Below the pieces are notes generated by a model that was given only the letters and a program-made list of their open reading frames with translations, was not told where the DNA came from and did not search any database. From Candidatus Woesearchaeota archaeon (GTDB taxonomy: Archaea; Nanobdellota; Nanobdellia; SCGC-AAA011-G17; UBA489), in contig CAYFJW010000001.1 in the NCBI GenBank assembly GCA_964343875.1, positions 81,345-145,344 on the forward strand: a stretch of 64,000 bases of DNA, written 5' to 3'. How positions within the stretch are numbered: position 1 is the first letter of the stretch; every line of letters begins with the position of its first letter. This document shows positions 1-64,000 of the stretch, one piece after another. Both the position numbers and the translations under genes were made by a program.

Positions 1-19
1 CAGTTGAGGTTGTTAAAAA

Positions 20-421
20 ATGAAAGCCCTAAATGCAAACATTCCAAAGTCATTGCCCCATAGAGCAAAGGTTATGGCATGTGACAATTCAGGAGCAAAG
101 ATAATTAGGATAATCTCTGTTAAAGGTTCAAAGACTGTGAAGGGCCGTAAACCTACTGCAAGGGTAGGAGACCTAGTGCTAGCATCAGTAATCAAAGGAA
201 CACCGGCGATGAGGAAACAAGTTGTTCCAGCAATAATCGTTAGACAAAAAATGCCTTACAAAAGACCAGACGGAACAAGAGTTTGTTTCGAAAGTAATGC
301 GGCAGTAATACTCAAGGATGAAAAAGGAACTCCAAAAGGAACAATATTCAAGGGACCTATCGCAAAGGAGGCAGCTACAAGATGGACAAGAATCTCAAAA
401 GTAGCTAGCATTGTGCTATAA
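20..421 (+). CDS. rpl14: 50S ribosomal protein uL14
   Basis: Translation MKALNANIPKSLPHRAKVMACDNSGAK... matches the uL14 family. It is the first gene of the spc-like ribosomal cluster. Confidence 0.9.
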   Translation: MKALNANIPKSLPHRAKVMACDNSGAKIIRIISVKGSKTVKGRKPTARVGDLVLASVIKGTPAMRKQVVPAIIVRQKMPYKRPDGTRVCFESNAAVILKDEKGTPKGTIFKGPIAKEAATRWTRISKVASIVL

Positions 422-422
422 G

Positions 423-830
423 ATGAAACAAGATTTTTCAACTGAATGGAGAGCAAGTAAAAACAGAAGAAAACAGAGAAAATTCATAGCTAATGCCCCA
501 TTACATCTTAGAGGAAGTTTCCTCAATACACAGTTATCAAAAACACTTTCAAAAAAACATGGGATCAGATCTATAAGGATAAGAAAAGGAGACAAAGTAA
601 AAATAACAACCGGACAACACAAGGGAAAGTCAGGCGCAATTGCAAAAGTTGATGTAAAAAATACAAAGGTCAACATTGAAACACTATTCACACTAAAAAG
701 AGACGGTTCAAAATCGTTTTATCCCATCCACCCATCAAATCTTCAAATACAAGAATTGAATATGGATGATAGAAGGAGAAACAAGAAAATAGAACCAACA
801 AAAACTAAGGAAGTTAAAGATAAAAAATGA
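423..830 (+). CDS. rpl24: 50S ribosomal protein uL24 (KOW domain)
   Basis: KOW-type motif GDKVKITTGQHKGKSGAIAKV. It sits between uL14 and eS4. The ATG at 423 is preferred over the TTG at 411 given in the ORF track. Confidence 0.85.
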   Translation: MKQDFSTEWRASKNRRKQRKFIANAPLHLRGSFLNTQLSKTLSKKHGIRSIRIRKGDKVKITTGQHKGKSGAIAKVDVKNTKVNIETLFTLKRDGSKSFYPIHPSNLQIQELNMDDRRRNKKIEPTKTKEVKDKK

Positions 831-1504
831 GTCATCAAAAACGAATAAGTTCATCAAAGAGAACACTTTTGGCTAGAAAGGGAACCACATTTGTCTCTTG
901 CCAGTCACCAGGACCTCATAGAAAGGCCGAATCCATGCCCCTGAACGTCGTAATCAGAGATATACTAAATTTAGTAGAAACCGGAAGAGAAGTAAAGAAA
1001 TCACTTAACGCGGGATTAATATTAGTAAACGGTGTTGCAAGAACAGACCACAGGTTCCCAATTGGTTTCCTTGATGAAATATCATTCACAACCTCAAAAG
1101 ATAGATACATCGTTGTATACAACACACTGGGCAAACTAGAATTAAAGAAACAAGAAAAAGACCATCCAAAGGCAATGAAGGTCATTGGTAAAAAAACATT
1201 GCAAAAAGGAAAAACCCAAGTTAACCTTCACACCGGGAAGAACATTTTGCTAGACAAAACAAAAGACTACACTGTTGGCGATAGTCTCATTGTTGATAAG
1301 AACAAAGTTGTAAAACATTTGAAATTTGAAAAAGGAGCAAAGGTATTTCTAACTTCAGGCAAACACGTTGGACACAATGGAGTTATTGAAGAAATAAAGA
1401 AAAACGAATCATGGTCGCAACCTAAAACAATTTTGGTTAAAACAAAGAAAGGTACATTTGAAACACTAAGAGAATGTGCATACGTTGTTGACGGAGAATT
1501 ATAA
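827..1504 (+). CDS. rps4e: 30S ribosomal protein eS4
   Basis: Length (225 aa), S4-like N-terminal region plus KOW region, and conserved operon position. Confidence 0.85.
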   Translation: MSHQKRISSSKRTLLARKGTTFVSCQSPGPHRKAESMPLNVVIRDILNLVETGREVKKSLNAGLILVNGVARTDHRFPIGFLDEISFTTSKDRYIVVYNTLGKLELKKQEKDHPKAMKVIGKKTLQKGKTQVNLHTGKNILLDKTKDYTVGDSLIVDKNKVVKHLKFEKGAKVFLTSGKHVGHNGVIEEIKKNESWSQPKTILVKTKKGTFETLRECAYVVDGEL

Positions 1505-2034
1505 TGCAAAAAACAGTTCAAGAAAACAAAATGAGAGAAATCTTCATAGAGAAGGTGACTCTTAACTGTGGAACAGGGGGACCTGGAGACAAACTAGAGA
1601 AATCTCTAAAACTTTTAGAGAAACTATCGGGCATGAAACCAATCAGCACAAAAGCAGGTCCAAACACAAGAATTCCGACATGGGGTGTTCGTCCTGGTCT
1701 TGAACTTGGTTGCAGAGTAACTACCCGTGGAAAGAAAGCAGGAGAGCTGTTAAAGCTGTTTATGAGTGCTAAGAAAAATAAGCTAAAAGAATCATCTTTT
1801 GATAACAATGGTAACTTTGCATTTGGAATTCATGAATATTTAGACATTCCATCCATCGAATATGATGCAGACATTGGGATCATTGGTTTTGAATTAGCAA
1901 TCACTCTCGCAAGGAAAGGCTTCAGAATAAGAAGAAGATCGCTTAGGAAAAGAAGTATTCCTGCAAAACACAAAATAAGCAAGGAAGATGCAATAAACTT
2001 TATGAAAAAGAATTATGGAGCCGAGATAGTATAA
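1504..2034 (+). CDS. rpl5: 50S ribosomal protein uL5
   Basis: MREIFIEKVTLNCGTGG... is typical of the uL5 N-terminus. Operon position fits. Confidence 0.88.
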   Translation: MQKTVQENKMREIFIEKVTLNCGTGGPGDKLEKSLKLLEKLSGMKPISTKAGPNTRIPTWGVRPGLELGCRVTTRGKKAGELLKLFMSAKKNKLKESSFDNNGNFAFGIHEYLDIPSIEYDADIGIIGFELAITLARKGFRIRRRSLRKRSIPAKHKISKEDAINFMKKNYGAEIV

Positions 2035-2035
2035 A

Positions 2036-2266
2036 ATGACAAAAAGTAGTTTCACAAAGATGTTCAAACAATTGAAGAGTAAGCCTGCTAAGTTGGCTAA
2101 ATACAAAAAGCACAACTCACCCAAGTTACGTTCATGCGGACACAACTTGAAGAAATGTAGGCGTTGCGGTTCAACTGCAGGACACATTCAGAAGTATAAC
2201 CTAAAACTTTGCAGGAGATGCTTCAGAGACATTGCAAAATCAATCGGATTCAAAAAATATAGCTGA
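2036..2266 (+). CDS. rps14: 30S ribosomal protein uS14 (zinc-binding type)
   Basis: A 76-aa basic protein with a CGHNLKKCRRCGS...CRRCFR C4 zinc motif. Confidence 0.88.
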   Translation: MTKSSFTKMFKQLKSKPAKLAKYKKHNSPKLRSCGHNLKKCRRCGSTAGHIQKYNLKLCRRCFRDIAKSIGFKKYS

Positions 2267-2275
2267 GGAAATAAA

Positions 2276-2665
2276 ATGTTAAACGACCCACTAGCAAACG
2301 TACTGAACGACATGAACATGGCTTCAATAGCTGGAAAGCCAGAGTGCATAGTTAAACCCGTATCAAAAATAATCACAAAAGTACTACAAATACTTCAAGA
2401 CCAAAAATACATTGGAAGTTTTGAGGTTGCAGATGACAAGAAAGCCGGTTTAATCAAAATAAACTTGATCGGTGCACTAAACAAATGCGGCGTAATCAAG
2501 CCACGTTTCCCAGTAAAACTAGATGACTACGAGAAATTTGAGAAGAGATACCTCCCGGCAAAGGATTTCGGCTTTATCATAGTTTCAACCTCACAAGGCA
2601 TAATGACCCACAATGAGGCTAAGGACAAAAAACTAGGAGGGAAGCTCCTCGCATATATTTACTAA
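2276..2665 (+). CDS. rps8: 30S ribosomal protein uS8
   Basis: MLNDPLANVLNDMNMA... N-terminus is typical of uS8. The C-terminal GGKLLAYIY fits the family. Confidence 0.88.
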   Translation: MLNDPLANVLNDMNMASIAGKPECIVKPVSKIITKVLQILQDQKYIGSFEVADDKKAGLIKINLIGALNKCGVIKPRFPVKLDDYEKFEKRYLPAKDFGFIIVSTSQGIMTHNEAKDKKLGGKLLAYIY

Positions 2666-2667
2666 AG

Positions 2668-3219
2668 ATGGAAAACAAAAAAGACAAAGGAATGAGTATC
2701 AAGATCGCCTTACCCGAAGGTACAACAGGAAACCTAGACGGAACAACCTTGACCATCAAAGGTTCTAACGGGGAAACAACCAGGGACTTCCTTAATCCAT
2801 TAGTAAACACCAAACTAAACAACAACGAAGTAGAGGTTTCAACCAAGTCTTCAAAAAGAAAGTTCACAAGAGAACTACACACTACTGAAGCCCACATTAA
2901 TAACATGATTCAAGGAGTCAAAGAAGGATTCACTTATGAATTAAAAATCTGTTCTGGACACTTCCCGATGACAGTTAAAAAAGAAGGAAACGAAGTTGTA
3001 ATTTCAAACTTCCTTGGAGAAAAAATCCCAAGGAGATCAAAAATAATTGAAGGCGTTGACCTTGAAATAAAAGGAGACGCAATCACAGTTAAATCACCAT
3101 GCATAGAGAAGGCAGGACAAACTGCAGCAAACCTAGAACATGCAACATTCATCAAGAAAAGAGATAGACGTGTTTTCCAGGATGGTTGTTACATAATCTC
3201 AAAACCACAACAAAAATGA
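2668..3219 (+). CDS. rpl6: 50S ribosomal protein uL6
   Basis: Two-domain uL6-like sequence of 183 aa in the expected operon position. Confidence 0.85.
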   Translation: MENKKDKGMSIKIALPEGTTGNLDGTTLTIKGSNGETTRDFLNPLVNTKLNNNEVEVSTKSSKRKFTRELHTTEAHINNMIQGVKEGFTYELKICSGHFPMTVKKEGNEVVISNFLGEKIPRRSKIIEGVDLEIKGDAITVKSPCIEKAGQTAANLEHATFIKKRDRRVFQDGCYIISKPQQK

Positions 3220-3788
3220 AAGAATTACTAAAAATAAGGAACACTGCAAAGGCAAAGAAGCCGACTTTCCTTAAACAGGATGCTCACCGCCTAGCAAAAC
3301 TAAGTGAAAACTGGAGACAACCAAAAGGGCAACATTCCAAACTAAGAAAGAAACTTAGAAGCTACAGAAGGCATCCTTCAATGGGATTTTCATCCCCTAA
3401 GGCTGTAAGGGGCCTAACCAGAGAAGGTCATGAATTAATCATAATCAACAATATTTCAGAACTAGAGGGAGTAAAAACTCCAATTGTGATTGGAGGATCT
3501 GTTGGCGACAGAAAAAGACTTGAAATCATAAAGAAATGTAATGAAAACAAAATTGAAGTCCTCAACATAAAGGATGTTAATGCCTACGTAAAAAATATTG
3601 AAGATGCAATGAAGAAAAAGAAAGAAGAAATAAAGAAAAGACATGATAAGAGAGCAAAGAAAGAAGCAGAAAAGAAGAAAGAAAATGAATCCAAAGAGAA
3701 AAAAGATGATAAAAAAGAAGTAGACACAGAAAAAGAAAAGAAGAAAACAGAAGAAGAAAAGAAGAAAATATTGGAGAAGAAGAATTAG
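3216..3788 (+). CDS. rpl32e: 50S ribosomal protein eL32 with a ~70-aa Lys/Glu-rich C-terminal extension
   Basis: Core KLRKKLRSYRRHPSMGFSSPKAVRGL is eL32-like. The tail KKKKEEIKKRHDKRAKKEAEKKKENESKEKKDD... is low-complexity. The ATG at 3216 overlaps the uL6 stop. Confidence 0.8.
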   Translation: MKELLKIRNTAKAKKPTFLKQDAHRLAKLSENWRQPKGQHSKLRKKLRSYRRHPSMGFSSPKAVRGLTREGHELIIINNISELEGVKTPIVIGGSVGDRKRLEIIKKCNENKIEVLNIKDVNAYVKNIEDAMKKKKEEIKKRHDKRAKKEAEKKKENESKEKKDDKKEVDTEKEKKKTEEEKKKILEKKN

Positions 3789-3794
3789 TAAAAA

Positions 3795-4244
3795 ATGAAC
3801 TTATCAAATAAGAAAAGAATTGCATCAAATGTTATGAAGTGTGGTGCAAACAAAGTAAAGTTCGACATTACTAGCCTGCAATCCATAAAAGAAGCAATCA
3901 CAAAGTCAGATATTCGTGCTTTAGTAAAAGACAAAGTAATAAAGAAAAAACCGGACACTGGCGTTTCACGTTCAAGAGCAAGACAAATACTAAAACAAAA
4001 AAGGAAAGGAAGAAGGACCGGACCAGGAAGAAAGAGCGGAACTCACAAAGCAAGATTGCCACAAAAGAAAGAATGGATGAACAAAATAAGAGCAATCAGA
4101 GACCTACTAAAAACATTAAGACAAAAAGAAGTAATCGACGCAAGGGTTTACAGGCTACTCTATAGAAAGGCAAAAGGTGGATACTTCAGAAGCAGAAGAC
4201 ACATCAAATTATACATCGAGGAGCACAATCTAGCTAAAAAATGA
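3795..4244 (+). CDS. rpl19e: 50S ribosomal protein eL19
   Basis: MNLSNKKRIASNVMKCGANKVKFD... is typical of eL19. Confidence 0.88.
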   Translation: MNLSNKKRIASNVMKCGANKVKFDITSLQSIKEAITKSDIRALVKDKVIKKKPDTGVSRSRARQILKQKRKGRRTGPGRKSGTHKARLPQKKEWMNKIRAIRDLLKTLRQKEVIDARVYRLLYRKAKGGYFRSRRHIKLYIEEHNLAKK

Positions 4245-4750
4245 AAAAATTAGTCAAGAGAGGACTTCCCTACAAAAGGAAGCTTGAAGGAAGAACGGAC
4301 TACTTAGCAAGGCTAAACCTACTAAAATCAGGTAAACCAAGACTAGTTGTAAGAAGATCATTAAGAAACATAATAATACAGTTTGTAGAATTCAAACCAG
4401 ATGGAGATAAAATAGTTTCTTCAACATCCTCCAAAGAATTAACAAAAACATACAACTTAAAGGGATCCCTAAAGAATATCCCAGCTACATACCTGACAGG
4501 TCTACTTGCAGGTAAGAAAGCGGCGAAATTAAAGATCACAGAAGTTGTTCCGGATTTAGGAATTAGAAAACCTCACACTGGCGGAGCAGTTTTTGCAGCA
4601 TTAAAAGGAATAATTGATTCAGGAATAAAGATTTCACACAAAGCAGACTCAGATGAAAAATCTGTGTTCCCTTCCGAAGAAAGATTAAAGGGGGATCATG
4701 TTAAAGTAAAAAACGATTATGAGGGAATAAAAGCCAAGATAACAAAATGA
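4241..4750 (+). CDS. rpl18: 50S ribosomal protein uL18
   Basis: KRKLEGRTDYLARLNLLKSGKPRLVVRRSLRNI motif of uL18. Confidence 0.88.
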   Translation: MKKLVKRGLPYKRKLEGRTDYLARLNLLKSGKPRLVVRRSLRNIIIQFVEFKPDGDKIVSSTSSKELTKTYNLKGSLKNIPATYLTGLLAGKKAAKLKITEVVPDLGIRKPHTGGAVFAALKGIIDSGIKISHKADSDEKSVFPSEERLKGDHVKVKNDYEGIKAKITK

Positions 4751-5547
4751 CAGAAACAAAACCAACGGAAGAAGTAAAAGAAGCACCGGTAGCAGCACCG
4801 GTAGCCGATAAAACAGAATCAAATATGCCTCGTGGTGTCTCAAGAGAGAGAGCATTTGATATTGAGAGTTGGAAACCCGTTACAAGAATCGGTAAGCTTG
4901 TCAAGGCAGGAAAGATAACAGACATAGATGAAATATTAGATCAAGGTCAAACAATCTTGGAAGCAGAGATTGTTGATGCACTATTGCCCACACTAAAATC
5001 CGATTTACTTTCAATTGGTCAATCAAAAGGTAAGTTTGGTGGTGGTAAAAGAAGCATCTGGAGACAAACGCAAAAGAAAACAAGAGAGGGAAACAAACCA
5101 AGCTTTTCAGCACTCGCAGTTGTTGGTAACAATGATGGCTATGTTGGGATCGGTATGGGCAAGGCTAGAGAGACCGTTCCAGCAAGAGAAAAAGCAACCC
5201 GGCAAGCTAAGCTAAACATAATCAAAATCAGAAGGGGTTCAGGCTCTTGGGAGTCCGCAGAACCTAAACCCACCTCAATCCCATTTGCAGTTGAAGGTAA
5301 ATGCGGTTCAGTTAAGATGAAATTAATGCCTGCACCACAAGGAAAGGGATTAGTTGTTGAGAAAGAGTGTAAAAGAATCTTAACTATGGCAGGGATACAA
5401 GATGTTTATTCAAAAACAACAGGTCACGTAGGTACAAAAATTAACTTACTTCATGCATGTTTTGAAGCACTTAAACAATTATCAAAGGTTAAAATTCAAA
5501 CCCAACACAAAACACAATTAGGTATTGTAGAGGGATCAAAACTTTAA
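4747..5547 (+). CDS. rps5: 30S ribosomal protein uS5
   Basis: S5 dsRBD and C-terminal domain (GKFGGGKRS...VVGNNDGYVGIGMGKA) with an alanine/proline-rich N-terminal extension. Confidence 0.88.
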   Translation: MTETKPTEEVKEAPVAAPVADKTESNMPRGVSRERAFDIESWKPVTRIGKLVKAGKITDIDEILDQGQTILEAEIVDALLPTLKSDLLSIGQSKGKFGGGKRSIWRQTQKKTREGNKPSFSALAVVGNNDGYVGIGMGKARETVPAREKATRQAKLNIIKIRRGSGSWESAEPKPTSIPFAVEGKCGSVKMKLMPAPQGKGLVVEKECKRILTMAGIQDVYSKTTGHVGTKINLLHACFEALKQLSKVKIQTQHKTQLGIVEGSKL

Positions 5548-5548
5548 G

Positions 5549-6028
5549 ATGGCAGAAACCAAAAGAATAGCAGTAATCAGGGTTAAAGGTAAGCCTGGAA
5601 TGAAACATGACGTTAAGTCTACTTTCGAAAAGTTAAGACTATACAACAAAAACACCTGTGTTATTATTTCAAACACACCTGCATTCATTGGTATGCTGGA
5701 AAAAATAAAGAATGATGCAACTTGGGGAGAAATTGATGAAAAAACTTGCACAGAATTACTATCAAAAAGAGGAAAACTTCCAGGGAATAAACCACTAACC
5801 AACGAATACATAAAAACAAAAGTAAAATCCGATATCGCAACATTCTCAAAAGACTTTATGGCTTTCAAAAAAGAAATAAAAGATGTGCCAGGACTAAAAA
5901 ACTTCTTCAGATTAAATCCTCCAAGGAAAGGGTTTGAAAGGAAAGGAATAAAGGTTCCTTTTGCACAAGGCGGAGTTCTTGGCTACAGAATGAATAAAAT
6001 TAATGATTTACTAACGAGGATGCTCTGA
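5549..6028 (+). CDS. rpl30: 50S ribosomal protein uL30
   Basis: IAVIRVKGKPGMKHDVKSTFEKLRLYNKNTCVI is uL30-like. Operon position fits. Confidence 0.85.
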   Translation: MAETKRIAVIRVKGKPGMKHDVKSTFEKLRLYNKNTCVIISNTPAFIGMLEKIKNDATWGEIDEKTCTELLSKRGKLPGNKPLTNEYIKTKVKSDIATFSKDFMAFKKEIKDVPGLKNFFRLNPPRKGFERKGIKVPFAQGGVLGYRMNKINDLLTRML

Positions 6029-6453
6029 TGACAGTTAAAAGACAAAAGAAGGACAAGAAGTATCGAGGAAGCAACACTCACGGGGGAGGATCACATAAGA
6101 AAAGACGTGGTTCCGGTAACCGTGGAGGTTATGGTAACGCAGGTACTGGTAAAAGAGCAGACCACAGAAAATTCACAATTCTAAAAAAATTCGGACTTTC
6201 TTATTTGGGTAAAACCGGATTCCACAGAAAAACTTCAATAAAGGTCAAAACAATAAACATTTGCGACTTACCAGAAACACCAAAAATAAACCTAAAAGAA
6301 CTAGGATATAATAAACTATTAGGAAAAGGAACTCCGAAAGTAAAATACGAAATAACAGTTGATACTTGCTCAGAAAAGGCTAAATTAAAAATAGAAAAGA
6401 GTGGAGGAAAGGTTAACATCTTGTCTCCCGTAGAAGAGCCAAAAGAGCAATAG
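6028..6453 (+). CDS. rpl15: 50S ribosomal protein uL15
   Basis: Gly-rich RGSGNRGGYGNAGTGKRADHRK motif of uL15. Confidence 0.88.
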   Translation: MTVKRQKKDKKYRGSNTHGGGSHKKRRGSGNRGGYGNAGTGKRADHRKFTILKKFGLSYLGKTGFHRKTSIKVKTINICDLPETPKINLKELGYNKLLGKGTPKVKYEITVDTCSEKAKLKIEKSGGKVNILSPVEEPKEQ

Positions 6454-6487
6454 AATATATTAAAAATAAAAACATCAGTGAATCACT

Positions 6488-7894
6488 ATGGGTTTTTTTG
6501 AAAAAGTAGCGAATATCTTCCCCGAAGTTAGAGGTCCTTCTGAAAAGAGGCTTGGGTTTAAGACTAAACTTAAGTGGACACTCCTAATTTTGGTCGCATT
6601 CTTTGTTTTATCGGTTATACCATTATATGGTCTAGGACAAAATGCTCTTTCTCAATTCGAATCACTATCTATTATCTTGGGAGCTAGTTTTGGTTCAATT
6701 ATGTCCCTTGGTATTGGACCAATCGTAACAGCATCCATCGTACTTCAATTATTAACAGGTTCAGGTATTCTAAAAATAGATACAACGACCCCAGAAGGTA
6801 AATCCTTTTTCCAAGGTTTACAAAAAGTAATGACAATTTTCTTCATTGTATTTGAAGCCTTTATCTACGTATTTCTGGGTGGTTTAGCACCGGCTGCAGA
6901 ACTACTAGGAACTTCAGCCTATCCTTTAATGCAATTAATGTTAGTATTCCAATTAATTTTAGGTGGAATGATGGTACTATATATGGACCAAGTTATCAAC
7001 AAATATGGGTTCGGTTCAGGTGTATCGCTCTTCATCGCAGCAGGTGTATCCAGCTCAATATTTGTAAGGGCCTTCTCTCCATTAAATAGTGTTGGAGCCT
7101 GGGCATTTGGTTCAGGACAAGCTCCGATTGGACAAGTATGGGTATTCTTCCAGTCATTAATGAATAGGAACCCACTAGGAGCAGGACTTGCATTAGCCGC
7201 AATACTTGCAACAATATTTGTATTTGCGTTCTCAGTTTACGCACAAGCAATGAAAATAGAGATACCTCTATCTTTCGGACGTGTTAGAGGACATGGAATA
7301 CGTTGGCCACTAAAATTCCTATACACTTCCAACATTCCAGTTATTTTGACAGCAGCATTGCTAGCAAATATCCAATTGTGGGCGAGATTGTTAGAAAGCT
7401 GGGGTAAGCCTATATTAGGCACCTTTGTTGGTAACACTCCTGCATCAGGGTTTGTATTATGGGTATTCCCACCAAATATTGTACAGGGGATTATTACAAG
7501 TTCAATTGCCCCGATTGATTTTGCACACGCAGCGGTTTACATGTTATTAATGATAGGCGGAGCAGTATTATTTTCCATTTTCTGGGTTCAAACTTCAGGG
7601 ATGGATGCTGCAGCACAAGCAAAGCAGATGATGTCTTCAGGACTACAAATCCCTGGATTTAGAAGAGACCCAAGAGTACTTGAGGCAATCTTAAATAGGT
7701 ATATTCCTTCCTTAACAATACTTGGAGGTATTGCAATTGGTGTCCTTGCCGCATCGGCAGACTTAATGGGCGCACTTGCAAACGGTACAGGTATATTGCT
7801 GGCAGTTATGATCATCTACAAGTTGTATGAAGAAGTTGCACAACAACACATGATGGACATGCATCCTGCATTAAGAAAGATGATGGAAAAATAA
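6488..7894 (+). CDS. secY: Protein translocase subunit SecY
   Basis: A 468-aa polytopic membrane protein immediately after uL15. SecY-like plug and TM2 region. Confidence 0.9.
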   Translation: MGFFEKVANIFPEVRGPSEKRLGFKTKLKWTLLILVAFFVLSVIPLYGLGQNALSQFESLSIILGASFGSIMSLGIGPIVTASIVLQLLTGSGILKIDTTTPEGKSFFQGLQKVMTIFFIVFEAFIYVFLGGLAPAAELLGTSAYPLMQLMLVFQLILGGMMVLYMDQVINKYGFGSGVSLFIAAGVSSSIFVRAFSPLNSVGAWAFGSGQAPIGQVWVFFQSLMNRNPLGAGLALAAILATIFVFAFSVYAQAMKIEIPLSFGRVRGHGIRWPLKFLYTSNIPVILTAALLANIQLWARLLESWGKPILGTFVGNTPASGFVLWVFPPNIVQGIITSSIAPIDFAHAAVYMLLMIGGAVLFSIFWVQTSGMDAAAQAKQMMSSGLQIPGFRRDPRVLEAILNRYIPSLTILGGIAIGVLAASADLMGALANGTGILLAVMIIYKLYEEVAQQHMMDMHPALRKMMEK

Positions 7895-7895
7895 G

Positions 7896-8363
7896 ATGGT
7901 GTTAGAGAGTTTATTCGATTGGATGTTTGCTCCACTAATGAGGTTTGGTCCTGGTTGGGGCGTTATTTTAATTTCATTAATACTAACAGTTTTCATCAAT
8001 ATATTCTATAAATTATTCACAGATCAAGAAGTAATGAAAGAACTAAAGACTGAATTAAAATCCTTACAAAAAGAGCTGAAGACTCTCAAAGACCAACCAG
8101 ACAAATTCTTAAAAGTTCAGAAAGAGGCAATGTCCAAGAACTTAATCTACATGAAGCATAGCATGAAGCCAACACTAATTACTTTTGTTCCATTGATTAT
8201 TATCTTTGGATGGTTAAGATCCACATTCCATGAAGCAGGAGATATTGTTTCTTGGGGCTTCCACTTTCCTTTATTTGGAACAGGCTTAGGTTGGTTAGGA
8301 ACGTATTTCTTCTCAGCAATAATCTTTAGCATAGTTATCAGAAGAGTTATGAAAATCCATTAA
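7896..8363 (+). CDS. DUF106/EMC3-TMCO1-like membrane protein (archaeal Oxa1/YidC-like insertase)
   Basis: 155 aa with three TM segments and a central coiled coil (KELKTELKSLQKELKTLKDQ). It has the conserved archaeal position downstream of secY. Confidence 0.6.
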   Translation: MVLESLFDWMFAPLMRFGPGWGVILISLILTVFINIFYKLFTDQEVMKELKTELKSLQKELKTLKDQPDKFLKVQKEAMSKNLIYMKHSMKPTLITFVPLIIIFGWLRSTFHEAGDIVSWGFHFPLFGTGLGWLGTYFFSAIIFSIVIRRVMKIH

Positions 8364-8422
8364 AATGCCCCTCTAGAACACCCAAAAACCTTTTAAATTA
8401 AATTCTAGGAATAGACCTTACA

Positions 8423-8698
8423 ATGACGAGAAAATCTCTAAAATCTAACTCCTTAAGAAAGAACGTCCAGAGGCTTCCTGGCGGAAGATTAAAGACAGCA
8501 AGTTCAAGAAAAAAGAGATCTAGGTTAAAATGCGCTGTAACAGGAAAACCACTTAGCGGTGTTCCAAGGGTTAAAAGTTCAGCAGCAAGAAGGATAGAAA
8601 AATCAAAAAGAGCGCCAAATAGGCCATACGGGGGAGTTCTAAATCCAAGCGTAACAAAAAGAATGTTCATAAAAAGAGCGAGGGGAGAAAATGCTTGA
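8423..8698 (+). CDS. rpl34e: 50S ribosomal protein eL34
   Basis: RSRLKCAVTGKPLSGVPRV is the eL34 zinc-ribbon-like motif. The protein is basic and 91 aa long. Confidence 0.8.
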   Translation: MTRKSLKSNSLRKNVQRLPGGRLKTASSRKKRSRLKCAVTGKPLSGVPRVKSSAARRIEKSKRAPNRPYGGVLNPSVTKRMFIKRARGENA

Positions 8699-9092
8699 AG
8701 TTGGAAGATTATGCTATAAAACATCTGGAAGAGATGCAGGTCAAAGAGCAGTTGTAGTTGAAAACATAGATGCTAAATTTGTATTAATTGATGGGCAAAC
8801 AAGAAGAAGAAAGTGTTCTGTTTCACATCTAGAACCTACAGAAGTTGTATTAGCAATAAAGAAGGGGGCATCACATAAAGATGTTGTTTCAGCATTCAAG
8901 AAAATAAAAATAACTCTAAAAGAGACCAAACCAAAGAAACCAAAAGATAGATTAAAAAAAGTAAGAAAATCATCCTTAAAAGAAAAGAAACCAAAAGAAG
9001 TCAAGCCCAAGGAAATCAAAAAAGAGAAGAAAGTAAAACCAAAAAAAGAAGCCAAAAAAGTAAAAAAGGTTGTAAAGAAAACAAAAAAATAA
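8691..9092 (+). CDS. rpl14e: 50S ribosomal protein eL14 (KOW) with a Lys-rich tail
   Basis: GRLCYKTSGRDAGQRAVVV KOW motif, followed by a Lys-rich tail (KPKKPKDRLKK...). Follows eL34 as in many archaea, but no cmk lies between them. Confidence 0.75.
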   Translation: MLEVGRLCYKTSGRDAGQRAVVVENIDAKFVLIDGQTRRRKCSVSHLEPTEVVLAIKKGASHKDVVSAFKKIKITLKETKPKKPKDRLKKVRKSSLKEKKPKEVKPKEIKKEKKVKPKKEAKKVKKVVKKTKK

Positions 9093-9099
9093 TTCTAAG

Positions 9100-9537
9100 A
9101 TGTCAGAAGAAAAACTAAAAGAAAAATACATGGAATTCCAAATGCTAGAACAATCCCTAGCACAACTAAATCAAAGAAAGGCTACAATTGAAAACCAAAT
9201 AAACGAATTCTCAGCACTTCAAGAAAGTTTAGACAATCTAAAGAACTCAGAAAACAACAGCCCAATGTATTCTCCACTAGGTTCAGGAGTATTCATCAAA
9301 TCCGAATTAAAAGATACCAAAAATGTCCTAGTTAACATTGGATCAAATATAGCAGTAGAACGTTCAATTGAAGAGTCAAAGAAACTAGTAGACAAACAAA
9401 TGTCCGAGCTAAAGGAGATCATATCAAAACTAGAAAAAGAAATTAATGACGGCCTTAAAAAAGGAAATGAACTAAACACAGAGCTAGCTAAACTGGCTCC
9501 AAAAGACCATGTTCACGGTCCAAACTGCAAGCATTAA
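9100..9537 (+). CDS. pfdA: Prefoldin alpha subunit
   Basis: Coiled coil, beta hairpins (PLGSGVFIKSEL...VLVNIGSNIAVERSIEES), coiled coil. Confidence 0.65.
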   Translation: MSEEKLKEKYMEFQMLEQSLAQLNQRKATIENQINEFSALQESLDNLKNSENNSPMYSPLGSGVFIKSELKDTKNVLVNIGSNIAVERSIEESKKLVDKQMSELKEIISKLEKEINDGLKKGNELNTELAKLAPKDHVHGPNCKH

Positions 9538-9593
9538 AAGCACATACCTTCTAAACGCATAATCTATTTAAACCGCCCTAGGATCCATATCCC

Positions 9594-10976
9594 ATGGCAC
9601 AAGACTTCGATGCACTTCTACAATTCTATGCAAGAAAAGATATCCAAGAAGCAATATTAGAACTAGCAGAAAACAGGGAAGTCACTGGTTCTTTCAATAT
9701 GCAAGCATTCGGTAAGCGACCAGATGTTCTCCAATACAAATCAGACATCTTCGAACTAGCAAGGAAGGGGATTACCTCGTTCCATGTTTCAGAAGAAAGG
9801 TGGTCCAACCCACTAGAAATCAGAACAGGCATGTCAAAAAAAGAATTAGACCAAATAAGAATCGGATGGGATTGTGTCTTAGACATTGATTCAACATATG
9901 TTGAATACTCCCAAATAACTACATATTTACTCATTGAGGCATTAAAATTATACGGCCTAAAATCGTTCGGAGTTAAATTCTCCGGAAGAAAAGGATTCCA
10001 CATAATAATCCCCTTTGAAGCATTCCCAAAAGAAGTTGATGGAAAACCAATTGAAACAATGTTCCCCGAAGGTCCAAGAATGATTGCAGACTTCTTGGGA
10101 GAAAAAATATACGAAAAACTATCAGAGATGATTCTAAAAGACCAAAAGATAGAGGACATTGTGAAACTAACAAACAAACCAATTGAAGAACTAACAGATA
10201 AAAATGGCAACTTCAACCCATTCTCAATAGTTGATATCGACACCATCCTAATCTCCTCAAGACACTTATTCCGTTCAGTTTATTCAATCAACGAGAAATC
10301 CTGGTTAGTGAGTGTTCCAATAGATCCCAATAAAATAATGGAATTCAAACTAAGGGATGCAAAGTTTGAAAATGTCAAAACAGATATTAAATTCTTAAAA
10401 AAACCAGAAAAAGATGAGGCTAGAACCTTAATACTGCAGGCCTTTGACGAATCAAGAGAGCAATTCATACAGGGAAAGAAATCAACAATAGTAATAGAAG
10501 GAAAAGATTACTTCGAAGAAGATTCAACAAAGAGAGAATTCAAACCAGAAGACATAGACAACAAATTAGTAAAAGAAGAATACTTCCCTCCCTGCATTAA
10601 AGCCCTTCTAAACGGCACAGAAGAAGACGGGAGAAAGCGTTCCTTATTCATATTAATGAACTTCTTCAAAGGACTCAACTTCTCACAAGCAGCAATCAAA
10701 GAAAAAATAGACGAATGGAATAAGAAAAACTATGAGCCATTAAGAGAGGGCTATGTCATAGCCCAATTAAACTCCTTGATGAGAAGCTCCACTTTAATGC
10801 CTCCAAATTGTAAGAACGATGCATATTACACCTCTTTAAGAGTCTGCAAACCCGACAACTTCTGCCAGAAAATAAAGAACCCTCTAAATTACACTACAAA
10901 AAAGATGTGGATAGAAAAACAAAACAAGAAGAAAAGAAGAACTTCAAAAAAAGTATCAAAAAAACAAAAGAAATAA
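9594..10976 (+). CDS. priS: DNA primase small catalytic subunit PriS fused to a Cys-rich PriL-CTD-like C-terminal domain
   Basis: Catalytic motifs WDCVLDIDSTY (DxD) and FSGRKGFHIIIPFEA (SGxRGxH). The C-terminal ~150 aa carries four Cys (FPPC, PPNC, RVC, NFC) and a Lys-rich tail. Confidence 0.75.
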   Translation: MAQDFDALLQFYARKDIQEAILELAENREVTGSFNMQAFGKRPDVLQYKSDIFELARKGITSFHVSEERWSNPLEIRTGMSKKELDQIRIGWDCVLDIDSTYVEYSQITTYLLIEALKLYGLKSFGVKFSGRKGFHIIIPFEAFPKEVDGKPIETMFPEGPRMIADFLGEKIYEKLSEMILKDQKIEDIVKLTNKPIEELTDKNGNFNPFSIVDIDTILISSRHLFRSVYSINEKSWLVSVPIDPNKIMEFKLRDAKFENVKTDIKFLKKPEKDEARTLILQAFDESREQFIQGKKSTIVIEGKDYFEEDSTKREFKPEDIDNKLVKEEYFPPCIKALLNGTEEDGRKRSLFILMNFFKGLNFSQAAIKEKIDEWNKKNYEPLREGYVIAQLNSLMRSSTLMPPNCKNDAYYTSLRVCKPDNFCQKIKNPLNYTTKKMWIEKQNKKKRRTSKKVSKKQKK

Positions 10977-11525
10977 CCTCTCATAATTACTATCGCTTAA
11001 ATCCTTCTTATAATCTTGCAAAGCCTTAACCAACTTAGCACTATCTTTACACAGGCCCCGCTTAAATAAAAACTGACAAAATTGAGTAACATTCTTCGGA
11101 ACCAAAACCCTTTTACATCTCTCAAAATCAATTAAAACAGGCTTACCATTAACAACAATAACATTCTTAGTAATCCTATGCATCTCAAACTTGTTAACTT
11201 TCAACTTATCCATAACTCTACACTGTCTTAATATCTCTTTCAAAACAGAATCCTCATCAGAACAACCAACTAAATAGTCAGATAAATGAACACCATCTAA
11301 ATATTCCATAAAAAGAGACTTTTCATCAGAAAAATACAACTTAGGACCAATTCCCTTTTTGTTTAACTCCTTTAACCAGTAACTTTCAGTCTCCAATCTA
11401 TTAACTGCATCACTCTTAGGGTTAGGAATCTTAACAGCACAAACCTTTCCCCTGTACCTCCCGAGTTTAACTATGCCTCGCTTACCCTTCCCAATTATTT
11501 TTCCAAAAGACTTATTTTCCGCCAT
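10956..11525 (-). CDS. Atypical small protein kinase-like protein (Bud32/RIO-sized)
   Basis: Gly-rich loop GKIIGKGKRGIV and VAIK-like CAVKIP motif. The catalytic loop is unusual (EMHRITKNVIV), and LIDFERC occupies the DFG-like position. Confidence 0.4.
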   Translation of the reverse strand: MAENKSFGKIIGKGKRGIVKLGRYRGKVCAVKIPNPKSDAVNRLETESYWLKELNKKGIGPKLYFSDEKSLFMEYLDGVHLSDYLVGCSDEDSVLKEILRQCRVMDKLKVNKFEMHRITKNVIVVNGKPVLIDFERCKRVLVPKNVTQFCQFLFKRGLCKDSAKLVKALQDYKKDLSDSNYERLFLLFF

Positions 11526-11598
11526 TTAAGAGCCTATAGACCCATCCTATAGAAAGTTATTTAAATACTCTTCCCATCGGATAAAGAATAAAGGGGTC

Positions 11599-13335
11599 GT
11601 GTTAATGAGGTTAAGATTAATTCCAAAAGTTCTAATATTCATCTCAATTGTATTAGTCCTATCTTTGACAGTTAGCGCAGATAATCACACTTCTTCAGGA
11701 GAATTTGACCCAACAGACAGCTACTTATGGCTATCTGAGCAATGTGAAGCAGGTAATTGTGATGATGATCTAACTGCAACAGCATTCTATGCAGTGGCAA
11801 TGAAACGTTCTGGATATGGAAACACATACGGGATGCAAGCAATAAAGCACATTCAAGCAGAAAAGAAAGAATCAGATTCATGTTTCCCTTCAGGTAGCTG
11901 TAACATCAAAGAAACTGCCATGGCTTATTGGGCATTATCAGAATATGGAGAAGATACTGCAGGAATTGAAGATTACATCAGAGACGAATTAGACGTTGGT
12001 TTAACAGATAACTGGTGGTTAGAAATAGTTACAACTGCCCAGAACCAATACTGTACAATTGGCTATCCAAAAGAAGGTGTGCAAGAACAAATTGACATCC
12101 TAGTTGACCAAGGAACTTTCCCCGAATGTAACGCTGGCCAGCCAGAAACTTTTTTCGATCTAAATGAATGTATTGAAAACAACCCAGTAAATTCAAATCC
12201 AGCGTTAGAATTAACAATTGACTGTTCAGCAATAGGACAAGGAACAATAATCTCAATATTATACAACTCTGGGCCTTCATTCTACTTGACGGAGCAAGCA
12301 ACAACATCCAAGTACCAGACACAAGTAAAGAATGCCTGTCATTCAAGATCTGGAACCTGCGACAAAGACACCTCACTTTGGGCCAATTGGGTATTAGATA
12401 GCAGAAACTCAGACATTGACACAGGATTATTCTTACTAACACTGCACGACTCCTTAGACCCAATAGACACAGCACTATTATACTTAACAACCTCGGACAC
12501 AAATAGAAAGGATACACTACTAACGGAACTAATTGATTTGCAAAGACTTGACGGAAGTTTTAACAAAAACAACTTAGAAACAGCAACAGCAATCTTAGCA
12601 TTATCTGCTTCAGGTTCAACAGATGAATTAAACGCGGCAATTGGATACTTAGAAGGCTCAGTAAGATCAGAAGGTTCATGGGACGGAGATGAACTAACAA
12701 CTGCATTAGCACTTTATTCAGCATTCACAGGTGCATCGATAGATTTGCCCCCTCTAGGTCCGGCACCACCAGGATCACAACCACCTCCAGCAGTTTGTGG
12801 AGACAACTATTGCGACCCACAATTTGAAGATTATAACACATGTCCTAAAGACTGCCCGGCATTAGGTAACCCCGATTGCGTAGAAAACAATAAATGCGAA
12901 GTTCAATTTAATGAAAACTCAAACAACTGTCCAATTGATTGTTTCTGCGGGGACGGAATATGCGACTCAACAGAAAGCGGCCTTTGTGAACTAGATTGTG
13001 GCGCGATAGCAACACCCCCGCCAGGAGTTCCACAACCACCAATACAAATTGAAGAAGAAGGCGGACTCCCTTGGATAATTATGTTAATAATTTTAATATT
13101 GCTAATCTTGGCAGTATATCTTGCATACAACCATTACTTCTCAAAGAAGAAGAAACCGAAGAGCACATATTCAAACAGACCAACTTTCAATCCTTCGGCG
13201 GGAGGATTTAGTGAACCAAAACAAAGACCAAGGGCTCCACCAAGGCAAGCAAGACCCACAAGAGGAAAGAAATCCAAAGCAGAGTTAGAATTAGAAAAAT
13301 CATTAGGTGAAGCCAAGAGATTGCTTGGTAAATAG
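11599..13335 (+). CDS. Secreted type-I membrane protein with prenyltransferase/terpene-cyclase-like alpha/alpha-toroid repeats and a Cys-rich stalk
   Basis: Signal peptide, then repeats (WALSEYGEDTAG, LWANWVLDSRNSD). A Pro-rich linker leads to a Cys-rich module (CGDNYCDPQFEDYNTCPKDCP...). A TM helix (LPWIIMLIILILLILAVYL) and a basic tail follow. Confidence 0.5.
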   Translation: MLMRLRLIPKVLIFISIVLVLSLTVSADNHTSSGEFDPTDSYLWLSEQCEAGNCDDDLTATAFYAVAMKRSGYGNTYGMQAIKHIQAEKKESDSCFPSGSCNIKETAMAYWALSEYGEDTAGIEDYIRDELDVGLTDNWWLEIVTTAQNQYCTIGYPKEGVQEQIDILVDQGTFPECNAGQPETFFDLNECIENNPVNSNPALELTIDCSAIGQGTIISILYNSGPSFYLTEQATTSKYQTQVKNACHSRSGTCDKDTSLWANWVLDSRNSDIDTGLFLLTLHDSLDPIDTALLYLTTSDTNRKDTLLTELIDLQRLDGSFNKNNLETATAILALSASGSTDELNAAIGYLEGSVRSEGSWDGDELTTALALYSAFTGASIDLPPLGPAPPGSQPPPAVCGDNYCDPQFEDYNTCPKDCPALGNPDCVENNKCEVQFNENSNNCPIDCFCGDGICDSTESGLCELDCGAIATPPPGVPQPPIQIEEEGGLPWIIMLIILILLILAVYLAYNHYFSKKKKPKSTYSNRPTFNPSAGGFSEPKQRPRAPPRQARPTRGKKSKAELELEKSLGEAKRLLGK

Positions 13336-13341
13336 GGGGTT

Positions 13342-14622
13342 ATGATGGCCTTCAAAACAAAATATTTTTTATTCCTACTTCTTATTCCCATAGCACTTGC
13401 ACAATTAGACCTAATTGAAATAAATTCTCAAAGAACAGAACTATCACAAGGAGAGGTCTATCAAGCAGAAATAACACTAAACAACCCAATAACTGAATTA
13501 AAGAAAACAAACATTAAACTATATTCCTCAGAGAACGCAATAATTCCTGTGTCACCTTTCTTGAACGAACCAGGAAACAACCACTATTATCTCTACTTTG
13601 AAGTCCCTTACAGCATAGAAGACGGGACATATCAATTAAGAATACAAGACCAATCATTCCTGGTAAATGGCGTTCTTCAGCAATTTGAAGGCATAGAAGA
13701 AATAACAATCACAAAGTCACAACCATCTGTTGCAGTAACTCCCGGTTATTTCTTATTGCCTGAGGGAGAAACAGGACAGATTAGCATAACAACTACTTCA
13801 AAAGACATTCAAACAAACATATTTTTCCTAACTCCAAAATACATAACACACCCCTACATCACAGAACAATCAATTAACCCAAATGTACCAAGAACATTCA
13901 CTTTCGACTATAGCACTTTAAATGCAACATCCTCAGAGCTAGTAGTTAACTCTGGAACAAAACAATACAAAATTCCAGTATTAATCGAAGGTCAAATTGA
14001 AAACAATCAAGAAAACATCACCCAAAACCAACAAACAAGCCCAATTACATTCTTTGTAGATAACAACCACCTAGAAAAAACAATAAAATCAGACCAGGCA
14101 ATTGAAGGCAATCTCTACATGGCCAACACCCTAAACTCCTCAATAACCGACATAACCTCAGAACTAACAGGAAACCTAAAAGAAATAATAACAATGGGTT
14201 CTATCCAACCAATACCTGCTTCATCAAACTTCACAACATTCATGAGCATAAATCAAGCAAAGGATGCAAAAGAAGGCATTTACTCGGGAGATTTCATTCT
14301 TTCTAGCGAACTTTACAGCTCATCATTAGAAATAACAATAACTGTAGAAGAAACAGAAACAACAAGAGAAATCTTAGAACCTCCAGAAGTAACCGAAACA
14401 ACAGAGACCGCAGAACCAGAAGCAAAAGCTCCAATTGAGGAATTCATCCCTTGGGACCTTTCAGACGGATACGAAGAAGAATCAAAAGTGGCAGCAAATC
14501 CCTTCATATATCTAATCATTATTTTTGTAGTAATCGCAGTTGTAATTTTCCTATTATCGGGTAAAAAATCAACTAAGAAGAAAACATTCAAAGATTTAAT
14601 GAAAGAAAGTCAAAAGAAATAA
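13342..14622 (+). CDS. Secreted membrane-anchored surface protein (Thr/Glu-rich stalk)
   Basis: Signal peptide MMAFKTKYFLFLLLIPIALAQ, many NxS/T sequons, an ETETTREILEPPEVTETTETAEPE linker, and a C-terminal TM plus KKSTKKK tail. Confidence 0.5.
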   Translation: MMAFKTKYFLFLLLIPIALAQLDLIEINSQRTELSQGEVYQAEITLNNPITELKKTNIKLYSSENAIIPVSPFLNEPGNNHYYLYFEVPYSIEDGTYQLRIQDQSFLVNGVLQQFEGIEEITITKSQPSVAVTPGYFLLPEGETGQISITTTSKDIQTNIFFLTPKYITHPYITEQSINPNVPRTFTFDYSTLNATSSELVVNSGTKQYKIPVLIEGQIENNQENITQNQQTSPITFFVDNNHLEKTIKSDQAIEGNLYMANTLNSSITDITSELTGNLKEIITMGSIQPIPASSNFTTFMSINQAKDAKEGIYSGDFILSSELYSSSLEITITVEETETTREILEPPEVTETTETAEPEAKAPIEEFIPWDLSDGYEEESKVAANPFIYLIIIFVVIAVVIFLLSGKKSTKKKTFKDLMKESQKK

Positions 14623-15048
14623 TTATTTTTTAGCCTCTTCAACAACACCCAACTTCTTCTTCATAACTTTATTCTCTGCATGCATATTCTTTAACAACAT
14701 ATCATACTGGTGTAACCTAGCAATTAGGTCATTCCACATATTGTCCATAATCTCTTTCTTAAAATTAAAACTTCCTGGATCAATAACTTCTATTGAACTA
14801 GGCATAAAATCAAAACAGAAACCAGTCACATCATCCATATTCTTAAAACCTAACTCAACTTCGACAAATTTACTCCAAAAAGGCCTACCTTCAATACTAG
14901 TAGTTTCAGAAACCTTCTCAGAAAGCACTTCTATATCTTTAGCTTCTTTAAGCTTCCCAAGTATCATATCCATGGTCTTGTTAACATGCTCTTCTGGGGA
15001 ACCCATTAACTCCATGATTGCCTTGATCGTTACAGCTGGTTTTTCCAT
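14623..15048 (-). CDS. Hypothetical protein
   Basis: 141-aa ORF with gene-like codon usage. I recognise no family. Confidence 0.35.
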   Translation of the reverse strand: MEKPAVTIKAIMELMGSPEEHVNKTMDMILGKLKEAKDIEVLSEKVSETTSIEGRPFWSKFVEVELGFKNMDDVTGFCFDFMPSSIEVIDPGSFNFKKEIMDNMWNDLIARLHQYDMLLKNMHAENKVMKKKLGVVEEAKK

Positions 15049-15050
15049 TT

Positions 15051-16076
15051 TTACATCCTAAACAACACATAATAAACGCCCAATCCACCAATGAGATATA
15101 TGAGATAAAATGCCATTCCATCCCACCATTTCCTCTCTTTAACAGCGATTTTGGCGTCTTCATTAACCTCATTTACAGCATTTATATCCCTTTCTATTGC
15201 TCCACCCTTCAACAAAGTCCTGTCTTCTTTCTCAAAAACCCTCTGCCCCTCGACCCATATCAAACGCATATCTTTCTCCCTGAAACCCTCAACAACAAGT
15301 ACATATTCTCCTTCCTCGGGATAAGCAGAATTATTACAAACAGCAACAGGAAACTCAACAACCTGGCCATCATGGGCCTCGACCCTAAAGCTGCTAACAA
15401 CATCAACGCCCATTAAATAAGCCTTAATCTTCTCAGTTCCATCTCTATTATTCCAAATGGCAACCCTAACCTTTACATTACCACAGATATTGGGAGAATT
15501 ACTATCGACACCTTCGATATGAATATAACCATTTTCATCATTAACCTCTTCAATTTCTTTATTCTCTTCACTAGTTTCATTGCCTTCGCTCTCATTACTT
15601 GGCCCGTCATTAATCTCACCAGGACTAGGCACACAAGAGTATTCTTCTTCACCGTAACAAACAGCATTGCCGTCACCATTGCCAATTGATCCATCGTAAC
15701 TTTTACTATCGACTAAGTCCATATTCAAGTTGTACAATGAAACAACATCTTCCGCATTACTTAGTCCATTCCCGATAGTTTTCCCGGCCGAATAAATACT
15801 AACAAATTCCAAGTCAACATCGAAATAAGGAGGGTAACCCTCTTCAACAATTAAATTAATCTTACTATTCCCGCTTCCATTCACTAAAAGTATTATATCT
15901 TGGCTTGTTGAATCTTCAATTGTCCAACCATCAATCAATGTCCCCTCACTAAATATAACCTCCACGTATTCCTTGTTATTATCGCTCCCAGAAGGATTAT
16001 ACATGATCTCAGTTATCTCAGCATTTACAAAAGTAGAACAAAGAACAAACACCAAAACATAAATCCATCTAAACAT
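15051..16076 (-). CDS. Secreted membrane-anchored protein with an N-terminal lamin-tail-domain (LTD)-like module
   Basis: Signal peptide MFRWIYVLVFVLCSTFVNA, then EITEIMYNPSGSDNNKEYVEVIF (LTD signature INEI..NP....EfvEL). Acidic stalk and C-terminal TM. Confidence 0.5.
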   Translation of the reverse strand: MFRWIYVLVFVLCSTFVNAEITEIMYNPSGSDNNKEYVEVIFSEGTLIDGWTIEDSTSQDIILLVNGSGNSKINLIVEEGYPPYFDVDLEFVSIYSAGKTIGNGLSNAEDVVSLYNLNMDLVDSKSYDGSIGNGDGNAVCYGEEEYSCVPSPGEINDGPSNESEGNETSEENKEIEEVNDENGYIHIEGVDSNSPNICGNVKVRVAIWNNRDGTEKIKAYLMGVDVVSSFRVEAHDGQVVEFPVAVCNNSAYPEEGEYVLVVEGFREKDMRLIWVEGQRVFEKEDRTLLKGGAIERDINAVNEVNEDAKIAVKERKWWDGMAFYLIYLIGGLGVYYVLFRM

Positions 16077-16128
16077 AAATTCTTCAAAAAGATTAAATTA
16101 AATAAACAAACTAAGAATTAATTGCAAA

Positions 16129-16521
16129 CTATCCGATAACTTTCTCAAAACTTCGACCTTTCTTACTAACTAAATCTTTATCAAAGTAATAATTACCCTT
16201 ACCATTACTTTTGCCTAACTGATTAGGTTTCAAAAACATCCACTTCATTCCATCAAACCTAACAGCAACCCATGATTCAGCACCAAAGCCTTTAGAAAAA
16301 GTTGTCAACTCATTTATTTGTTCTTTAGTGATGTATCTTCTTTGTTTTCCTTTTCCGCTTTTACATTCAATTGCTAAACTCTTTCCGTTTTTACCCGCAA
16401 TTAAATCCGGACAAGGTAGAGGCATACTTCCACTTCCAGCCATACGAATACAAAACCAATTCTCTTTCCAAAACAAATGAAGAAGTTCCCTTTCTGTCCT
16501 AGACCCCTTTTTCTTGCTCAT
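16129..16521 (-). CDS. hjc: Holliday junction resolvase Hjc
   Basis: ERELLHLFWKENWFCIRMAGSG...DLIAGKNGKSLAIECK matches the Hjc nuclease motifs (E...SG...D...E.K) in a 130-aa protein. Confidence 0.75.
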   Translation of the reverse strand: MSKKKGSRTERELLHLFWKENWFCIRMAGSGSMPLPCPDLIAGKNGKSLAIECKSGKGKQRRYITKEQINELTTFSKGFGAESWVAVRFDGMKWMFLKPNQLGKSNGKGNYYFDKDLVSKKGRSFEKVIG

Positions 16522-16591
16522 AAAATAAAAAAGAAGTTACGCCTTTAATAAGTTTTGTAAAAAAATAGAATAAAAAAAGAAAAGAAGAGAC

Positions 16592-16763
16592 TTAAAGGTC
16601 TCTTGCTTTAACTGTGGATCTTCCGTTCTCTTTAGCTCTTCTACAAGCGTCTTTAACTAGACCTTGAACTTGTACGCTAAGAGCATCAGCGAAATCACCA
16701 GCAACATTCATGCCTTTTGCAGCATCTTTAACTTTGCTTCTTACTACTAATATTTCTGCCATT
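16592..16763 (-). pseudogene. DUF1931-like histone-fold protein, interrupted by an apparent +1 frameshift near the N-terminus as given
   Basis: The frame from 16592 encodes ...SKVKDAAKGMNVAGDFADALSVQVQGLVKDACRRAKENGRSTVKARDL*. The ATG at 16763 (MAEILVVR) is out of frame by 1 nt at the CC near 16740-16741. Removing one base gives MAEILVVRSKVKDAAKG... Confidence 0.45.
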
Positions 16764-16912
16764 TTTATCATGCACCCCGTTTGTTTTTATTTTGATATCC
16801 ATGAAAAGGCCTTACAGACCTTCTATCTCATGTTTTCATTAGAATGATGCCCAAGTAGTATTTAAACATTTCGTTAATACAGCCTCTATTTGCTGTTTAA
16901 CAAGGTTTTAGA

Positions 16913-19900
16913 CTAAATTCCTGTCTTAGCAACAGGTCCAGCTAGATCCTCAGAAATCACATCTACAACGCTCTCAATGACTCCTGAGCCTCCAGAACCG
17001 CCGTCTAAGCCCATTCCCTCAGTCTTCTCCAAGCAAATGACTCTAACTTCTTCATAGTCAAGAGTAATCTGGGTCGATAGTTCGGCTTTATTTCCTACAA
17101 CAACTTTTTCAGTCTTTGTAGGTCTAACACTTTCCCAAGAATTTATTTCAGTGATTATTGGCCAAGCCTGATTAATATAGTCGTTCCATGTTGCTCCAGG
17201 TGTGCTGTGGATATTATCAATCATTGGTTGCAATAAAGCCTGAATCTCTGGTTCAACATCGTCATGGTAAGGGTTTCCGTCTTCATGCCCAATCTTATAA
17301 GTTGTATACAACCAAGCACTTACATCTGTTGGTAAATTCTTTGCAGTTAGTTTTATTGTTGCACTTTTACCTGCCCTGTCAAAGTTAACACCATACCAAC
17401 AATAACTAGTTCCTTCCTGATTCCTAACAGTAAATGCACGAACAGTATCTTCTTCATTTAAGTCATCATCAACCATCAACGTTCCAGGCGCATCATGTAA
17501 TAGCTTAGATAACCAGAACACTGGTTTGTATACTCCACTTCTATCAATCATGTTTTCATCCCATCCAAGAAATCTTCCCTGTATTGTTCCGGGTTCATGA
17601 ACATTACTATAGAGTTGGAACCAACCCGCACGGTCTATATCATAATTAGCACTATTTGCAAGCAAAGCCATTGTACTTGAAACAGCATGTATGCCATCGC
17701 CATTGATCATTGGCTTACCGGGCAGACCATCACTAAACTCGTCCATATTTGTTCCTAAAAATGCACCATTATTTGCCCGCCAATGCTCAAGCGCCTGCTC
17801 CGGATCCCCCCCAGGAGTCATTGTATAGGGGTCAGGGTTGTAGTGGTGGTAGTGATGTGTTGCCTTTAGACCCTTAGCATCAAGAGCTTCAAAGACCTCA
17901 ATCGGTACATAGACTTTAGTTCCATTCTCTGAATTTAAAGTACCAAAGAATGCAGAAGTCCCATCAACTCCGACCTCATTACTCGGATCAACCTCATAAA
18001 CCGCCTCAACACCTGCAACCGTTAAATCAACAAATTCTTCCATTGTTGGCCACCAACAATCTCCAGGCGCCTTACAAACTTCCTTCCAATTCTCAACGAC
18101 AAAGTTTGGCTCATTCCATATTATGAAGTACTTGATCCCCTTTGAATTGTAATGTCTTACTACATCCTTAACATAATCTTTCCATGCTTGCATGTCCTTT
18201 GCAGGACCACTTGATTCATAAGTAACACATTCTGTACCAACAAAATCCGAACAATAAGCAATACCTTCTTCTGAAGGAATCCCTTTTATAACAACCATTA
18301 CTTTTGCGCCATTCTTCTGGAGTTTAGTGTGCACTCTGGTGGGAGGGAAACCTCTCTCATACCTATCAAATCTGTGCCCAGTCCTTACATGTATTCCCTC
18401 AACCCCAACCTCATTAATATAAGCATCTAAAAACTTAGGATGCATAAATGGCCCAATAACATTTCCAAAACCTTTAGTTAATCCATGAACATCCTTAACA
18501 ACTTGATCGGTATAAACATTCATCTCAAACTCTTTATCTCCCCCAGGTTCTACCTCAATAAACTCCCTCTCTTCTCCACCAATAATGCCTACACTCCCAG
18601 GCCCGCCCTCGCAAGGCTCGTAACCTGTCTCAAATCCATAGGACTGGAATTCCTCCAAACTCATCTCTTTTGTGTAATAGATAGTGGGGTTATCCACACA
18701 ATAAGTATTGCCACTTATGACAAGCCCATCTTTTGAATCTTCATGTAAATTAAGAAGTCTTTCAGTATTAATATTATCCTCGAAATTGTTTCTTATCAAA
18801 ATATTCTTAGCACCAACCCTATTGTTTCCATCAATCGTAGCATGCACACCAATTGCAACATCCACATCACTGATTGTATTCTCCTCAATACTACAATCAT
18901 GACACCCTTCAACACCTATTGAGCCCTTGTATCTATAAGTTCCATCCAAGGTTATCCTTTCAAAAACGTTTCTAATTGCATGAACGTTAGTTGCAACGGG
19001 ATCAACTCCAGCAGTTCCAGCCCAATTATTCCAACAACAACCGCCAAGTATCAATGCATGATTTCTCACAATCAAATCATGGAAATAGTTGTCAATATAA
19101 TAAACACCGCTAGCACCACCCTTCGCCCAAGAAACAGCACCGGGATCACGTACACTTAAAGAGTCATCATGGAACTCATTCTGTATTATCCATGCACCAT
19201 TAACACCAAATGCATCAACACTTTCACCTTCACCAGCAATGTTAAAAAATTCATTCCTATAAATTAAAACATTTGCAGATTCAGTTGTAGTTTTAATTCC
19301 ATCTTCGTATGCCTCACTTATCTTATTATTATAAACAACCAGATGGTCAGCAATATCTCTATCCCAGATAGTCATACAAACTCTGATGTAGCATCTAATA
19401 TCAAAGCCTTCAAGAGTTGTATACTTTCCGCCAAAATGGATCTTTCCGTCATTATGTCTGGCCTCCATAATCACATCCTCGCCCTCGTAAGCAAAGATCC
19501 TGATAGGCTTATCAGAAGTCCCTTGGAACTTTGCAGTAACACCTCCTTCATCTAGGATATAAGTTCCAGCCCCAACTGCAATAGCCTCACCGGCAACAAC
19601 GTCATACTTCTTCATTGCCTTCAATGTCGCACATGGACCATCAGCACCACTAATATACCGTGGGTACAAACAATTATTATCATCACTTGCCCCTTGTTCG
19701 TTCTGAGCAATGTAATATATTTTTTCAGGCTCAAAATTAAGCATATCTAAAAACTCTTGCGGAACATCGGAAGAATGTCCTCCGCCAACATCCAACATCC
19801 AACCTTCTCCATCACCACTTACCTCTTCTCCTTCAACAGTTTCAGGATCATCAACTAAACCAAAGAACCTAAAGGGAAAACTAAAGAAATTATCTACTCT

Positions 19901-20344
19901 TTTTGCAATAACCTCAATAAATGTTGTTCCTTCATTCCTTTCAATCTTTTTAGGGGTTATTTTCACCGGCTGAACTTTCTTAATGAGTGTATCATCTTTT
20001 AGAATCTTTTTTTCCTTTGGAACAATACCAAAACCACTTTCTACCTCATCAAATATTTCCTCAACAACAGTGTTTGGTGCATCGTCAACAGTTACATCAT
20101 CAACTACAGGAGGAACAGTCTTTACTTCAGGAACCTTGCTCCTTTGATAATCATCGATTTTAGCAATATCATCACCACAAAGAGTCACCCACTTACTCTC
20201 TTCTTCATACCAAACGGTTTTACATTCAACAAAGGAATCATCCGAGGCACCGCCAACACTACTAAAATCAGAGACAGCTCCAACCACGAACACGCTAGAT
20301 AAAAAAACTAAGCACAAAAGTAGTATGTTCTTCAGTCGGATCAC
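16913..20344 (-). CDS. Large secreted multidomain protein: right-handed parallel beta-helix domain plus clan GH-A (TIM-barrel) glycoside-hydrolase-like domain
   Basis: 1143 aa with signal peptide MIRLKNILLLCLVFLSSVFVVGAVS. Beta-helix repeats (NNKISEAYEDGIK...IYRNEFFNIAGEGESVDAFGVNGAWIIQNEFHDD). A YFIIWNEPNF motif is typical of GH-A acid/base glutamate. Confidence 0.55.
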   Translation of the reverse strand: MIRLKNILLLCLVFLSSVFVVGAVSDFSSVGGASDDSFVECKTVWYEEESKWVTLCGDDIAKIDDYQRSKVPEVKTVPPVVDDVTVDDAPNTVVEEIFDEVESGFGIVPKEKKILKDDTLIKKVQPVKITPKKIERNEGTTFIEVIAKRVDNFFSFPFRFFGLVDDPETVEGEEVSGDGEGWMLDVGGGHSSDVPQEFLDMLNFEPEKIYYIAQNEQGASDDNNCLYPRYISGADGPCATLKAMKKYDVVAGEAIAVGAGTYILDEGGVTAKFQGTSDKPIRIFAYEGEDVIMEARHNDGKIHFGGKYTTLEGFDIRCYIRVCMTIWDRDIADHLVVYNNKISEAYEDGIKTTTESANVLIYRNEFFNIAGEGESVDAFGVNGAWIIQNEFHDDSLSVRDPGAVSWAKGGASGVYYIDNYFHDLIVRNHALILGGCCWNNWAGTAGVDPVATNVHAIRNVFERITLDGTYRYKGSIGVEGCHDCSIEENTISDVDVAIGVHATIDGNNRVGAKNILIRNNFEDNINTERLLNLHEDSKDGLVISGNTYCVDNPTIYYTKEMSLEEFQSYGFETGYEPCEGGPGSVGIIGGEEREFIEVEPGGDKEFEMNVYTDQVVKDVHGLTKGFGNVIGPFMHPKFLDAYINEVGVEGIHVRTGHRFDRYERGFPPTRVHTKLQKNGAKVMVVIKGIPSEEGIAYCSDFVGTECVTYESSGPAKDMQAWKDYVKDVVRHYNSKGIKYFIIWNEPNFVVENWKEVCKAPGDCWWPTMEEFVDLTVAGVEAVYEVDPSNEVGVDGTSAFFGTLNSENGTKVYVPIEVFEALDAKGLKATHHYHHYNPDPYTMTPGGDPEQALEHWRANNGAFLGTNMDEFSDGLPGKPMINGDGIHAVSSTMALLANSANYDIDRAGWFQLYSNVHEPGTIQGRFLGWDENMIDRSGVYKPVFWLSKLLHDAPGTLMVDDDLNEEDTVRAFTVRNQEGTSYCWYGVNFDRAGKSATIKLTAKNLPTDVSAWLYTTYKIGHEDGNPYHDDVEPEIQALLQPMIDNIHSTPGATWNDYINQAWPIITEINSWESVRPTKTEKVVVGNKAELSTQITLDYEEVRVICLEKTEGMGLDGGSGGSGVIESVVDVISEDLAGPVAKTGI

Positions 20345-20370
20345 CTCTGTTTATAAATGAACTAATCTTT

Positions 20371-20378
20371 TTTATAAA
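20371..20378. promoter_or_regulatory. TTTATAAA TATA-box in a divergent promoter region (second copy at ~20350-20357)
   Basis: Palindromic archaeal TATA consensus about 27-30 nt upstream of the minus-strand ATG at 20344. This suggests a leaderless transcript. Confidence 0.4.
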
Positions 20379-20502
20379 CGTTTTGATACCTCGAGATGTA
20401 TAATTATTCGGATTCTAGGATTAAAAAGCCCAGTCATCGAGCCAGGAAACGCATTTTAAAAAGAATAACGTTTATAACTTAAGGAAGAAGCCTAATTTTA
20501 AA

Positions 20503-22050
20503 ATGGATAACAATGGAATCTTCAATTGGGCAGATAACGCGGGAAAGAAGGTTATTAAGGAAAAAGGAGACAAAAAACTATACGTCTGCGCTTCAGGAAT
20601 AAGTCCTTCTGGGCACATCCACATAGGCAACTTTAGGGAAATAATCACTACTGCCTTGGTAGTTAAGTCTCTAAAAGCCCAAGGAAAGAAGGTACGATTT
20701 ATTTATTCATGGGACGATTTTGATGCTTTTAGAAAAGTTCCAAGGGACTTTCCAGAGGAGTTCTCAAAATACATTGGAATGCCCCTTTGCAAAGTACCAG
20801 ACCCAAAAGGCTGCCACAAAAGTTATTCTGAACATTTTAAAAAAGAATTAGAAGAATCAATCGAACATCTTGATCTTGGAATCGAATACATTCATCAAGG
20901 AGAAATGTACCAATCATGCAAATATGCAGAAAAAATAAAAGAAGCTCTCAACAAAAAAGACCAAATAAGGGACATTCTAAATAAATTTAGAAAAGAACCA
21001 TTCCCAGAAGAGTGGACCCCTCTTGAAGTGTTCTGTGAAAAGTGTTGGAAAAATAAAACAACTATCTTAGAGTATGATGGCGATTATGAAGTTCACTATG
21101 AATGCACATGCGGTCATTCAAATAAAATAGACTTCAGAAAAGTTGGAAATGTTAAACTTTTGTGGCGTGCAGACTGGCCAATGCGGTGGGTGTATGAGAA
21201 AGTTGATTTTGAACCAGGAGGGAGAGACCACTCCACTAACGGAGGGTCTTTCGAAACTGGAAAGGAGATTATTAACAAACTATGGGGCAGAGATGCACCT
21301 TCCTACGTAGCATATGAATGGATATCTGCAAAGGGCGGAGCGGACTTTTCTAGCTCAGCAGGGGTTGTAACACTTCCAAAAGAAGTTCTTGAGATATACG
21401 AACCAGACGTTATGATTTATCTTTTCACAGGCACACAACCAAATAAACCGTTCGATATCAGTTTTGATTTAGACGTACTAAAGGTTTACGAAGATTTTGA
21501 TAAGGTTGAGAGAATTTATTTTGATAAGGAAGAAGCATCTGAAAAAGAAAAGCAAAAAATGAGAAGAATCTATGAGTTATCTTGTAAAAACATTCCTAAA
21601 AAAATTGGAGACCAACCTACATTCAGACACCTGACAACTCTTTTACAAATCTATGAGGGAGATATCAAAAAAGCAACTGAAGGAATAGTTTCTTCAAGAA
21701 TAAATGAAAGAGCAAAATGTGCCCTCAACTGGTTGGAAAAGTATGCTCCAGAAGACTTCAAATTTAAGGTTCATGAAAAAATAACAGATGAAATAAATGA
21801 ACATTTAACGGATAAACAAAAATCTTCCTTAAGGGACCTTAAAGAGGCACTTAACAAAAAAAGTTTCGATGAAATGGGTCTCTTTGAAGAATTTTATAGT
21901 ATTTCTGAAAAAAACGGGTTGAAGAATACTGAATTTTTTGAAGGAGCCTATTTAGCGATTATTGGAAAGAAAAAGGGTCCAAGATTAGCTAATTTCATCT
22001 TAGTATTGGGTCAAAAAAGAATTTCAGAGCTTTTGAACGGTGTGAAATGA
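20503..22050 (+). CDS. lysS: Lysyl-tRNA synthetase, class I (archaeal type)
   Basis: SGISPSGHIHIGNFREI (class-I LysRS HIGH variant), Cys-rich zinc region, and a 515-aa length. Confidence 0.8.
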   Translation: MDNNGIFNWADNAGKKVIKEKGDKKLYVCASGISPSGHIHIGNFREIITTALVVKSLKAQGKKVRFIYSWDDFDAFRKVPRDFPEEFSKYIGMPLCKVPDPKGCHKSYSEHFKKELEESIEHLDLGIEYIHQGEMYQSCKYAEKIKEALNKKDQIRDILNKFRKEPFPEEWTPLEVFCEKCWKNKTTILEYDGDYEVHYECTCGHSNKIDFRKVGNVKLLWRADWPMRWVYEKVDFEPGGRDHSTNGGSFETGKEIINKLWGRDAPSYVAYEWISAKGGADFSSSAGVVTLPKEVLEIYEPDVMIYLFTGTQPNKPFDISFDLDVLKVYEDFDKVERIYFDKEEASEKEKQKMRRIYELSCKNIPKKIGDQPTFRHLTTLLQIYEGDIKKATEGIVSSRINERAKCALNWLEKYAPEDFKFKVHEKITDEINEHLTDKQKSSLRDLKEALNKKSFDEMGLFEEFYSISEKNGLKNTEFFEGAYLAIIGKKKGPRLANFILVLGQKRISELLNGVK

Positions 22051-23165
22051 ACTACATATTTCACCTTGGAAGAGACGCAGAACTGAGCACCTTAGAAGTA
22101 GTCTCTTACGTAGAGAGGGCCCAAAAAAAATACAAAATTCTCAAAATAACCAAGAAAGCATTACTAATAGACATCCCCGCATTAGACCATAACGAAACAA
22201 TGAAATGTCTAGGGGGGACAATTAAGATATCCTTAGAGTTAAAAGATCCGGAAAAAGCAATACAAAAGAAAATATATTCACTAACTTCAAAAAAAATAAA
22301 CTATGGGATTAACTCCCTAGAATCATCAACAAGGAGTTCGCAGCAATTAGTCGGTTTAATCAAGACATTCTGCAAAAAAGAAAAAATAAAGGCTCTTCAA
22401 AAACATTCAAAAGAAAGGGAAATCCCGCCATCTAAATCACAAAACTTGGATTTAGAGCTAACTTTATTCAAAAATAAGATCTACGCAGTGGTTGCAGCCT
22501 CGGATCCAAAGTCGTATGCAAAAAGAGATGAAAAAAGACCTTATTTTGATCCACTAAAAGTAATCTCTGTAAGACTATCAAAGATCTTAATTAATTTAGC
22601 ACAACCAAAGAGCAATGACGTATTGCTAGATCCTTTTGCAGGACTTGGAACGATACTACAAGAAGCATCATTAATGAACATTAATTCAATTGGCTCAGAC
22701 AACAATCCACAAACAGTAAAAAAATGTAAGGCAAACCTACAATGGATTAAAAAACAATTCAAAATAAAGAAACTACCGAGAGTAATAACCTCGGACATAT
22801 CACAAATATCAAAGAAAATAAAATTAGCTAACTGCATTGCAACCGAACCTTATCTAGGACCATATCTAAAAAAACTCCCAACAGAAATAGAAGCGAGAAA
22901 CATAGCAAAAGACCTTTCAAGACTTTACAACAACTTCCTAAAGGAAGCATCAAAGATACTAAGAACTGGATCAAAAATAGCAATAATTGTCCCAACATTC
23001 AAAACAAAGGACTCAAAAACAATAAGAATCGGCTTCCAAAACCTACTAAAAAACCACCGTTTCAAAATCCATCAACCACTAAAAAACAGCCTCATACCCC
23101 TAGATTATGTTCTCAACGGCAGTAAAATAAGGCGTAAAATATACATATTAGAAAAGCTTAAATAA
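22047..23165 (+). CDS. trm11: tRNA (guanine10-N2)-methyltransferase Trm11-like (THUMP plus class-I methyltransferase)
   Basis: N-terminus FHLGRDAELSTLEV resembles the Trm11 N-terminal domain. The methyltransferase motif is DPFAGLGTILQEA. Confidence 0.55.
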   Translation: MNYIFHLGRDAELSTLEVVSYVERAQKKYKILKITKKALLIDIPALDHNETMKCLGGTIKISLELKDPEKAIQKKIYSLTSKKINYGINSLESSTRSSQQLVGLIKTFCKKEKIKALQKHSKEREIPPSKSQNLDLELTLFKNKIYAVVAASDPKSYAKRDEKRPYFDPLKVISVRLSKILINLAQPKSNDVLLDPFAGLGTILQEASLMNINSIGSDNNPQTVKKCKANLQWIKKQFKIKKLPRVITSDISQISKKIKLANCIATEPYLGPYLKKLPTEIEARNIAKDLSRLYNNFLKEASKILRTGSKIAIIVPTFKTKDSKTIRIGFQNLLKNHRFKIHQPLKNSLIPLDYVLNGSKIRRKIYILEKLK

Positions 23166-23186
23166 GCAATCACCAAGGACACTATC

Positions 23187-23381
23187 ATGGGAAGAATCAA
23201 AACACAACTAATCAAAAGGACCACAATGAAGCTATTAGGCGCTCATAGAGAGTCTTTTACAAAGAACTTTGACGAAAACAAAAAGGTTGTACAAGACATG
23301 TTATCTGGTCCAAGTAAAAAGCTTAGGAATGTTATAGCTGGATACGCTACAAGACTTGTTAAGAACGAAAAAGAGCTTTAG
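23187..23381 (+). CDS. rps17e: 30S ribosomal protein eS17
   Basis: MGRIKTQLIKRTTMKLL...FDENKKVVQDMLSGPSKKLRNVIAGYATRL matches the eS17 family. Confidence 0.85.
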   Translation: MGRIKTQLIKRTTMKLLGAHRESFTKNFDENKKVVQDMLSGPSKKLRNVIAGYATRLVKNEKEL

Positions 23382-23413
23382 TTCTGATCACAACGGAAAG
23401 GGGTTGACCGTCG

Positions 23414-23737
23414 ATGACAAAGGAAAAACCAGAAAAGAAGACTGAAACAAGCGAGGCTCAAGACGACCATGTTGTTTTTGTTGGTGATAAGCCTTTTATG
23501 AACTATGTAACTGGGGTAGTGATGCAATTTACAACTCAGAGTGCAAAAGAATCAGTAATAAAGGCCAGAGGAAAATTCATTAGTAAGGCAGTAGATATTG
23601 CAGAAGTAGCAACAAAGAGATTTCTAGATGGAGAGGTTAACGTAAAAAACATATCCATAAACAGTGAAGAATTCAAAAATAAGGAAGGCAAAGAAGTAAG
23701 AGTATCTACTATTGAATTAACACTTGCAAAAAAGTAG
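23414..23737 (+). CDS. albA: DNA/RNA-binding protein Alba
   Basis: NYVTGVVMQF...VIKARGKFISKAVDIAE...RVSTIELTL fits the Alba fold signature. Confidence 0.85.
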   Translation: MTKEKPEKKTETSEAQDDHVVFVGDKPFMNYVTGVVMQFTTQSAKESVIKARGKFISKAVDIAEVATKRFLDGEVNVKNISINSEEFKNKEGKEVRVSTIELTLAKK

Positions 23738-23791
23738 TTTCGAAGATTTAATAAATAAATAGGCACAGGAGTAATTAAAAGAGGTACATAA

Positions 23792-25516
23792 ATGGCATTA
23801 GAGCTATTCTCAAACTTACAGGTAAACTTACTATTTGACTTGGCAGTAATTATAGTGTTTGCCACAATAATTGCATTCATTGTAAGGCTCTTTAAACAGC
23901 CATTAATTCTTGGTTATATCCTGGCCGGTGTTGTTCTTGGTCCAAACTTACTACAATTAATTCAAAACCAAGAAATTATCTTCGCTTTATCCGAGATTGG
24001 AATAGCATTCTTACTATTTTTCGTAGGTCTAGAAATGGATCTCAAAAAATTAAAAGAAGTGGGATTCTTCTCCTCATTGGGGACAATTATACAAATAGCA
24101 ATCACCTTCTTCCTAGCCTTATTTATAGCACTACAATTCGGGATAGATAACACCACAGCAACAATCATAGGTTTCATTGTAGCATTTAGTAGTACGTCCG
24201 TTGTTGTAAAAATATTCTCAGATAAAGACCAGATAGATACATTACATGGCCGTCTAGCACTAGGGTTATTATTGATGCAAGATATTGTTGTTATCTTTTT
24301 ACTCTCAGCATTGTCTAATTCAGGAGGAATAACCGCCGCAAGCCTAGTAACTTCATTCTTCAAAGGTATAGCTTTATTCGTTCTAGCATTAGTTCTATCA
24401 GCAAAAGTATTCCCTCGTTTATTTACAGCAGCAGCAAAATACCAAGAACTAACACTGCTAATGGCATTAACAACCTGTTTCTTATTCTCAACCATAGCCG
24501 CTTATTTCGGGTTCTCCATAGCTGTAGGAGCATTCATCGCAGGAATTAGCATAGCTCCATTAAAATACAGCTTAAACATCCAGGGAATGATCGGTCCATT
24601 AAAAGATTTTTTTGCAACAATTTTCTTCGTCTCATTGGGACTCCAATTACAGTTTACATCCCTTGGAGAGCTAACCAACCTATTCATTGCACTATTACTT
24701 CTAGTTATTTTAGTAAAACCATTACTAATCGCAATAATTGCACTAATCTTTGGATATGAAAAAAGATCTGCATCAATAACAGGATTCTCTTTAGGACAGG
24801 TAAGCGAGTTCTCATTAATTGTCGCAGCAGTAGCATTGAGTAATGGCTTCATCGGACAAGAAATATTCTCAATTACAGTTCTTTTAGTCGCAGGTTCAAT
24901 TGTAGCAACAACATATATCATGAATATAGAAAACAAAATCTACTCCTTCCTCTCTGGATTCTTCACATTCGTTGCAAGGTTTGTCCCAAGAATGAAAACT
25001 CAAAAGAAAGTGGTTGCTAGAAAAAAAGACATTGTTCTATTTGGGTGTCACAGAATGGGAACAATATTCTTAAATGCATTCAAAAAAGCAAGAAAAAAAG
25101 TTTTAGTTGTGGACCATAACCCCGTTACAATAAAGAACTTAGAAAGAATAAAGGTTAACTGCCTGTACGGAGATATTGCAAATGAAGAAGTCCTAAAGGG
25201 CGCAGGATTAAGCAATACGGAGTTTGTAGTCTCAACAATAAGGATAGTAGAAGACAACCTATATCTAATTAATTACTTAAAAGAACATAAATACCAAGCA
25301 AAAATAATAGTAGTCGCAGAACATGTCCATCAAGCATTGGATTTATACGATGCAGGTGCGGATTACGTAATCATTCCTCACATTGTCTCAGGAGAAAAAG
25401 CCTCAACAATGATAAGGGATTTATTGAGGGGAAGAAAGAACATAGAAAAAATAAAAAATGAAAGTATTGATCACATACTTTTCATGGAGAGGTTCGGACA
25501 AAAGATAAAGGATTAA
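23792..25516 (+). CDS. Kef-type monovalent cation:proton antiporter (CPA2) with a C-terminal RCK/TrkA-N domain
   Basis: 12-13 TM Na+/H+-exchanger domain, then a Rossmann motif IVLFGCHRMGTIFLNAFKKARKKVLVVDHNP. Confidence 0.8.
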   Translation: MALELFSNLQVNLLFDLAVIIVFATIIAFIVRLFKQPLILGYILAGVVLGPNLLQLIQNQEIIFALSEIGIAFLLFFVGLEMDLKKLKEVGFFSSLGTIIQIAITFFLALFIALQFGIDNTTATIIGFIVAFSSTSVVVKIFSDKDQIDTLHGRLALGLLLMQDIVVIFLLSALSNSGGITAASLVTSFFKGIALFVLALVLSAKVFPRLFTAAAKYQELTLLMALTTCFLFSTIAAYFGFSIAVGAFIAGISIAPLKYSLNIQGMIGPLKDFFATIFFVSLGLQLQFTSLGELTNLFIALLLLVILVKPLLIAIIALIFGYEKRSASITGFSLGQVSEFSLIVAAVALSNGFIGQEIFSITVLLVAGSIVATTYIMNIENKIYSFLSGFFTFVARFVPRMKTQKKVVARKKDIVLFGCHRMGTIFLNAFKKARKKVLVVDHNPVTIKNLERIKVNCLYGDIANEEVLKGAGLSNTEFVVSTIRIVEDNLYLINYLKEHKYQAKIIVVAEHVHQALDLYDAGADYVIIPHIVSGEKASTMIRDLLRGRKNIEKIKNESIDHILFMERFGQKIKD

Positions 25517-25517
25517 A

Positions 25518-25949
25518 ATGAACCTTAAGAACCATTTTTTTACATCAATAATTTTAACAGTTATAATGTACTTCTTTGTAAGTTGGTATGCAATCTGGGC
25601 TTTTGTTGGAGGCTACCTAATTGACTTTGACCATTACCTCTGGTCCCTTTACACAACAAGAAGTTTTTCTATAAAAAAATCCTATAATGCCCATTACGGT
25701 AGACATAAAAAAGACGATTATGAAAGAGACCTACTCCACATCTTCCACACATGGGAATTCTGGTTAGTAATGGTTGCAGGAGCAATTGGTTCATACTTGG
25801 CAGGATTAAAATTCTTCTATTACATGTTCGCAATAACATTCTTGGGGATGGCAATGCATCTAGCAATGGACTTCAAAGACCTACACAAAATGAAACATTT
25901 TGATGCCAGAGCAATTTCCTTCTTCGCATGGCTTAATAGAAGAAAATAA
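25518..25949 (+). CDS. Hypothetical small membrane protein (His-rich)
   Basis: Three predicted TM segments. I recognise no family. Confidence 0.4.
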   Translation: MNLKNHFFTSIILTVIMYFFVSWYAIWAFVGGYLIDFDHYLWSLYTTRSFSIKKSYNAHYGRHKKDDYERDLLHIFHTWEFWLVMVAGAIGSYLAGLKFFYYMFAITFLGMAMHLAMDFKDLHKMKHFDARAISFFAWLNRRK

Positions 25950-26023
25950 TGCCCCCAGAGGGACTTGAACCCGCGATCTCCAGCTTATGAGACTGGCGAT
26001 TTAGCCAACTAATCTACAGGGGC
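25950..26023 (-). tRNA. tRNA-Met (anticodon CAT; could be elongator Met or Ile2)
   Basis: Cloverleaf GCCCCTG / D-arm / anticodon loop CTCATAA / T-arm GTTCAAGTCC / TGGGGGC plus A73. No encoded CCA. Coordinates may be off by 1 nt. Confidence 0.8.
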
Positions 26024-26069
26024 ATCCTTGATATAAGATCCAGAGATGTAATTTAAAAGACTTATGGTG

Positions 26070-26525
26070 CTATTCCCTTATTTTCTTGGCAAGAGCAGCC
26101 AGATCCTCATCACTTGCCCTCTTATAATCATGTGAAGATATATAGCCTTCATATTTGTCAAAATATTTATCCACGCTGGAAGCAATTTCTTTCCAGGATC
26201 CCATGCCCTCTGTCCCATGCATTGGGAATAATTTAGAGTGTACATGGTCTACACCGAAACCCTCAAAGAACATTCCAGTTCTTCCAACACCTTCCAACTT
26301 AGAATCTAAAAGTTTAGCAACTTTCTTTGTAGCTAGAACTAATGAACTAAGAACCTCATTCGGTAAGTCAAAGGCGTAACTTGAGTAATGTTTCTTTGGA
26401 ACAACAACAGAAAATCCCTTAGTATTTGGGAAAATAGATAAAAATGCAAGATGTTTCTCATCTTCCCAGATCTTATGGCATGGAACTTCACCAGAAATTA
26501 TCTTACAAAAAATGCAATCACTCAT
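26070..26525 (-). CDS. HIT-family hydrolase
   Basis: N-terminal CIFCKIISGEVPCHKIWEDEKHLAFLSIFPNTKGFSVVVPKKH. The histidine-triad region is variant (DHVHSKLFP). Confidence 0.75.
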   Translation of the reverse strand: MSDCIFCKIISGEVPCHKIWEDEKHLAFLSIFPNTKGFSVVVPKKHYSSYAFDLPNEVLSSLVLATKKVAKLLDSKLEGVGRTGMFFEGFGVDHVHSKLFPMHGTEGMGSWKEIASSVDKYFDKYEGYISSHDYKRASDEDLAALAKKIRE

Positions 26526-26754
26526 CTTCCTTTTCCCATGATTTAGCTAACTCTCTTAAATTCTTTATCAAACTTCTTTTCTTCGTTCTATTCACTTTTG
26601 GTTTTGTTAACTTAACTTTCTTCTTACTAACTTTCTTGGTTACCTTCTTCTTAATAGAACTATATTTTTTAGCTTCCCTAAACTTTCCTTTAACATTCTT
26701 CATCCGCCTCTTACCGGACTTCAAAGTTCTTCTACTCTTAGCTTTTCTCCCCAT
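26518..26754 (-). CDS. Small highly basic Lys/Arg-rich protein (nucleic-acid binding?)
   Basis: 78 aa, about 45 percent K+R. It overlaps the HIT gene start by 8 nt, which suggests an operon. Confidence 0.4.
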   Translation of the reverse strand: MGRKAKSRRTLKSGKRRMKNVKGKFREAKKYSSIKKKVTKKVSKKKVKLTKPKVNRTKKRSLIKNLRELAKSWEKEDE

Positions 26755-26802
26755 GCCTGTTCACAATACGGTGAACTATAAGAACTTAACTATAGTGAAA
26801 GA

Positions 26803-26876
26803 TGGACCGGACGGGATTTGAACCCGCCGCATTACGGCTGCCAGCCGTACATTCTACCAGACTGAATTACCGGCCC
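26803..26876 (-). tRNA. tRNA-Ala (anticodon GGC)
   Basis: GGGCCGG acceptor with G3:U70, anticodon loop CTGGCAG, T-arm GGTTCAAATCC, discriminator A. Its 5' end overlaps the last codons of the upstream LAGLIDADG ORF. Confidence 0.8.
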
Positions 26877-27631
26877 AGTTTTCTTACCTTGTAGGGTCTA
26901 ACTAGGCTTAAAAACTTGTTGACTTCCCTTTCCCTTATTCTCAAAACAAAGAGGTCTTTCCATTCAGGATTTTTTCTTTTTTTACACCAAACTATCGAGG
27001 AAATGCCCAGCTCTTCTAAAATGACTTTCATCTGATAGACTAATTCTTTTGAGGTAGTATAATAAAATGCCCTTAATCTATTGTTTGAGGTGCTCAAGCA
27101 ACCATCTGTATCAAAAAACCCCCTTAAAAAACCAATCTTAAACATTCTATTAAGTGATACTCCTCTAAGTTGGCATGTATTATGTTTATTTCTACAATCA
27201 TACTTAAGATAATTATTGAAAAAATAAAATAACTCTTTATTAATTGCCCTAATCCTATACTTCACCTGGCCTTTTCTGTTTGTTTCCTTCCAGATTCTCC
27301 ACGACCTTCCAAAATAATTCTCGAATAATTTTTTCACGTAAATTACATAATTTTCCACATTCCCAAAATGTATAGTCGTGAGGTATTGTCCATTGGGTCG
27401 ATAATGATATTGACTTCCATCTCCTGCAAAAATGCCCACTATCTCCCCCTCAATCTCGGAGAAACTTATTTTATGTGTTGGTTTTTTGTATTTTTTACCG
27501 TTAACTTTTCGATAATAATAGTAGATTGTAGACTTTGCAAGTCCCGTTTTGGCCACTATCTTGCTTATTGAGAGATTGTTTTTTAAATCAAGAATCAAGC
27601 CTACTCTGATGGATGAGTCTAATCTTTTCAT
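26867..27631 (-). CDS. Free-standing double-motif LAGLIDADG homing-endonuclease-like protein with an N-terminal HTH
   Basis: Two LAGLIDADG motifs (IVGIFAGDGS and GFLRGFFDTDGC). N-terminal HTH LSISKIVAKTGLAKSTIYYYY. Not inside an intron or intein. Confidence 0.75.
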   Translation of the reverse strand: MKRLDSSIRVGLILDLKNNLSISKIVAKTGLAKSTIYYYYRKVNGKKYKKPTHKISFSEIEGEIVGIFAGDGSQYHYRPNGQYLTTIHFGNVENYVIYVKKLFENYFGRSWRIWKETNRKGQVKYRIRAINKELFYFFNNYLKYDCRNKHNTCQLRGVSLNRMFKIGFLRGFFDTDGCLSTSNNRLRAFYYTTSKELVYQMKVILEELGISSIVWCKKRKNPEWKDLFVLRIREREVNKFLSLVRPYKVRKLGR

Positions 27632-27689
27632 AAAAAATTAATATTCTATGGGTTAAAAAAGAAATACATCCAATGCAGTAAGTGAGAAA

Positions 27690-29225
27690 CTATAACTTTC
27701 CAAAACTAAGTTTACCACTAATAAGGCTTTTTATTTTAGTATTTAGCTCGTCTATAGCAACTCTTTTCTGTTTCTCTGAATCTCTATCCCTCAATGTAAC
27801 AGTATTATCTTTCAACGTCTGATGATCAACAGTAACACAATATGCAGTCCCAGATTCAGCAGCACGCAAATACCTTTTACCAATACTCCCCGACTGATCA
27901 TATTCAACTATAAATTCATCCTCTAACAACTTCTTAATTTCTTTAGACTTCTCAGGCATCCCCTCTTTCTTCATCAAAGGGAATATGGCAACATCAACCG
28001 GAGCCAACTGATAAGGCAACCTAAACATGGTCTTTCCCTCTTCCTTACCAACCTTAGTATAAAATATATCCAACAAAGCAAACACAGGCCTATCTATGCC
28101 AAATGCTATCTCCAAAACATGGGGAGTAATATCTTTATTATTTGCATCTTTTGCGGTCAAGTTCTGTTTTGAAAACTTAGAGTGCTGTAACAAATCATAA
28201 TCAGTTCTATCATGTATTCCACAAACTTCGGTCCATCCAAAACTATTCAAATTAATCTCAATATCCCATGCATCATCTGCATAGAATGCCTTTTCATCAT
28301 GATGGTGTTGTCTTATCCTAATTCTATCCTCAGGCACACCCAGATTAACAAACTGCTTATATGCCAACCAAACACACCACGCATAAGCTTTGGACTTAAA
28401 GAATTTCTTTTTAATACAGTCTACAACACTAACCATGGAATGTTTCTTGTCGTCTTTCTGACTCTTATAATCCCATATGGGCAACCTATCTTTCTTAACT
28501 TCATCAAACTTATCCCAATTATCTTTTTCACTTGGATCAATGAACAATTGCCCTTCGGCCTGCGTAAACTCTCTACTTCTCAACAAACCCTGCCTTGGGC
28601 TTATCTCGTCCCTAAATGCCTTCCCAATTTGAAAAACGCCTAACGGCAACCTTCTCCTAAAGAACTCATAATATCTCTTAAATGGAATATATGTAACAGT
28701 CGCAGTCTCAGGTCTTAATGAAGATTCAATACCACCTGCAACAGTCTTCATCATCAAACTTTGACTTTTGATCTTTTTCTTCAATTCTCCCTTGCAAGAG
28801 GGGCATCTTATCTTATTCCCACTAATAAAGTCTAACAACTCTGGATCAGAAAAAGCATCGGCACAAACATCATGACTTTCCTCGATTAACTTATCAGCCC
28901 TAAAAACAGATTTACACTTACTACACTCTATAGTCTTATCATTAAAAGTATCTAAATGACCTGAAGCCTTCCAAACAACATCAGGTAAAACGATCGGACA
29001 TTCAACTTCCCAGAAACCATTGCTCTGAAAAGTTCTTTTTACAATCTTCTCAACTTTCTCCTTCAACAACTTACCAAGCGGCCCATAAGAATAGAATCCG
29101 GCCACGCCCCCATAAATCTCTGGAAAAGGACCCCAAACAAAGCCCTTGCTCTGCATAAATGAAGTCAGATCCATTAAGAACTTCTCTCTCTTTTTGACAT
29201 CTACCTTAACTGGTTTGCTAGGCAT
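27690..29225 (-). CDS. glyS: Glycyl-tRNA synthetase (archaeal/eukaryotic class-II type)
   Basis: GFVWGPFPEIYGGVAGFYSYGPLGKLLK N-terminal signature. Class-II motifs and a C-terminal anticodon-binding domain (SIGKRYLRAAESGTAYCVTVDHQTLKDNTVTLRDRD). Confidence 0.8.
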   Translation of the reverse strand: MPSKPVKVDVKKREKFLMDLTSFMQSKGFVWGPFPEIYGGVAGFYSYGPLGKLLKEKVEKIVKRTFQSNGFWEVECPIVLPDVVWKASGHLDTFNDKTIECSKCKSVFRADKLIEESHDVCADAFSDPELLDFISGNKIRCPSCKGELKKKIKSQSLMMKTVAGGIESSLRPETATVTYIPFKRYYEFFRRRLPLGVFQIGKAFRDEISPRQGLLRSREFTQAEGQLFIDPSEKDNWDKFDEVKKDRLPIWDYKSQKDDKKHSMVSVVDCIKKKFFKSKAYAWCVWLAYKQFVNLGVPEDRIRIRQHHHDEKAFYADDAWDIEINLNSFGWTEVCGIHDRTDYDLLQHSKFSKQNLTAKDANNKDITPHVLEIAFGIDRPVFALLDIFYTKVGKEEGKTMFRLPYQLAPVDVAIFPLMKKEGMPEKSKEIKKLLEDEFIVEYDQSGSIGKRYLRAAESGTAYCVTVDHQTLKDNTVTLRDRDSEKQKRVAIDELNTKIKSLISGKLSFGKL

Positions 29226-29278
29226 GGTTAAGCCATATTGGTAAGCTTTATAATGTTTTCCTATAGAATTAGCTTAAA

Positions 29279-30265
29279 ATGTACAAATTCGAAGAAGAGA
29301 AGCTAATCAAGGACATTGAAGAGAAACAACCAAAGAGGATTCTATTACAGCTACCCGAGGGTCTGAAGAAAGAAGGTCTGAGGATCTCCGACTTAATCGC
29401 ATCTAAAACTAAATCTGAAGTAATAATCTCGGGAGAACCATTATGGGGGGCCTGTGACGTAGCAATAAACGAGGCCAAAACACTTGGTTGCGACATGATC
29501 ATAATCTATGGCCACGCACCATTCACAACAGTTGATTTCCCAGTTTTATACCTAGAAGCAAGATATGAAAAAGACATATCTAACTTATTAGAAAAATCAT
29601 ATGAATCACTAAAGAACTTTAAAAAAATAGCAATTGCAACTTCGGTCCAACATATCCACCAAGTAAAAAAAGTAAAAGAATTCTTCGAATCAAAAGGTTT
29701 AGAAGTTACCGTTCCAGAAGCAAAGGGCCATGCATTCTACGACGGCCAAGTTCTTGGATGCGAATATAATTCCTTTAAATTAATTGCAAAAGATGTAGAT
29801 GCGGTATTTATCATAGCAAATAAATTCCATTCATTGGGCGTATCTATGAGCATATCCAAACCGGTTATTTTGCTGGACCCATTCAACGAAAATATTTCAA
29901 ACATGGAAGACTTCAAAAAAGACATCATCAAACAAAGAGCAACAGCTATTGAAACTGCAAGAGAAGCAAATAAAATAGGCGTTATAATTGGAACAAAGGT
30001 CGGACAAAAGTTTGGCTCATTTGACCATATTAAAGAAAAACTAAAAAAGATGGAAAAACAATTTGCATTAATCTCCATGAGCGAAATAACCGAAGATAAG
30101 TTAGTAAACTTGCATGACATTGATGCTTTTGTTGAATTAGCCTGTCCAAGGATAGCAATTGATGCAGCAAGCATGTTCTCAAAACCAATTCTAACAGCAA
30201 GAGAGTTTGCAGTCCTCACAGGAGAACTGACCTGGAAAGATTTACTAGAAAAAGGATTTCTTTAG
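29279..30265 (+). CDS. dph2: Diphthamide biosynthesis protein Dph2 (2-(3-amino-3-carboxypropyl)histidine synthase)
   Basis: ILLQLPEGLKKEGLRISDLI and a three-domain, ~330-aa architecture typical of archaeal Dph2. Confidence 0.7.
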   Translation: MYKFEEEKLIKDIEEKQPKRILLQLPEGLKKEGLRISDLIASKTKSEVIISGEPLWGACDVAINEAKTLGCDMIIIYGHAPFTTVDFPVLYLEARYEKDISNLLEKSYESLKNFKKIAIATSVQHIHQVKKVKEFFESKGLEVTVPEAKGHAFYDGQVLGCEYNSFKLIAKDVDAVFIIANKFHSLGVSMSISKPVILLDPFNENISNMEDFKKDIIKQRATAIETAREANKIGVIIGTKVGQKFGSFDHIKEKLKKMEKQFALISMSEITEDKLVNLHDIDAFVELACPRIAIDAASMFSKPILTAREFAVLTGELTWKDLLEKGFL

Positions 30266-31407
30266 AATATCAACAATAGCAAAGAAGAAACTCCTCCAAG
30301 ATAATAAGCCAAATCCAGTCTACTCCCTAAGAGAATAACAACTATCAAAAACAAAGCCCTTCCAATAAAGAATGAGAACTCTTTGAAAGCTAAAAACTCC
30401 AGTATAGACTTGTTCTTTCTAGAAACATTGTACAAATGGGTCTCAAAGGGGACACCTCTAAATGGCGCAAAGAATCCACTTAAAATCGCCAGACCAACAA
30501 ACAACATAGAACCTAAGTAATAGCCCATCAAACAAAGAACAGCACCAACGCCAAAAACACCAATTCTAAACACCCTCCTAAGACCGACTTTATCAGAAAG
30601 CCTACCAACAAACATAATCAACAAAGCACTAACCAATGAAAACAACCCAAACAAGAAACCTAAGCTACTAATATCTCCGACTGTTAAATAAATTGCAATG
30701 GGTAAAATCCCCATAAAAACAAAACCCGAGAACCCTATAAAAATAACCATAAGCATCTCTTTCAAATACCTCTTTAGCTTATGAAATACCAAGAAATTAA
30801 AGCTCGGGTGATCAACATTCTCCTTAAAGAACAATATTGGGATCAATGAAACAAGCAACATTATGCTAACCAAAAAGAACAAAGCACCAAAACCTAATAC
30901 GCCTGCAATTAAACCTCCAATAACAGGAGCAAAAATTGAAAACAACCTAGGCAATGCAGCGAGTTTTGCCGTCTTACTTCCATGTTTCTTAGCACCCATG
31001 TGCTTTCCAAATAACGATTGTATGGACATAGTATGGAGAGCTGCAGTAAGAGCAAGAGGGATAACGATCAAATAAACATATTTCTGCAATAATGCACTGT
31101 ACTTAAGAAGATGCAATAAAAGTAACATTACAGGCAAAAGAACAGTTCTTACAACAATTACCTCTTTCAATCCAACCTTAGAAATAATGAGTGCATAGAA
31201 CGGGGCAAACAAACCAAAAACAGTCCATTCAACTAAAAACAGAACAAGAACTTGAGTCAAACTAAAACCTATTGTCAACAAATAAATCGGAATAAATATC
31301 CCGACCATAGACAAGGCAAAAACCTGCAGAATTAGGTGTTTATAGATCAATCCAAGCCTATCCTTCAAATGAACAATTTTATCAATATGAAAATTAAAAT
31401 GATGCAT
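30262..31407 (-). CDS. MFS-type transporter
   Basis: About 12 TM helices with MFS-like loops, 381 aa. Confidence 0.55.
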   Translation of the reverse strand: MHHFNFHIDKIVHLKDRLGLIYKHLILQVFALSMVGIFIPIYLLTIGFSLTQVLVLFLVEWTVFGLFAPFYALIISKVGLKEVIVVRTVLLPVMLLLLHLLKYSALLQKYVYLIVIPLALTAALHTMSIQSLFGKHMGAKKHGSKTAKLAALPRLFSIFAPVIGGLIAGVLGFGALFFLVSIMLLVSLIPILFFKENVDHPSFNFLVFHKLKRYLKEMLMVIFIGFSGFVFMGILPIAIYLTVGDISSLGFLFGLFSLVSALLIMFVGRLSDKVGLRRVFRIGVFGVGAVLCLMGYYLGSMLFVGLAILSGFFAPFRGVPFETHLYNVSRKNKSILEFLAFKEFSFFIGRALFLIVVILLGSRLDLAYYLGGVSSLLLLIF

Positions 31408-31441
31408 GAAAAAAAGATAATCAGCCAGTATTTAAAACTCA

Positions 31442-32020
31442 CTAAGAACTAAGCTCTAAAACAGCCTCAAGTGCAGAAGGAACTTCGCTAATGTTAGACT
31501 CAGGATCAAAATGGCCCTGCCCGTGCTCAATTATAATCTTGGCACCTAATTTTTCCTTAAAAATTTCAGAGTCTTCTACAGCCACACAAGGATCGTTATC
31601 AGAAAAGATAGCTACTAGCCTGCCTTCAAGCATCGCCCTTAGTTTCTCAAAATTTATAGGCGTCTCTAACCAGGGCTTCGCAATTACTTTCTCTTCTTCA
31701 GGATCTTCGTAACCTTCTTCTTTCAAATTAAAGAATCCTGCAACAAATACAACGCCCCCCGCAGGCCCATCAACGGTTTCTAAATATCTCATTATAGTTT
31801 GACAACCAATGGAGTGACCTACAAAATAAGTGTTCTCATCTACATTTCCAACTTGCTCTCTAAGAAAATTAACCCATGAATTTATTTCAGGATTATCTGC
31901 ATTTGGCATTGCCGGAACATTAACTTCGTAACCCTTCTCTCCTAACTCACCTTTAATCCAATTTAACCATGGCTCACTAGGACTTCCACTCCATCCATGA
32001 ATTACAAAAACCCTTTTCAT
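31442..32020 (-). CDS. Alpha/beta serine hydrolase of the RBBP9/YdeN family
   Basis: VFVIHGWSGSPSEPW N-terminus. Nucleophile elbow GHSIGC. 192 aa. Confidence 0.65.
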   Translation of the reverse strand: MKRVFVIHGWSGSPSEPWLNWIKGELGEKGYEVNVPAMPNADNPEINSWVNFLREQVGNVDENTYFVGHSIGCQTIMRYLETVDGPAGGVVFVAGFFNLKEEGYEDPEEEKVIAKPWLETPINFEKLRAMLEGRLVAIFSDNDPCVAVEDSEIFKEKLGAKIIIEHGQGHFDPESNISEVPSALEAVLELSS

Positions 32021-32562
32021 TTTTTAACCTTCAACTTCTCAACAACTGCTTTATCAGATATAATCCCGCTATTTCCCGTAGGATCCTCAATTATAATCTT
32101 TATTGGAATGTCTCCACATTGAACTTTCCATAATTTCTTCAACAAATTCTTAACAGACTTCCTTTCACTTTCATCGTCAGTCGTATCTCTACGTGTCTCT
32201 AAAACTTTCTTAAACCTGTTTAAAACCCCTTCAACATTAGAAACATAACCTTCTGCAGCCGGACCAGGTCTTAAATCCAATTTCAAAGCAGGAACCTTAA
32301 CGCTTGCAGTGGAACTTCTTATAACCCTCGCAGAAAGATCTTTTTTATCCTTAACTTCAAACGTAACTTTGCAAGGATCCTTCACTTCAGCAGCCTCAAC
32401 ATCCGATTTAACATAATTACATTTGGTATTATCACATTTCATAGAAAAAACAAACACTTTCCCAAAATAAGGGATATCTAACTCATCTTGCATCAAGGTA
32501 AGAGTCTTCTTCCCACAAAAAATACACTTCTGACCCTTCAGTTCTTCCATAGAATTAGTCAA
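32017..32562 (-). CDS. ZPR1-type zinc-finger protein
   Basis: CIFCGKKTLTLMQDELDIPYFGKVFVFSMKCDNTKCNY zinc ribbon, and C-terminal EDPTGNSGII (ZPR1 DP.GNS motif). Confidence 0.65.
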   Translation of the reverse strand: MTNSMEELKGQKCIFCGKKTLTLMQDELDIPYFGKVFVFSMKCDNTKCNYVKSDVEAAEVKDPCKVTFEVKDKKDLSARVIRSSTASVKVPALKLDLRPGPAAEGYVSNVEGVLNRFKKVLETRRDTTDDESERKSVKNLLKKLWKVQCGDIPIKIIIEDPTGNSGIISDKAVVEKLKVKK

Positions 32563-32581
32563 ATATTACAACTTAAAAAGA

Positions 32582-32980
32582 TTATCCTTTAACTTCTTCA
32601 GTTGCTCTATCCCTGTGAACTCTTGCGAATGAAGGAGTAACAACAATCCAATCTTCAGATATTCCTGCAATATCCCCTTCGATTGCATCACATGTCTTCT
32701 TCAATTTATTAATAGTCCTTTTCAGTTCTACAATGTCCTTGTCCTTCAAGGGCCGGATATTAATCAATGCAATTGTATAACCTTCCCTAAGAACATTCAA
32801 GGTCTCTTTAATATCATCAAAGCTTCGTACTACAAAAGATTTAACCATTATCTTAGAACGACTTCCAACATGTTTTGTAGAATCAATTTCAACAAATTCA
32901 TCTTCGCCATACATATCATCAAATTCGTCTGCCTTGCTTCCGATGCCCAAAGAGCTTCTTATTCTTGAGATTATTGCCAT
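32582..32980 (-). CDS. sepF: SepF-like cell-division protein (DUF552)
   Basis: The C-terminal domain pattern (VVRSFDDIKETLNVLREGYTIALINIRPL...) resembles SepF. FtsZ is 2.7 kb away. Confidence 0.55.
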   Translation of the reverse strand: MAIISRIRSSLGIGSKADEFDDMYGEDEFVEIDSTKHVGSRSKIMVKSFVVRSFDDIKETLNVLREGYTIALINIRPLKDKDIVELKRTINKLKKTCDAIEGDIAGISEDWIVVTPSFARVHRDRATEEVKG

Positions 32981-33039
32981 TTTTCTATCCGTTCATTGAT
33001 TACTAGTCTGGAGTGGTATATAAAAATTTCTGTGAATCA

Positions 33040-33327
33040 CTACTTACTTTCCAGTGCACTTATAATACTCCACAGCTGAGTCCGGGTAAACATAGGAATA
33101 TTCGGATCATTTGACAATTCATCAAGGCATTGGATTGCCCTATCAATAATGACTTCAACTGAAGAGTCACCATTGTCTTTTAAACAAGAAATTGTCTCAG
33201 TAACCTTGAATCTAACATTCCTTGGAACAGTATTGTCTTCTTGAATTGAAGATAATAACTCCAGAACGTTACCCATATTTTCCATTTTTATTTCTCCGCG
33301 AATATCTCTAATTAATCCTACAGGCAA
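33040..33327 (-). CDS. UPF0147-family protein
   Basis: LSSIQEDNTVPRNVRFKVTETI...LDELSNDPNIPMFTRTQLWSIISALE matches the archaeal UPF0147 pattern. Confidence 0.65.
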   Translation of the reverse strand: MPVGLIRDIRGEIKMENMGNVLELLSSIQEDNTVPRNVRFKVTETISCLKDNGDSSVEVIIDRAIQCLDELSNDPNIPMFTRTQLWSIISALESK

Positions 33328-33340
33328 CCAGTTTAAAAAA

Positions 33341-33688
33341 TTAATTGTTCTTCTGACTCTGGTTTATATTTTCCATAATTTTAGCCTGTATCTCTTCAAA
33401 CTGTTTTTTCAAGCTACTTTCCTGCTTGTTCATGCTTTCAGCCCTTACTTTCAACAGCTCAATCTTCTCTTTTAAGCTATTAACCAAATCATTCTTGTTT
33501 GACTCAATCATTACCGGCCCCACAATCTTGAAGGGTCTTCCATCATAACCTTCTAACTCCTTCAATGAATTCTCAGATTCAAATAATTGCAATTGGACAT
33601 TCTGCTTTTGCATCTCCATGCCCTTCAAACTTTGTTCAAGAACCTGAAGTCTTGAGATTTCCGCCTCGATATTTACTTTTTCAGTCAT
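33341..33688 (-). CDS. pfdB: Prefoldin beta subunit
   Basis: Coiled coil, a single hairpin (GRPFKIVGPVMIE), coiled coil. 115 aa. Confidence 0.75.
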   Translation of the reverse strand: MTEKVNIEAEISRLQVLEQSLKGMEMQKQNVQLQLFESENSLKELEGYDGRPFKIVGPVMIESNKNDLVNSLKEKIELLKVRAESMNKQESSLKKQFEEIQAKIMENINQSQKNN

Positions 33689-33689
33689 T

Positions 33690-33827
33690 TTAAACCGCCT
33701 TAACTTTTACAGAAGTAACCCTTTCTTTGTAAAGAACTTTGTAACCACAATAAGGGCACCTTATTTTTTTCTTAACATAGTCTTGCTTTACTTGCTTACT
33801 ACAATTAAAACATTTGTACGAAGTCAT
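33690..33827 (-). CDS. rpoP: DNA-directed RNA polymerase subunit P (Rpo12/RpoP) zinc ribbon
   Basis: Hand translation gives MTSYKCFNCSKQVKQDYVKKKIRCPYCGYKVLYKERVTSVKVKAV (45 aa, CxxC...CxxC). Its ATGA overlaps the eL43 gene stop, the classic L37ae-rpoP pair. Too short to appear in the ORF track. Confidence 0.7.
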   Translation of the reverse strand: MTSYKCFNCSKQVKQDYVKKKIRCPYCGYKVLYKERVTSVKVKAV

Positions 33828-34030
33828 GGTGTGTACGCTCCTCCAGTAAACTTGCTATCACATTTCTTGCACTGATAGATTCCCAATGAAACTCTCTTAA
33901 CTTTAATTTCATCACAATAAGGGCATTTATGCATAGCCTTCTGTTTAGATTCAATACGATTTACCTTTCTTCTAATCTTAATTCCATATCTTGCACCAAA
34001 CCTACCGGCCGGTCCTTTTGTATTTGCCAT
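33824..34030 (-). CDS. rpl37ae: 50S ribosomal protein eL43 (L37ae)
   Basis: MANTKGPAGRFGARYG...CPYCDEIKVKRVSLGIYQCKKCDSKF zinc ribbon. Confidence 0.88.
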   Translation of the reverse strand: MANTKGPAGRFGARYGIKIRRKVNRIESKQKAMHKCPYCDEIKVKRVSLGIYQCKKCDSKFTGGAYTP

Positions 34031-34040
34031 TTTAAATCAA

Positions 34041-34114
34041 TGAGGCTGCACGGATTTGAACCGTGATCCCCAGGTCCCAAACCTGGAAGGCTAACCAAGT
34101 TACCCCACAGCCTC
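34041..34114 (-). tRNA. tRNA-Pro (anticodon TGG)
   Basis: GAGGCTG acceptor fully paired with CAGCCTC, anticodon stem CCAGG/CCTGG, loop TTTGGGA, T-arm GGTTCAAATCC, discriminator A. Confidence 0.8.
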
Positions 34115-34129
34115 TTTGGGAGCACCAGG

Positions 34130-34831
34130 TTATTTCTTTGATTCCTCCTTCTTATCTTCTTTTTTCTCTTCAGCTTTGTCTTCTGTCTTAGCTTCAGTAG
34201 CCTCTCCTTCCGTAGTCGGAGCAGCTTCTCCAGGAGGTTTCTCTTCCTTAGCGCCCTTTGCTTTCTTCTTAGCGAAAGCCTTATCCATCTCTAATTGAAC
34301 AGCATCCAACTGCTCCTTTAAAGCTTTGGCTTTTTCAGGGCCCAATTCAGTATTTCCTGACTTAATAGTATCATCAAACTTCCCTTTTTCTAGCAACTCA
34401 TTGAATGCATGTGAATTAACACCTTCAACCAACACACCCAAACTATTGCATGTGCCTGCAACAGCTTTTATTGCGGCCTTAATATCTGTTGTAAACAAAC
34501 TTTCAGATTTCATTTTAGCAACCTTCAACAACTGCTCAATTGAAATGTTTCCAACTTTCTTCTTCTCGGGTTCGCCACTGCCTTTCTGTATTTTCAACTC
34601 ACTCTTAATTAGTTCAGCGGCAGGCGGACTTTTTACAGTAATCTCATAAGTCTTGTCCTTCTCATTTACATCTAATTCAACAGGAACTTTTAATCCCTTA
34701 TAAGTTTCAGTCTTATCATTAATATCTTTAAGGATGCCCTGCATATCCATCTTCAATGGACCCAAAGTCTGTGCCATCGCAGGAGATGTACTAGCTTTCC
34801 CGCCCTCAACCATCAATTTTATTTTTACCAT
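34130..34831 (-). CDS. rpl11: 50S ribosomal protein uL11 with a long Lys/Glu/Ala-rich C-terminal extension
   Basis: N-terminal VEGGKASTSPAMAQTLGPLKMDMQGILKDIN is uL11-like. A ~70-aa tail carries EKAKALKEQ...KKEDKKEESKK. Confidence 0.8.
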   Translation of the reverse strand: MVKIKLMVEGGKASTSPAMAQTLGPLKMDMQGILKDINDKTETYKGLKVPVELDVNEKDKTYEITVKSPPAAELIKSELKIQKGSGEPEKKKVGNISIEQLLKVAKMKSESLFTTDIKAAIKAVAGTCNSLGVLVEGVNSHAFNELLEKGKFDDTIKSGNTELGPEKAKALKEQLDAVQLEMDKAFAKKKAKGAKEEKPPGEAAPTTEGEATEAKTEDKAEEKKEDKKEESKK

Positions 34832-34833
34832 TT

Positions 34834-35478
34834 TTACAAGTTAATATTAAAGTCATCATCATCCATGGTCATATCCACATCGTCAACAACTCTCTTATCC
34901 TTCTTCTTTTTCTTCTTTTTATCTTCCCCTTCTTTCTCTTCTCCACCTTCTTCTTTCATAACCTCTTCAACGGACTCCTTAACTTCAACCTTTTCTTCAG
35001 GAACACTTTCCCTATTCATTATTTTTTCAGCTTCAGTTTCATCTCTTCGAATTACCTTCACGGAATCCATCTTAACTGTTATTGGAATTGGAACAGCTGC
35101 TTCCAACAACTCAACAACAACTTCATCTTTAGCATGATCAATTCTTGTAACTTTAGCTTCCTCCCTCTTGAAAGGACCACTAATAATTTCTACAACATCG
35201 CCTTGTATAATGTTAACCTGAACCTTAACTTGTTCAAGCATATGTTCAATTTCTTTGTAATCGATTGGAGCAGGTAAAAGCCCTCTCGCATAGGGAACTT
35301 TTTGATAAGACTCTTCAGCATCTTCCCTATTCTCTGCTTCTAGAAAGATGTAACCTCTAAGTCCATGAGCCTTTATCACACTATAAACGCCGAGACCTTT
35401 CTTCTCTACATTTACCTTGACAAAGTCAAATACTTGATCTTCCCTGTTTGATGTTGTTCTTAATGCAAAAATTGGCAT
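34834..35478 (-). CDS. spt5: Transcription elongation factor Spt5 (archaeal NusG) with an acidic C-terminal extension
   Basis: NGN domain (IFALRTTSNREDQV...GYIFLEA) and a KOW (GDVVEIISGPFKREEAKV). The tail is ...KKKKKKDKRVVDDVDMTMDDDDFNINL. Confidence 0.8.
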   Translation of the reverse strand: MPIFALRTTSNREDQVFDFVKVNVEKKGLGVYSVIKAHGLRGYIFLEAENREDAEESYQKVPYARGLLPAPIDYKEIEHMLEQVKVQVNIIQGDVVEIISGPFKREEAKVTRIDHAKDEVVVELLEAAVPIPITVKMDSVKVIRRDETEAEKIMNRESVPEEKVEVKESVEEVMKEEGGEEKEGEDKKKKKKKDKRVVDDVDMTMDDDDFNINL

Positions 35479-35487
35479 ATTTTCTCC

Positions 35488-35673
35488 TCAACTAAACATT
35501 TGCCACACAATTTGGATAAAAAATCCAATTATGCCTATTATAAGTATTCCTATACCACTTACTTTCACTATAACCTTAAACTCTTCCATGGAAGGCTTCT
35601 TGGTCACTTTAAAGACCCTTATAATCTCCCTGAAGAAAGTTTTTACCTTTGATACCACGGGCTTTTCACTCAA
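35488..35673 (-). CDS. secE: Protein translocase subunit SecE (Sec61 gamma)
   Basis: 61 aa with a single C-terminal TM helix, immediately upstream of spt5. Confidence 0.75.
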   Translation of the reverse strand: MSEKPVVSKVKTFFREIIRVFKVTKKPSMEEFKVIVKVSGIGILIIGIIGFFIQIVWQMFS

Positions 35674-35717
35674 TCTTGCTTTTTAAAGTTTTTGATAATA
35701 CCCTACAGAGAGCCTCT

Positions 35718-36839
35718 CTACTGCATATCATCAAGAAAATCTATACCTAGTTCCTGCTCAATAGCTTGCTTTGCCTTCTTTGAAGCATCACTAGTTCTTC
35801 CACTTATTTGAGTACTATCTACTCCTGTAACGATCAGCATTGTCCTTATAGTCTTAGACAAATCATCAGATACTTGAGCGCCCCATATGATCTTGGCATC
35901 ATCACTTAGCTGCTTAGAAACAGATTCTACAACAGTCTTAGCTTCATCTAATGTCATATCTGGACCACCAGAAACGTTAACCAGTGCCCCATTTGCACCA
36001 CTAATGTCAATGTCTAACAATGGATTTGTTAAAGCCTTCCCAACACTTTCAATAGCCCTATTCTCAGAATCACTTTCACCAACACCGATCATAGCAACTC
36101 CGCCCTGACCCATTACTGTTTTAATATCGGCAAAGTCCAAGTTAACTAATCCAGTCCTTGTAATTAATTCGGCTATACCCTTTACCGAATTTGTTAATAT
36201 TTCATCTGCAACTCTAAAGGCAGTTTGTAATGGCAAGTCTGGAGCCAACTCCAACAACTTATCATTGGGAATAACAATTAAAGTATCAACATTTTTCTCT
36301 AACTTTTCCAAACCAAGCATAGCATTCTCATATCTATTCTGCCCTTCCATCTGAAATGGAATTGTCACAATTGCAATTGTTAATGCGCCAACCTTTCTTG
36401 CTTGCTCAGCAACAACAGGGGCACTTCCAGTTCCAGTTCCACCGCCAAGTCCACAAGTAATAAACACCATATCTGCACCCTGCAATTTATTTTTTATCTC
36501 ATGTTCACTTTCTTTTGCAGCTTCTTCACCAATTGTAGGCTTACCGCCTGCACCTAAACCAAGGGTACTCTCCCTTCCCAATAAAATCTTAGAATCTGCA
36601 GCAGCATAAAGTAGATCTTGAGCATCAGTATTTGCCGCAATTATCTCTGTTCCAGCAATGCCGACCTCTTTAATCCTGTTGATAGTATTGTTCCCAGCAC
36701 CGCCCAGTCCAATAACTTTAATCCTAGCGGACTGACTTTTTACCAAACTCTCAAGCTCTTCATCGAACGAAGTACGAGAATTTTGTAGGTGCTCAGGATT
36801 CGCTCCTGCCATTTTTGCGCTCTGAATCATACTTTCCAT
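35718..36839 (-). CDS. ftsZ: Cell division GTPase FtsZ
   Basis: [16 protein letters not shown] and the [13 protein letters not shown] tubulin signature. Confidence 0.92.
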
Positions 36840-36913
36840 GATAGTTCACTTCTTTTAGAACCTTGACTAAATCATAAAGAAATCGGTATATAAACTTAAT
36901 TATCTTTTAGTAG

Positions 36914-37582
36914 TTACTTCTTCTTTTTAACCTCTTTTTTCTCAGAAGCCTTACCAAACTTAACTTTTTTAACGCCCTTAACTATGCTACAAATCTTCTC
37001 TTCCAAAACTTTCTGGAATTGCTCGGGCATATCCAAGTCTACATTAGCAACATCTTTAGTTACGGAACATTCAACATCCCTCGAGAGCAGCCCCTTAAGA
37101 ATGCTCTTAACCTTCATAGCATCATCTTTAATTTCTCTTTTAACATCCACATCATAGTGGACTTCCTTCCCAGCTACTGGGTGATTAAAATCAACTAAAA
37201 CTCTGCCACCAGAAACAGTCCTTATTATTCCAAACATTCCATCAATATTAACTTGCAATCCTGGAAAAGGTTTCATATCCTGCTTCTTAAACGTACTTAA
37301 CGGCAACATCTTAATCAGTTTTGCATCCTTCTTGCCAAAAGCATCTCCAACGCTCAAATCAAGATCATAACTCTTCCCAACAGCCTTTCCAACTAAGAAA
37401 TCATCCAACCCCCTTACAACATCTCCATTACCAACACAGATTATTCTTGGAGAATAGTCTGCACTCTTGTTAGCAACCTTCTCTTTTTCAGCAACATCTC
37501 TTTTAGTCAAATCAAAAATAGCTCCACTATCTTTAATTCTTCCAACGAAATCAATCTCAATAAAATCGCCTTTCTTAATCAT
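36914..37582 (-). CDS. FKBP-type peptidyl-prolyl cis-trans isomerase (SlyD-like, with IF insert and Lys-rich tail)
   Basis: GDFIEIDFVGRIKDSGAIFD...VDFNHPVAGKEVHYDVDV are classic FKBP/SlyD motifs. Confidence 0.85.
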   Translation of the reverse strand: MIKKGDFIEIDFVGRIKDSGAIFDLTKRDVAEKEKVANKSADYSPRIICVGNGDVVRGLDDFLVGKAVGKSYDLDLSVGDAFGKKDAKLIKMLPLSTFKKQDMKPFPGLQVNIDGMFGIIRTVSGGRVLVDFNHPVAGKEVHYDVDVKREIKDDAMKVKSILKGLLSRDVECSVTKDVANVDLDMPEQFQKVLEEKICSIVKGVKKVKFGKASEKKEVKKKK

Positions 37583-37625
37583 TTTAAAAAATCTAGATTT
37601 TCAATATTTAAGCTTTCTTCTTTTA

Positions 37626-38030
37626 CTACACAGCTCTATGGAATGGAACCTTTCTATAAACTTTACTAGGGCGCATTTCCCTTTTTGGTCTAGGTCCTTT
37701 AGTAATGGACCCCCTTAATCCTAAACCACTAACAAATCTATCTATCGGATCTCTTTCCCTATAGGCATTCTCCTCTAAGACCAATCTTTCATCTTCTCGT
37801 GGAATTGGAACCCTGTTAGGCAATGAGACGTCTCCGAGAACAAGGGATGTTTCCAATCCAGAAGGAGGTATCATTTCTCCAAGAGGTCGGATAGTCTCCC
37901 TTTTTGTTCCATCATAATCACTAACAAAAACAAATAGTGCCGCACTAGCCACAACAGAAGAAAAACTTGTTGCAGCCTCATAAAATGAATTAAGAGATAT
38001 ATTCATAACAAATCCCACACCAACCCTCAT
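37626..38030 (-). CDS. Hypothetical protein (compositionally atypical, Arg/Pro-rich)
   Basis: It is the only long ORF in a 510-nt gap. GC is higher than in neighbours. No family recognised. Confidence 0.3.
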   Translation of the reverse strand: MRVGVGFVMNISLNSFYEAATSFSSVVASAALFVFVSDYDGTKRETIRPLGEMIPPSGLETSLVLGDVSLPNRVPIPREDERLVLEENAYRERDPIDRFVSGLGLRGSITKGPRPKREMRPSKVYRKVPFHRAV

Positions 38031-38094
38031 TTATAAAAATTATGATCTAATTTCAAGCAAAATACTTATAAATGTCCCCAGAGACATCTCCAGA

Positions 38095-38490
38095 ATGAGT
38101 ACAAAACCAGTTGATGTTGGAAGTTTAAAGGTTGGCAGTTATGTTGTTGTTGATGGTATAGCTTGCACTGTAAAAAGCATCCAAATATCCCGGCCAGGAA
38201 AACACGGCCATGCTAAATCAAGAATTGAAGCCATAGGTATAATTGATGGACAAAAGAAAATCTTCATCAAACCTAGCCATGATAAAATGGATAGCCCAAT
38301 AATTGAAAAAGAAACGGCACAAGTTATCTCTGTTTCAGGCGACTCAGCAAGTGTTATGGATTTAAAGTCATATGAAACATTTGATATTAAAATTCCAGAT
38401 GACCTAAAAGCCGACGTTGTTGAGGGCGTAAATATTATTTATTGGATCATATTAAACGACAAAGTTATGAAGCAAATAAAGAAGGACTAA
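38095..38490 (+). CDS. eif5a: Translation initiation factor 5A (aIF5A)
   Basis: The hypusine loop SRPGKHGHAKSRIEA and an SH3-like plus OB-fold architecture. Confidence 0.9.
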   Translation: MSTKPVDVGSLKVGSYVVVDGIACTVKSIQISRPGKHGHAKSRIEAIGIIDGQKKIFIKPSHDKMDSPIIEKETAQVISVSGDSASVMDLKSYETFDIKIPDDLKADVVEGVNIIYWIILNDKVMKQIKKD

Positions 38491-38491
38491 G

Positions 38492-38668
38492 ATGGCAAAA
38501 TTCAAAGAAGCTGAACAAAGAAAAATAAAGGGAGTATTTGTTTGTAAGAGGTGTAAATCAAAACAAAGAACGTCCCCATTAAAAGTTGTATTAAAGTCTG
38601 TTAAGTGCAGATCATGCGGCGGTAAAAGCTTCAGAGCACTAAGAAAAATTAAAGTGTCGGGTAAATAA
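38492..38668 (+). CDS. rpl40e: 50S ribosomal protein eL40
   Basis: Hand translation gives MAKFKEAEQRKIKGVFVCKRCKSKQRTSPLKVVLKSVKCRSCGGKSFRALRKIKVSGK (58 aa, C4 zinc ribbon). Too short to appear in the ORF track. Confidence 0.7.
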   Translation: MAKFKEAEQRKIKGVFVCKRCKSKQRTSPLKVVLKSVKCRSCGGKSFRALRKIKVSGK

Positions 38669-38693
38669 TCACACTCATTAAAGGAGGTAAAAT

Positions 38694-39890
38694 ATGAATT
38701 TAGATTTAACTTTAGCACTAGTATTCTACGCACTCCTTGTTCTATACATTATGAAAAACAAGTCCAAATTTGAATTTCATGGCAAGATTATTGCATTATA
38801 CAAAACAAAATTGGGCTTAAAATTAATGGATAGAATAGCAAAGTTTTGTCCAAGAATCCTCAAACTATTAGGATACCTCAGCATTATAACAGGGTTTATT
38901 GGAATGGCCCTAATATTTTACTGGCTATTCAAGGGCACATTTGACTTATTGTTTGTATCAGGGGCCCCGCCAGCAGTAGCACCCGTACTCCCTGGAATCG
39001 AAGTGATGCCCGGACTTCCAGTCCTTTCATTCATGCACTGGATAATTGCAATCTTAATTATCGCAACAATTCATGAGTTCTCACACGGAATTTACGCAAG
39101 ATTATACAATGTTAAAGTAAAAAGTTCAGGATTTGCATTGTTTGGTCCAATACTTGCAGCATTTGTCGAACCAGATGAAAAGCAATTAGCAAAGAAGAAA
39201 AAGAAAGTACAACTTGCAGTCTTTTCAGCCGGACCATTCTCAAACATCTTAACCGGATTCTTATTCATAGCAGCAATGACGTTCATAACGCTCCCATTAC
39301 AGGCAGCGGTATTTGATTCAGATGGAATCACAGTAAATGGAATACTTGATGGGTATCCAATGCAAGAAACGAATATAGATATCCCCTTCATAATTAATGA
39401 ATTTAACGAACAAGAAATAAATGATTACAATGACTTTGCAAAAGCAACAATTGACTTAAAACCCGGTGATGAAGCGACGATTGGAACAGACAAAGGAGAC
39501 TTTAGTATCATCGCCGCACAAAATCCAGAGAATTCAAGTAAGGGTTTCATCGGAGTATCTAATTTTGGAATAAATAGGGCTCCAAACCAAGAGATAGTTG
39601 CAAAATACGGGCCATCAATCCCGCCATTGGTTGATTGGACACATATGTTGTTCTTCTGGTTATGGGTTGTCAGTTGGGGTGTAGGATTATTCAATCTCCT
39701 TCCTTTAGGACTTGTAGATGGGGGAAGAATGTTGCTCTCAGGTTTAACGGCCGTAATGAAAAACGAGAAAAAAGCAAAGAAATACTGGTCAATAATAAGT
39801 TTAGTATCAGTCTTACTAATACTCATAAACTTGGCACCATACCTATGGCAATTACTCTTATTCATTCTAAAACCATTCTTCTCATTCTAA
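38694..39890 (+). CDS. Site-2 protease (M50 family intramembrane zinc metalloprotease) with a PDZ-like insert
   Basis: HEFSHG (HExxH) in a TM segment and LPLGLVDGGRM (the LDG motif). Confidence 0.8.
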   Translation: MNLDLTLALVFYALLVLYIMKNKSKFEFHGKIIALYKTKLGLKLMDRIAKFCPRILKLLGYLSIITGFIGMALIFYWLFKGTFDLLFVSGAPPAVAPVLPGIEVMPGLPVLSFMHWIIAILIIATIHEFSHGIYARLYNVKVKSSGFALFGPILAAFVEPDEKQLAKKKKKVQLAVFSAGPFSNILTGFLFIAAMTFITLPLQAAVFDSDGITVNGILDGYPMQETNIDIPFIINEFNEQEINDYNDFAKATIDLKPGDEATIGTDKGDFSIIAAQNPENSSKGFIGVSNFGINRAPNQEIVAKYGPSIPPLVDWTHMLFFWLWVVSWGVGLFNLLPLGLVDGGRMLLSGLTAVMKNEKKAKKYWSIISLVSVLLILINLAPYLWQLLLFILKPFFSF

Positions 39891-39924
39891 GAAATCTTTT
39901 AAATGAGCCAACATTAATCATAAT

Positions 39925-40680
39925 ATGATAGTTGATGTTCACTGCCATCTCTACTTCCCACAATTTGGGGAAGATATGGAAGAGGTAATAAAGAGAGCAG
40001 AATCAAATGGACTAGTCGCACTGGTCAATGCAGGTACGGACCACAAGTCAAATCTCAAGGTCCTAGAACTTTCTAAAAAGCACAAGATAGTCCAAGCAAC
40101 CCTAGGACTCTACCCAACAGAAGCATTAAAGATATCAGATAAAGAATTAGAAAAAGAAATTGGATTTATTAAAGAAAACAAAGACAACATTGTTGGAATT
40201 GGGGAAATTGGATTAGACTTTCAATTGACAAAAGAACCAAAACAACAACAAAGACAGATAGAAGTGTTCAAAAAACTAATTACTTCCTTGAGAGATATTA
40301 ACAAAACCTTCGTTATACACTCAAGAAAAGCAGAAAGGGAATGTGTAGAAATATTAGAAGAATTAAAGATAAAGAATGTTAACTTCCATTGTTTCTCTGG
40401 CAGTTTTAAGTTAGCAAAAAGGATAGAGTCCAATAATTGGACAATGTCAATACCCGCAAACATAGACAAAAGCCAACATTTTCAAGGAATTGTTGAACAA
40501 ACATCAATAAACAACTTATTAACAGAGACAGATGCACCATTTTTATCTCCATCGGGAAAGTCAAGATGTGAACCAAGCTTCGTCAAACAAACATTAAACA
40601 AGATAGCAGAAATAAAGAAGATGGATGTCAAGGAAGTTACAAATAATATCTATCTTAATTACCAAAAATTATTCTCATGA
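39925..40680 (+). CDS. tatD: TatD-family metal-dependent hydrolase/DNase
   Basis: MIVDVHCHLYFPQF...GIGEIGLDF...VIHSR...FHCFSG... are TatD motifs. Confidence 0.8.
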   Translation: MIVDVHCHLYFPQFGEDMEEVIKRAESNGLVALVNAGTDHKSNLKVLELSKKHKIVQATLGLYPTEALKISDKELEKEIGFIKENKDNIVGIGEIGLDFQLTKEPKQQQRQIEVFKKLITSLRDINKTFVIHSRKAERECVEILEELKIKNVNFHCFSGSFKLAKRIESNNWTMSIPANIDKSQHFQGIVEQTSINNLLTETDAPFLSPSGKSRCEPSFVKQTLNKIAEIKKMDVKEVTNNIYLNYQKLFS

Positions 40681-40833
40681 CACAAAAACCTTTAACTTTT
40701 TCTTAATGTTTTAGTGATAACTCATAAAATATGATCTAACATATAAACAGAAAACTATTTAAGGAAAAATACATCTAAAAATTGCAGGACACCCAATTCA
40801 TTGTCCTTATCATATACGAATGAACGAATAAAA

Positions 40834-40840
40834 GAGGTGA
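40834..40840 (+). promoter_or_regulatory. Shine-Dalgarno-like GAGGTGA, 7 nt upstream of the ATG at 40848
   Basis: It is complementary to the 16S 3' end CCUCC. This supports frame B of the overlapping repeat ORFs. Confidence 0.5.
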
Positions 40841-40847
40841 AAAAGAA

Positions 40848-41090
40848 ATGGTTGCAAGAAGAAGAACAGCAAGAAAAACTACTAGAAGAAGAAAAACTAC
40901 TGCTAGGAAAACTACTAGAAGAAGAAAAACTACTGCTAGGAAAACTACTAGAAGAAGAAAAACTACTGCTAGGAAAACTACTAGAAGAAGAAAGACAGCT
41001 GCAAAGACAACAACTCGAAGAAGAACTAGAAGAAGGAAAACCGCTGCAAAGACAACAACTAGAAGAAGAGTTAGAAGAAGGAGACGTTAA
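40848..41090 (+). CDS. Tandem-repeat-encoded ultra-basic Arg/Thr/Lys-rich protein (80 aa)
   Basis: Encoded by three perfect 33-bp repeats (TTARKTTRRRK) and two ~45-bp repeats. Strong SD and ATG. A second frame (TTG at 40801) stays open through the same repeats. Confidence 0.5.
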   Translation: MVARRRTARKTTRRRKTTARKTTRRRKTTARKTTRRRKTTARKTTRRRKTAAKTTTRRRTRRRKTAAKTTTRRRVRRRRR

Positions 41091-41114
41091 GTCTCTTTCA
41101 ACTTTTTTTAATTT

Positions 41115-41762
41115 CTAAATATTTATTACAATTCCGCTATCACCTGGGTTAATTAATTTACTCCCATTAATACTATCTCTCTTAAGGAAAGTTTCATGAA
41201 AATGCCCAGAAGCAAAAACTTTCGGTTTTAAAGTCTCAATGGCCTTCCTAACACTTTTAGACCCCCTGTGCCCCAAAAGAGGCAATTCATCTAGCTTGGT
41301 TTCATAAGGAGGGGCATGTGTAAATAAAACCAGTTTACCTTTTATTTTTGGTTTCAAATTACTAACCCATACATCAAACTGTTTGTTTGTTTCATCAAAA
41401 CCGCCACCACCATAACCTGCAAATGTTACACCATCAATTGTTAAACACTTCTTGTGTAGAAAAACAACTTGTTCACCATCACACAACTTCTTCAATTCAG
41501 AACCACTTTCGTGATTCCCATGTATAACCAATAACTTTTTACCAGCCTTTTTAATCATATCAATTGCTTCTTCCAATCCGGAACCAAAGAAACTCAAATC
41601 ACCGCAACAAACCATCAAATCACATTCCTTACTCTTCTCAACAATAACACTAACTTTCTTTTCTAGTTCTTCAACATCTGTGACATAATACTCATCAGAA
41701 CTCTCCCCAGAGTGTACATCGGTGAAAAATAATACCTTCATCCAATGCAGACTACAAAACAC
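41115..41762 (-). CDS. Calcineurin-like metallophosphoesterase
   Basis: Motifs FFTDVHSG, CCGDL, GNHE and SGHFHE. Confidence 0.8.
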   Translation of the reverse strand: MFCSLHWMKVLFFTDVHSGESSDEYYVTDVEELEKKVSVIVEKSKECDLMVCCGDLSFFGSGLEEAIDMIKKAGKKLLVIHGNHESGSELKKLCDGEQVVFLHKKCLTIDGVTFAGYGGGGFDETNKQFDVWVSNLKPKIKGKLVLFTHAPPYETKLDELPLLGHRGSKSVRKAIETLKPKVFASGHFHETFLKRDSINGSKLINPGDSGIVINI

Positions 41763-41784
41763 CCTTTTATAACTTTCTCAGATC

Positions 41785-41979
41785 CTAAGCACCTAGATAT
41801 CCACTCATGAATCCACTCTCAAGCGGACTAATCTCATCATTCTCTTCCAAACATTCCAGCGAATCTCTATCGTAGAAATCAGCATCAAAATTATCCGTAT
41901 TAAGACTTCTCAACCTCTCACCCGTTATTTTCTCAATATTCTCATGACTTAAATCTATTTTAATGATCACTTGGATCAC
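41785..41979 (-). CDS. Hypothetical small acidic protein
   Basis: 64 aa, downstream of orc1 in the same orientation. No family recognised. Confidence 0.3.
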   Translation of the reverse strand: MIQVIIKIDLSHENIEKITGERLRSLNTDNFDADFYDRDSLECLEENDEISPLESGFMSGYLGA

Positions 41980-42057
41980 CTCCTCTAATAAACAACCAAA
42001 AGAAACTCTATTTTAAAAGAAAAATCAACCAAACAAGTAACTGCAGTAAGTGCAATA

Positions 42058-43137
42058 TTAGCTAAAATCGGCTAGTTTTTTCTCGCTTTCAGGGGCTCCA
42101 TGAGTGACTCTTGTAGATCTACCCCTGCCCTCATTAACCTCTCTTAGAGTAATAAATCCATTATCTCCAAGACCTTTCAACTTTCTTTGAAAAGTGGTAT
42201 ACGCTTGTTTTCCTCCAGCCTTTTGATAAGCAACATGCATCTTGCTACTTGTCAACCCAGAATTAAGTTTAACAACATTAAGAATAAACTCTTCCTCTTC
42301 GCCTAACTGAGAAGAACTCTTTCTTTGGAACTCATCCAACCTACTTATCGCTTTTTCAGCATCAATTAATTCAACTTTTCTTTTAGATTTACCTTCCGCT
42401 TCTTCCCCGGCATTCTTTAACAAAAACAATCCAGATCTTATATCTCCCATCTCAAAAGTTTTACCAACTATTTTCTCAAAAGCGTCATCAATTAACACAT
42501 TGGGAACAAAGGCATACTTAACTCTCTCCTGTAATATATCCCTAACCTCATCGTAATTATATGGTTTAAAATCAACAACTTCAGCAAGCATCCTACTCCT
42601 AACTCTGTCATCTAACTTACTCAACCAATCTTTCTCATTAGTAATACAAATTATAGATTTAGTAAACAAATCCTCAAATAATGTATAAAATATCTGTTGC
42701 TCATCAATCTTATCGGCTTCATCCAATATAACAACACAAGGACTTCTATTCAGTATCTTTGTAATCTCCTTCATCAACTCATCAGTATTCCTTCCAGCCG
42801 TAAACCTAAATCCTAATTGACTGCACATCTCCAAAACAACTTTATACGGCGTATCCTTCTTCCAGCAATTGATATACACAGATTTAATATATCCACTTTG
42901 TTCCTTCAACTCATCAATTAAATGCTTTGTAGCAACAGTCTTACCGATCCCAGGAACCCCAGTTAGAACAACATTCTTCCCACTTCTTTTGCTAAACAAG
43001 GGCTTCAAACACTCAGCAATATATTTCTGTTCCCCTTCCCGATGCTTAACCACAGGAGGCATATAATCCACATCAAGGGCAATGCTATCTAAGAAAAGGC
43101 TCTCATCCCCCTTCAACATATCATCAAAGATCCCCAT
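42058..43137 (-). CDS. orc1: Orc1/Cdc6 replication initiator (AAA+ plus winged helix)
   Basis: Walker A VLTGVPGIGKT, Walker B VVILDEADK, and a C-terminal winged helix. Confidence 0.85.
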   Translation of the reverse strand: MGIFDDMLKGDESLFLDSIALDVDYMPPVVKHREGEQKYIAECLKPLFSKRSGKNVVLTGVPGIGKTVATKHLIDELKEQSGYIKSVYINCWKKDTPYKVVLEMCSQLGFRFTAGRNTDELMKEITKILNRSPCVVILDEADKIDEQQIFYTLFEDLFTKSIICITNEKDWLSKLDDRVRSRMLAEVVDFKPYNYDEVRDILQERVKYAFVPNVLIDDAFEKIVGKTFEMGDIRSGLFLLKNAGEEAEGKSKRKVELIDAEKAISRLDEFQRKSSSQLGEEEEFILNVVKLNSGLTSSKMHVAYQKAGGKQAYTTFQRKLKGLGDNGFITLREVNEGRGRSTRVTHGAPESEKKLADFS

Positions 43138-43219
43138 AATCTCAATATATCAGAACTCATTATTAATCTTATGCCCTCTTTACCAGATACTTTATAATAA
43201 ATAATGATTATTTCAGCCT

Positions 43220-44134
43220 ATGGAAGATCTTAGATTCGGGGGAAAGAGTATGCGTTTGGATAAGTTTCTAATGCAGGAATTCCCTTCTGCAACACTGTCC
43301 GAGATCTATAAGTGGATTAGAACGGGTAAAATAAAAGTAGATAGGAAGAAACAGAAACCGAGATATCGCTTAAATCCTAAAGAAGTTGTGAATATATTTC
43401 TAACCAAAACACAAATTGAAGGTTATCAAACAAAGGGCGTTGTACATAAAGTTTCTTTCAAAGTCTTATTTGAAGACGAAGACATACTAATTTTAGATAA
43501 GCCTCCTTTTTTAGCATCCCAAGGAGGAATCGGTGTTAATGAAAATAATTTAGTTAATCAGGTTATTTATTATCTTAAGAAAAATGTTAAGATTTCCCTA
43601 GGAAATAGGTTAGACAAAGATACTTCTGGGATCATACTTCTTGGTAAAAATCCAAAAGCAAATGCCTTAATTTACAACATAACAAAGAGTAGAAGTATCG
43701 AGAAGAAATACTATGCATTGACAGTTGGAAGAATAAGAAAGAAAACTGGAACATTTAAGGATTACTTAGCAAAAGGAACGCGGGATTTCCAACCGGTTAT
43801 GAAAGTTTCAAACAAAAATGATTCCCGTGCCAAATACTGTGAAACAACCTACAAAGTAGTAAAACATATCAAAAACCATTCACTACTAGAACTAACACTA
43901 AAGACGGGCAGAATGCATCAGATAAGGGTTCAATTAGCATCAAGAGGTTTTCCAGTCTTAGGCGATAAACTATATGGAAACGAAAATGAAAACAAAAAAA
44001 CTAAACTAAAAAGACAGTTCTTACATGCTTCCCAAGTAACATTAAACCACCCAATTACAAATAAAAAACTAAAAATCACTTCAGAACTGCCAAAGGATCT
44101 TAAAAAAGCCCTAGAAAAAATCAAAGCTCGATAA
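43220..44134 (+). CDS. RluA-family pseudouridine synthase with an S4 domain
   Basis: S4 start MRLDKFL. Catalytic NRLDKDTSGIILLGK. GRMHQIRVQLASRGFPVLGDKLYG. The true start may be the internal Met at about 43250. Confidence 0.8.
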   Translation: MEDLRFGGKSMRLDKFLMQEFPSATLSEIYKWIRTGKIKVDRKKQKPRYRLNPKEVVNIFLTKTQIEGYQTKGVVHKVSFKVLFEDEDILILDKPPFLASQGGIGVNENNLVNQVIYYLKKNVKISLGNRLDKDTSGIILLGKNPKANALIYNITKSRSIEKKYYALTVGRIRKKTGTFKDYLAKGTRDFQPVMKVSNKNDSRAKYCETTYKVVKHIKNHSLLELTLKTGRMHQIRVQLASRGFPVLGDKLYGNENENKKTKLKRQFLHASQVTLNHPITNKKLKITSELPKDLKKALEKIKAR

Positions 44135-44486
44135 CTTTACTTTCTTTATCAAGTCCAACTAACCTAAAGCCAATACCCATTTTCATTAAAGCACTAATTA
44201 AGGCCATATGTTCTCTTCCATCACCAGAAACAAAATTAACGGCAATCTCCATCCCCTTTATTTTCTCTTTCAACTTAGTCTGAATTTCAGTAACCATCTC
44301 ATCAAGATTCTTACTAGTTAGCTCAACCAATTCAACACCTTCTTCAGCCTTAAAGTTTTGAACACCGAAATCATTTGTTAACAAAATTACCTTCTCCCAT
44401 TTATCTCCATTAATCCCTGGAAGAAGCCTATTAACATGGCCCCACGTGCCTTTTCCAGTACTCAAGAATGCAACTAATTCTGTCAT
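44121..44486 (-). CDS. Stand-alone Rossmann-like domain protein resembling the CARF domain of Csa3
   Basis: VAFLSTGKG...KVILLTND...VNFVSGDGREHMALISALMKMGIGFRLV parallels the N-terminal half of the Csa3-like protein at 45057. No HTH. Confidence 0.3.
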   Translation of the reverse strand: MTELVAFLSTGKGTWGHVNRLLPGINGDKWEKVILLTNDFGVQNFKAEEGVELVELTSKNLDEMVTEIQTKLKEKIKGMEIAVNFVSGDGREHMALISALMKMGIGFRLVGLDKESKVIEL

Positions 44487-44578
44487 AACACTTAGATTAT
44501 TAGGTTGTTTTTAAGTTTTCCCAACATCTCCGATAATATCCCAAAACCCCTTTTAAACAAACAAAAAACAACAACTAA

Positions 44579-45025
44579 ATGAAACACTATCTCATAATTC
44601 TACTTCTATTAACTTCCTGCACCCCCTCCTCAAACTTAGAGGGCCCATTCAAAGTAATTGACGTAATAGATGGAGACACACTAAAACTAAACACTACAGA
44701 AAAAGTAAGACTTTCAGGGATAAACACTCCTGAAAAAAAGGAATGCCACTACCAAGAATCTAAAGATAAACTAAAAGAACTAACATTAAAAAAAGAAATC
44801 TTCTTAGAAAAAGACTACACAAATAAGGGAAAATACGGAAGACTCCTAAGATATGTGCACACAAAGGACCAAGACATAAACAAAAACCTAGTTCTTAATG
44901 GATACGCAAGAGTATATGACAAGTACGCTTACGACACTAAAAAATACAAGGAGTTAAAGGAGTTAGAACACAAAGCAAGACTCCAGAACCTAGGCGTATG
45001 GGCTTGTAAAGAATTAACACAATAA
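44579..45025 (+). CDS. Staphylococcal-nuclease (SNase/thermonuclease)-like secreted lipoprotein
   Basis: Lipobox LLLTSC. SNase core IDGDTLKLNT...VRLSGINTPEK...GRLLRYVH...NGYARVY. Confidence 0.8.
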   Translation: MKHYLIILLLLTSCTPSSNLEGPFKVIDVIDGDTLKLNTTEKVRLSGINTPEKKECHYQESKDKLKELTLKKEIFLEKDYTNKGKYGRLLRYVHTKDQDINKNLVLNGYARVYDKYAYDTKKYKELKELEHKARLQNLGVWACKELTQ

Positions 45026-45056
45026 AAGTTATAAACCCCTCACCCATATAACAAAT

Positions 45057-45704
45057 ATGCAAAAGAGCGTAGTTCTTGCTCCTGTAGGGGATAACATGGA
45101 AGCCTTGTACGTCGGACTTAGAGACTTTCCTGCAAGCAAAATAATTCTCTTATCTTCTGAAGATCAAATTGAAGAAGCAGAAAAAGCAAGGAAGGAACTA
45201 GAAAAGTTCAGCATACCTGTCAAAATAGTGCCAATTGATGGAAACCCCTGGGAAGGAATCTTTGAAAAAGTCTCAAAACTATCTTCGGAAGAAAAAGAAC
45301 ATGAAGTTGTAGTCAATACTTCGTCAGGCGATAGAAATTCACAATGTGCCATGACCTCAGCAGCATTCGTCAACGGACTAAAAGCATTTGCAGTAATGGG
45401 CGACGAAACAATGCTCCTTCCAATCTTAAAATTCTCATACTACAAAACACTAACAGATAAAAAACTAGATATCTTAAAAGTTCTACACGAAGATAAAACC
45501 TGTTGTAAATCTTTGGAAGAACTAAGTCAAAAAATTAACATGAGTCCTCCATTAGTTTCTTACCATATTAATGGAACACTAAAATCTGAAGGATTAAAAA
45601 CACTTGGCCTAGTTGAAGTAAGTGAGAAAAACGGAAAAATAGCATTGAATATTTCAACCCTGGGTAGACTCCTGATGAAAGGCTACGTTAAGCAAGCCTT
45701 ATAA
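45057..45704 (+). CDS. Csa3-like regulator (N-terminal CARF-like Rossmann domain plus C-terminal winged HTH)
   Basis: VVLAPVGDNMEALYVGLRDFPASKIILLSSE...VVVNTSSGDRNSQCAMTSAAFVNGLKAFAVMGDE parallels the Csa3 CARF domain. The C-terminal wHTH is LDILKVLHEDKTCCKSLEELSQKINMSPPLVSYHINGTLKSEGL. Confidence 0.45.
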   Translation: MQKSVVLAPVGDNMEALYVGLRDFPASKIILLSSEDQIEEAEKARKELEKFSIPVKIVPIDGNPWEGIFEKVSKLSSEEKEHEVVVNTSSGDRNSQCAMTSAAFVNGLKAFAVMGDETMLLPILKFSYYKTLTDKKLDILKVLHEDKTCCKSLEELSQKINMSPPLVSYHINGTLKSEGLKTLGLVEVSEKNGKIALNISTLGRLLMKGYVKQAL

Positions 45705-45862
45705 ACAATTTATTGATCAATTTGTGTGCAGGTGGTGGAATATATAGTGAATAAAGTTGAATTTAATAATAGATGCAAAAAGTGTGGCTGTCCTGCCTGC
45801 GACAATGTATTTGTTTATGGCTTTATGTGGCTGTTCTGCTCTAAATGCCTTGCAATACAGAC

Positions 45863-46687
45863 TTAACCCTTATTGACAATATAAAAACACTCATTCCCTA
45901 TTTCAAAATAACTAAACTTATACTTTAACCTTTTAACCATCAGCTCAAACCACTTTCTTCGAGGATTATTCATCTTCCTATTTGAAATGGTCTTTGTTGG
46001 GAAACTAACAACCACGCTCTTAGAGTTAACTTTTTTCAAGAACTCTTCACTATTCTTATGGTCCCCTTTATAATCCAAAACATCGGCCATCTTAAACAAA
46101 AAACAAACATCAAATTTGCCTTTTGGAACCTTTTTCAAATAGTCTCTATCAAAAACATTAACTTCCAACCCCTTTCCAGAGAAATAATAAAGTTTCTTTG
46201 AAAGTTTCAAATAAGAATTAATCAATCTTATATCCTCTTTTCCAACGTCAACGCCCACATACTCAAAGTCATCGAACCCAATAAAAGGCAATGAAAATGC
46301 ATTCAAACCGCAACCAACATCAAGAATCCTTTTAGGTTTCTTAACTTTACTAAAAATCCCTTCATAAACTTCTTCATAAAACTCCTTTCTCTCCCTAGTT
46401 GAAGAATGGCAGTGAAGCATTTCTAAATGTAGTTTGACCAACTCTGCACCACCCCTAGATTTAAGCATGTCATAAAATATTTTGTCCTTTTTACCTTGGT
46501 TACTAATCTGATAAACAGAATAAGTCTTATGTAAAAACTCCTTAACTTTCTTCAAAAAGGACTTGTACACCTTCTTATTTCCCAAATCTTCAGAACCATA
46601 AAGCCCATGGACAATACTCTTAACGTAGGGCCTTCCCAATCTAGAAAATTTCTTAGACCTTAACACATCCTCAACAATTCCTTGCAT
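45863..46687 (-). CDS. FmrO-family (ArmA/RmtB/Sgm-like) putative 16S rRNA (guanine1405-N7)-methyltransferase
   Basis: Hallmark HSSTRER motif, then SAM motif I ILDVGCGLNAFSLPF. Compare ArmA IFDIGCGFNPLAL and Sgm LHASTAERL...VLDLACGLNPLAVPW. Confidence 0.55.
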   Translation of the reverse strand: MQGIVEDVLRSKKFSRLGRPYVKSIVHGLYGSEDLGNKKVYKSFLKKVKEFLHKTYSVYQISNQGKKDKIFYDMLKSRGGAELVKLHLEMLHCHSSTRERKEFYEEVYEGIFSKVKKPKRILDVGCGLNAFSLPFIGFDDFEYVGVDVGKEDIRLINSYLKLSKKLYYFSGKGLEVNVFDRDYLKKVPKGKFDVCFLFKMADVLDYKGDHKNSEEFLKKVNSKSVVVSFPTKTISNRKMNNPRRKWFELMVKRLKYKFSYFEIGNECFYIVNKG

Positions 46688-46780
46688 ACATCTTATTTAA
46701 CAAGCACATTAATATAACTATCTCCTTCAACTTCAAAGTAAATACAAAAACTTTTAAACATCTTTAACAAACAAGTAGCT

Positions 46781-47236
46781 ATGCCTAAAAAGATCTCAAG
46801 AGACATTCCATTAAGTGAAATAACTCTCCGTAGATACGAAAAACCTTACAAAATGCCAAAAAGAGAGGCAACTAGAAAATTATGCCTGTCTCTAGGACTT
46901 TTGCAACCAGGTGATTCTCGTGATGTTGTAGTTGATGTTCTTCAAACAATAGTAGACACAAGCAAAAGAAAGAAAATGATAACTTCTGAAGAAGTCCAGA
47001 AGAAAGTAATTGCGTACAGAAAGAAAAACAGACTAGGCGTTAACGGTGTAGCGGCATCAAACATAAGAAGGCAAATGAAACGTCTAAAAGACTTACAAAT
47101 AATTGAAAAGATAAAAAACGAATATCGTGTAGTCGAATATGAAAACCTAGATACAGTATTTGAAGAAAGAATAAAGAAATATTACTTACCACAAATTCTT
47201 AGTAGGGTTAAAGATTATTGTAAATCGGTCAAATGA
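46781..47236 (+). CDS. Hypothetical protein, possible winged-helix DNA-binding protein
   Basis: 151 aa. An HTH-like segment GVNGVAASNIRRQMKRLKDLQIIEK. No family assigned. Confidence 0.35.
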   Translation: MPKKISRDIPLSEITLRRYEKPYKMPKREATRKLCLSLGLLQPGDSRDVVVDVLQTIVDTSKRKKMITSEEVQKKVIAYRKKNRLGVNGVAASNIRRQMKRLKDLQIIEKIKNEYRVVEYENLDTVFEERIKKYYLPQILSRVKDYCKSVK

Positions 47237-47757
47237 TATACGAACCAAGAGAAGATTCCTTCCTTCTACAAAGAATTGTAAAACAAGAAGTTAACCCCAA
47301 TGATAAAGTTCTAGACATGGGGACCGGATCAGGAATCCAAGCAATCACGGCAGCAGAAATCTCTAAAGATGTAACGGCGTCAGACATCAATCCAGAATGC
47401 ATCAACCAATTAGACAATCCAAAAATAAAAGCAATTCAATCAGACCTATTCAAAAACATCAAGGATAAATTTGACTTAATCATTTTCAATCCACCCTATC
47501 TCCCAAAAGATCCAAATGAGCCAGAAGACTCGGCATTAACAACAACCGGCGGAGAAAAAGGTTCAGAAATAATTGAAGAATTTCTAAAACAAGCAAAGAA
47601 CTATTTAACAAATAACGGAAGAATATTGCTATTGTTCTCTTCTTTATCAGGTAACATAGAAAATATTGCAAAAAGAGAAAATTACAACATAAAAATAATC
47701 ACCAGGCAGAAGTTCTCTTTCGAGGAAATATATGTGGCCTTTTTAAATAACGCCTAA
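47233..47757 (+). CDS. HemK/Mtq2-like N5-glutamine methyltransferase (release-factor methyltransferase)
   Basis: YEPREDSFLL N-terminus, motif I VLDMGTGSGIQAI, catalytic NPPY. Confidence 0.8.
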   Translation: MIYEPREDSFLLQRIVKQEVNPNDKVLDMGTGSGIQAITAAEISKDVTASDINPECINQLDNPKIKAIQSDLFKNIKDKFDLIIFNPPYLPKDPNEPEDSALTTTGGEKGSEIIEEFLKQAKNYLTNNGRILLLFSSLSGNIENIAKRENYNIKIITRQKFSFEEIYVAFLNNA

Positions 47758-47806
47758 AACATAGGTATGGAAAGCTATTTATTCTAAAAAGCGTCAATAT
47801 TTATCT

Positions 47807-48310
47807 ATGGGGGGAGCACGAAAAGGATTGGTAGCACTGACAGCAGCACTATTTGGAAGCCTGCCATTAGCTTGCCAAAGAGATGCAGATTACAATCTTC
47901 AAAATTTTCTTTCAAAAAGACCAACCGGCACTGCAATTGTAGCATATCCCACAGGAACACAGTTAGTAGGTGAAACGCCAGTTCCACCAACACACGCAAC
48001 AAATCTTAGAAATAGGTTAAAAGAAAGCGGAATGACTACTCACCTAAGGGCCGTTCCAAATGGTCAGTTCAAAAGAGGCCTATTGCTTGACCATAACACA
48101 GAACCAGCAGGACCAAATCTTAGCATATTCTATGTTGATTCAGATAGGATTACTGAGACTCATGAACTAAATGGATTAGAAAGCGTAGCCAATACTTACT
48201 CAGGTGTTGGAACAAGCACAACAGTTTACACACTCGCACCAGCAGAAGATGGAGGGTTTTCTAGATTTGAAAATCTGCTAGAAAGAAAAGGTTACATAGG
48301 GGGAAACTAA
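47807..48310 (+). CDS. Hypothetical protein (GC-richer, Gly/Thr/Arg-rich; possibly foreign)
   Basis: 167-aa ORF with atypical composition. The TATA-like ctatttatt ends about 24 nt upstream of the ATG, suggesting a leaderless transcript. Confidence 0.35.
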   Translation: MGGARKGLVALTAALFGSLPLACQRDADYNLQNFLSKRPTGTAIVAYPTGTQLVGETPVPPTHATNLRNRLKESGMTTHLRAVPNGQFKRGLLLDHNTEPAGPNLSIFYVDSDRITETHELNGLESVANTYSGVGTSTTVYTLAPAEDGGFSRFENLLERKGYIGGN

Positions 48311-48536
48311 AATTAAAACAAAAATACTAACACTGCTAGCCACAATTGTTTTTTTATCTTTTTTTGTACAAGAAGTAAACGCACAATATGACATAACAGA
48401 TGAATCATTCGTACCATTAAGTTCTGAAGATTGCGGTAACAAAAGAGAAGATTGCGCATATGCGACATTCACCGGGGCATTAATCTCTCTAAATGACACT
48501 GAGGTCGGAACTAATGTTACGGAGATCGTAGACAGA

Positions 48537-49121
48537 ATGAAGAATCTGAGTACATATCCGCTAGCCCCCACCTTTAATGGAACAATCAATATTACAGCCT
48601 TCATATGGAATGAAAGTGGGACCAATAACACGCTCGTTGTAACCAACTTCACAATTGGAAATGCGTCCAACCCCTCCCCAAATAGACCAAACACAACAAC
48701 AATCAGAGACGCCTTAACAGACGGACAACCCACATTAGTTGGTGCTGTAGTCTACAACGAAACCACAGGAGTAGCTATCACAGGCCACATGGTTAGGATT
48801 GTAGCAATCAACATAACTCCGAGATTAGTGAATGATTCAAGGGGAGTTACTCATGCAATGACGCCAGTCTTAGTTTATGATCCATACTACAATGTAACCT
48901 GGCCAACAGAAATTGATGAACCTATAACTCCAGGAACCCCTGCTGTTCCATTCATCCCGATATTTGGTAAGTGGGGTGTATTAGAGGACCAAGCATCCTT
49001 CAAGGCAATTACGCCACCAAGTCCCCCCTTTACAAAATTCCCAAAACCACCTGAACCACCTCCGCCAAAGAAGGAACCCAATATTGCAATAACGCCTAAT
49101 GGTGACCCACCAAGGATCTAA
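48537..49121 (+). CDS. Hypothetical secreted, sequon-rich and Pro-rich protein. The frame is open from 48300, and a signal peptide is encoded upstream of the first ATG.
   Basis: About 11 NxS/T sequons and a Pro-rich tail PPSPPFTKFPKPPEPPPPKK. The in-frame upstream segment IKTKILTLLATIVFLSFFVQEVNA-QY (from ATT at 48312) looks like a signal peptide but lacks ATG, GTG or TTG. Confidence 0.4.
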   Translation: MKNLSTYPLAPTFNGTINITAFIWNESGTNNTLVVTNFTIGNASNPSPNRPNTTTIRDALTDGQPTLVGAVVYNETTGVAITGHMVRIVAINITPRLVNDSRGVTHAMTPVLVYDPYYNVTWPTEIDEPITPGTPAVPFIPIFGKWGVLEDQASFKAITPPSPPFTKFPKPPEPPPPKKEPNIAITPNGDPPRI

Positions 49122-49136
49122 TTTAATTCTTTTTTA

Positions 49137-49165
49137 GGGCAGAAATTGCCCCTTAGCATTTTTTA
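49137..49165 (+). terminator. GC hairpin (GGGCAGAAATTGCCCC) followed by a T-run
   Basis: Stem-loop plus TTTTTT, 3' of the 48537 gene and 5' of rpl1. It may be a terminator or part of an rpl1 leader. Confidence 0.3.
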
Positions 49166-49276
49166 CCATAAACCTTATAAATCTAAATCTCAGAACAATC
49201 CTACTCAGAAACTACTCAGACACTGTCTGCGTTCCGAAATGGACGGATTAAAAAAATCCAGTAGTAGAGATTCAAA

Positions 49277-49945
49277 ATGGATAAGAAAGACATAATCCAA
49301 GCCATCAAAGCTGCTAGAGAGAACTCTAAACAAAGAAAGTTTGCAGAATCAATTGATGTAATCATCAATCTAAAGGGATTAAATCTAAAGAAAGAAGATG
49401 AAAAAATCCTTGCATTCATCCCCCTACCCCACCAAAGAGGGAAGAGGGTAAAAATCACAGCATTGGTTGATCAAGCATTATCAACAAAAGCAAAAGCAGA
49501 CTGCGACAATCACGTTCTATTTGAAAATTTCAAAAAACAAGACAAAAAAAAGATTAGAAAACTAGCAAAACAAACAGATTACTTTATTGCTCAAGCTAAC
49601 ATTATGCCAAAGGTTGCACAAACCTTCGGTAGAGTTCTTGGTCCAAGAGGAATGATGCCAAATCCAAAGGCAGGATGTGTTGTTCCACCTACAGCAGACC
49701 TAAAACCATTAGTAGAAAGACTACAGAAACTAGCAAGGATTGAAACAAAGAACGAACCAACAATTAAAACAAGTTTAGGAAGTTCAAAACTAAAAGACGA
49801 TGAACTAGCAGACAACGCATTAGCAATTTACAACTACGTTGTGCATCATGTTCCACAAGAAACAAATAACATCAAAAATGTCCTGATTAAAACATCCATG
49901 GGCCAACCAATGGTAGTTGGTGAAAAGATGGAGGCTAAAAAATGA
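49277..49945 (+). CDS. rpl1: 50S ribosomal protein uL1
   Basis: MDKKDIIQAIKAARENSKQRKFAESIDVIINLKG is a typical uL1 N-terminus. It precedes P0. Confidence 0.88.
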   Translation: MDKKDIIQAIKAARENSKQRKFAESIDVIINLKGLNLKKEDEKILAFIPLPHQRGKRVKITALVDQALSTKAKADCDNHVLFENFKKQDKKKIRKLAKQTDYFIAQANIMPKVAQTFGRVLGPRGMMPNPKAGCVVPPTADLKPLVERLQKLARIETKNEPTIKTSLGSSKLKDDELADNALAIYNYVVHHVPQETNNIKNVLIKTSMGQPMVVGEKMEAKK

Positions 49946-51189
49946 CATACAAGCCTCACGTATCAAAAGAAAAAAAGGATGAAATAGCAGAAATAAAGAG
50001 ATTGTTCAAAGAGTACAAGGTGGCCGGTATTGTTAACCTAGAAGGCTTACCGACACTAATGCTTCAAAGAATCAAATTCTCACTAGGAGATTCAATCTAC
50101 CTAAAACCAACTAAAAAAAGATTAATAAAAATTGCATTCGATGATATGAAAGATCAAAAAAACATAGATCAACTTAAGGAAAAACTAAGAGGGATTCCAG
50201 CATTACTATTTACAAACGAAGATCCATTCATTCTTTACAAAAAACTAGAAAAAAGTAAAGCCTCAGCAGCAGCAAAACCAGGACAAACCGCTCCAAATGA
50301 TTTGGGTGTTGAAGCAGGTGAAACTCCTTTCGCACCAGGTCCAATGATTGGAGAACTTGGAATGCTTGGACTAAAAACAGAAGTTAAAGATGGAAAGATT
50401 CACATAAAAGATGACAAGGTCCTAGTCAGGGAAGGGGATGAAATTTCTGAACAAGTTGCAGGATTACTTGCAAAGATGGGCGTTGAACCAATGAAGATTG
50501 GTTTGAATTTACTATTAACATATGAAAACGGAGAAATCCTAGAAAAATCAGTATTATCTATTGATGAGGAAGAATACATCAACAACCTAAAGGCAGCACA
50601 CTCCGAATCATTAGCACTAGCAATGCACTTAGGAATATTAAACTCAGAAACAATTAAACCATTAATCAGCAAAGCACAAAGCGAATCTCTAGCATTGGCA
50701 GATTCAGCAGATATAATTACATCTGGGAACGTTGGGAAGATTTTAGCTAAAGCTGAAGCAGCAGCTTCGGCCCTAGAATCAAAAGTTCCGGAAGCTCCCA
50801 AAGAAGAAGTTAAAGAGCAACCAAAGGAACCAGTAAAAGAAGAACCAAAAGAGACTCCTGCTGAAGCTCCCAAAGAAGAAGTTAAGGAAGAACCAAGGGA
50901 GCAACCAAAAGAAGAAGTTAAGGAGACTCCCAAGGAAGAACCAGTAAAAGAAGAAAAACAACCAGAATCAGAAGAAAAAAAGCCCGTAGAAGAGCCAGAG
51001 AAGGCCCCAGAAGACAAACCTAAAGAAATAAAAAAGGATATGGAAGAACTTACAGATATTGCAAACAAGGTGCTTGGCACAGGAATAAAAGGGGATTCAG
51101 AGGCTTCAAAAGAGCCAAAAGCTGAAGAACAAGACGTAAACAAACTTATTAATACTCTCAAAGATAAGAAAAGCAAAGGAGAGACTTAA
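49942..51189 (+). CDS. rplP0: 50S ribosomal protein uL10 (acidic protein P0) with an extended PKEE-repeat C-terminal region
   Basis: The N-terminal P0 domain, then about 100 aa of EVKEQPKEPVKEEPKETPAEAPKEEVKEEP... repeats. Confidence 0.85.
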   Translation: MTYKPHVSKEKKDEIAEIKRLFKEYKVAGIVNLEGLPTLMLQRIKFSLGDSIYLKPTKKRLIKIAFDDMKDQKNIDQLKEKLRGIPALLFTNEDPFILYKKLEKSKASAAAKPGQTAPNDLGVEAGETPFAPGPMIGELGMLGLKTEVKDGKIHIKDDKVLVREGDEISEQVAGLLAKMGVEPMKIGLNLLLTYENGEILEKSVLSIDEEEYINNLKAAHSESLALAMHLGILNSETIKPLISKAQSESLALADSADIITSGNVGKILAKAEAAASALESKVPEAPKEEVKEQPKEPVKEEPKETPAEAPKEEVKEEPREQPKEEVKETPKEEPVKEEKQPESEEKKPVEEPEKAPEDKPKEIKKDMEELTDIANKVLGTGIKGDSEASKEPKAEEQDVNKLINTLKDKKSKGET

Positions 51190-51216
51190 TATTCACTTGG
51201 AGGAAAAACCCAGAAA

Positions 51217-51525
51217 ATGGAATACGTATATGCCGCAATGTTGATCCACAAACTAAGCGGAAAAATAGAAGAAGACACAGTTAAGAAAGTCATCCAGGCA
51301 GCCGGAGGCTCACCAGATGATGGTCGAGCTAAAGCACTAGTTGCCGCATTAAGTGATGTTGACATAGATGCAGCTATTAAGGAAGCCGCTGTTGCACCAG
51401 TAGCCGCAGCTCCTGCAGCACCTGCAGGTGGCGCAGCTCCCGCAGCAGAAGAAAAGAAAGAAGAACAAGAAGACAAGAAGTCTGCTGAAGAAGCAGCTGC
51501 TGGTCTAGGGTCTCTATTCGGATAG
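51217..51525 (+). CDS. rpl12: 50S ribosomal stalk protein P1 (aL12)
   Basis: MEYVYAAMLIHKLSGKIEEDTVKKVIQAAG..., an Ala/Pro hinge, and an acidic tail ending GLGSLFG. Confidence 0.9.
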   Translation: MEYVYAAMLIHKLSGKIEEDTVKKVIQAAGGSPDDGRAKALVAALSDVDIDAAIKEAAVAPVAAAPAAPAGGAAPAAEEKKEEQEDKKSAEEAAAGLGSLFG

Positions 51526-51577
51526 ACCCAACCTTTTTCTTTTTTTGTTTCCTCATTTAGTTGTATAAAGAGCTAAA

Positions 51578-52486
51578 ATGACGGAAGAAATAAATAAGGA
51601 TAATGTACAAAAATCCAAAGAACAAAAAAAGCATGATCTTGCTAATTTGAAAACCAAACTAAACGAACTTAATTCTAAAAAAGAAGAATGGTTTAACAAA
51701 AAAGAAGACCTAAACAAAGAGATCTCTAAACTAGTTACAGTTCTAAAGGCAACCAACCCAGAAATTGAAGCTGAAAAAAAGAAAGAAAAAGAACTAATAG
51801 AAAAGAGAAACGAGCTAAACAAACAATTCAGAGAACAATTAACATTATCAAAAGATCTAGTAAAAGAAAGAAACACATTCAAAGATAAATTTGGAAGGGG
51901 TTCAAGTCCCGGCGCATTAAAAAGCAAATTAGAAAAATTAGAATACTCAATTGAAACAGAAGCTCTGCCCATTGAAAAAGAGAAAAAAATAATGAGGCAA
52001 ATAAAAGAGCTTAGAAAGGCAGTTATGGAATCTGAAGTGGTTACAGACTTCAAATCCCAAATGGGTGAGATATCGCAGACCCTCACAGACGCTAAGGAAA
52101 AAGCCGATAAATATCATTTAGAATTAAAGGAATTACTAAAGGAAAACAAAAAGAAATTCAAGGATTATTTAATTAATTCAAGGAAAGTAAATGAATTGAA
52201 GAAAGAACAAAGACAGGCTTTCAAGAAGTTTATAGAATATAAAACTCAATTCTCTAAGGTAAACTCAGAATTAAAGAAGGCATTGAAAGAAGCAGGCGAA
52301 GTTCCTAAAAAGAAGAAATTCAAGAAGAAAAAAGAAAAAACTAAGGAAGTAAAGAAAATACAAACAACCTTCATCGATAGCGCTAAAATCATAGAAGAAA
52401 AAGTAAAAGAAGTAGAAGATAAGATCAAACAAAAGAAAAAACTAACTACAAAGGACCTTATAGCGATGCAAGGATCAAAGAAGTGA
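51578..52486 (+). CDS. Archaeal coiled-coil protein (COG1340-like)
   Basis: 302 aa, almost entirely heptad-rich K/E coiled coil. Placed immediately after the P0-P1 genes. Confidence 0.4.
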   Translation: MTEEINKDNVQKSKEQKKHDLANLKTKLNELNSKKEEWFNKKEDLNKEISKLVTVLKATNPEIEAEKKKEKELIEKRNELNKQFREQLTLSKDLVKERNTFKDKFGRGSSPGALKSKLEKLEYSIETEALPIEKEKKIMRQIKELRKAVMESEVVTDFKSQMGEISQTLTDAKEKADKYHLELKELLKENKKKFKDYLINSRKVNELKKEQRQAFKKFIEYKTQFSKVNSELKKALKEAGEVPKKKKFKKKKEKTKEVKKIQTTFIDSAKIIEEKVKEVEDKIKQKKKLTTKDLIAMQGSKK

Positions 52487-52987
52487 TCTCTTTCTCAAAT
52501 GCTTAAAATCACTAACTATCGGAATTTCTTTAACATTAAACCTCTTAACTAAAAATATCCAAACCAGTGCAACATACAATCCAGATAACAACTTCCATGT
52601 AACCATGTGCAACGTCAAAAACAAATTAACGTTATTCTGCACCAGTAAATATGCCAAAACGTCAATTCTAATTATATTTGCAACAAGTATCAATAAGGCC
52701 CCAAGTAAAAACATCTTAACGCCTTTCTTAAGATCAATTCCCTTAGTCAGCAATATCAACAATGCCAAGAACACATATGCTCCAACAGCAGCACATGCCT
52801 CAACATAGTTTATCGCTTTAGTCCCAATAGATATAACGTTCCCATTCAAATCAGCACCAAGGGGAATCAAAGACAAATGGGATAGATATGCTGAAAAAGA
52901 AACAATCAGGGGTGAAAAAACATCTCTAAAAAGAACTACAACCAAAGCCAACACAGCCCTAAAAACCGCAGACAAATAACCACCCAT
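52475..52987 (-). CDS. Polytopic membrane protein (possible exosortase/archaeosortase-like; weak)
   Basis: Five or six TM helices. Conserved-looking EACAAVG and IIRID segments. Assignment is speculative. Confidence 0.25.
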   Translation of the reverse strand: MGGYLSAVFRAVLALVVVLFRDVFSPLIVSFSAYLSHLSLIPLGADLNGNVISIGTKAINYVEACAAVGAYVFLALLILLTKGIDLKKGVKMFLLGALLILVANIIRIDVLAYLLVQNNVNLFLTLHMVTWKLLSGLYVALVWIFLVKRFNVKEIPIVSDFKHLRKRSLL

Positions 52988-53060
52988 ACAACACCCAATC
53001 TAGATTTTTATTTAAACCTTCCCAAGAAAATCATATAAACCCAACTATATACTCAATCCT

Positions 53061-54632
53061 ATGAAGATCGGAAAGAAGCTATTGGTCAGCTTTTCAATTA
53101 TTGTAGCATTCCTCATAATATCCGCTCTAGTAACTACTGTTTACACTCTAAGAATCAATAGCAAACTACACAAAATCACAGAGGGAGTAAACCCCTTGGA
53201 AACAGATGTTCAAGACATGATCAGCATCCTCTGGAGAAGCAATTACATAGTTCAAAGATACTCGACAGAAGATGATCTAGAAACTCTAAGAGACTTAGAA
53301 TTTGAATTTGAATACATCAACGGACTATTCACTAAAAAATCAAATAGATTAACTGAACTTGGATCGGAAGAAATACAAGAAAAAGTATTACAGGCAACAA
53401 ATAAACACAATACATTCTACCAATTATCTAAAAGGCTAATGGATAAAAGGGCAGAGGATGTAGCAAATGGAGTTATTTATGCAGAGTCCTCAATTTTAGT
53501 ACAATACAGCATTGCAAAGCAACTAGAAAGAGATGTAGTTGATGCAGTTGAGTTCCTACAAGAGGCAATTGAAGAATTCTCCATAATCAAACAAACAGCC
53601 AAACAAGACTCCAGTGCAGCGGTTAAGATAGCAATAACTATGATTATCTTGATAGCATTCATTGGAATAGTTACAACCTTCGCAGTTTGGTCTTCACTAA
53701 CAACCACAATCACAAAAAGAATTAATGCCTTATCAGAAGCATCTTCGAAGCTATCTAAGGGTAAATTTGACATTGAGGTAGAATCGGATGAAAGGGATGA
53801 TGAAATATCAGAACTGGCATTCACATTCAATCAAATGGTTCTAAGCCTAAGGAAGATTATACAAGAAAGCCCGAGACTAAAGAAATTCATCACATTGAAA
53901 GGTAAAAAAGAAAAGTTAATGCAAAAGTACATAATTGAATCAGGAACAAGCTATTTAATCAAAGAACCAACGTCTCAAGAAGCATATGAAATTTTAATAG
54001 AAAAAACAGAAGAATACACACCTCTACTGATTACAAGAGATAATCTAGATGTAATAGAACAGAAATATGGCATAGCCAAAAAGAACATGATCCGGCTATC
54101 TGATGAAAAAGAAAAAGGAATTACTTCAACATCAGACTTAAACCAATTGCAAAAGAGCACAATAGAATTCTTATCAAAGAATGAAAAAGCAATTGTCTTG
54201 CTAGACCGCTCAGACTACATCCTAAATAAATACGGATTTGAAAACTTCCTAAAATTCATCACAAATATCAATGATAAAATAATGGGAAAGAAGGCAATAT
54301 TCCTCCTACCGGTTGATCCGCAAATATTCACCAATAAACAACTATCCTTGCTAGAAAAAGAGGTCCACGCCCCACCACAGCAAACTGTAACAGAAACAAT
54401 ATCGGAAGAATTAAAGGGCATATTGAAGTTTATCTCTGATAGAAGTGCAATAAACAAACCAGCTACTTACAAGGACGTAGGAACAGAGTTTTCAATCACA
54501 GCCCCAACAACCAAAAAGAAGCTAGAGGAGCTCCATTCCCTTGGTTTAATTAGAGTAACAAAGATAGGCAGGAACAAGGTTCTGAAGACAACCAGAGACG
54601 GGGACAGAGTAGTATCTAGCTCAAACCTTTAA
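53061..54632 (+). CDS. Membrane sensor: two TM helices flanking an extracytoplasmic domain, a HAMP-like linker, and a cytoplasmic domain ending in a winged HTH
   Basis: HAMP-like ITKRINALSEASSKLSKGKFDIEVESDERDDEISELAFTFNQMVLSL. C-terminal wHTH KPATYKDVGTEFSITAPTTKKKLEELHSLGLIRV. Confidence 0.4.
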   Translation: MKIGKKLLVSFSIIVAFLIISALVTTVYTLRINSKLHKITEGVNPLETDVQDMISILWRSNYIVQRYSTEDDLETLRDLEFEFEYINGLFTKKSNRLTELGSEEIQEKVLQATNKHNTFYQLSKRLMDKRAEDVANGVIYAESSILVQYSIAKQLERDVVDAVEFLQEAIEEFSIIKQTAKQDSSAAVKIAITMIILIAFIGIVTTFAVWSSLTTTITKRINALSEASSKLSKGKFDIEVESDERDDEISELAFTFNQMVLSLRKIIQESPRLKKFITLKGKKEKLMQKYIIESGTSYLIKEPTSQEAYEILIEKTEEYTPLLITRDNLDVIEQKYGIAKKNMIRLSDEKEKGITSTSDLNQLQKSTIEFLSKNEKAIVLLDRSDYILNKYGFENFLKFITNINDKIMGKKAIFLLPVDPQIFTNKQLSLLEKEVHAPPQQTVTETISEELKGILKFISDRSAINKPATYKDVGTEFSITAPTTKKKLEELHSLGLIRVTKIGRNKVLKTTRDGDRVVSSSNL

Positions 54633-54806
54633 CTATTTTTAACTATTTTTAACAGTTTAACTATCAAAAATTGCATTATCTTTATAAAGAAATTCTCCTT
54701 CAAAAATAACAAGTCAAGATAGCTCTCGACTTGCATTTGAAACCTCCGTTCATTCGGTTTGTCTTTGCGAGATCCCTGGGAAGCCACCCCCGGGGAAATC
54801 ATTTTA

Positions 54807-55598
54807 TTACGCAATAGATAGTAGTATAGTCACTATTCCTGCGGCAAAAGCATAGTACGCAAAGTAGTGGAATTTCCCGCTTTCTATCAGCTTCATCAAC
54901 CACCTCAAACAGACATACCCAGTTACGGCCGAAGCCAATACCCCAAAGATTACGGCAGATAAATTCTCCACCAAGAAAGGAAAAGCCAACTGACTCATTC
55001 CAAAACTCTCCACAATGGATGCCCCGATTATAGCTGGCATTGAAAGTAAGAAAGAAAACTTAGCAACCTTTATTCTGTCAACACCTCTAAACAACCCGAT
55101 CCCAATAGTAGCCCCACTTCTTGAAACTCCGGGAATTAAAGATATCCCTTGAAATAATCCAATCAATACGGAATCTAAGAAATTAACTTTCCTATAGCCC
55201 CTCTTAACCATTCCACTCAAAGCCAATATAACCCCTGTAAACAAGAAGGCAATTCCCACATACAGTAAATTACCAAACATGGCACTGAACTGATCGTGGA
55301 AAACTAACCCAATAACGGAAGTTACAGCCAATCCAATTACAATAAGCCCAGCAAGCTTTGAATTCTCGCTCTTAAAATCCAACCTCAACAAATCCGCAAA
55401 TATATCCTTAATCTCCTTCCAAAAGAACGCAAGAAGAACTATCAAAGTTCCAAGATGTAAATAGATATCATACAAAACAGGAACTTCTAAACCCATCAAA
55501 TTCTGAAACAAAGCTAGATGTCCCGAACTAGATACAGGGAACCATTCAGTCAATCCCTGAATAAAGCCTAAAAAAACAGCCTCTAAAATTCCTATCAT
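54807..55598 (-). CDS. uppP: Undecaprenyl-diphosphatase UppP (BacA)
   Basis: FIQGLTEWFPVSSSGHLAL and the PGVSRSGATI motif. Confidence 0.9.
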   Translation of the reverse strand: MIGILEAVFLGFIQGLTEWFPVSSSGHLALFQNLMGLEVPVLYDIYLHLGTLIVLLAFFWKEIKDIFADLLRLDFKSENSKLAGLIVIGLAVTSVIGLVFHDQFSAMFGNLLYVGIAFLFTGVILALSGMVKRGYRKVNFLDSVLIGLFQGISLIPGVSRSGATIGIGLFRGVDRIKVAKFSFLLSMPAIIGASIVESFGMSQLAFPFLVENLSAVIFGVLASAVTGYVCLRWLMKLIESGKFHYFAYYAFAAGIVTILLSIA

Positions 55599-55681
55599 AC
55601 TTCAACCCCCCAATCGGTGGATTTAAAGCTTTCTTTCTTTTAAATAGCAACATTTTTAACCAAATAACCAATCCTCAAACT

Positions 55682-56224
55682 ATGGCAGTTGAGGTGACAG
55701 GGTTTTCTATATTTGCCCTAAAGGATCGTTTCATAGAGCTTCTAGCAGCACCAGTAAACTATTCAGAAATGTTGTGGATCGCAGTACCTCTAATCCTAGC
55801 ACTATTCCTAACAGAAATCTACTTCTCAAGATACAAACAGGAACAACTAGGCTGGAACTCGGCATACGGAAACGCCTTGGTTCTGTTATTCGTATCAGTA
55901 GATATCTTCAGATACCTATTCAATAACAACATGCTTGAAAACATGACAACAAAACTAGCAATTGCATTGGCAGTAACAATAATGGCAATACTCCTAACAT
56001 TAATTAATTTCCTACACATCCTACCAGAAAACCTAGCATATGGTCTGAGCTCAAAACTACCAATTAACTTCCTAGCATACATTGCATTAATCTTAGTTTA
56101 CTCAGACATACCAGCAGATTTCTTAACCTTCGTAGCATCAGCAGGAATACTAGTACTTTTTGCAGTAGTAATAATATTAATAAGAAAACTAATCCCTGTA
56201 TCTGTAGAAGAAGTAGACTATTGA
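55682..56224 (+). CDS. Hypothetical membrane protein
   Basis: Four or five TM helices. No family recognised. Confidence 0.35.
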   Translation: MAVEVTGFSIFALKDRFIELLAAPVNYSEMLWIAVPLILALFLTEIYFSRYKQEQLGWNSAYGNALVLLFVSVDIFRYLFNNNMLENMTTKLAIALAVTIMAILLTLINFLHILPENLAYGLSSKLPINFLAYIALILVYSDIPADFLTFVASAGILVLFAVVIILIRKLIPVSVEEVDY

Positions 56225-56268
56225 CTTTTAGAAAATCTTATAATTAGCTCCTAAATAGAAGTTAGACT

Positions 56269-57156
56269 ATGATCGAGCTTGTGGAAAGAAGCAACCTGGA
56301 GTTATTCATAGATGGCAATCTAGGGGTCCTTGAAGACGCATTGGATCAAAGGGCAGAGGATTTTTTCGAGACCAGGAAAGGCAGAAAAAAACACAATTTT
56401 GGTCCCAAGATACGTAGGAGAAATTTAATGGGGCTCGCTACAAAGATTGTTAACGAGACTAAAGGTTTCTTAGATGTCTCTGAAAACCATTATGCGAGGT
56501 TAGATATTTTTTCCACGCCAGAAGAGGTTTTTTACGGGTCAAAGATTGCCCTTCTTACTGGTGGAATTGCAACGTTAGTCCATCTTCCAGGAGGGTTAAC
56601 CGTTGAAGATCTTGCAGCAATTGGTTTTACCGGATTTGTATTTGGGTCTGGAGTAGTGTTAAAAAGGAGAAAGATGAATAGTGGGGTGACAGAAACAAAA
56701 AATAATACAATTAGGCTTTCAGGCGGGAGAGAAACCCGGGTTGTGGGGGAGCTTGCACATGAATACACTCATCACCTTCAACACCATCTTGTTGAATTAC
56801 CTTTTGAACCCAGAACCATTGCCGTTCTGGAGGGTCACGCTAGGGGTGTAGGTGGAGAAGTTTCTAGGGTTTTCGCTGAAAGGCATGACAACCCGGCATA
56901 CTTAGATACCTTTTTAGAGACAAGTGCAAGTGAATTAAAGGCTGCATATCTTCAGGCTTGTAAAAGAAGAGGGGTTTCTCCAAAGGATTCTCTTCAGAGA
57001 TTACCAATCCCAAAAGTTAAACGGTTGTTTCATAGCACTGGAAGAAATTATGCCACTGGAACTGCCGCAATGTCAATAGCAGAGACCCTGCGTGGAAAAA
57101 GAGTTTATAGAGACGTCATAAAAAGTGATTTCTCATTTTTGAGGACGCAACAATAG
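56269..57156 (+). CDS. Hypothetical protein with HExxH motif (AHEYTHHLQHH); compositionally atypical (GC-richer, Arg over Lys)
   Basis: 295 aa. Arg-rich, unlike its Lys-rich neighbours. Possible zincin-like metallopeptidase. Confidence 0.35.
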   Translation: MIELVERSNLELFIDGNLGVLEDALDQRAEDFFETRKGRKKHNFGPKIRRRNLMGLATKIVNETKGFLDVSENHYARLDIFSTPEEVFYGSKIALLTGGIATLVHLPGGLTVEDLAAIGFTGFVFGSGVVLKRRKMNSGVTETKNNTIRLSGGRETRVVGELAHEYTHHLQHHLVELPFEPRTIAVLEGHARGVGGEVSRVFAERHDNPAYLDTFLETSASELKAAYLQACKRRGVSPKDSLQRLPIPKVKRLFHSTGRNYATGTAAMSIAETLRGKRVYRDVIKSDFSFLRTQQ

Positions 57157-57162
57157 ATTTTA

Positions 57163-57816
57163 CTAAACTTCAATTAACTTCCTAGAGGCCTTACTCAACA
57201 CTTCAACCTTCTTACCAACATAAAGAGTATCTTCAACCCTTATCGCTAAATTCTTACTCTTAATATAAATCCCTGGTTCAATTGTGATAAATCCTTCAGA
57301 AATAACTTCATCAGACTTAATGCTTATTCTAGGCTTCCTATGAACCTTACTTCCCACCCCGTGTCCTAAAGCATGTGGAAAATACTTAACATAGCCTTTC
57401 AACAACTTCCGAGAGTATGTGTGTAAACTCTTACAACTTACACCTAACTTAACTTTCCCTACACACTTCCATTGACAATCTTTAACCAACTTGTACAAAT
57501 CTCTTTCTTTCTTGTTAGCCTTCCCAATAAACAAAGTTCTTGTCATATCGGAACACATTCCTCCGCACTTAGCCCCAAAATCCAACACTAAAAATCCCCT
57601 AGATAACTTCCTCTTTCTAGGCTTCGCATGTATTACAGAATTATTATTGGCAACTATCGGAGGATATGAACTTCCCATCCCCTGGTCCCTAAATCTCATC
57701 AAAATATAAACTTCGATATCCTTCTCCGTTTTAAAAGAATCAAACTTATCAATTATCTCTCTAAAAATAGTATCATTCACCTTACAGGCTCTAATCGCTC
57801 TCTTCTTCTGATCCAT
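57163..57816 (-). CDS. M24-family metallopeptidase catalytic (pita-bread) domain protein (truncated Xaa-Pro/methionine aminopeptidase-like)
   Basis: VLDFGAKCGGMCSDMTRTLFIG, HALGHGVGSKVH, ITIEPGIYI and AIRVEDTLYV motifs. At 217 aa it lacks the usual N-terminal domain. Confidence 0.7.
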   Translation of the reverse strand: MDQKKRAIRACKVNDTIFREIIDKFDSFKTEKDIEVYILMRFRDQGMGSSYPPIVANNNSVIHAKPRKRKLSRGFLVLDFGAKCGGMCSDMTRTLFIGKANKKERDLYKLVKDCQWKCVGKVKLGVSCKSLHTYSRKLLKGYVKYFPHALGHGVGSKVHRKPRISIKSDEVISEGFITIEPGIYIKSKNLAIRVEDTLYVGKKVEVLSKASRKLIEV

Positions 57817-57906
57817 ACCTAAAACTCCACCAAAACCTTTAAATACTTTTATTATGACTTAGTGATGACAAAAAGGGGTAAGGGATAGATAGGGAATTAC
57901 CTCAAA

Positions 57907-59484
57907 ATGTTCAAAAAAATAATTTTTACTCTGGCATTATTTGTACCAATGTTAGTTCCAACAGTTAGCGCAGGAATAACAGACATTTCATTCGACCCAG
58001 ACCCAGTAGCTCTAGAATTACTTCAAGGAGACTCAAGGGATTTTGACATTTTAATCACAAATTCCCACTTGACAGACAATATTACTCTTAGTTTTGACTA
58101 CACTACAATGGATGACAATGATGGAGACGAATTAATCCTTGATTTTCCATCTGAAATAACAATCCTTGCAAACAGCAATGAAACATTAACAGTTAATGCA
58201 GACGTAGACAGTAGGTTAGACGTAGACACATACACAAGCACAATCACTTTCAAAGACACATTAACAAACGACACTAAAACTCTAGACTTCTCAGCAAAAG
58301 TTACAATTGGAATTTGTGACTTTGGTCCTGTAGGAACATCACTTCAAGTAAAAATAAAGGAACCAGATAGTGGAGACGATTTCAAGCCAGGAGATGTAAT
58401 AGACATTGAAGTTGACGTAGACAATGTTGGAACTGAAAAAGTAAGAACCCAAGTTGAAGCATACCTATACGACGAAGACGAGGTAATCGAAAGTACCTCT
58501 TCAACTACAGAAAGTATAGAGGAAGGAGAAGATGAAACATTCTACCTATCAATCAAGATACCTACAGATAGCAGAAACATCAACGAAAACGAAGACTACA
58601 CCATCTATGTAAAGGCTTTTGATGATGATCACGAAGAGGAAGAATGTACCCAAGAAAGCCTATCAATAGACATTAAACTAGATAAGCACGACATAATCAT
58701 AGAAGATACAACAAGATTACTTCCATCAACAGCATTCTGTGGAGAAACAATCACAGCGGTGGTGGACGTAACTAACATAGGAGAGAAAGACGAAGATATT
58801 ACAATAACAGTGGACAATAGTGAATTAAAGGTTCATGAAACTTCAGACACTTTTGAAGTAGAGAATTTCGACTCAAACAGCGACAATGAAGGATCAAGAT
58901 CTTTCAGAATCAGCATCCCAGTAGATGCAAGGGAAGGAACCTATGACTTCAAAGTAAAAGCTTCATTCTCTGGAGATTATGTTACAACCACATTACCACT
59001 ATCAGTTGTTTCATGTGGAACAGCAACAGCCCCAGCAGGAAGATTTGATTTTGAAACTTCAAATTTGATATTCAAAAGCTCACCATCAATAGAGTTAGAG
59101 CAAGGAGAAACATCAACAATCCATCTACTAATCGAAAACAATGCTCCAGAAAGGAGAGTATTCTTCATCAATATAGAAGCGGACTTTGCAGATACAATAT
59201 CCTCAACAGCAACAATAGATGCTTTCAAATCAACAAATGTGTTCTTACCACTAACCATATTCCCTGAAGTAGAAGAGGGAACTTATTCAGCCACAGTTGA
59301 GCTATCAGATGGTTTAAATACTCTGACTTCAGAGACTCTAACAGTCCAAATTGGAGCTTCAGATCAAACTGAAGAGACCTCAGAATCACTATTCTCGGGC
59401 ACCTCTAATGCTGGATTAATGATTGCAATACTCATTTTACTATTGTTAATCATAGGAGTAATTTTGCTTATAAAGCAAATATGA
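57907..59484 (+). CDS. Acidic secreted surface protein with Ig/CARDB-like repeats and a C-terminal TM anchor (paralog 1)
   Basis: Signal peptide MFKKIIFTLALFVPMLVPTVSA. It is Asp/Glu/Thr-rich with repeated D.TNIGEKDEDITITV modules. C-terminal LMIAILILLLLIIGVILLIKQI. Confidence 0.5.
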   Translation: MFKKIIFTLALFVPMLVPTVSAGITDISFDPDPVALELLQGDSRDFDILITNSHLTDNITLSFDYTTMDDNDGDELILDFPSEITILANSNETLTVNADVDSRLDVDTYTSTITFKDTLTNDTKTLDFSAKVTIGICDFGPVGTSLQVKIKEPDSGDDFKPGDVIDIEVDVDNVGTEKVRTQVEAYLYDEDEVIESTSSTTESIEEGEDETFYLSIKIPTDSRNINENEDYTIYVKAFDDDHEEEECTQESLSIDIKLDKHDIIIEDTTRLLPSTAFCGETITAVVDVTNIGEKDEDITITVDNSELKVHETSDTFEVENFDSNSDNEGSRSFRISIPVDAREGTYDFKVKASFSGDYVTTTLPLSVVSCGTATAPAGRFDFETSNLIFKSSPSIELEQGETSTIHLLIENNAPERRVFFINIEADFADTISSTATIDAFKSTNVFLPLTIFPEVEEGTYSATVELSDGLNTLTSETLTVQIGASDQTEETSESLFSGTSNAGLMIAILILLLLIIGVILLIKQI

Positions 59485-59588
59485 CACCATAAATTTTATA
59501 AACAGTTACAACTCGACAATCGTAACATATATATCATAATAAACACAAGATCGTACGAGCTCAAAAGGTTCGTCGGGGGTTTAAACAA

Positions 59589-61373
59589 ATGAAAATAAAC
59601 AAATTTATTGCAATGGCACTATTTATGCTAATAGCAATAAGCTTGACACCTTTCGTTGTTTCTGCTGCAGGTGAACTGTTAGTTGACAATGTTTATTCAG
59701 CAAGCAATCCAACTTTTGGTGACTCAAATCAGGAGGCATCAAATCCTGAGCACGACGATGAAGAAGATGAGATAATCAATGTTACCAGTAGTATTTCTTT
59801 AACAAACAATCAAACAACTGGCGACCTAACAATCTCAGACATAACATTTACAGATGGTAAATTCGGCTTAACACAAACAGATTTTGAACTATTGAGCTCA
59901 GGAGATGTTATTGCGCCTGGTACATCTGCAGGAATAGACATTCTTGCCAATATTCCAGAAAGCCTAGATGGTATTAATTCTGACTTCGAAGAAGTGGCAC
60001 TTTACGTTGGAATAGTTACTATTAAAACAAATGAAGGCCCAGAAGCCGAATTTGATGTTTACATGCAAAGAGAAAACAAATTAGTAATTGATGATTTCGA
60101 TGCATTAATCAATAACAAAGACACAGAAAGCAACATCGGCGATGGAGATGACATCCAAGACCTTAAACCAGGTGATTTAGTTGAGCTTACTATCGTTGTA
60201 GAGAGCAACTATGCTAACAAAGCAAACATTGACATCGAAGACGTTGAAATCGACGTAACATGTGATGATGACGAAGATCTAAACTTTGATGATGACAATG
60301 TAGATGTTGGTAATATTGGTACTAAAGATAGTTCTGAAGAGAACATCAACTTCGACGTAGAAGACGACGCTGTACAGAACACAATAAACTGTGATCTAAC
60401 AACCAGCGGTGTTGATGAGAACGGAGCTACTCACGGTGAAATAATCCGAAGCTTTGGTATTGAAATCAAGAGAGAAAGTCACGATATTGTTATCAAGGAT
60501 GTAAGAGTAAGTCCTTCACCTGTATCATGTGAAGATGACTCAATTCAAGTATCCGTTGATATGATGAACCTAGGTAAGAGGGACGAGGACGAAGTAGGAG
60601 TTCAAATACAAAGCATTGCTTTGGGAATCAATGAGAAGATTTCAAATCTTGTTCTTGATGAGGACGACTCTTCAACTGAAACCTTTATTGCTTCAATAGA
60701 ACAGAACCTAGCTGATGACAAGTATGCAATACTAGTCTCAACTTTCTATGACAACAACAAGCAGACAGACAGTCAAGTTGTACAAATTGACAACCTATGT
60801 ACTGAAGCTGCACCAGAAGAAGATGACGAAGACGAGTTCACAGGGACTTTCACAAGCATGCTAGGACTAACTGAAACTGAAATTTCAGCACCAATGGATA
60901 AGTTGGTTAGTGTTAAGGTTGAGTTAACAAATAGCGAGAACAGCCCGGTAGATTACATGGTATCCTTAGAAGATCTAGGAGACTTTGCAACATCTACAAC
61001 AAGTAAGACTGTTCACCTAAATCCTGGTCAGACTTCCACTGTCTTCCTAAACTTGAAGACAACTGAGAATGCTGAAGAAGGAGCTGCTTACACAGCAAAT
61101 GTTGTTTTGAAAGATGCGAACACAGGTTCAATCCTAGAGACTGAAACATTTACTGTTAACGTAGAAGGCGCACCCGAAGGAACTGGATTTACATTCGGTA
61201 ATTTCGGTGGAGAGGATTCAAAGGTTTTCCTATTGGTCTTGAACATTGTATTAATCATAATTGCAATATTCTTGATTAAGCTAATCTTTAGCTCAGGAAA
61301 AAAGAAATCCAAGCCTAAGAAAGTAGCTGACTTCGAACCAAGAGGTTCAGTCATTATCAAAAAGAAGAAGTAA
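59589..61373 (+). CDS. Acidic secreted surface protein with Ig/CARDB-like repeats and a C-terminal TM anchor (paralog 2)
   Basis: Signal peptide plus SHDIVIKDVRVSPSPVSCEDDSIQVSVDMMNLGKRDEDEV, paralogous to KHDIIIEDTTRLLPSTAFCGETITAVVDVTNIGEKDEDI in the 57907 gene. TM and a Lys-rich tail. Confidence 0.5.
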   Translation: MKINKFIAMALFMLIAISLTPFVVSAAGELLVDNVYSASNPTFGDSNQEASNPEHDDEEDEIINVTSSISLTNNQTTGDLTISDITFTDGKFGLTQTDFELLSSGDVIAPGTSAGIDILANIPESLDGINSDFEEVALYVGIVTIKTNEGPEAEFDVYMQRENKLVIDDFDALINNKDTESNIGDGDDIQDLKPGDLVELTIVVESNYANKANIDIEDVEIDVTCDDDEDLNFDDDNVDVGNIGTKDSSEENINFDVEDDAVQNTINCDLTTSGVDENGATHGEIIRSFGIEIKRESHDIVIKDVRVSPSPVSCEDDSIQVSVDMMNLGKRDEDEVGVQIQSIALGINEKISNLVLDEDDSSTETFIASIEQNLADDKYAILVSTFYDNNKQTDSQVVQIDNLCTEAAPEEDDEDEFTGTFTSMLGLTETEISAPMDKLVSVKVELTNSENSPVDYMVSLEDLGDFATSTTSKTVHLNPGQTSTVFLNLKTTENAEEGAAYTANVVLKDANTGSILETETFTVNVEGAPEGTGFTFGNFGGEDSKVFLLVLNIVLIIIAIFLIKLIFSSGKKKSKPKKVADFEPRGSVIIKKKK

Positions 61374-61430
61374 GCTAAAAGCTTATTTCTCTTTTCTTAT
61401 TTTTTATTTAATTCTAGTTAGAACTCTAAG

Positions 61431-61504
61431 AGGCACTGGCAGGATTCGAACCTGCGAAATAACCGCTCTGCAGGCGGTCCCCTTAACCACTTGGGCACAG
61501 TGCC
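61431..61504 (-). tRNA. tRNA-Cys (anticodon GCA)
   Basis: GGCACTG/CAGTGCC acceptor, anticodon stem ACCGC/GCGGT with loop CTGCAGA, T-arm GGTTCGAATCC, discriminator U73 (Cys identity element). Confidence 0.8.
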
Positions 61505-61506
61505 AG

Positions 61507-61604
61507 CGGACCCGATAGGATTTGAACCTACGACCTTCTGCTCACTTCTGAGTCCGAAGACTTAATAGAAGGCAGACGCTCTATCCAAACTGAGCTACGG
61601 GCCC
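61507..61604 (-). tRNA. tRNA-Arg (anticodon TCT) with a ~23-nt canonical-position intron
   Basis: GGGCCCG acceptor (G3:U70), D-arm GCTCAGTTTGGATAGAGC, anticodon stem TCTGC...GCAGA. The mature loop is CTTCTAA after removal of TTAAGTCTTCGGACTCAGAAGTG. The intron pairs with the anticodon in a BHB-like arrangement. The gene lies 2 nt from tRNA-Cys. Confidence 0.65.
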
Positions 61605-61634
61605 ATACACTTTAAACCCCCCAATTTTCTTTAT

Positions 61635-61642
61635 AAAATTAT
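61635..61642 (-). promoter_or_regulatory. TTTATAAA TATA-box about 30 nt upstream of the tandem tRNA-Arg/tRNA-Cys genes
   Basis: Archaeal TATA consensus at the expected distance from the tRNA 5' end at 61604. Confidence 0.4.
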
Positions 61643-61739
61643 CTACAAGCCATTTTTTAGAAGACCAAAGAACCCACGAGTTATTTGCTTTATCATAATA
61701 AGGCCTATTGAATTCCAATCCAACACCATAAAAAAGTTC

Positions 61740-62297
61740 CTAAAGACCAATTAAAAACTTAAATGATTTTTGTCTTAACTGAACAGCCTTCCTTCCGCGG
61801 TGTTTGTAGATATTTCCATCACTATCAAAGACGCCCTTCAAGAAAGCAATTTTTACAGATCTCCCTGCCCTAGATATCTCTGCAGGTACAACAATTTTTA
61901 CATATTTCTTCCCAATAGGGATTTGATACTTAAAATGGAGGAGTAAAGATAATGGCTTAGAGTAGGTAACTAGCGAGTAACATCCAGACCCATCATAGAT
62001 CTTTGCATCTAAATCAAACAAGCCCCTTACTAGTGCTCTACATTTCTTAGCGTCCTCCAAAGAACAAAAGGCAATTCTAACTGAGTAGATCAACCTACTT
62101 TCTTTTTTCCTAGCGACAATGCACCCATCTCCAAGTATTAGTCCAATAAAGTAGCCAACCTTTACAGGATCTAGAGCATCTAAAGAAACACTATTTCCCC
62201 CATTCACACAAATTTTCACTAAATTTAGTCCATCAAAAGAGAATGTTAAGTTCTTATACGACTTTAATTTCTCAAGAATGTTCTTTTCAACAATCAT
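61740..62297 (-). CDS. Free-standing double-motif LAGLIDADG homing-endonuclease-like protein
   Basis: Two LAGLIDADG motifs (YFIGLILGDGC and FLKGVFDSDGN). 185 aa. About 135 nt upstream of the tRNA pair, same strand. Confidence 0.75.
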   Translation of the reverse strand: MIVEKNILEKLKSYKNLTFSFDGLNLVKICVNGGNSVSLDALDPVKVGYFIGLILGDGCIVARKKESRLIYSVRIAFCSLEDAKKCRALVRGLFDLDAKIYDGSGCYSLVTYSKPLSLLLHFKYQIPIGKKYVKIVVPAEISRAGRSVKIAFLKGVFDSDGNIYKHRGRKAVQLRQKSFKFLIGL

Positions 62298-62355
62298 GAA
62301 CTTCTTTTTAGAGCCATTAATAAAAATAGTCTGCTCGTGGGTGGTAAATGCCGTT

Positions 62356-63075
62356 TTAATCAGAAACCTTTCGAATCTTAATCTTCTTCTTAAGAATTAA
62401 TACCAGCCCCAAAATAACCAACAAACCAATATAATAAAGAGCAACACCTCTGTCCTCTTCAACTTCCACTGGTTCCTCTACAATCTCCAACTCAACAATC
62501 CCTTCTTCAACAATTTCCTCAACAACAGGCCTTTCAGCTATCGCATAATATTGGACCCAATGCAAATCCGAAACAAAGTAATAATTTTTATCATCCTCAT
62601 CTATTGGCAAAATAGATTCTTCAACCATCCATTCTTCATCAAGATACATCAAAACTACATCCTCGACATTGATATCATTCTCTTCCAACCAAGCTTTCTT
62701 AACAACAAACTTTATTTCGGAGAATCTGACTTGACTACGGTTAATCTTAGAAACAACTTCGAAGTAAGTATGCACATTAGAAGCATTATAAGAAGTAACA
62801 TTTTCAGCCAAATCTCCAACACGCCCAATCAAAGGCATCCCGGTATAGACAGTTTCACTTAATTCCAACTTAATATAAGAAACGGGTTCACCAAAGAACG
62901 GTCTCTTCATAGTTACATTTGCCTGTATTCTTGCAAGACTTCCACCAGAAATTGTTGTTCCACCACTAGTACTGCTTCCCGAACCAGAAGAAGATCCAGA
63001 ATTAGACAAAGCTGAAACAGGAAATAAAATAAGTCCAACCATAAGAAACAACATGACTAACTGCCTAACTCTCAT
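62356..63075 (-). CDS. Secreted membrane-anchored protein (Ser/Gly-rich linker, beta-rich domain, acidic stalk, C-terminal TM)
   Basis: Signal peptide MRVRQLVMLFLMVGLILFPVSA, SGSSSGSGSSTSGG linker, EEIVEEGIVELEIVEEPVEVEE stalk, and TM plus KKKIKIRK tail. Confidence 0.45.
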   Translation of the reverse strand: MRVRQLVMLFLMVGLILFPVSALSNSGSSSGSGSSTSGGTTISGGSLARIQANVTMKRPFFGEPVSYIKLELSETVYTGMPLIGRVGDLAENVTSYNASNVHTYFEVVSKINRSQVRFSEIKFVVKKAWLEENDINVEDVVLMYLDEEWMVEESILPIDEDDKNYYFVSDLHWVQYYAIAERPVVEEIVEEGIVELEIVEEPVEVEEDRGVALYYIGLLVILGLVLILKKKIKIRKVSD

Positions 63076-63153
63076 AATATAGCTCTCATTCAGACAAATT
63101 TAACCCTTTCGATATCCACAAATATTTTAAACCACTAACCTCCCTAGCCACCC

Positions 63154-64000
63154 ATGGATATGCATAAAATTTCAAAGAAATGGCAGGAAAAATGGGAAAA
63201 AGCCAAGGTCTTTGAAGTAAAAGAGGATTCTAAGAAGAAATGCTATGTTTTGGAGATGTTCCCCTATCCTTCTGGGTCTGGGCTCCACATAGGACATACA
63301 TTCAATTATGCAATAGGGGATATCTTTGCAAGATTCAAAAGAATGCAAGGCCTTAACGTATTACATCCAATGGGTTACGACGCACTAGGCCTACCTGCTG
63401 AAAACGCAGCGATCCAAGCCAAAGAACATCCAAAGGAATACACAGAAAGATCCATAAAAAACTTCATCAAACAACAAAAAGAATTAGGTTTTAGTTATGA
63501 TTGGGACAGAATAATAAAAACTTGCGACCCAAACTATTACAAGTGGAATCAGTTCATCTTCCTAGAATTTCTAAAGAAAGGCTTAGTCTACAGAAAGAAG
63601 GCACCAGTTAATTGGTGTTCTGAATGTAAAACCGTGCTAGCAAATGAACAAGTTCACAGCGGTAAGTGCTGGAGACATGAAAAAGTAGATGTTGAAATAA
63701 AACAACTAGAGCAATGGTTCATCAAAACAACAGAATATTCCGACGAATTGCTAGACAAAGTTGATGACCTAGAATGGCCAAACAGAATCAAAAGCATGCA
63801 AAAGCACTGGATTGGTAAAAGCTATGGAACAGAAATTGACTTTGAGATAAACAAAAAGAAATGGAAAATATTCACAACAAGACCAGACACAATCTTCGGA
63901 GTAACTTTCATGGTCGTTTCTGCCCAACATCCAGAATTAGATTCATTAGTAACGCCAAAACAAAAGAAAGAAGTAGATAAGTTCCTAAAAAAAGTAAAAT
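63154..64000 (+). CDS. leuS: Leucyl-tRNA synthetase (N-terminal part; continues beyond the window)
   Basis: KWQEKWEKAKVFEV...EMFPYPSGSGLHIGHTFNYAIGDIFARFKRMQGLNVLHPMGYDALGLPAEN is the class-I HIGH region of LeuRS. No stop occurs before the window end. Confidence 0.85.
   Translation, partial: MDMHKISKKWQEKWEKAKVFEVKEDSKKKCYVLEMFPYPSGSGLHIGHTFNYAIGDIFARFKRMQGLNVLHPMGYDALGLPAENAAIQAKEHPKEYTERSIKNFIKQQKELGFSYDWDRIIKTCDPNYYKWNQFIFLEFLKKGLVYRKKAPVNWCSECKTVLANEQVHSGKCWRHEKVDVEIKQLEQWFIKTTEYSDELLDKVDDLEWPNRIKSMQKHWIGKSYGTEIDFEINKKKWKIFTTRPDTIFGVTFMVVSAQHPELDSLVTPKQKKEVDKFLKKVK

Follow-up and report, generated by a model that had tools for sequence, protein, structure and literature searches.

With a probability of roughly 0.93, the gene described here encodes a one-chain DPANN primase in which a PriS catalytic domain is joined to a shortened PriL C-terminal domain (PriL-CTD). 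With equal confidence, we assign the protein to cellular replication, as the replicative primase of a DPANN archaeon of the Woesearchaeota type. The gene lies in a 64-kb stretch of DNA, all of which was analyzed and which is referred to below as the window. Its features are collected in Table 1, together with their counterparts in NEQ395, the fused primase of Nanoarchaeum equitans. The TATA-box-like element TATTTAAA precedes the start codon and, as read from the sequence, may be an archaeal promoter that gives rise to a leaderless or near-leaderless primase mRNA.

Table 1. Features of the predicted fused primase gene in the window and the NEQ395 residues to which they correspond. The offset is the difference between the residue number in the window protein and that in NEQ395.
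Feature	Residues	Coordinates	Strand	NEQ395 counterpart (offset)	Remarks
TATA-box-like element, TATTTAAA		9565..9572	+		22-29 nt upstream of the primase ATG; read from sequence
Predicted fused PriS-PriL(CTD) primase, complete gene	460 aa	9594..10976	+		ATG start; coordinates include the stop codon
PriS-type AEP catalytic domain	1-270	9594..10403	+		PF01896, AF2 model, Foldseek
Histidine of the catalytic domain	H64			H58 (+6)	
AEP motif I (hhhDhD), VLDIDS	95-100; D97, D99	9876..9893	+	D87/D89 (+10)	D97 and D99 invariant, 41/41
AEP motif II (sxH), SGRKGFH	S130, K133, H136	9981..10001	+	S119, K122, H125 (+11)	
AEP motif III region	D216...H224..R227	10239..10274	+	D194, H202, R205 (+22)	
Interdomain linker	271-317	10404..10544	+		Helix 277-293, then low-confidence stretch 290-317
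PriL C-terminal (Fe-S/helix-bundle) domain	318-440	10545..10913	+		Trimmed relative to canonical PriL-CTD
Cys334 (FPPC), predicted [4Fe-4S] ligand 1	331-334	10593..10595	+	C289 (+45)	Invariant, 41/41
R347-K348-R349...F352 (GRKRSLF)	R347, R349, F352	10632..10649	+	R301, R303, F306 (+46)	K348 and R349 invariant; F352 at least 90% conserved
Cys406 (PPNC), predicted ligand 2	403-406	10809..10811	+	C364 (+42)	Invariant
Cys418 (RVC), predicted ligand 3	416-418	10845..10847	+	C376 (+42)	Cys in 34/41
Cys424 (NFC), predicted ligand 4	422-424	10863..10865	+	C384 (+40)	Invariant
Lys/Arg-rich C-terminal tail	441-460	10914..10973	+		K/R at 14 of the last 25 residues

The PriS catalytic half

The N-terminal part of the protein matches Pfam family PF01896 (DNA primase small subunit) over residues 107-244 with a score of 28.8 bits, above the cut-off of 26.8, and most of the primase homologues listed carry PF01896 in their precomputed annotation. 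The initial annotation had placed the canonical PriS motifs LDIDS and SGRKGFHII in this part of the protein, and both are present, the latter at residues 130-138. With the three AEP motifs defined as in a published study of NEQ395 (hhhDhD, sxH, and hD; PMC10250227), all three catalytic motifs were found; motif III reads VDID. Conservation was assessed in an alignment of 41 sequences containing homologues at 44-82% identity. In this alignment, D97, D99, S130, G131, H136, D216, R223, H224, R227, C334, C406, and C424 are invariant, as is G134 of motif II. Judged from the aligned sequences, the conservation of the motifs and cysteines is far beyond chance. By analogy with NEQ395, D97 and D99 of motif I are the predicted metal ligands.

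An AlphaFold2 (AF2) model of the full primase, built on the 41-sequence alignment, has a mean pLDDT of 85.9. In the PriS domain, the mean pLDDT per 10 residues is 71-97 and mostly above 90, and in the whole model only residues 219-221 and 290-317 form low-confidence stretches at least three residues long. When the catalytic domain was compared with the PDB using Foldseek, only AEP catalytic domains were returned (E = 4.5e-8 to 1e-5, probability 1.00). These included the mycobacterial Prim-PolC/LigD PolDom, the human, yeast, and Xenopus Pri1 proteins, and the PriS proteins of Pyrococcus abyssi and Pyrococcus furiosus (9f28_A, 9f26_A, 1g71_A). The model and the Foldseek matches together establish the presence of the AEP fold, composed of an (alpha-beta)2 unit and an RRM-like unit.

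The primase contains only five cysteines, C94 and the four C-terminal cysteines listed in Table 1. A Zn-binding module occurs in the PriS proteins of Pyrococcus and Sulfolobus. Since C94 is the one cysteine of the PriS half, the window protein lacks such a module, and the C-terminal domain of canonical PriS is missing from it as well.

The PriL C-terminal half and its cysteines

The region downstream of the linker had been read at the outset as a PriL-CTD of the Fe-S type, and profile and structure comparisons bear this out. PF04104 reaches 21.4 bits, 1 bit short of its Pfam gathering score of 22.4, and is present in the precomputed annotation of numerous homologues with 45-50% identity. Matches to four NCBIfam PriL equivalog models are confined to the C-terminal part of the models, with E values from 7.5e-10 (next, 2e-9) to 1e-4; one such match spans profile positions 209-352 of 360. 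The scores stay well under the equivalog cut-offs, since no other portion of the profile is matched. No match to the PriL N-terminal domain (PriL-NTD), which takes up roughly the first 200 profile positions, was found in the primase with these NCBIfam profiles. The sole PDB sequence match for the CTD is the PriL protein of P. abyssi (9f26_B), which gave E = 1.7e-6 when the sequence was searched alone and 3.4e-8 when a CTD profile was used. In this alignment, FPPC falls on FPPC and PPNC...C...C falls on PPNC...LC...HC.

The helical PriL-CTD fold was found in the C-terminal domain. Residues 318-452, modeled alone, gave a pLDDT of 86.1 and a pTM of 0.81, and the best fold match is the [4Fe-4S] domain of yeast PriL, with 111 of its 183 CTD residues aligned. 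Lower in the list of CTD fold matches are ColE2 Rep and RepB', which are replication-initiator helix-bundle domains, and photolyases.

The four spaced cysteines on which the first reading of the domain had drawn, in the strings FPPC, PPNC, RVC, and NFC, are all present and conserved in homologues. Their pattern, C-x71-C-x11-C-x5-C, is essentially constant; even in the 7 of 41 alignment rows that lack a cysteine in the C418 column, a cysteine is displaced by 1-2 residues and not missing. A regular expression for linker and cysteine spacing, built from strict motif patterns, parsed 85 of 121 sequences. At least two cysteines lie downstream of PPNC in all 85, at +12/+18 in 70 of them, and the 41-sequence alignment covers homologues outside this set qualitatively. 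Between the first and second cysteines, R347 alternates only with Lys in the alignment rows inspected.

A domain with four cysteines might instead bind zinc or no metal at all and be purely structural, not a functional Fe-S PriL-CTD. We consider this very unlikely. In the alignment, each of the four cysteines has its own counterpart among the ligands of P. abyssi PriL, and the yeast [4Fe-4S] domain leads the fold matches. The top fold matches include no unrelated zinc-binding fold, which is one of the two results that the initial annotation had said would together refute its reading. In addition, the cysteine spacing matches that of NEQ395, a 393-aa monomeric PriS-PriL fusion that holds a [4Fe-4S] cluster through C289, C364, C376, and C384 and in which the loss of any one of these cysteines abolishes the brown color and the 410-nm absorbance (PMC10250227). 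By analogy, C334, C406, C418, and C424 would hold the predicted [4Fe-4S] cluster of the window primase, and the site would be occupied.

Genomic context and distribution

At least 3,461 of the candidates scored in a homologue search passed E <= 0.001. Of the 120 homologues listed, 119 are single ORFs of 419-497 aa whose matches extend over 92-100% of the query; the exception, P0070, has 39% coverage in its best local alignment. The named homologues listed come from Nanoarchaeota, Woesearchaeota, or Nanoarchaeia metagenome-assembled genomes (MAGs). The nearest species-representative genomes are those of "Candidatus Woesearchaeota" (SI054_bin47 at 91% primase identity, SI047_bin109 at 82%, and ERP019367_co1_77 at 76%), and the next nearest is a "Candidatus Pacearchaeota" MAG at 46%.

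In the window, the primase gene lies downstream of a ribosomal-protein operon (L30, L15, SecY, EMC3/YidC-like, L34e, KOW/L14e-like, and prefoldin alpha) and converges on a small kinase-like ORF. The order L30-L15-SecY-EMC3-like-L34e-L14e-prefoldin-primase-kinase is kept in three of three Woesearchaeota species with 76-91% primase identity. The rest of the window contains archaeal housekeeping genes, including those for class I LysRS, Hjc, Dph2, FtsZ, Orc1/Cdc6, and ribosomal P0, and the GC content is uniform, at 0.35 both around the primase gene and elsewhere. These data identify the primase gene as a core chromosomal gene and not as the cargo of a mobile element. A search around the Orc1/Cdc6 gene (42058..43137) found no convincing origin-recognition-box-like repeats.

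The absence of a separate priL gene nearby, already noted in the initial annotation, holds for the whole window. HMMs of the PriS half and the PriL-CTD half, run with --max against 544 six-frame fragments, found no separate priS or priL gene in the 64 kb; they matched the primase itself at 1.5e-142 (PriS) and 6.8e-57 (PriL-CTD), with next-best values of 0.38 and 0.1. Pfam scans of 30 other ORFs of the window, which comprised the flanking genes as far as about 31.4 kb, every remaining ORF of at least 300 aa, and one of 274 aa, likewise detected neither PF01896 nor PF04104. According to the literature, the fused form is the only primase present in DPANN genomes of Cluster 2 (PMC7414124). We infer that the fused primase is the sole primase of its genome, separate genes having been sought within the 64-kb window.

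Monomeric fusions of an AEP domain with a helix bundle are typical of mobile elements (PMC10250227, PMC3914693), and the window protein could on that ground be taken for the primase-polymerase of a plasmid or integrated virus, like PolpTN2 of pTN2, ORF904 of pRN1, or RepB', instead of a chromosomal replicative primase. This explanation, more improbable still than a zinc-binding or metal-free domain, is already largely refuted. The gene immediately follows the ribosomal-protein/SecY/prefoldin cluster, and the three species share this order; such conserved chromosomal synteny leads us to reject a mobile-element origin. Moreover, the flanking genes scanned included no integrase, helicase fusion, or other marker of mobile elements, the GC content at the gene equals that of the rest of the window, and the DPANN fusion lies at the base of a cellular clade in a published phylogeny (PMC7414124).

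Searches of 50,697 phage records gave no match, and 72,556 plasmids gave one weak match. This is a 432-aa hypothetical protein (WP_244409581.1, pDSM2661_2) from a 16.5-kb extrachromosomal element of Methanocaldococcus jannaschii. It has 25% identity to the window primase (E = 3e-4 by tblastn and 4e-11 in a pairwise comparison), in a match that takes in the catalytic domain and some of the CTD. It contains an AEP core (PF01896, 27.6 bits), and its helical C-terminal part aligns through an EDG(R/K)xR helix but contains no cysteines. This protein is a similarly designed analogue and not the origin of the window gene. PolpTN2, ORF904, RSF1010 RepB', and WP_244409581.1 all have helix bundles without a four-Cys Fe-S site. 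Moreover, these helix bundles show no clear sequence relationship to PriL, whereas the window CTD is recognizably PriL, and the fusions are located on plasmids or viruses, often with helicase domains, whereas the window gene is chromosomal.

A short primase split into two adjacent genes does exist in Nanosalina J07AB43 (PMC3914693), but a merger of adjacent priS and short priL genes by sequencing or assembly error can be dismissed here, since 14 independent public contigs, drawn from several sequencing runs and up to 183 kb long, encode the identical 460-aa protein, the listed homologues with one exception span the query as one ORF, and the ORF is uninterrupted, with no stop codon or frame change within the linker.

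Relation to NEQ395 and other primases

The window protein shares with the canonical PriS-PriL heterodimer (P. abyssi 9f26/9f28, human 4rr2) the AEP catalytic fold and motifs, a PriL-CTD of the Fe-S type with FPPC and PPNC..C..C ligands, and the same presumed split of tasks, with elongation taking place in PriS and initiation at a site of the PriL-CTD. It differs in being one chain instead of two, in leaving the PriL-NTD unmatched, and in its trimmed CTD, in which the first and second cysteines are 72 residues apart compared with about 110 in P. abyssi PriL.

The closer likeness is to NEQ395. Both proteins have the order PriS catalytic domain, linker helix, and four-Cys PriL-CTD, and both lack the PriL-NTD and the Zn module. 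The residue correspondence in Table 1 is based on published residue numbering and motif spacing and not on a direct alignment; in this mapping, all of the about 15 mutated or functional NEQ395 residues have window counterparts at matching spacing. The correspondence is strong, although indirect. Apart from K133 and R347, every mapped residue is either invariant in the alignment or at least 90% conserved. In NEQ395, catalysis requires D87/D89, H125, D194, H202, and R205, and the D87A+D89A mutant is inactive. Primer initiation requires R301, R303, and F306 of the PriL part; the R301A+R303A mutant is primase dead and still active as a polymerase. The [4Fe-4S] cluster is dispensable in vitro (PMC10250227). 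By analogy with this enzyme, the window primase would be expected to be catalytically active.

The mechanism proposed for the window primase by homology with NEQ395 is that of a monomer. A single polypeptide would carry the PriS domain (1-270), a helix and flexible linker (271-317), and the shortened PriL-CTD (318-440). The PriL-NTD, which docks PriL onto PriS in two-subunit primases, is absent, and the covalent linker would take its role. In the PriS domain, D97, D99, and D216, with H64, S130, H136, H224, and R227, would bind two metal ions and the elongating NTP. The tethered PriL-CTD would supply the site for the initiating nucleotide and its 5'-triphosphate (R347, R349, and F352), making dinucleotide formation possible. 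As the primer grows, the CTD would keep its 5' end, and linker length would limit how far the CTD can travel and so would help set primer length. Such control of primer length by the linker is suggested by analogy with NEQ395, whose halves fail to work in trans and in which shortening of the linker changes the primer-length distribution; linker length also affects its activity (PMC10250227).

The two proteins differ chiefly in length, in the linker, and in the C-terminal tail. The window protein, at 460 aa, is 67 residues longer than NEQ395 (393 aa). The distance from the motif III Arg to the first cysteine is 107 residues, compared with 84 in NEQ395 (R205 to C289), and the approximately 23 extra residues are predicted to be disordered; the same distance in the 85 parsed sequences is 87-112, with a median of 97. 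The AF2 pLDDT is below 50 at residues 290-317, a stretch that is probably flexible or disordered according to the model. The last two cysteines are separated by five residues in the window protein and by seven in NEQ395. The Lys/Arg-rich tail is also more marked than in NEQ395, and its K/R count among the last 25 residues exceeds the homologue median of 10 (minimum, 5). The AF2 model places a helix at 430-451 in the tail region, with confidence dropping toward the end, and we suggest that the tail is probably a nonspecific nucleic-acid-binding extension. The hosts differ as well, being a mesophilic, marine-type Woesearchaeota lineage for the window protein and a hyperthermophile for NEQ395.

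Since linker length shifts both primer lengths and activity in NEQ395, the window enzyme might make primers of a different unit length. It is conceivable, though in our estimate unlikely, that the Woesearchaeota enzymes form a subfamily functionally unlike NEQ395, in which the longer linker and basic tail alter primer length or template handling; nothing observed here requires it. If this were true, Woesearchaeota primases might differ from NEQ395 in primer unit length or template specificity, and the basic tail could provide an additional clamp on the DNA or tether the enzyme to the replisome.

The enzyme type is already known. Raymann 2014 credits Iyer 2005 with first noting the primase fusion of N. 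equitans and extended the fused primase to Nanohaloarchaea and Parvarchaeota (PMC3914693). The fusion has since been described as a synapomorphy of Undinarchaeota and DPANN Cluster 2, which includes Woesearchaeota and Pacearchaeota (Dombrowski 2020, PMC7414124), and the biochemistry of NEQ395 was published in NAR in 2023 (PMC10250227). The window protein, a single ORF with an N-terminal PriS domain, a C-terminal PriL-CTD, and no PriL-NTD, fits this type, and its host falls in Cluster 2, as its nearest genomes are those of "Candidatus Woesearchaeota." The view that fused primases are a hallmark of such DPANN genomes, put forward in the initial annotation, thus agrees with the literature (PMC7414124, PMC3914693) and with the nearest MAGs. 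That annotation was overgenerous only on novelty and biochemical interest, since an enzyme of this class had previously been purified and its workings taken apart (PMC10250227). Within the DPANN fused-primase family, the window gene is an ordinary case, its only local peculiarities being the somewhat longer disordered linker and the Lys/Arg-rich tail.

As a discovery the gene matters little; it is useful for annotation and as a taxonomic marker. Because the fused primase is a published synapomorphy, its presence is independent support for placing the window in a DPANN archaeon of the Woesearchaeota/Nanoarchaeota type. A compact, monomeric Fe-S primase from a mesophile could also serve alongside NEQ395 as a handy second model for the role of the cluster and for the way in which the linker sets primer length, as an incremental addition to a known enzyme class.

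A plasmid primase of the same design and a homologue with a possible extra domain

The only plasmid match to the fused PriS-PriL primase, a weak one, was found in the Methanocaldococcus jannaschii extrachromosomal element pDSM2661_2. The protein encoded there, WP_244409581.1, carries an AEP catalytic domain (PF01896, 27.6 bits) joined to a helical domain without cysteines, and this helical domain aligns with the EDG(R/K)xR-bearing helix of the C-terminal PriL domain (PriL-CTD). WP_244409581.1 is a plasmid primase that lacks annotation and shares the two-domain design of the window primase. Among the 120 homologues listed, a 502-aa protein (P0070) bears the JGI label RpoP/RPC12; at best, a local alignment with it spans no more than 39% of the query, yet its HMMER score reaches 442 bits. 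P0070 may be a primase with an additional N-terminal Zn-ribbon, or else a gene-call fusion.

Features of the window and of the M. jannaschii plasmid (L009, locus on pDSM2661_2)
Feature	Position	Strand	Basis or detail
Convergent ORF, 189 aa	10956..11525	-	ORF listing
Large-ORF run	11599..14622; 15051..16076; 16913..20344	+; -; -	ORFs of 578, 426, 341 and 1143 aa
tRNA-Ala(GGC)	26801..26877	-	
LAGLIDADG_3 homing-endonuclease-like ORF, free-standing, 254 aa	26867..27631	-	
Orc1/Cdc6 gene	42058..43137	-	AAA_22 and Cdc6 lid domains
Ribosomal protein P0/L10, 415 aa	49942..51189	+	Pfam
tRNA, 98 nt	61507..61604	-	Rfam, 58.8 bits
WP_244409581.1, hypothetical protein, 432 aa	L009 2692..3990 = NC_001733.1 7425..8723		M. 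jannaschii pDSM2661_2

Replication, translation and tRNA genes

The intergenic regions flanking the Orc1/Cdc6 gene were searched for ORB-like repeats. None was convincing, and therefore no replication origin was called at this gene. The Pfam domains of ribosomal protein P0/L10 end by residue 181, and the C-terminal extension that follows is unusually long for an archaeal P0. The 98-nt tRNA directly adjoins tRNA-Cys (61430..61504) and was not called by ARAGORN; it is probably an archaeal tRNA with an intron. The end of the LAGLIDADG_3 ORF falls right on the 5' side of tRNA-Ala(GGC), overlapping it by a few bases, which is an uncommon setting for a homing endonuclease.

Genes downstream of the primase

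The region of the primase stop codon overlaps the 3' end of the convergent ORF by 21 nt (10956..10976). The only Pfam matches of this ORF were weak and kinase-like, and its pairing with the primase is kept in three Woesearchaeota MAGs. In the large-ORF run, a Pfam scan returned zero matches for the 578-, 426- and 341-aa ORFs, which are followed by a beta-helix protein (1143 aa, NosD/Pel9A-like). A hydrophobic segment stands at the start of the 578-aa product, whose C-terminal part is rich in cysteine and proline. In a Pacearchaeota MAG, too, the genes after the primase include remote relatives of MJ0538 and of the 578-aa ORF. The products of the large-ORF run look like the surface proteins typical of DPANN episymbionts.

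What the first reader, a model, noticed from the sequence alone, without database searches (positions are those of the whole stretch)
16913..20344. 3.4-kb secreted beta-helix plus GH-A glycoside-hydrolase fusion, the largest gene in the window
A signal peptide is followed by a pectate-lyase-like parallel beta-helix (repeated N…I…G motifs) and a TIM-barrel region with the GH-A signature FIIWNEPNF. A C-terminal beta-rich domain follows. In a streamlined, probably host-associated archaeon, a giant extracellular polysaccharide-active enzyme could target the host cell envelope, S-layer glycans or EPS. That would be relevant to attachment or feeding.
Basis: partly seen in the sequence, partly recalled or inferred. 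Interest (0 to 1): 0.55.

Follow-up and report, generated by a model that had tools for sequence, protein, structure and literature searches.

The report
Secreted beta-helix plus GH39-like archaeal enzyme
The largest gene in this window encodes an exported protein of a tiny DPANN (Woesearchaeota-type) archaeon that joins a pectate-lyase-like beta-helix to a very divergent family-39-like sugar-cleaving enzyme; the domain call is right and the family is rare, but what it cuts, and whether that is a host's cell envelope, is still unknown.

Summary
Window 16913-20344 (minus strand) is one intact 1143-aa ORF and the largest in the window.

Its parts, in order:
- an N-terminal signal-like hydrophobic segment;
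- a lineage-specific N-module of about 160 aa;
- a clan GH-A (beta/alpha)8 barrel with a beta-sandwich whose best structural and sequence relatives are all GH39.

FIIWNEPNF holds the predicted acid/base E745. It is invariant and aligns to the GH39 nucleophile.

The GH domain misses Pfam's GH39 cut-off (19.7-22.2 bits against 26). Its family is tiny: 15 hits among 1.84 billion representative proteins. The conserved core of the beta-helix matches no solved enzyme by sequence, so lyase versus hydrolase cannot be decided.

Relatives are Candidatus Woesearchaeota MAGs at a syntenic housekeeping locus, plus a few bacteria (Omnitrophica, Deltaproteobacteria). Most relatives lack the beta-helix, so it is a modular insertion.

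The host-envelope idea is plausible but untested. It has already been proposed for pectin-lyase-like surface proteins of a cultivated DPANN archaeon.

Verdict: a real, rare variant of known enzyme kinds, of moderate interest.

The parts
16913..20344 (-). Whole gene: 1143 codons plus stop, GTG start.
   Evidence: ORF list. Full-length orthologues P0001-P0004 at 64-89% identity.
20345..20380 (-). Upstream region with two TTTATAAA boxes (20375-20368 and 20357-20350) that look like archaeal TATA boxes. The first is centred about 27 nt before the GTG.
   Evidence: Read directly from the sequence. Their function is inferred. The promoter scanner does not cover archaeal promoters and was not used.
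20276..20344 (-). Predicted Sec-type signal peptide, aa 1-23 (MIRLKNILLLCLVFLSSVFVVGA|VSD).
   Evidence: It is the only hydrophobic segment of the protein and is conserved in orthologues. All bacterial relatives of either domain also begin with signal or lipoprotein-like peptides. The cleavage site is inferred.
19793..20275 (-). Lineage-specific N-module, aa 24-184. It contains a Cys-x14-Cys element (ECKTVWYEEESKWVTLCG), an acidic linker, and the conserved motifs EIFDEVExGFGIVP and FFSFPFRFFG. Function unknown; a possible tether to the cell surface.
   Evidence: Conserved in both long and short forms from Woesearchaeota. No Pfam or PHROGs hit. No paralogue elsewhere in the window.
18593..19792 (-). 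Right-handed parallel beta-helix domain, aa 185-584, with a Pel9A/PL6-like N-terminal cap.
19022..19312 (-). Conserved polar stack of the beta-helix: AYEDGIKTTT (E347, D348, K351), GEGESVDAFG (D377), SWAKGG (W406, K408), NYFHD (D423) and LILGGCCWNNW (C436, C437, W438, N439). This is the candidate active or binding cleft.
   Evidence: These residues are invariant across 9 sequences down to 33% identity, and each falls on the third strand of one of four consecutive coils of the model. This region has no significant match to any solved structure by sequence.
17480..18592 (-). Gly/Pro-rich linker, two leading strands, and a divergent GH39-like (beta/alpha)8 barrel, aa 585-955.
   Evidence: Foldseek top 10 are GH39 enzymes, E 6.6e-18 to 5e-15. 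hmmsearch versus PDB hits GH39 6yyh at E 3.8e-4. hhalign to GH39-positive relatives gives 99.96% probability, E 4.4e-39. Pfam GH39 is the only family hit, at 22.2 bits against a cut-off of 26. The model is of medium quality (pLDDT 67.6) and is poor over aa 860-940.
18101..18127 (-). FIIWNEPNF, aa 740-748. N744-E745 is the predicted catalytic acid/base at the end of barrel strand 4.
   Evidence: Translation. Aligns with WNEPN of the GH39 xylosidases 1px8, 2bs9 and 6yyh. Invariant in 13 of 13 family members.
17726..17749 (-). NMDEFSDG, aa 866-873. E869 is the predicted catalytic nucleophile (strand 7).
   Evidence: Translation. Aligns to ITEFNSS of 6yyh and to ILSEFNSG of a bona fide GH39 protein, P0027. 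D868-E869 is invariant in 13 of 13. The local model confidence is low.
17015..17479 (-). C-terminal beta-sandwich with a two-helix insert, aa 956-1110.
   Evidence: Predicted strands at aa 956-1018 and 1076-1107 and helices at aa 1031-1067. Matches the ancillary beta domain of GH39, GH30 and GH51 structures.
16913..17014 (-). 33-aa C-terminal tail (MGLDGGSGGSGVIESVVDVISEDLAGPVAKTGI) plus the stop codon. Found only in the window and its closest relative. Function unknown.
   Evidence: Alignment and BLAST. It is not hydrophobic, so it is not a membrane anchor.

Best explanation
The gene encodes an exported, modular carbohydrate-active enzyme of a DPANN (Woesearchaeota-type) archaeon.

Export. 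After Sec-dependent export (inferred), a lineage-specific N-module carries two polysaccharide-directed modules. The N-module may hold the protein at the cell surface; this is speculative.

Module 1 is a right-handed parallel beta-helix of the pectin-lyase fold, with a PL9/PL6-like cap. It has an invariant stack of acidic and lysine residues plus a vicinal Cys-Cys-Trp-Asn motif along one sheet. It most likely binds a polymeric glycan, probably an acidic one, and probably cleaves it. Whether it works by beta-elimination or by hydrolysis cannot be told.

Module 2 is a very divergent GH39-like clan GH-A barrel with a beta-sandwich. It should act as a retaining glycosidase by the classical double-displacement mechanism, with E745 (NEP) as acid/base and E869 (DEF) as nucleophile.

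Together the two would depolymerise one complex extracellular glycan: the helix would open or hold the polymer, and the GH39-like domain would trim or cut it.

Shown: the ORF, the two folds, the relation to GH39, the conservation and alignment of both glutamates, and the modular insertion of the helix.
Inferred: export, activity, cooperation of the two domains, and any substrate.
For: - ORF and orthologues.
- Beta-helix fold. Cap homology to PL6, PL9 and GH136. Pfam NosD and Beta_helix. The precomputed family PF22842 (Pel9A-like_beta_helix) is recorded on orthologues.
- The conserved polar stack lies on one sheet of four consecutive coils.
- GH39 relation. Remote relatives found with the family profile pass the Pfam GH39 cut-off (40.8-272.7 bits).
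- A catalytic constellation typical of clan GH-A is invariant in 13 of 13 members: R654/H657, N744-E745, H831/H833/Y835, E869 and F909 (W908 is nearly invariant).
- Every relative of either domain starts with a signal or lipoprotein-type peptide, or carries a T9SS sorting domain.
- Chromosomal and syntenic in four or more Woesearchaeota genomes.
Against: - The Pfam GH39 score is below the curated cut-off for the window protein (19.7 bits full length, 22.2 bits for the domain alone, against 26).
- The GH model is only of medium quality, and the segment holding E869 is poorly modelled.
- No signal-peptide predictor or dbCAN run was possible.
- No carbohydrate transport or catabolism genes flank the gene that would point to a substrate.
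Confidence: 0.75

Rival explanations
1. Host-envelope depolymerase. The enzyme sits on the surface of an episymbiotic Woesearchaeon and digests the glycan layer of its host (S-layer N-glycans, capsule, EPS, or a chondroitin-like wall) to allow attachment or feeding. This is analogous to phage tailspike depolymerases, with the beta-helix acting as the specificity module. It is a claim about biological role and is compatible with the mechanism above.
For: - DPANN lineage.
- Exported.
- The beta-helix is modular, present or absent among orthologues, and evolves out of step with the GH domain. P0004 is 78% identical in GH but 50% in the helix; P0003 is 67.5% and 72.6%. That is what a specificity module would be expected to do.
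- A cultivated DPANN archaeon has 908-1320-aa pectin-lyase-fold surface proteins for which the same role has been proposed: bioRxiv 10.1101/2023.10.27.564410.
- A bacterial homologue occurs in Omnitrophica. That this phylum also includes ultra-small, possibly host-dependent cells is from my own knowledge, not from a tool.
Against: There is no host, no expression data and no known substrate. The short form without the helix is the commoner one. The gene lies among housekeeping genes, not in a variable island. There is no similarity to viral families.
Confidence: 0.25
2. Foraging enzyme. A secreted depolymerase releases sugars from dissolved or particulate environmental polysaccharide (for example uronic-acid-rich marine EPS or algal polymers) for a fermentative, sugar-using archaeon.
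For: - The closest structural relatives act on alginate, pectin, rhamnogalacturonan and Vibrio polysaccharide, and on xylosides and iduronides.
- The related MAGs carry isolate names SI047_bin109 and SI054_bin47. I read SI as Saanich Inlet, a marine site; that reading is my inference, not a tool result.
- Secreted CAZymes have been reported from DPANN MAGs and interpreted as extracellular substrate breakdown: PMC8091004.
Against: No sugar transporter or downstream catabolic gene is seen near the gene in the window or in relatives. A single enzyme conserved at a housekeeping locus is unlike a polysaccharide-utilisation system. The family is extremely rare, which is odd for a common substrate.
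Confidence: 0.3
3. Self-directed enzyme. It trims or remodels the cell's own surface glycans or EPS, as the GH39 enzyme PslG does for Psl in Pseudomonas. The PslG comparison comes from my own knowledge, not from a tool result.
For: Strict synteny next to core genes across the clade suggests a lineage-core function. One tandem paralogue carries a type-IV-pilin-like N-terminus, which implies display on the cell's own surface.
Against: No glycosyltransferase or EPS-export genes are adjacent in the window, in the Woesearchaeota loci or in the Omnitrophica locus. PslG-type enzymes sit inside their biosynthetic operon.
Confidence: 0.15
4. The beta-helix is not an enzyme. It would be a glycan-binding, adhesin or spacer module (like PfbA) that presents the only catalytic domain, the GH39-like barrel.
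For: - The best Pfam hit is NosD.
- No catalytic motif of PL1, PL6, PL9 or GH28 could be aligned.
- The GH domain functions without the helix in most orthologues.
Against: - Charged residues (E347, D348, K351, D377, K408, D423) are invariant and stacked on one sheet across archaeal and bacterial stand-alone homologues at 33-41% identity. This is the typical signature of an active site.
- The stand-alone homologues of 456-554 aa have no other domain that could be catalytic.
- Most top structural neighbours are enzymes.
Confidence: 0.35
5. Mobile or viral depolymerase: a prophage tailspike or a recently transferred island gene rather than a resident chromosomal gene.
For: Tailspike proteins appear among the fold matches. 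The distribution is patchy across domains of life: Woesearchaeota, Omnitrophica, Deltaproteobacteria.
Against: There are no PHROGs hits for any part. The gene order is identical (Na+/H+ exchanger, Alba, S17e, methyltransferase, LysRS, this gene, Hjc-side genes) in several genomes. G+C is close to that of the surroundings.
Confidence: 0.03

Closest known systems
Glycoside hydrolase family 39 (clan GH-A), e.g. beta-xylosidases XynB (1px8/1uhv, 2bs9/2bfg, 6yyh) and alpha-L-iduronidase (4kgj)
   Same: - A (beta/alpha)8 barrel plus beta-sandwich; these are the top Foldseek hits.
- WNEPN acid/base motif and the x-x-E-[FY] nucleophile motif both align.
- GH39 is the only Pfam family detected.
- Profile-profile probability to GH39-positive relatives is 99.96%.
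   Different: - Only 12-16% identity to solved members.
- Below the Pfam gathering score.
- Forms a small separate clade with its own invariant motifs (THH-H-YNPDP, HEPGT, ENMID, a two-helix insert before INSWESVRPT).
- Fused to a beta-helix and to a novel N-module.
- Substrate unknown.
PL9 pectate lyase Pel9A (1ru4) and PL9 rhamnogalacturonan lyase (5olq/5olr); Pfam PF22842 Pel9A-like_beta_helix
   Same: - PF22842 is recorded on the orthologues.
   Different: - Similarity stops after about 140 residues.
- The Ca2+-binding Asp cluster and catalytic Lys of PL9 (residue identities recalled from memory, not checked here) could not be aligned.
- The family's own invariant motifs (EDGIKTTT, W-x-KGG, GGCCWNNW) have no PL9 counterpart found.
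PL6 alginate lyases and chondroitinase B (7o84, 6qps, 1dbg)
   Different: The match again covers the cap region and a few late coils only. The catalytic Lys/Arg and the Ca2+ site were not alignable.
BT_1002 (5mqp), a Bacteroides beta-helix glycoside hydrolase (the founding member of GH141, by my recollection)
[quoted passage not shown]
   Same: Large exported DPANN proteins with a parallel beta-helix, proposed to degrade the glycosylated host wall (bioRxiv 10.1101/2023.10.27.564410).
   Different: Those proteins combine the helix with Ig-like folds and many N-glycosylation sites, and no glycosidase domain is reported for them. Homology to the present protein was not tested. Their function is also untested.

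Membership tests
GH39 (Pfam PF01229 / CAZy GH39) | Sequence score above the curated family threshold | tested here: not met
   19.7 bits for the full length and 22.2 bits for the domain alone, against a cut-off of 26. 9 of 13 family members match at E<0.01; the best single-protein score seen for a family member was 24.7 bits (P0004), also below the cut-off. dbCAN/CAZy models were not available.
GH39 (Pfam PF01229 / CAZy GH39) | (beta/alpha)8 barrel with an attached beta-sandwich, closest in fold to GH39 structures | tested here: met
   Foldseek ranks 1-10 are GH39 chains (E 6.6e-18 to 4.8e-15, TM about 0.5), followed by GH30 and GH51. Caveat: model pLDDT is 67.6.
GH39 (Pfam PF01229 / CAZy GH39) | Acid/base Glu in the N-E-P motif after strand 4 | tested here: met
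   N744-E745-P746 aligns to WNEPN of 1px8, 2bs9 and 6yyh. It is invariant in 13 of 13 members and follows the predicted strand YFIIW.
GH39 (Pfam PF01229 / CAZy GH39) | Nucleophile Glu after strand 7, about 115-125 aa downstream | tested here: met
   E869 (+124 aa) aligns to the E of ITEFN in 6yyh and of ILSEFN in the GH39 protein P0027. It is invariant in 13 of 13. The position in three dimensions could not be verified because local pLDDT is below 50.
GH39 (Pfam PF01229 / CAZy GH39) | Retaining glycosidase activity (xylosidase, iduronidase or other) | not testable with these tools
   Needs enzymology.
Clan GH-A | Conserved constellation Arg (strand 2), Asn-Glu (strand 4), His/Tyr (strand 6), Glu (strand 7), Trp (strand 8) | tested here: met
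   R654/H657, N744-E745, H831/H833/Y835, E869 and F909 are invariant, and W908 is nearly invariant. All but the last two sites lie at the ends of predicted strands. The assignment to individual strands is inferred.
Pectin-lyase-fold (right-handed parallel beta-helix) superfamily | Three-stranded right-handed coils with an Asn ladder | tested here: met
   [not shown]
PL9 (Pel9A-like) | Homologous N-terminal cap and first coils (PF22842) | tested here: met
   Profile versus 1ru4 gives E 1.4e-8 over residues 14-147. PF22842 is precomputed on P0001-P0004 and P0013-P0016. My own Pfam scans (full-length protein at E<=1; isolated beta-helix domain at E<=0.01) did not list PF22842 for the window protein.
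PL9 (Pel9A-like) | Ca2+-binding aspartate cluster and catalytic lysine in equivalent positions | tested here: inconclusive
   The central conserved region found no lyase in the PDB (best hit RbmB, E 0.011, in a non-catalytic repeat).
PL6 (alginate lyase / chondroitinase B) | Family-level sequence match that includes the catalytic Lys/Arg and the Ca2+ site | tested here: inconclusive
Pfam Chondroitinas_B is hit by 1 of 9 family members, and not by the window protein.
Phage tailspike / capsule depolymerase | Viral family membership or a viral genomic context | tested here: not met
   No PHROGs hit for any of the three parts. The context is syntenic and housekeeping.

The most novel reading that the evidence does not exclude
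The protein is a cell-surface 'glycan drill' of an episymbiotic Woesearchaeon. A swappable beta-helix module, gained, lost or exchanged between close relatives, sets which host envelope glycan is recognised and opened. The GH39-like domain would represent a new CAZy-level family restricted to ultra-small, host-dependent archaea and bacteria (Woesearchaeota, Omnitrophica) and spread between them by horizontal transfer, possibly together with the neighbouring lysyl-tRNA synthetase gene. It would then be a cellular analogue of phage tailspike depolymerases and a marker for host range in DPANN.
Probability: 0.15. Interest if true: 0.75.

Novelty: new variant of a known kind. Interest (0 to 1): 0.4.

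Why it matters
How DPANN archaea contact and exploit their hosts is an open question, and exported glycan-cutting enzymes are among the few concrete candidates.

This gene offers a defined, testable candidate. It has two separable modules and two predicted catalytic glutamates to mutate. Natural controls exist: orthologues without the helix, stand-alone helices, and a pilin-tagged paralogue.

For carbohydrate enzymology it offers two things:
- a very rare, deeply divergent GH39-like clade (15 detectable relatives among 1.84 billion representative proteins);
- an unclassified beta-helix family with an unusual invariant GGCCWNNW motif. Either may have a new specificity.

If the substrate proves to be an ordinary environmental polymer, the finding is simply a new CAZyme subfamily.

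Tried and rejected
- Direct Pfam, NCBIfam and PDB sequence scans of the full protein gave only sub-threshold hits. The domain-wise profiles were needed.
- Word-indexed homologue searches returned very few sequences (5, 8 and 4). The alignments for structure prediction stayed shallow (13 and 9 rows), and the GH model is only of medium quality.
- I looked for model coordinates to measure the E745-E869 distance and to map the conserved stack.
- Viral origin was rejected: no PHROGs hits and conserved housekeeping synteny.
- A PslG-like role inside an EPS operon is not supported. No glycosyltransferase or export genes are nearby in the window, in the Woesearchaeota loci or in Omnitrophica.
- No paralogues of any module exist elsewhere in the window.
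- Literature searches found no description of this protein or of GH39-like enzymes in Woesearchaeota. They found only general DPANN CAZyme surveys and the Nanobdella pectin-lyase-like proteins.
- A C-terminal membrane anchor or sorting signal was considered for the 33-aa tail and rejected, because the tail is not hydrophobic.


Full report
**1. The observation**

Window 16913-20344 on the minus strand is one uninterrupted ORF of 1143 codons that starts with GTG. It is the longest ORF in the window; the next is 594 aa. The DNA is about 37% G+C, so a 3.4-kb open frame cannot be a chance event. Full-length orthologues at 64-89% identity exist in public metagenomes and MAGs.

The start is probably correct. 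Residues I-x-L-K-N-x-L are conserved in orthologues. A TTTATAAA box is centred about 27 nt upstream, the usual archaeal TATA distance for a leaderless or short-leader mRNA. A second box, and an AGAGGTGATCC string overlapping the GTG, leave about 10 codons of uncertainty.

**2. Anatomy**

(a) Signal peptide, aa 1-23. This is the only strongly hydrophobic segment. It has a basic n-region and a VGA|VSD c-region, so it reads as a Sec signal peptide. That is an inference; no predictor was available.

(b) N-module, aa 24-184. It has a Cys-x14-Cys element, an acidic linker and two conserved motifs (EIFDEVExGFGIVP and FFSFPFRFFG). It matches nothing in Pfam or PHROGs. It is shared by the long and short orthologues in Woesearchaeota.

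(c) Beta-helix, aa 185-584.
- There is an Asn ladder of seven h-h-x-N-x-h motifs.
- The isolated domain passes the Pfam NosD cut-off (26.3 bits against 23.6) and hits Beta_helix.
- With a 9-row alignment, AlphaFold gives pLDDT 88.8 and pTM 0.91, with all-parallel short strands.
- Foldseek ranks Pel9A first.
- At sequence-profile level the domain matches PL6 (E 1.4e-9), Pel9A (1.4e-8) and a GH136 enzyme (4.6e-7), but only over the N-terminal cap and first coils.
- The precomputed Pfam label on orthologues is PF22842, Pel9A-like_beta_helix.

(d) GH39-like region, aa 585-1110. After a Gly/Pro-rich linker comes a (beta/alpha)8 barrel followed by a beta-sandwich with a two-helix insert.
- The model is of medium quality: pLDDT 67.6, pTM 0.65, and poor over aa 860-940.
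- Its ten best Foldseek matches are all GH39 enzymes (E 6.6e-18 to 4.8e-15). Other GH39 enzymes (including iduronidase), GH30 and GH51 follow. All are clan GH-A with the same two-domain layout.

(e) Tail, aa 1111-1143. It is non-hydrophobic and found only in the closest relative.

**3. The catalytic residues of the GH domain**

- FIIWNEPNF (aa 740-748, window 18101-18127) aligns with the WNEPN acid/base motif of the GH39 xylosidases.
It is E869 in NMDEFSDG (window 17726-17749), 124 residues after E745.
- In an hmmsearch of the 13-sequence family profile against the PDB, the GH39 xylosidase 6yyh is the top hit (E 3.8e-4). The alignment places ...lGsnlDEFsdg... on ...LPIHITEFNSS..., the GH39 nucleophile motif.
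- An exhaustive HMMER search of 1.84 billion representative proteins with the family profile found only 15 proteins at E<=1e-3. Seven of the nine remote hits scanned pass the Pfam GH39 cut-off, at 30.8-272.7 bits.
- A profile-profile comparison between the family and six of the remote relatives (five of them GH39-positive) gives probability 99.96% and E 4.4e-39. It again pairs both glutamates with WNEPN and ILSEFN of a bona fide GH39 protein.
- N744-E745, D868-E869, R654/H657, H831/H833/Y835 and F909 are invariant in all 13 family members, and W908 is nearly so. This is the clan GH-A constellation.
- The window protein nevertheless scores only 19.7-22.2 bits on Pfam GH39, against a cut-off of 26.

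The family is therefore best described as a deeply divergent GH39-like clade. By analogy with clan GH-A (established knowledge) it is predicted to use the retaining double-displacement mechanism. Activity itself is inferred.

**4. Is the beta-helix an enzyme?**

Nine sequences were aligned: five fused, and four stand-alone proteins of 456-554 aa. The stand-alone set includes one named Candidatus Aenigmarchaeota and one with a T9SS sorting domain. At 33-41% identity they share invariant E347, D348, K351, T352 and T353 (AYEDGIKTTT), D377, W406-x-K408-G, N419-x-F-x-D423 and L-G-G-C436-C437-W-N-x-W.

Mapped on the model's strand pattern, these residues lie on the third strand of four consecutive coils. 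They therefore form one continuous conserved stripe. That is what an active-site or binding groove looks like, and the stand-alone proteins have no other domain that could be catalytic.

**5. Distribution, context and evolution**

The neighbours are archaeal housekeeping genes: Hjc resolvase, class I LysRS, an RNA/DNA methyltransferase, a Na+/H+ exchanger, SecY and a fused PriS-PriL primase.

In one-genome-per-species GTDB contigs the GH domain is found in only four species: three Candidatus Woesearchaeota MAGs (76, 66 and 64% identity) and one Omnitrophica WOR_2 bacterium (47%). Other members come from a Deltaproteobacteria MAG (44%) and, more remotely, a Dadabacteria MAG.

In the Woesearchaeota the gene sits at the same syntenic position every time. 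Only the window, P0001-P0004 and L003 carry the beta-helix. The others are 640-690 aa, with the N-module joined directly to the GH domain. The helix is therefore a clean modular insertion of about 400 aa.

The helix's history is discordant with that of the GH domain. P0004 is 78% identical to the window in GH but only 50% in the helix, almost as far as the stand-alone P0013 (45.5% to P0004). P0003 is 67.5% in GH and 72.6% in the helix. This suggests replacement or accelerated evolution of the helix.

No part matches viral families. No polysaccharide-synthesis or utilisation genes lie nearby, in the archaeal loci or in the Omnitrophica locus.

**6. Most likely mechanism and role**

The best-supported reading is an exported, two-module glycan depolymerase. 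The beta-helix binds, and probably cleaves, a polymeric and likely acidic glycan. The GH39-like barrel hydrolyses glycosidic bonds with E745 and E869.

The biological target is not determined. Three options remain:
- Host envelope attack by an episymbiont (about 25%).
- Foraging on environmental polysaccharide (about 30%). Compare the secreted CAZymes reported in DPANN MAGs (PMC8091004).
- Trimming of the cell's own surface glycans (about 15%).

The modular, discordantly evolving helix and the pilin-tagged paralogue lean towards a cell-surface interaction function, but they do not prove it.

**7. Comparison with known families, and novelty**

It works like a GH39/clan GH-A retaining glycosidase joined to a pectin-lyase-fold module. 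On membership:
- Clan GH-A: yes.
- GH39: fold and catalytic motifs yes, curated sequence threshold no.
- PL9 and PL6: cap homology yes, catalytic site not demonstrable.

The fusion, the N-module, the rarity of the clade and the GGCCWNNW helix family are new details. My literature searches found no description of them. The kinds of domain are well known, and the host-wall hypothesis is already in the literature. I rate it a new variant of a known kind, with interest 0.4.

Noticed in passing
window 20503-22050 (+); L003 4548-6101; L002 4448-5920; L004 5956-7428; L005 5932-7404; L006 6264-7703: The gene next to the GH39-like gene is class I (archaeal) LysRS in the window and L003. At the same syntenic position in three other Woesearchaeota it is class II (bacterial-type) LysRS, an in-place swap of non-homologous enzymes. 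The Omnitrophica bacterium also has class II lysS directly beside its GH39-like gene. LysRS is 45% identical and GH 47% identical between the bacterium and the archaea, which hints at transfer of a two-gene block.
   Followed up: partly
L002 8061-10031 (+), protein P0009; also P0010: A tandem second copy of the GH39-like gene replaces the usual N-module with an archaeal type-IV-pilin-like (class III signal) N-terminus. The in-frame sequence is RKRGQGALEFLMTYGWALVIVVISLG. The only upstream ATG (8061) is followed at once by TAG, so the true start is unclear.
   Followed up: partly
P0004 versus the window protein (aa 185-584 versus aa 585-1110): Domain-discordant divergence. The GH domain is 78% identical but the beta-helix only 50%. 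In P0003 the order is reversed (67.5% and 72.6%). This suggests exchange or fast evolution of the helix module.
   Followed up: partly
window 61507-61604 (-): Rfam finds a 98-nt tRNA (58.8 bits) directly next to tRNA-Cys that ARAGORN did not report. It is probably an intron-containing archaeal tRNA.
   Followed up: no
window 9594-10976 (+): A single 460-aa ORF matches both the small (PriS) and large (PriL) primase subunit families, so it is a fused primase.
   Followed up: no
window 15051-16076 (-): A 341-aa protein has a signal peptide, a lamin-tail-domain-like motif (EITEIMYNPSGSDNNKEYVEVIF), an acidic linker and a C-terminal membrane helix. It has no Pfam hit. It is conserved two to three genes from the GH39-like gene in relatives, at 343-347 aa.
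   Followed up: no
window 11599-13335 (+) and 13342-14622 (+): Two adjacent ORFs (578 and 426 aa) have no Pfam match. They are conserved in the same order in all related Woesearchaeota loci.
   Followed up: no
window 16913-17014 (-), aa 1111-1143: A Gly/Ser-rich, acidic 33-aa C-terminal tail is present only in the window protein and its 89%-identical relative. It is not hydrophobic and its purpose is unknown.
   Followed up: partly
window 16592-16771 (-): A 59-aa ORF lies between Hjc and the GH gene (MIKMAEILVVRSKVKDAAKG...). ORFs of similar size (56-69 aa) occupy this position in relatives. It was not analysed.
   Followed up: no

Follow-up and report, generated by a model that had tools for sequence, protein, structure and literature searches.

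Homing endonucleases are thought to persist chiefly in self-splicing introns or inteins, where the host gene still works. What is a LAGLIDADG gene doing as a free-standing unit that runs into the 5' end of an alanine tRNA gene? An earlier note had drawn attention to such a gene in the 64,000-nt stretch of DNA from a tiny DPANN archaeon analysed here (the window), and had offered several readings of it: a domesticated protein, a mobile element that uses tRNA genes as landing sites, or what is left of an ORF once housed in a tRNA intron. The features of this locus and of a second one in the window are collected in Table 1. The note had placed the first locus at 26803-27631; the upper bound is indeed the start of the gene (ORF1), whereas the lower bound is the 3' end of the tRNA, ORF1 itself ending at 26867.

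Table 1. Features of the two endonuclease loci in the window; promoter assignments are putative.
Feature	Position	Strand	Basis or remark
ORF1, LAGLIDADG homing-endonuclease gene	26867..27631	minus	254 aa, ATG start; ORF listing
N-terminal three-helix (HTH-like) domain	27500..27616	minus	ORF1 residues 6-44; AlphaFold and weak Pfam matches
LAGLIDADG motif 1, GIFAGDGS	27413..27436	minus	ORF1 residues 66-73, catalytic Asp71
LAGLIDADG motif 2, GFFDTDGC	27098..27121	minus	ORF1 residues 171-178, catalytic Asp176
TATA-like box TTTTTAAG, putative tRNA-Ala promoter	26907..26914	minus	Codons F240-L241-S242; 31-38 nt upstream of G1
tRNA-Ala(GGC)	26803-26876	minus	Rfam 59.5 bits; ARAGORN 26801-26877; complete, no intron
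Spacer, GlyRS stop to ORF1 ATG, left part of element	27632..27689	minus	58 nt
TATA-like TTTTTTAA, putative ORF1 promoter	27653-27660	minus	22-29 nt before ATG
Inserted element: spacer with putative promoter plus ORF up to tRNA base 1	26877..27689	minus	813 bp
ORF2, decayed LAGLIDADG paralogue, tRNA-Arg(UCU)-linked clade	61581..62297	minus	HMM, Pfam
TATA box TTTATAAA in ORF2 frame	61630..61637	minus	Codons N-F-I-K; starts 33 nt before tRNA-Arg G1
tRNA-Arg(UCU) with 23-nt intron, abutted by ORF2	61507..61604	minus	Rfam 58.8 bits; ARAGORN intron mode Arg tct i(40,23)
tRNA-Cys(GCA)	61431..61504	minus	2 nt downstream of tRNA-Arg; neighbour, not abutted by endonuclease gene

Judged by profile, fold and catalytic acids, ORF1 is a single-chain, double-motif LAGLIDADG endonuclease with predicted cleavage activity. 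The two motifs that the earlier note had read in the 254-aa frame were borne out, and Pfam LAGLIDADG_3 (PF14528) matched in two stretches (E=1.7e-18; 67.1 bits against a curated cut-off of 22.5). Alignment with I-DmoI, which the note had proposed as a check, paired D71 with I-DmoI D21 and D176 with I-DmoI E117, and the catalytic acids are intact; G70-D71-G72 and D174-T175-D176-G177 were invariant in 26 homologues aligned with ORF1. The AlphaFold model (pLDDT 91.3) contains two alpha-beta-beta-alpha-beta-beta-alpha halves in the expected order, and a Foldseek search of the PDB with this model returned I-DmoI for all of the best 33 matches (probability 1.00, E=1.7e-10, target-normalised TM 0.72-0.76). 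The nearest solved structures were the archaeal intron-encoded enzymes I-DmoI and I-Tsp061I, and WhiA was also among the structural neighbours. The suspected N-terminal HTH was recovered as a confident three-helix bundle (helices 6-17, 22-29 and 33-44, pLDDT about 90) and as weak Pfam matches (TetR_N at E=0.005, also AlpA and IclR). Homologues carry precomputed HTH_7 or CENP-B-type matches, and the N-terminal domain, which presumably adds DNA binding, is kept across the family. About 110 full-length homologues were found in DPANN metagenome-assembled genomes, a few of them with precomputed PF14527 matches. An NCBIfam search gave no family above cut-off; its sub-threshold matches were to intein-containing proteins and lay within the endonuclease part only. 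We rejected an intein-associated (DOD) domain, as ORF1 stands alone, 254 aa long and with a start codon of its own.

ORF1 has no stop codon of its own. Its 3' end reads ...AAA CTG GGC CGG TAA, in which the last base of CTG is G1 of the tRNA and the TAA (26867-26869) is U8-A9-A10, a same-strand overlap of 10 nt with tRNA-Ala(GGC), as the earlier note had estimated. Apart from this overlap the gene lies wholly upstream of tRNA position 1, and its description as free-standing holds. A G3:U70 pair is visible in the tRNA sequence, and apart from the tRNA cloverleaf, folding of the junction gave no more than an unremarkable hairpin upstream.

Comparison with related genomes, as suggested in the earlier note, showed that the locus differs between relatives and that ORF1 is no conserved core gene unrelated to endonucleases, the contrary outcome that the note had named. 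The common gene order is diphthamide synthase, GlyRS, the homing-endonuclease gene (HEG) with tRNA-Ala where present, a small basic ORF, HIT and tRNA-Met. Clean empty sites were found in L091 and L092 (GlyRS 75% identical to that of the window), where the GlyRS stop TAG overlaps tRNA-Ala G1 by 1 nt, and in L137 (80%), where the GlyRS TGA is followed directly by tRNA-Ala. Because the GlyRS stop touches tRNA-Ala in these syntenic relatives, the 813 bp that the window has in addition form an insertion placed precisely where the tRNA begins. The endonuclease gene is likewise absent from L136 (GlyRS 95% identical), L090 (76%) and L089 (81%), and L089 lacks tRNA-Ala along with it. Carrier alleles were found in L133 (GlyRS 85% identical), L001 (81%; with an identical TTTTTTAA in the corresponding place) and the P0006 locus (75%), and L003, whose GlyRS is only 40% identical, still has the order GlyRS-HEG-tRNA-Ala with an HEG of 46% identity. 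On the GlyRS tree the two states are intermingled: the carrier L133 is sister to the non-carrier L089, and the carrier L001 to the non-carrier L137. A tblastn search of the non-carriers L089-L091 at E<=10 gave no match to an endonuclease-gene remnant; the reading 'N R F L N *' in the L090 spacer is too short to count as one. Within the population of the window, 8/8 strain-level contigs carry the gene; JGI metagenomes gave no empty allele of the exact same species, and the sole exact match there to the window tRNA-Ala was again a carrier. Presence or absence at one precise site in related genomes, together with the degenerate copies ORF2 and L034 described below, gives the signature expected of a mobile element.

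The association with tRNA genes extends well beyond this locus. By sequence comparison, ORF1 belongs to a DPANN-wide family at tRNA-gene boundaries in which each clade is tied to one tRNA species. In a set of 80 related loci, mostly from DPANN archaea with a few from CPR bacteria, 54/80 endonuclease ORFs ended within 30 nt of a tRNA, as against 18/373 control ORFs of at least 200 aa from the same loci (Fisher p=2e-34). The tRNAs beside family members, convergent ones included, were confirmed by Rfam. Endonuclease clades track tRNA identity (Ala, Gly, Asp, Arg, Gln and Ser). Numerous paralogous clades occupy different tRNAs, with more than one copy in a genome, and the C-termini of homologues are translated tRNA 5' ends in differing frames. 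Some family members are convergent to the tRNA 3' end, a position at which promoter donation cannot apply. A second tRNA-Ala flanks the HEG in several loci (L005, L006 and L011-L014), and the copy in L034 is decayed, with 7 internal stops. Considering that a virus might have carried such genes, we compared viral LAGLIDADG loci. None of these (0/39) had an adjacent tRNA; the viral relatives are distant (23-32% identity, except for one short fragment match) and have no HTH part, and a viral vector was rejected. A search of the open-access full-text literature gave no account of LAGLIDADG genes beside tRNA genes in DPANN archaea, and tRNA docking by these genes is apparently a widespread, undescribed habit.

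The second copy in the window was said in the earlier note to have the same arrangement, which holds for its ancestral state only: a premature in-frame TAG at 61740-61742 now ends it before the tRNA. As annotated, ORF2 (61740..62297) has 185 aa and matches LAGLIDADG_3 at E=2e-9. Past the TAG its frame reaches 61581, 24 nt inside tRNA-Arg(UCU), and an HMM built from intact homologues covers the two halves (61740-62396, 5.9e-72; 61581-61739, 2.1e-25). The intact homologues have about 287 aa and 45-56% identity to ORF2, which is without about 65 N-terminal residues present in them. This clade is tied to tRNA-Arg(UCU), and in the intact homologue L093 the same AAT TTT ATA AAG precedes that tRNA. 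ORF2 shows no significant full-length similarity to ORF1, of which it is a distant paralogue, and 23-31% identity to other family members. Recoding of TAG was rejected as an explanation of the in-frame stop, as TAG is a true stop in this genome: GlyRS ends with it, and TAA, TAG and TGA terminate 24, 11 and 7, respectively, of 42 long ORFs. Default ARAGORN misses tRNA-Arg(UCU). As a point of annotation, such ORFs are routinely called with tRNA-derived tails, and adjacent intron-containing tRNAs are missed. Separately, a conserved leader RNA of 93 nt occurs in relatives, with a hairpin that hides the ribosome-binding site and might serve autoregulation. A covariance-model search gave no match to it in the window; the region upstream of ORF2 apparently resembles it, at a similarity that is not significant.

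An insertion at the tRNA 5' boundary raises the matter of how the tRNA is expressed. The element seems to replace the promoter that it displaced through the last codons of ORF1, which contain the archaeal TATA-like box, a putative promoter. Across the family, a strict TATA motif was found at -42..-32 in 21/36 linked loci, against about 1.4 expected. Codon choice at the site is biased, with ATA for Ile in 14/15 cases against 35% elsewhere (p=6e-6) and TTT for Phe in 25/28 (p=0.012), in sequences that are related and non-independent. The box lies at -33..-31 in unlinked tRNAs and a few nt further upstream, at -34..-42, in linked ones. Since an F-L/I motif is normal in the last LAGLIDADG helix, the TATA signal is partly a protein constraint. 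The GlyRS-embedded TATA in L091 is CTTATAAA. The idea that this box has decayed in the window is weakened by the clean empty site L137, which shares CTTATTAGT with the window.

These results make it probable, though well short of certain, that ORF1 is a homing endonuclease which stands free and has specialised on the boundaries of tRNA genes, predicted to cleave, to home and to supply a promoter. The earlier idea of a mobile element with tRNA landing sites fits the 813-bp presence/absence, the family-wide association with tRNAs and the match between clades and tRNAs. The enzyme would cut the empty junction between the upstream flank and the tRNA 5' end in genomes without the element, and double-strand-break repair would then copy the element in, which is homing. 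As insertion splits the target site, the carrier allele would be immune. Insertion would also move the original tRNA promoter 0.8 kb off, so that the element would have to carry a replacement: codons of the last helix, F-(L/I)-(N/K), may spell TTTTTAA or TTTATAA about 32-42 nt before the tRNA. This would keep an essential tRNA expressed and the insertion nearly neutral, the part that splicing has for intron- and intein-borne endonucleases. The ORF could do without its own stop because conserved tRNA nucleotides supply one, U8-A9-R10 in the window and, by the same model, Y13-A14-R15 or a D-loop UAG in relatives. Transcription of ORF1 itself would be driven by a TATA of its own, about 25 nt upstream of the ATG, and would yield a leaderless mRNA that continues into the tRNA. 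One feature sits less easily with homing. The carrier L001 and the non-carrier L091 have identical tRNA 5' sequence, GGGCCGATAGTTCAGT, and with a tRNA end that carriers and non-carriers can share, carrier immunity must depend on the unconserved upstream half-site, which is awkward for spread between differing genomic contexts. A division into resistant and susceptible tRNA sequence types was rejected, as no consistent difference was seen and both D-arm types occur with the gene.

The alternative that survives best, which we nonetheless regard as unlikely, is a domesticated LAGLIDADG/HTH host DNA-binding factor, for example one that regulates or guards the neighbouring tRNA gene in the manner of WhiA, inherited vertically and with a cellular function. 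The conservation of both HTH and nuclease core at full length across DPANN phyla and the presence of WhiA among the structural neighbours would suit such a factor, and WhiA, a domesticated transcription factor of Gram-positive bacteria, also joins a LAGLIDADG scaffold to an HTH. WhiA, however, has lost the catalytic acids, bears a C-terminal HTH and belongs to the conserved core genes, whereas in the ORF1 family the catalytic Asp residues do not vary, the HTH stands at the N-terminus and the gene is patchily distributed; ORF1 does not class with WhiA. Vertical descent is also suggested by the retained order in L003, by the lack of strain-level polymorphism and by the way HEG identity tracks GlyRS identity in carriers (64/59/52% against 85/81/75%, in step), and this parallel divergence agrees equally well with prolonged vertical descent and with repeated homing. 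Yet the gene is missing from close relatives, including the one with 95% identical GlyRS, its carriers are interleaved with non-carriers on the host tree, and its rate of evolution is about 2.4 times that of GlyRS. The decaying copies, in the same window and elsewhere, and the many paralogous clades on different tRNAs, several copies to a genome, likewise speak against domestication, and this suggestion of the earlier note is not favoured.

The second alternative, somewhat less probable again, overlaps with the homing-endonuclease reading. By analogy with phage SegB, breaks in or near tRNA genes would favour recombination of the linked tRNA gene, its preferential inheritance or a change in its copy number, and the HEG-tRNA pair would be the selected unit, for example under tRNA-targeting toxins. 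The GIY-YIG enzyme SegB of the T4/T6 tRNA gene cluster (Brok-Volchanskaya 2008, PMC2330249, as cited in PMC13096335) cuts tRNA genes and drives their amplification, and co-localisation with tRNAs is widespread among its homologues (PMC13096335). The joint loss of HEG and tRNA-Ala in L089 and the second tRNA-Ala flanking the HEG in several loci are compatible with this, as is the discordance of tRNA-Ala alleles with the GlyRS tree (the tRNA of L136 is 79% identical despite 95% for GlyRS), but no tandem amplification was seen in the window or the loci, and the clean empty sites keep the tRNA, which is thus not cargo. SegB is the closest functional analogue of ORF1, as it too is encoded by a free-standing gene directly beside tRNA genes; the statistical co-localisation with tRNAs is a likeness of behaviour, not of family membership. 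A Pfam search found no GIY-YIG domain in ORF1, whose family is LAGLIDADG and resides in cellular DPANN and CPR genomes, not in a virus; and SegB is without tRNA-isotype preference, whereas ORF1-family clades are isotype-specific. No report known to us credits SegB with an embedded tRNA promoter or a shared stop codon.

That ORF1 is the remnant of an endonuclease encoded in a tRNA intron or BHB intron, as the earlier note had also entertained, is very improbable. ORF1 shares its single-chain two-motif fold, the positions of its catalytic acids and its archaeal hosts with I-DmoI, I-PorI, I-Tsp061I and I-ApeI, and its closest solved relatives are intron-encoded. Enzymes of the I-DmoI type, however, sit inside BHB-spliced rRNA introns, whereas ORF1 stands free at the outer 5' edge of a tRNA gene that is whole and lacks an intron; it has only about 18% identity to them and an additional N-terminal HTH domain of about 45 aa, and neutrality, which splicing provides for them, would come from promoter replacement. 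Many HEG-linked tRNAs of relatives do contain introns, but these are just 12-30 nt long and lie in the anticodon loop. At the tRNA-Ala locus Rfam gave no intron family, the tRNA 5' segment (the 5' exon) had no further copy upstream of ORF1, and the empty sites put the insertion point outside the tRNA; ORF1 as an I-DmoI-type intron-encoded gene was rejected. LAGLIDADG genes are known to target highly conserved RNA genes in hosts with ultra-small genomes (PMC11270868, PMC13011429). Those borne by rRNA occur in the same kinds of host and lie inside rRNA genes, in introns or insertion sequences excised from the RNA; unlike them, ORF1-family genes are placed outside the tRNA and do not interrupt it. 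Chance abutment has the slightest standing of all: on this view many genes of a very compact genome would overlap tRNAs, and tight packing is indeed normal here, where GlyRS itself abuts or overlaps tRNA-Ala in non-carriers, but 54/80 against 18/373 rejects it statistically, and the association is clade-specific by tRNA and absent from the viral control.

The case of ORF1 suggests a route to persistence other than introns and inteins, namely docking at the edge of an essential tRNA gene, with the displaced promoter restored by dual-purpose codons. If confirmed, it would explain a recurrent 'hypothetical protein' beside tRNAs in hundreds of DPANN genomes, and would provide a natural set of LAGLIDADG enzymes with tRNA-gene specificities. 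It would also point to one origin of recombination at tRNA loci in lineages whose tRNA genes are known to be oddly built. More tentatively, and with somewhat less than even confidence, we suggest that DPANN archaea and some CPR bacteria harbour a previously undescribed guild of such genes, homing clade by clade to the outer boundaries of particular tRNAs, with a promoter in the last codons and a borrowed stop. If so, tRNA borders would join introns and inteins as a third 'neutral niche' of homing endonucleases, and breaks made there could add to the unusual tRNA gene rearrangements of these organisms.

ORF1, the 254-aa LAGLIDADG endonuclease gene, lies in an AT-rich archaeal genome; among named organisms, metagenome-assembled genomes of Woesearchaeota and Nanoarchaeota come nearest to it. 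It is probably a free-standing homing endonuclease gene (HEG) at a tRNA-gene border, with an embedded tRNA promoter. On the minus strand its junction with tRNA-Ala(GGC) reads ...AGA AAA CTG GGC CGG TAA TTC AG..., where nucleotide 1 of the tRNA is the G of codon CTG and the stop codon TAA is U8-A9-A10 of the tRNA. The same-strand overlap, put at about 10 nt in the earlier note, is 10 nt in this sequence. A class II glycyl-tRNA synthetase gene (GlyRS) ends 58 nt ahead of the ORF1 ATG, and a small basic ORF, a HIT-family gene and tRNA-Met lie downstream of tRNA-Ala.

The ORF1 protein matched Pfam LAGLIDADG_3 in two stretches (E=1.7e-18); no NCBIfam family was found for it. An AlphaFold model made with 26 homologues as input was confident (pLDDT 91.3): residues 6-44 form a three-helix bundle at the N-terminus, which a linker joins to two halves, each alpha-beta-beta-alpha-beta-beta-alpha. 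The top 33 Foldseek matches of this model in the PDB were I-DmoI (E=1.7e-10, target-normalised TM 0.72-0.76), followed by inteins, I-SceI, I-Tsp061I, WhiA and a maturase. HMMER aligned D71 and D176 of ORF1 with D21 and E117 of I-DmoI, and the GDG (70-72) and DTDG (174-177) motifs were invariant in the 26 homologues (32-64% identity). As far as sequence can tell, ORF1 therefore has all the traits of an active nuclease of the single-chain LAGLIDADG type, with an HTH-like domain in addition, and the earlier note's identification of a LAGLIDADG gene is confirmed.

Coordinates of features in the window and in related loci from other genomes (L handles)
Feature	Location	Strand	Source or remark
tRNA-Ala(GGC)	window 26803..26876 (Rfam); 26801-26877 (ARAGORN)	minus	Rfam, 59.5 bits
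ORF1, 254 aa	window 26867..27631	minus	ORF listing
TATA-like box in ORF1, AAG TTT TTA AGC	window 26907-26914	minus	sequence
GlyRS	window 27690..29225		upstream of ORF1; TAG stop
594-aa ORF	window 59589-61373	plus	
tRNA-Cys	window 61431-61504	minus	starts 2 nt after tRNA-Arg(UCU)
tRNA-Arg(UCU), 23-nt intron	window 61507-61604	minus	Rfam, ARAGORN intron mode; missed by ARAGORN default
ORF2	window 61740..62297	minus	second LAGLIDADG copy
Degenerate box CCACTGGACA	window 62306-62333	minus	
Box CCACTGGACA, examples	L010:2179, L011:3939, L012:3942, L020:2265, L040:3810, L050:3944, L060:3900		
Leader RNA copies	L009:3860-3952, L015:3034-3125, L016:1380-1472 and 3815-3907, L033:3794-3888, L039:3824-3932, L040:3859-3953, L052:1892-1986, L058:2355-2448, L061:3805-3924, L069:3850-3941		
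tRNA-Ala(GGC) of L136	L136:5804-5876		
GlyRS stop at tRNA-Ala	L091:5501-5540, L137:1840-1875		

Using GlyRS as the anchor, we compared the syntenic site in related genomes, as the earlier note had proposed (percentages are GlyRS identity to the window unless stated). The HEG stands beside tRNA-Ala in L133 (85%; HEG 64% identical; upstream neighbour an MFS gene), L001 (81%; HEG 59%) and the P0006 locus (75%; HEG 52%), and 8/8 strain-level contigs carry it. It is missing from the closest relative, L136 (95%), where a DUF4352 gene on the reverse strand precedes tRNA-Ala, across a 94-nt spacer that contains a TATA of its own; from L137 (80%), where tRNA-Ala G1 directly follows the GlyRS TGA; from L091/L092 (75%), where the G of the GlyRS TAG is tRNA G1; from L090 (76%), with a 221-nt spacer; and from L089 (81%), which also lacks tRNA-Ala. 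Relative to the two clean empty sites (L137 and L091/L092), the window has an additional 813 bp (26877..27689), placed precisely where the GlyRS stop and tRNA position 1 would otherwise meet. Carriers and non-carriers are interleaved on the GlyRS tree, carriers L133 and L001 being sisters of non-carriers L089 and L137, respectively, so several gains or losses are required. This distribution looks like that of a selfish insertion, and not of the conserved core gene that the note had raised as the contrary case.

HEG identity tracks GlyRS identity across carriers, so long vertical persistence likewise fits the data. Domestication of the endonuclease, with vertical inheritance, draws on this tracking; we regard it as unlikely. 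The tRNA-Ala alleles, for their part, are discordant with GlyRS: those of the window and L133 are 100% identical (GlyRS 85%), whereas those of the window and L136 are only 79% identical despite the 95% identity of GlyRS. This discordance hints at recombination or replacement at the tRNA-Ala locus, with a history distinct from that of the neighbouring GlyRS.

As a functional precedent, SegB of phages comes closest: it is a free-standing endonuclease of the GIY-YIG type that cuts in tRNA genes and widely co-localises with them (PMC13096335). A role like that of SegB, in the inheritance or amplification of tRNA genes, would be compatible with a homing endonuclease gene at a tRNA border, and we give it a slim chance. 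CPR bacteria are known to have LAGLIDADG genes within rRNA insertions (PMC11270868), and bacterial tRNA group I introns rarely contain such genes (PMC13011429). ORF1 shares its structural type with I-DmoI but, unlike I-DmoI, is not intron-borne, and that it is an intron remnant is very improbable. Searches of the open-access full-text literature turned up no account of DPANN LAGLIDADG genes that flank tRNA genes.

Overlap with a tRNA is a trait of the whole family. DPANN assemblies contain ~110 full-length homologues of roughly 250 aa, and HMMER, run against a complete set of 1.84 billion cluster representatives, gave 588, 152 and 21 clusters at E<=1e-3, <=1e-10 and <=1e-30, respectively; most of them share the HTH-plus-nuclease architecture of ORF1. 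We sampled 80 related loci from species-representative genomes (232 relatives found) and called their tRNAs by ARAGORN with intron detection; Rfam confirmed the sampled partners, including opposite-strand tRNAs whose 3' end meets the ORF 3' end. HEG ORFs terminated within a tRNA call in 42/80 loci and <=30 nt from a tRNA in 54/80, compared with 18/373 control ORFs (other ORFs >=200 aa in the same loci; Fisher p=2e-34), which makes chance abutment scarcely credible. A viral control of 39 loci with distant LAGLIDADG genes (237 kb) held one tRNA and zero adjacent to such a gene. Homologue C-termini (…LGR, …KGPVVQW, …GAGNSAR, …GPLV) are tRNA 5' ends translated in different frames.

In nearly all close relatives tRNA-Ala starts 10-23 nt ahead of the HEG stop, its anticodon being mostly GGC, with a few CGC at 25-100 nt distance. 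Distant paralogues adjoin tRNA-Gly(CCC), Asp(GUC), Arg, Gln, Trp, Pro and Leu, CPR bacterial paralogues adjoin tRNA-Ser and tRNA-Tyr, and a neighbour-joining tree grouped the endonucleases by tRNA partner. In the CPR relatives L076, L077 and L080 (Uhrbacteria, Blackburnbacteria and Saccharibacteria MAGs) the ORF ends 3-33 nt from, or within, tRNA-Ser(CGA)/tRNA-Tyr; among organisms with ultra-small genomes, the tRNA-border habit may thus span both archaea and bacteria. Separately, in L005, L006, L011, L012, L013, L014 and L019 an Ala-clade HEG stands between a tRNA-Ala(CGC) and a tRNA-Ala(GGC) gene, an arrangement that may have arisen by local duplication or by spread from one isoacceptor gene to another.

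The homing life-cycle predicts decaying copies. ORF2, which the earlier note had described as having the same arrangement as ORF1, does have a tRNA-linked frame, but it carries a premature TAG, is partnered with tRNA-Arg(UCU) and is a paralogue from another clade. Its intact homologues (~287 aa, 45-56% identical) run into, or end 4 nt ahead of, tRNA-Arg(UCU), with AAT TTT ATA AAG as TATA. ORF2 lacks ~65 N-terminal residues, and past the TAG, which falls at a conserved position, the frame runs for 52 further codons to end 24 nt within tRNA-Arg(UCU). We rejected recoding of TAG, which the genome uses as a genuine stop. Given the N-terminal loss and this stop, ORF2 is a decaying element. The 2-nt gap between tRNA-Arg(UCU) and tRNA-Cys implies a putative dicistronic transcript. 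Just upstream of this pair, on the opposite strand, lies a 594-aa ORF whose very acidic, Asp/Glu-rich product has a hydrophobic, signal-like segment at its N-terminus and another hydrophobic segment, ahead of a lysine-rich tail, towards its C-terminus. This product resembles a surface protein.

In a carrier, the inserted element cuts the tRNA off from its former upstream sequence. Linked loci have a TATA-like motif (TTTATAA, TTTTTAA or CTTATAG) 32-42 nt upstream of the tRNA, in frame at codons [K/R]-F-[L/I]-[N/K/D] of the last helix of the ORF, F-L/I being also a structural motif of the LAGLIDADG fold. A strict TATA motif occupied this 11-nt interval upstream of the tRNA in 21/36 linked loci, against ~1.4 predicted from motif density in ORF bodies (0.0036 per nt), and codon choice at the site leaned to TATA-forming synonyms (Ile, ATA 14/15 versus 199/564 elsewhere in these ORFs, p=6e-6; Phe, TTT 25/28 versus 318/476, p=0.012; Leu, TTA 10/17 versus 209/613, p=0.04), the sequences behind both measures being related and hence non-independent. 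The bias persists where the locus is GC-richer, as at L006 and L041. At unlinked tRNAs (no abutting HEG; L001-L093 and the window) the TATA starts sharply at -33..-31 from the mature 5' end (39/81), a few nt closer than in linked loci, and this fixed distance implies a transcription start no more than a few nt from tRNA position 1. Such a start resembles the situation in Nanoarchaeum equitans, whose tRNA transcription is reportedly leaderless. From the in-ORF TATA excess, the codon bias and the TATA of unlinked tRNAs, we infer that the element supplies a putative tRNA promoter. As the junction is flush with the tRNA, the stop codon is borrowed: tRNA-supplied stops (U8-A9-R10, Y13-A14-R15 and D-loop UAG) match the frames seen (overlap classes -10, -15, -21 and -23).

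The GlyRS stop overlaps tRNA-Ala by 1 nt in HEG-less L091 and directly abuts it in HEG-less L137; the predicted tRNA promoter must therefore lie within the GlyRS coding sequence (L091: CTT ATA AAA), and in genomes this compact it seems normal for a promoter to lie within the upstream gene. ORF1 has its own TATA-like TTTTTTAA 22-29 nt upstream of the ATG, as does the HEG in L001, which suggests a leaderless mRNA. In many LAGLIDADG genes of several clades a strong promoter is followed, ahead of the start codon, by a conserved structured RNA of ~93 nt (AAAAAGAGAACACGCAAAACUGCC...GCAGUUUCGCUUAAAAUUCUCUUUUU), with 27 predicted pairs (8 with compensatory changes) and, 3' of it, a hairpin predicted to sequester a GGAGG ribosome-binding site. 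Its covariance model found 11 copies, all upstream of and on the same strand as the gene, and none in the window; Rfam gave no match even at E<=1. We put this RNA forward as a new cis-regulatory leader candidate for the endonuclease genes. Box CCACTGGACA, 12-14 nt upstream of the TATA boxes of many genes of these DPANN genomes, beyond endonuclease genes, looks like a putative lineage-specific promoter element or factor-binding site.

For a homing endonuclease gene at a tRNA border, the enzyme would recognise the empty border (upstream flank and tRNA 5' end), with the HTH perhaps anchoring on tRNA-gene sequence. The carrier allele would serve as template for repair of the break, insertion would destroy the recognition site and the embedded promoter would keep the tRNA expressed. 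Target recognition is the weakest link, because carrier and non-carrier tRNAs have identical 5' sequences in some cases and the upstream flanks vary among lineages. The enzyme class and lifestyle are already known; what is new is the niche, at tRNA-gene borders in cellular DPANN and CPR genomes, together with the isotype-specific clades and, apparently, the way of staying harmless.
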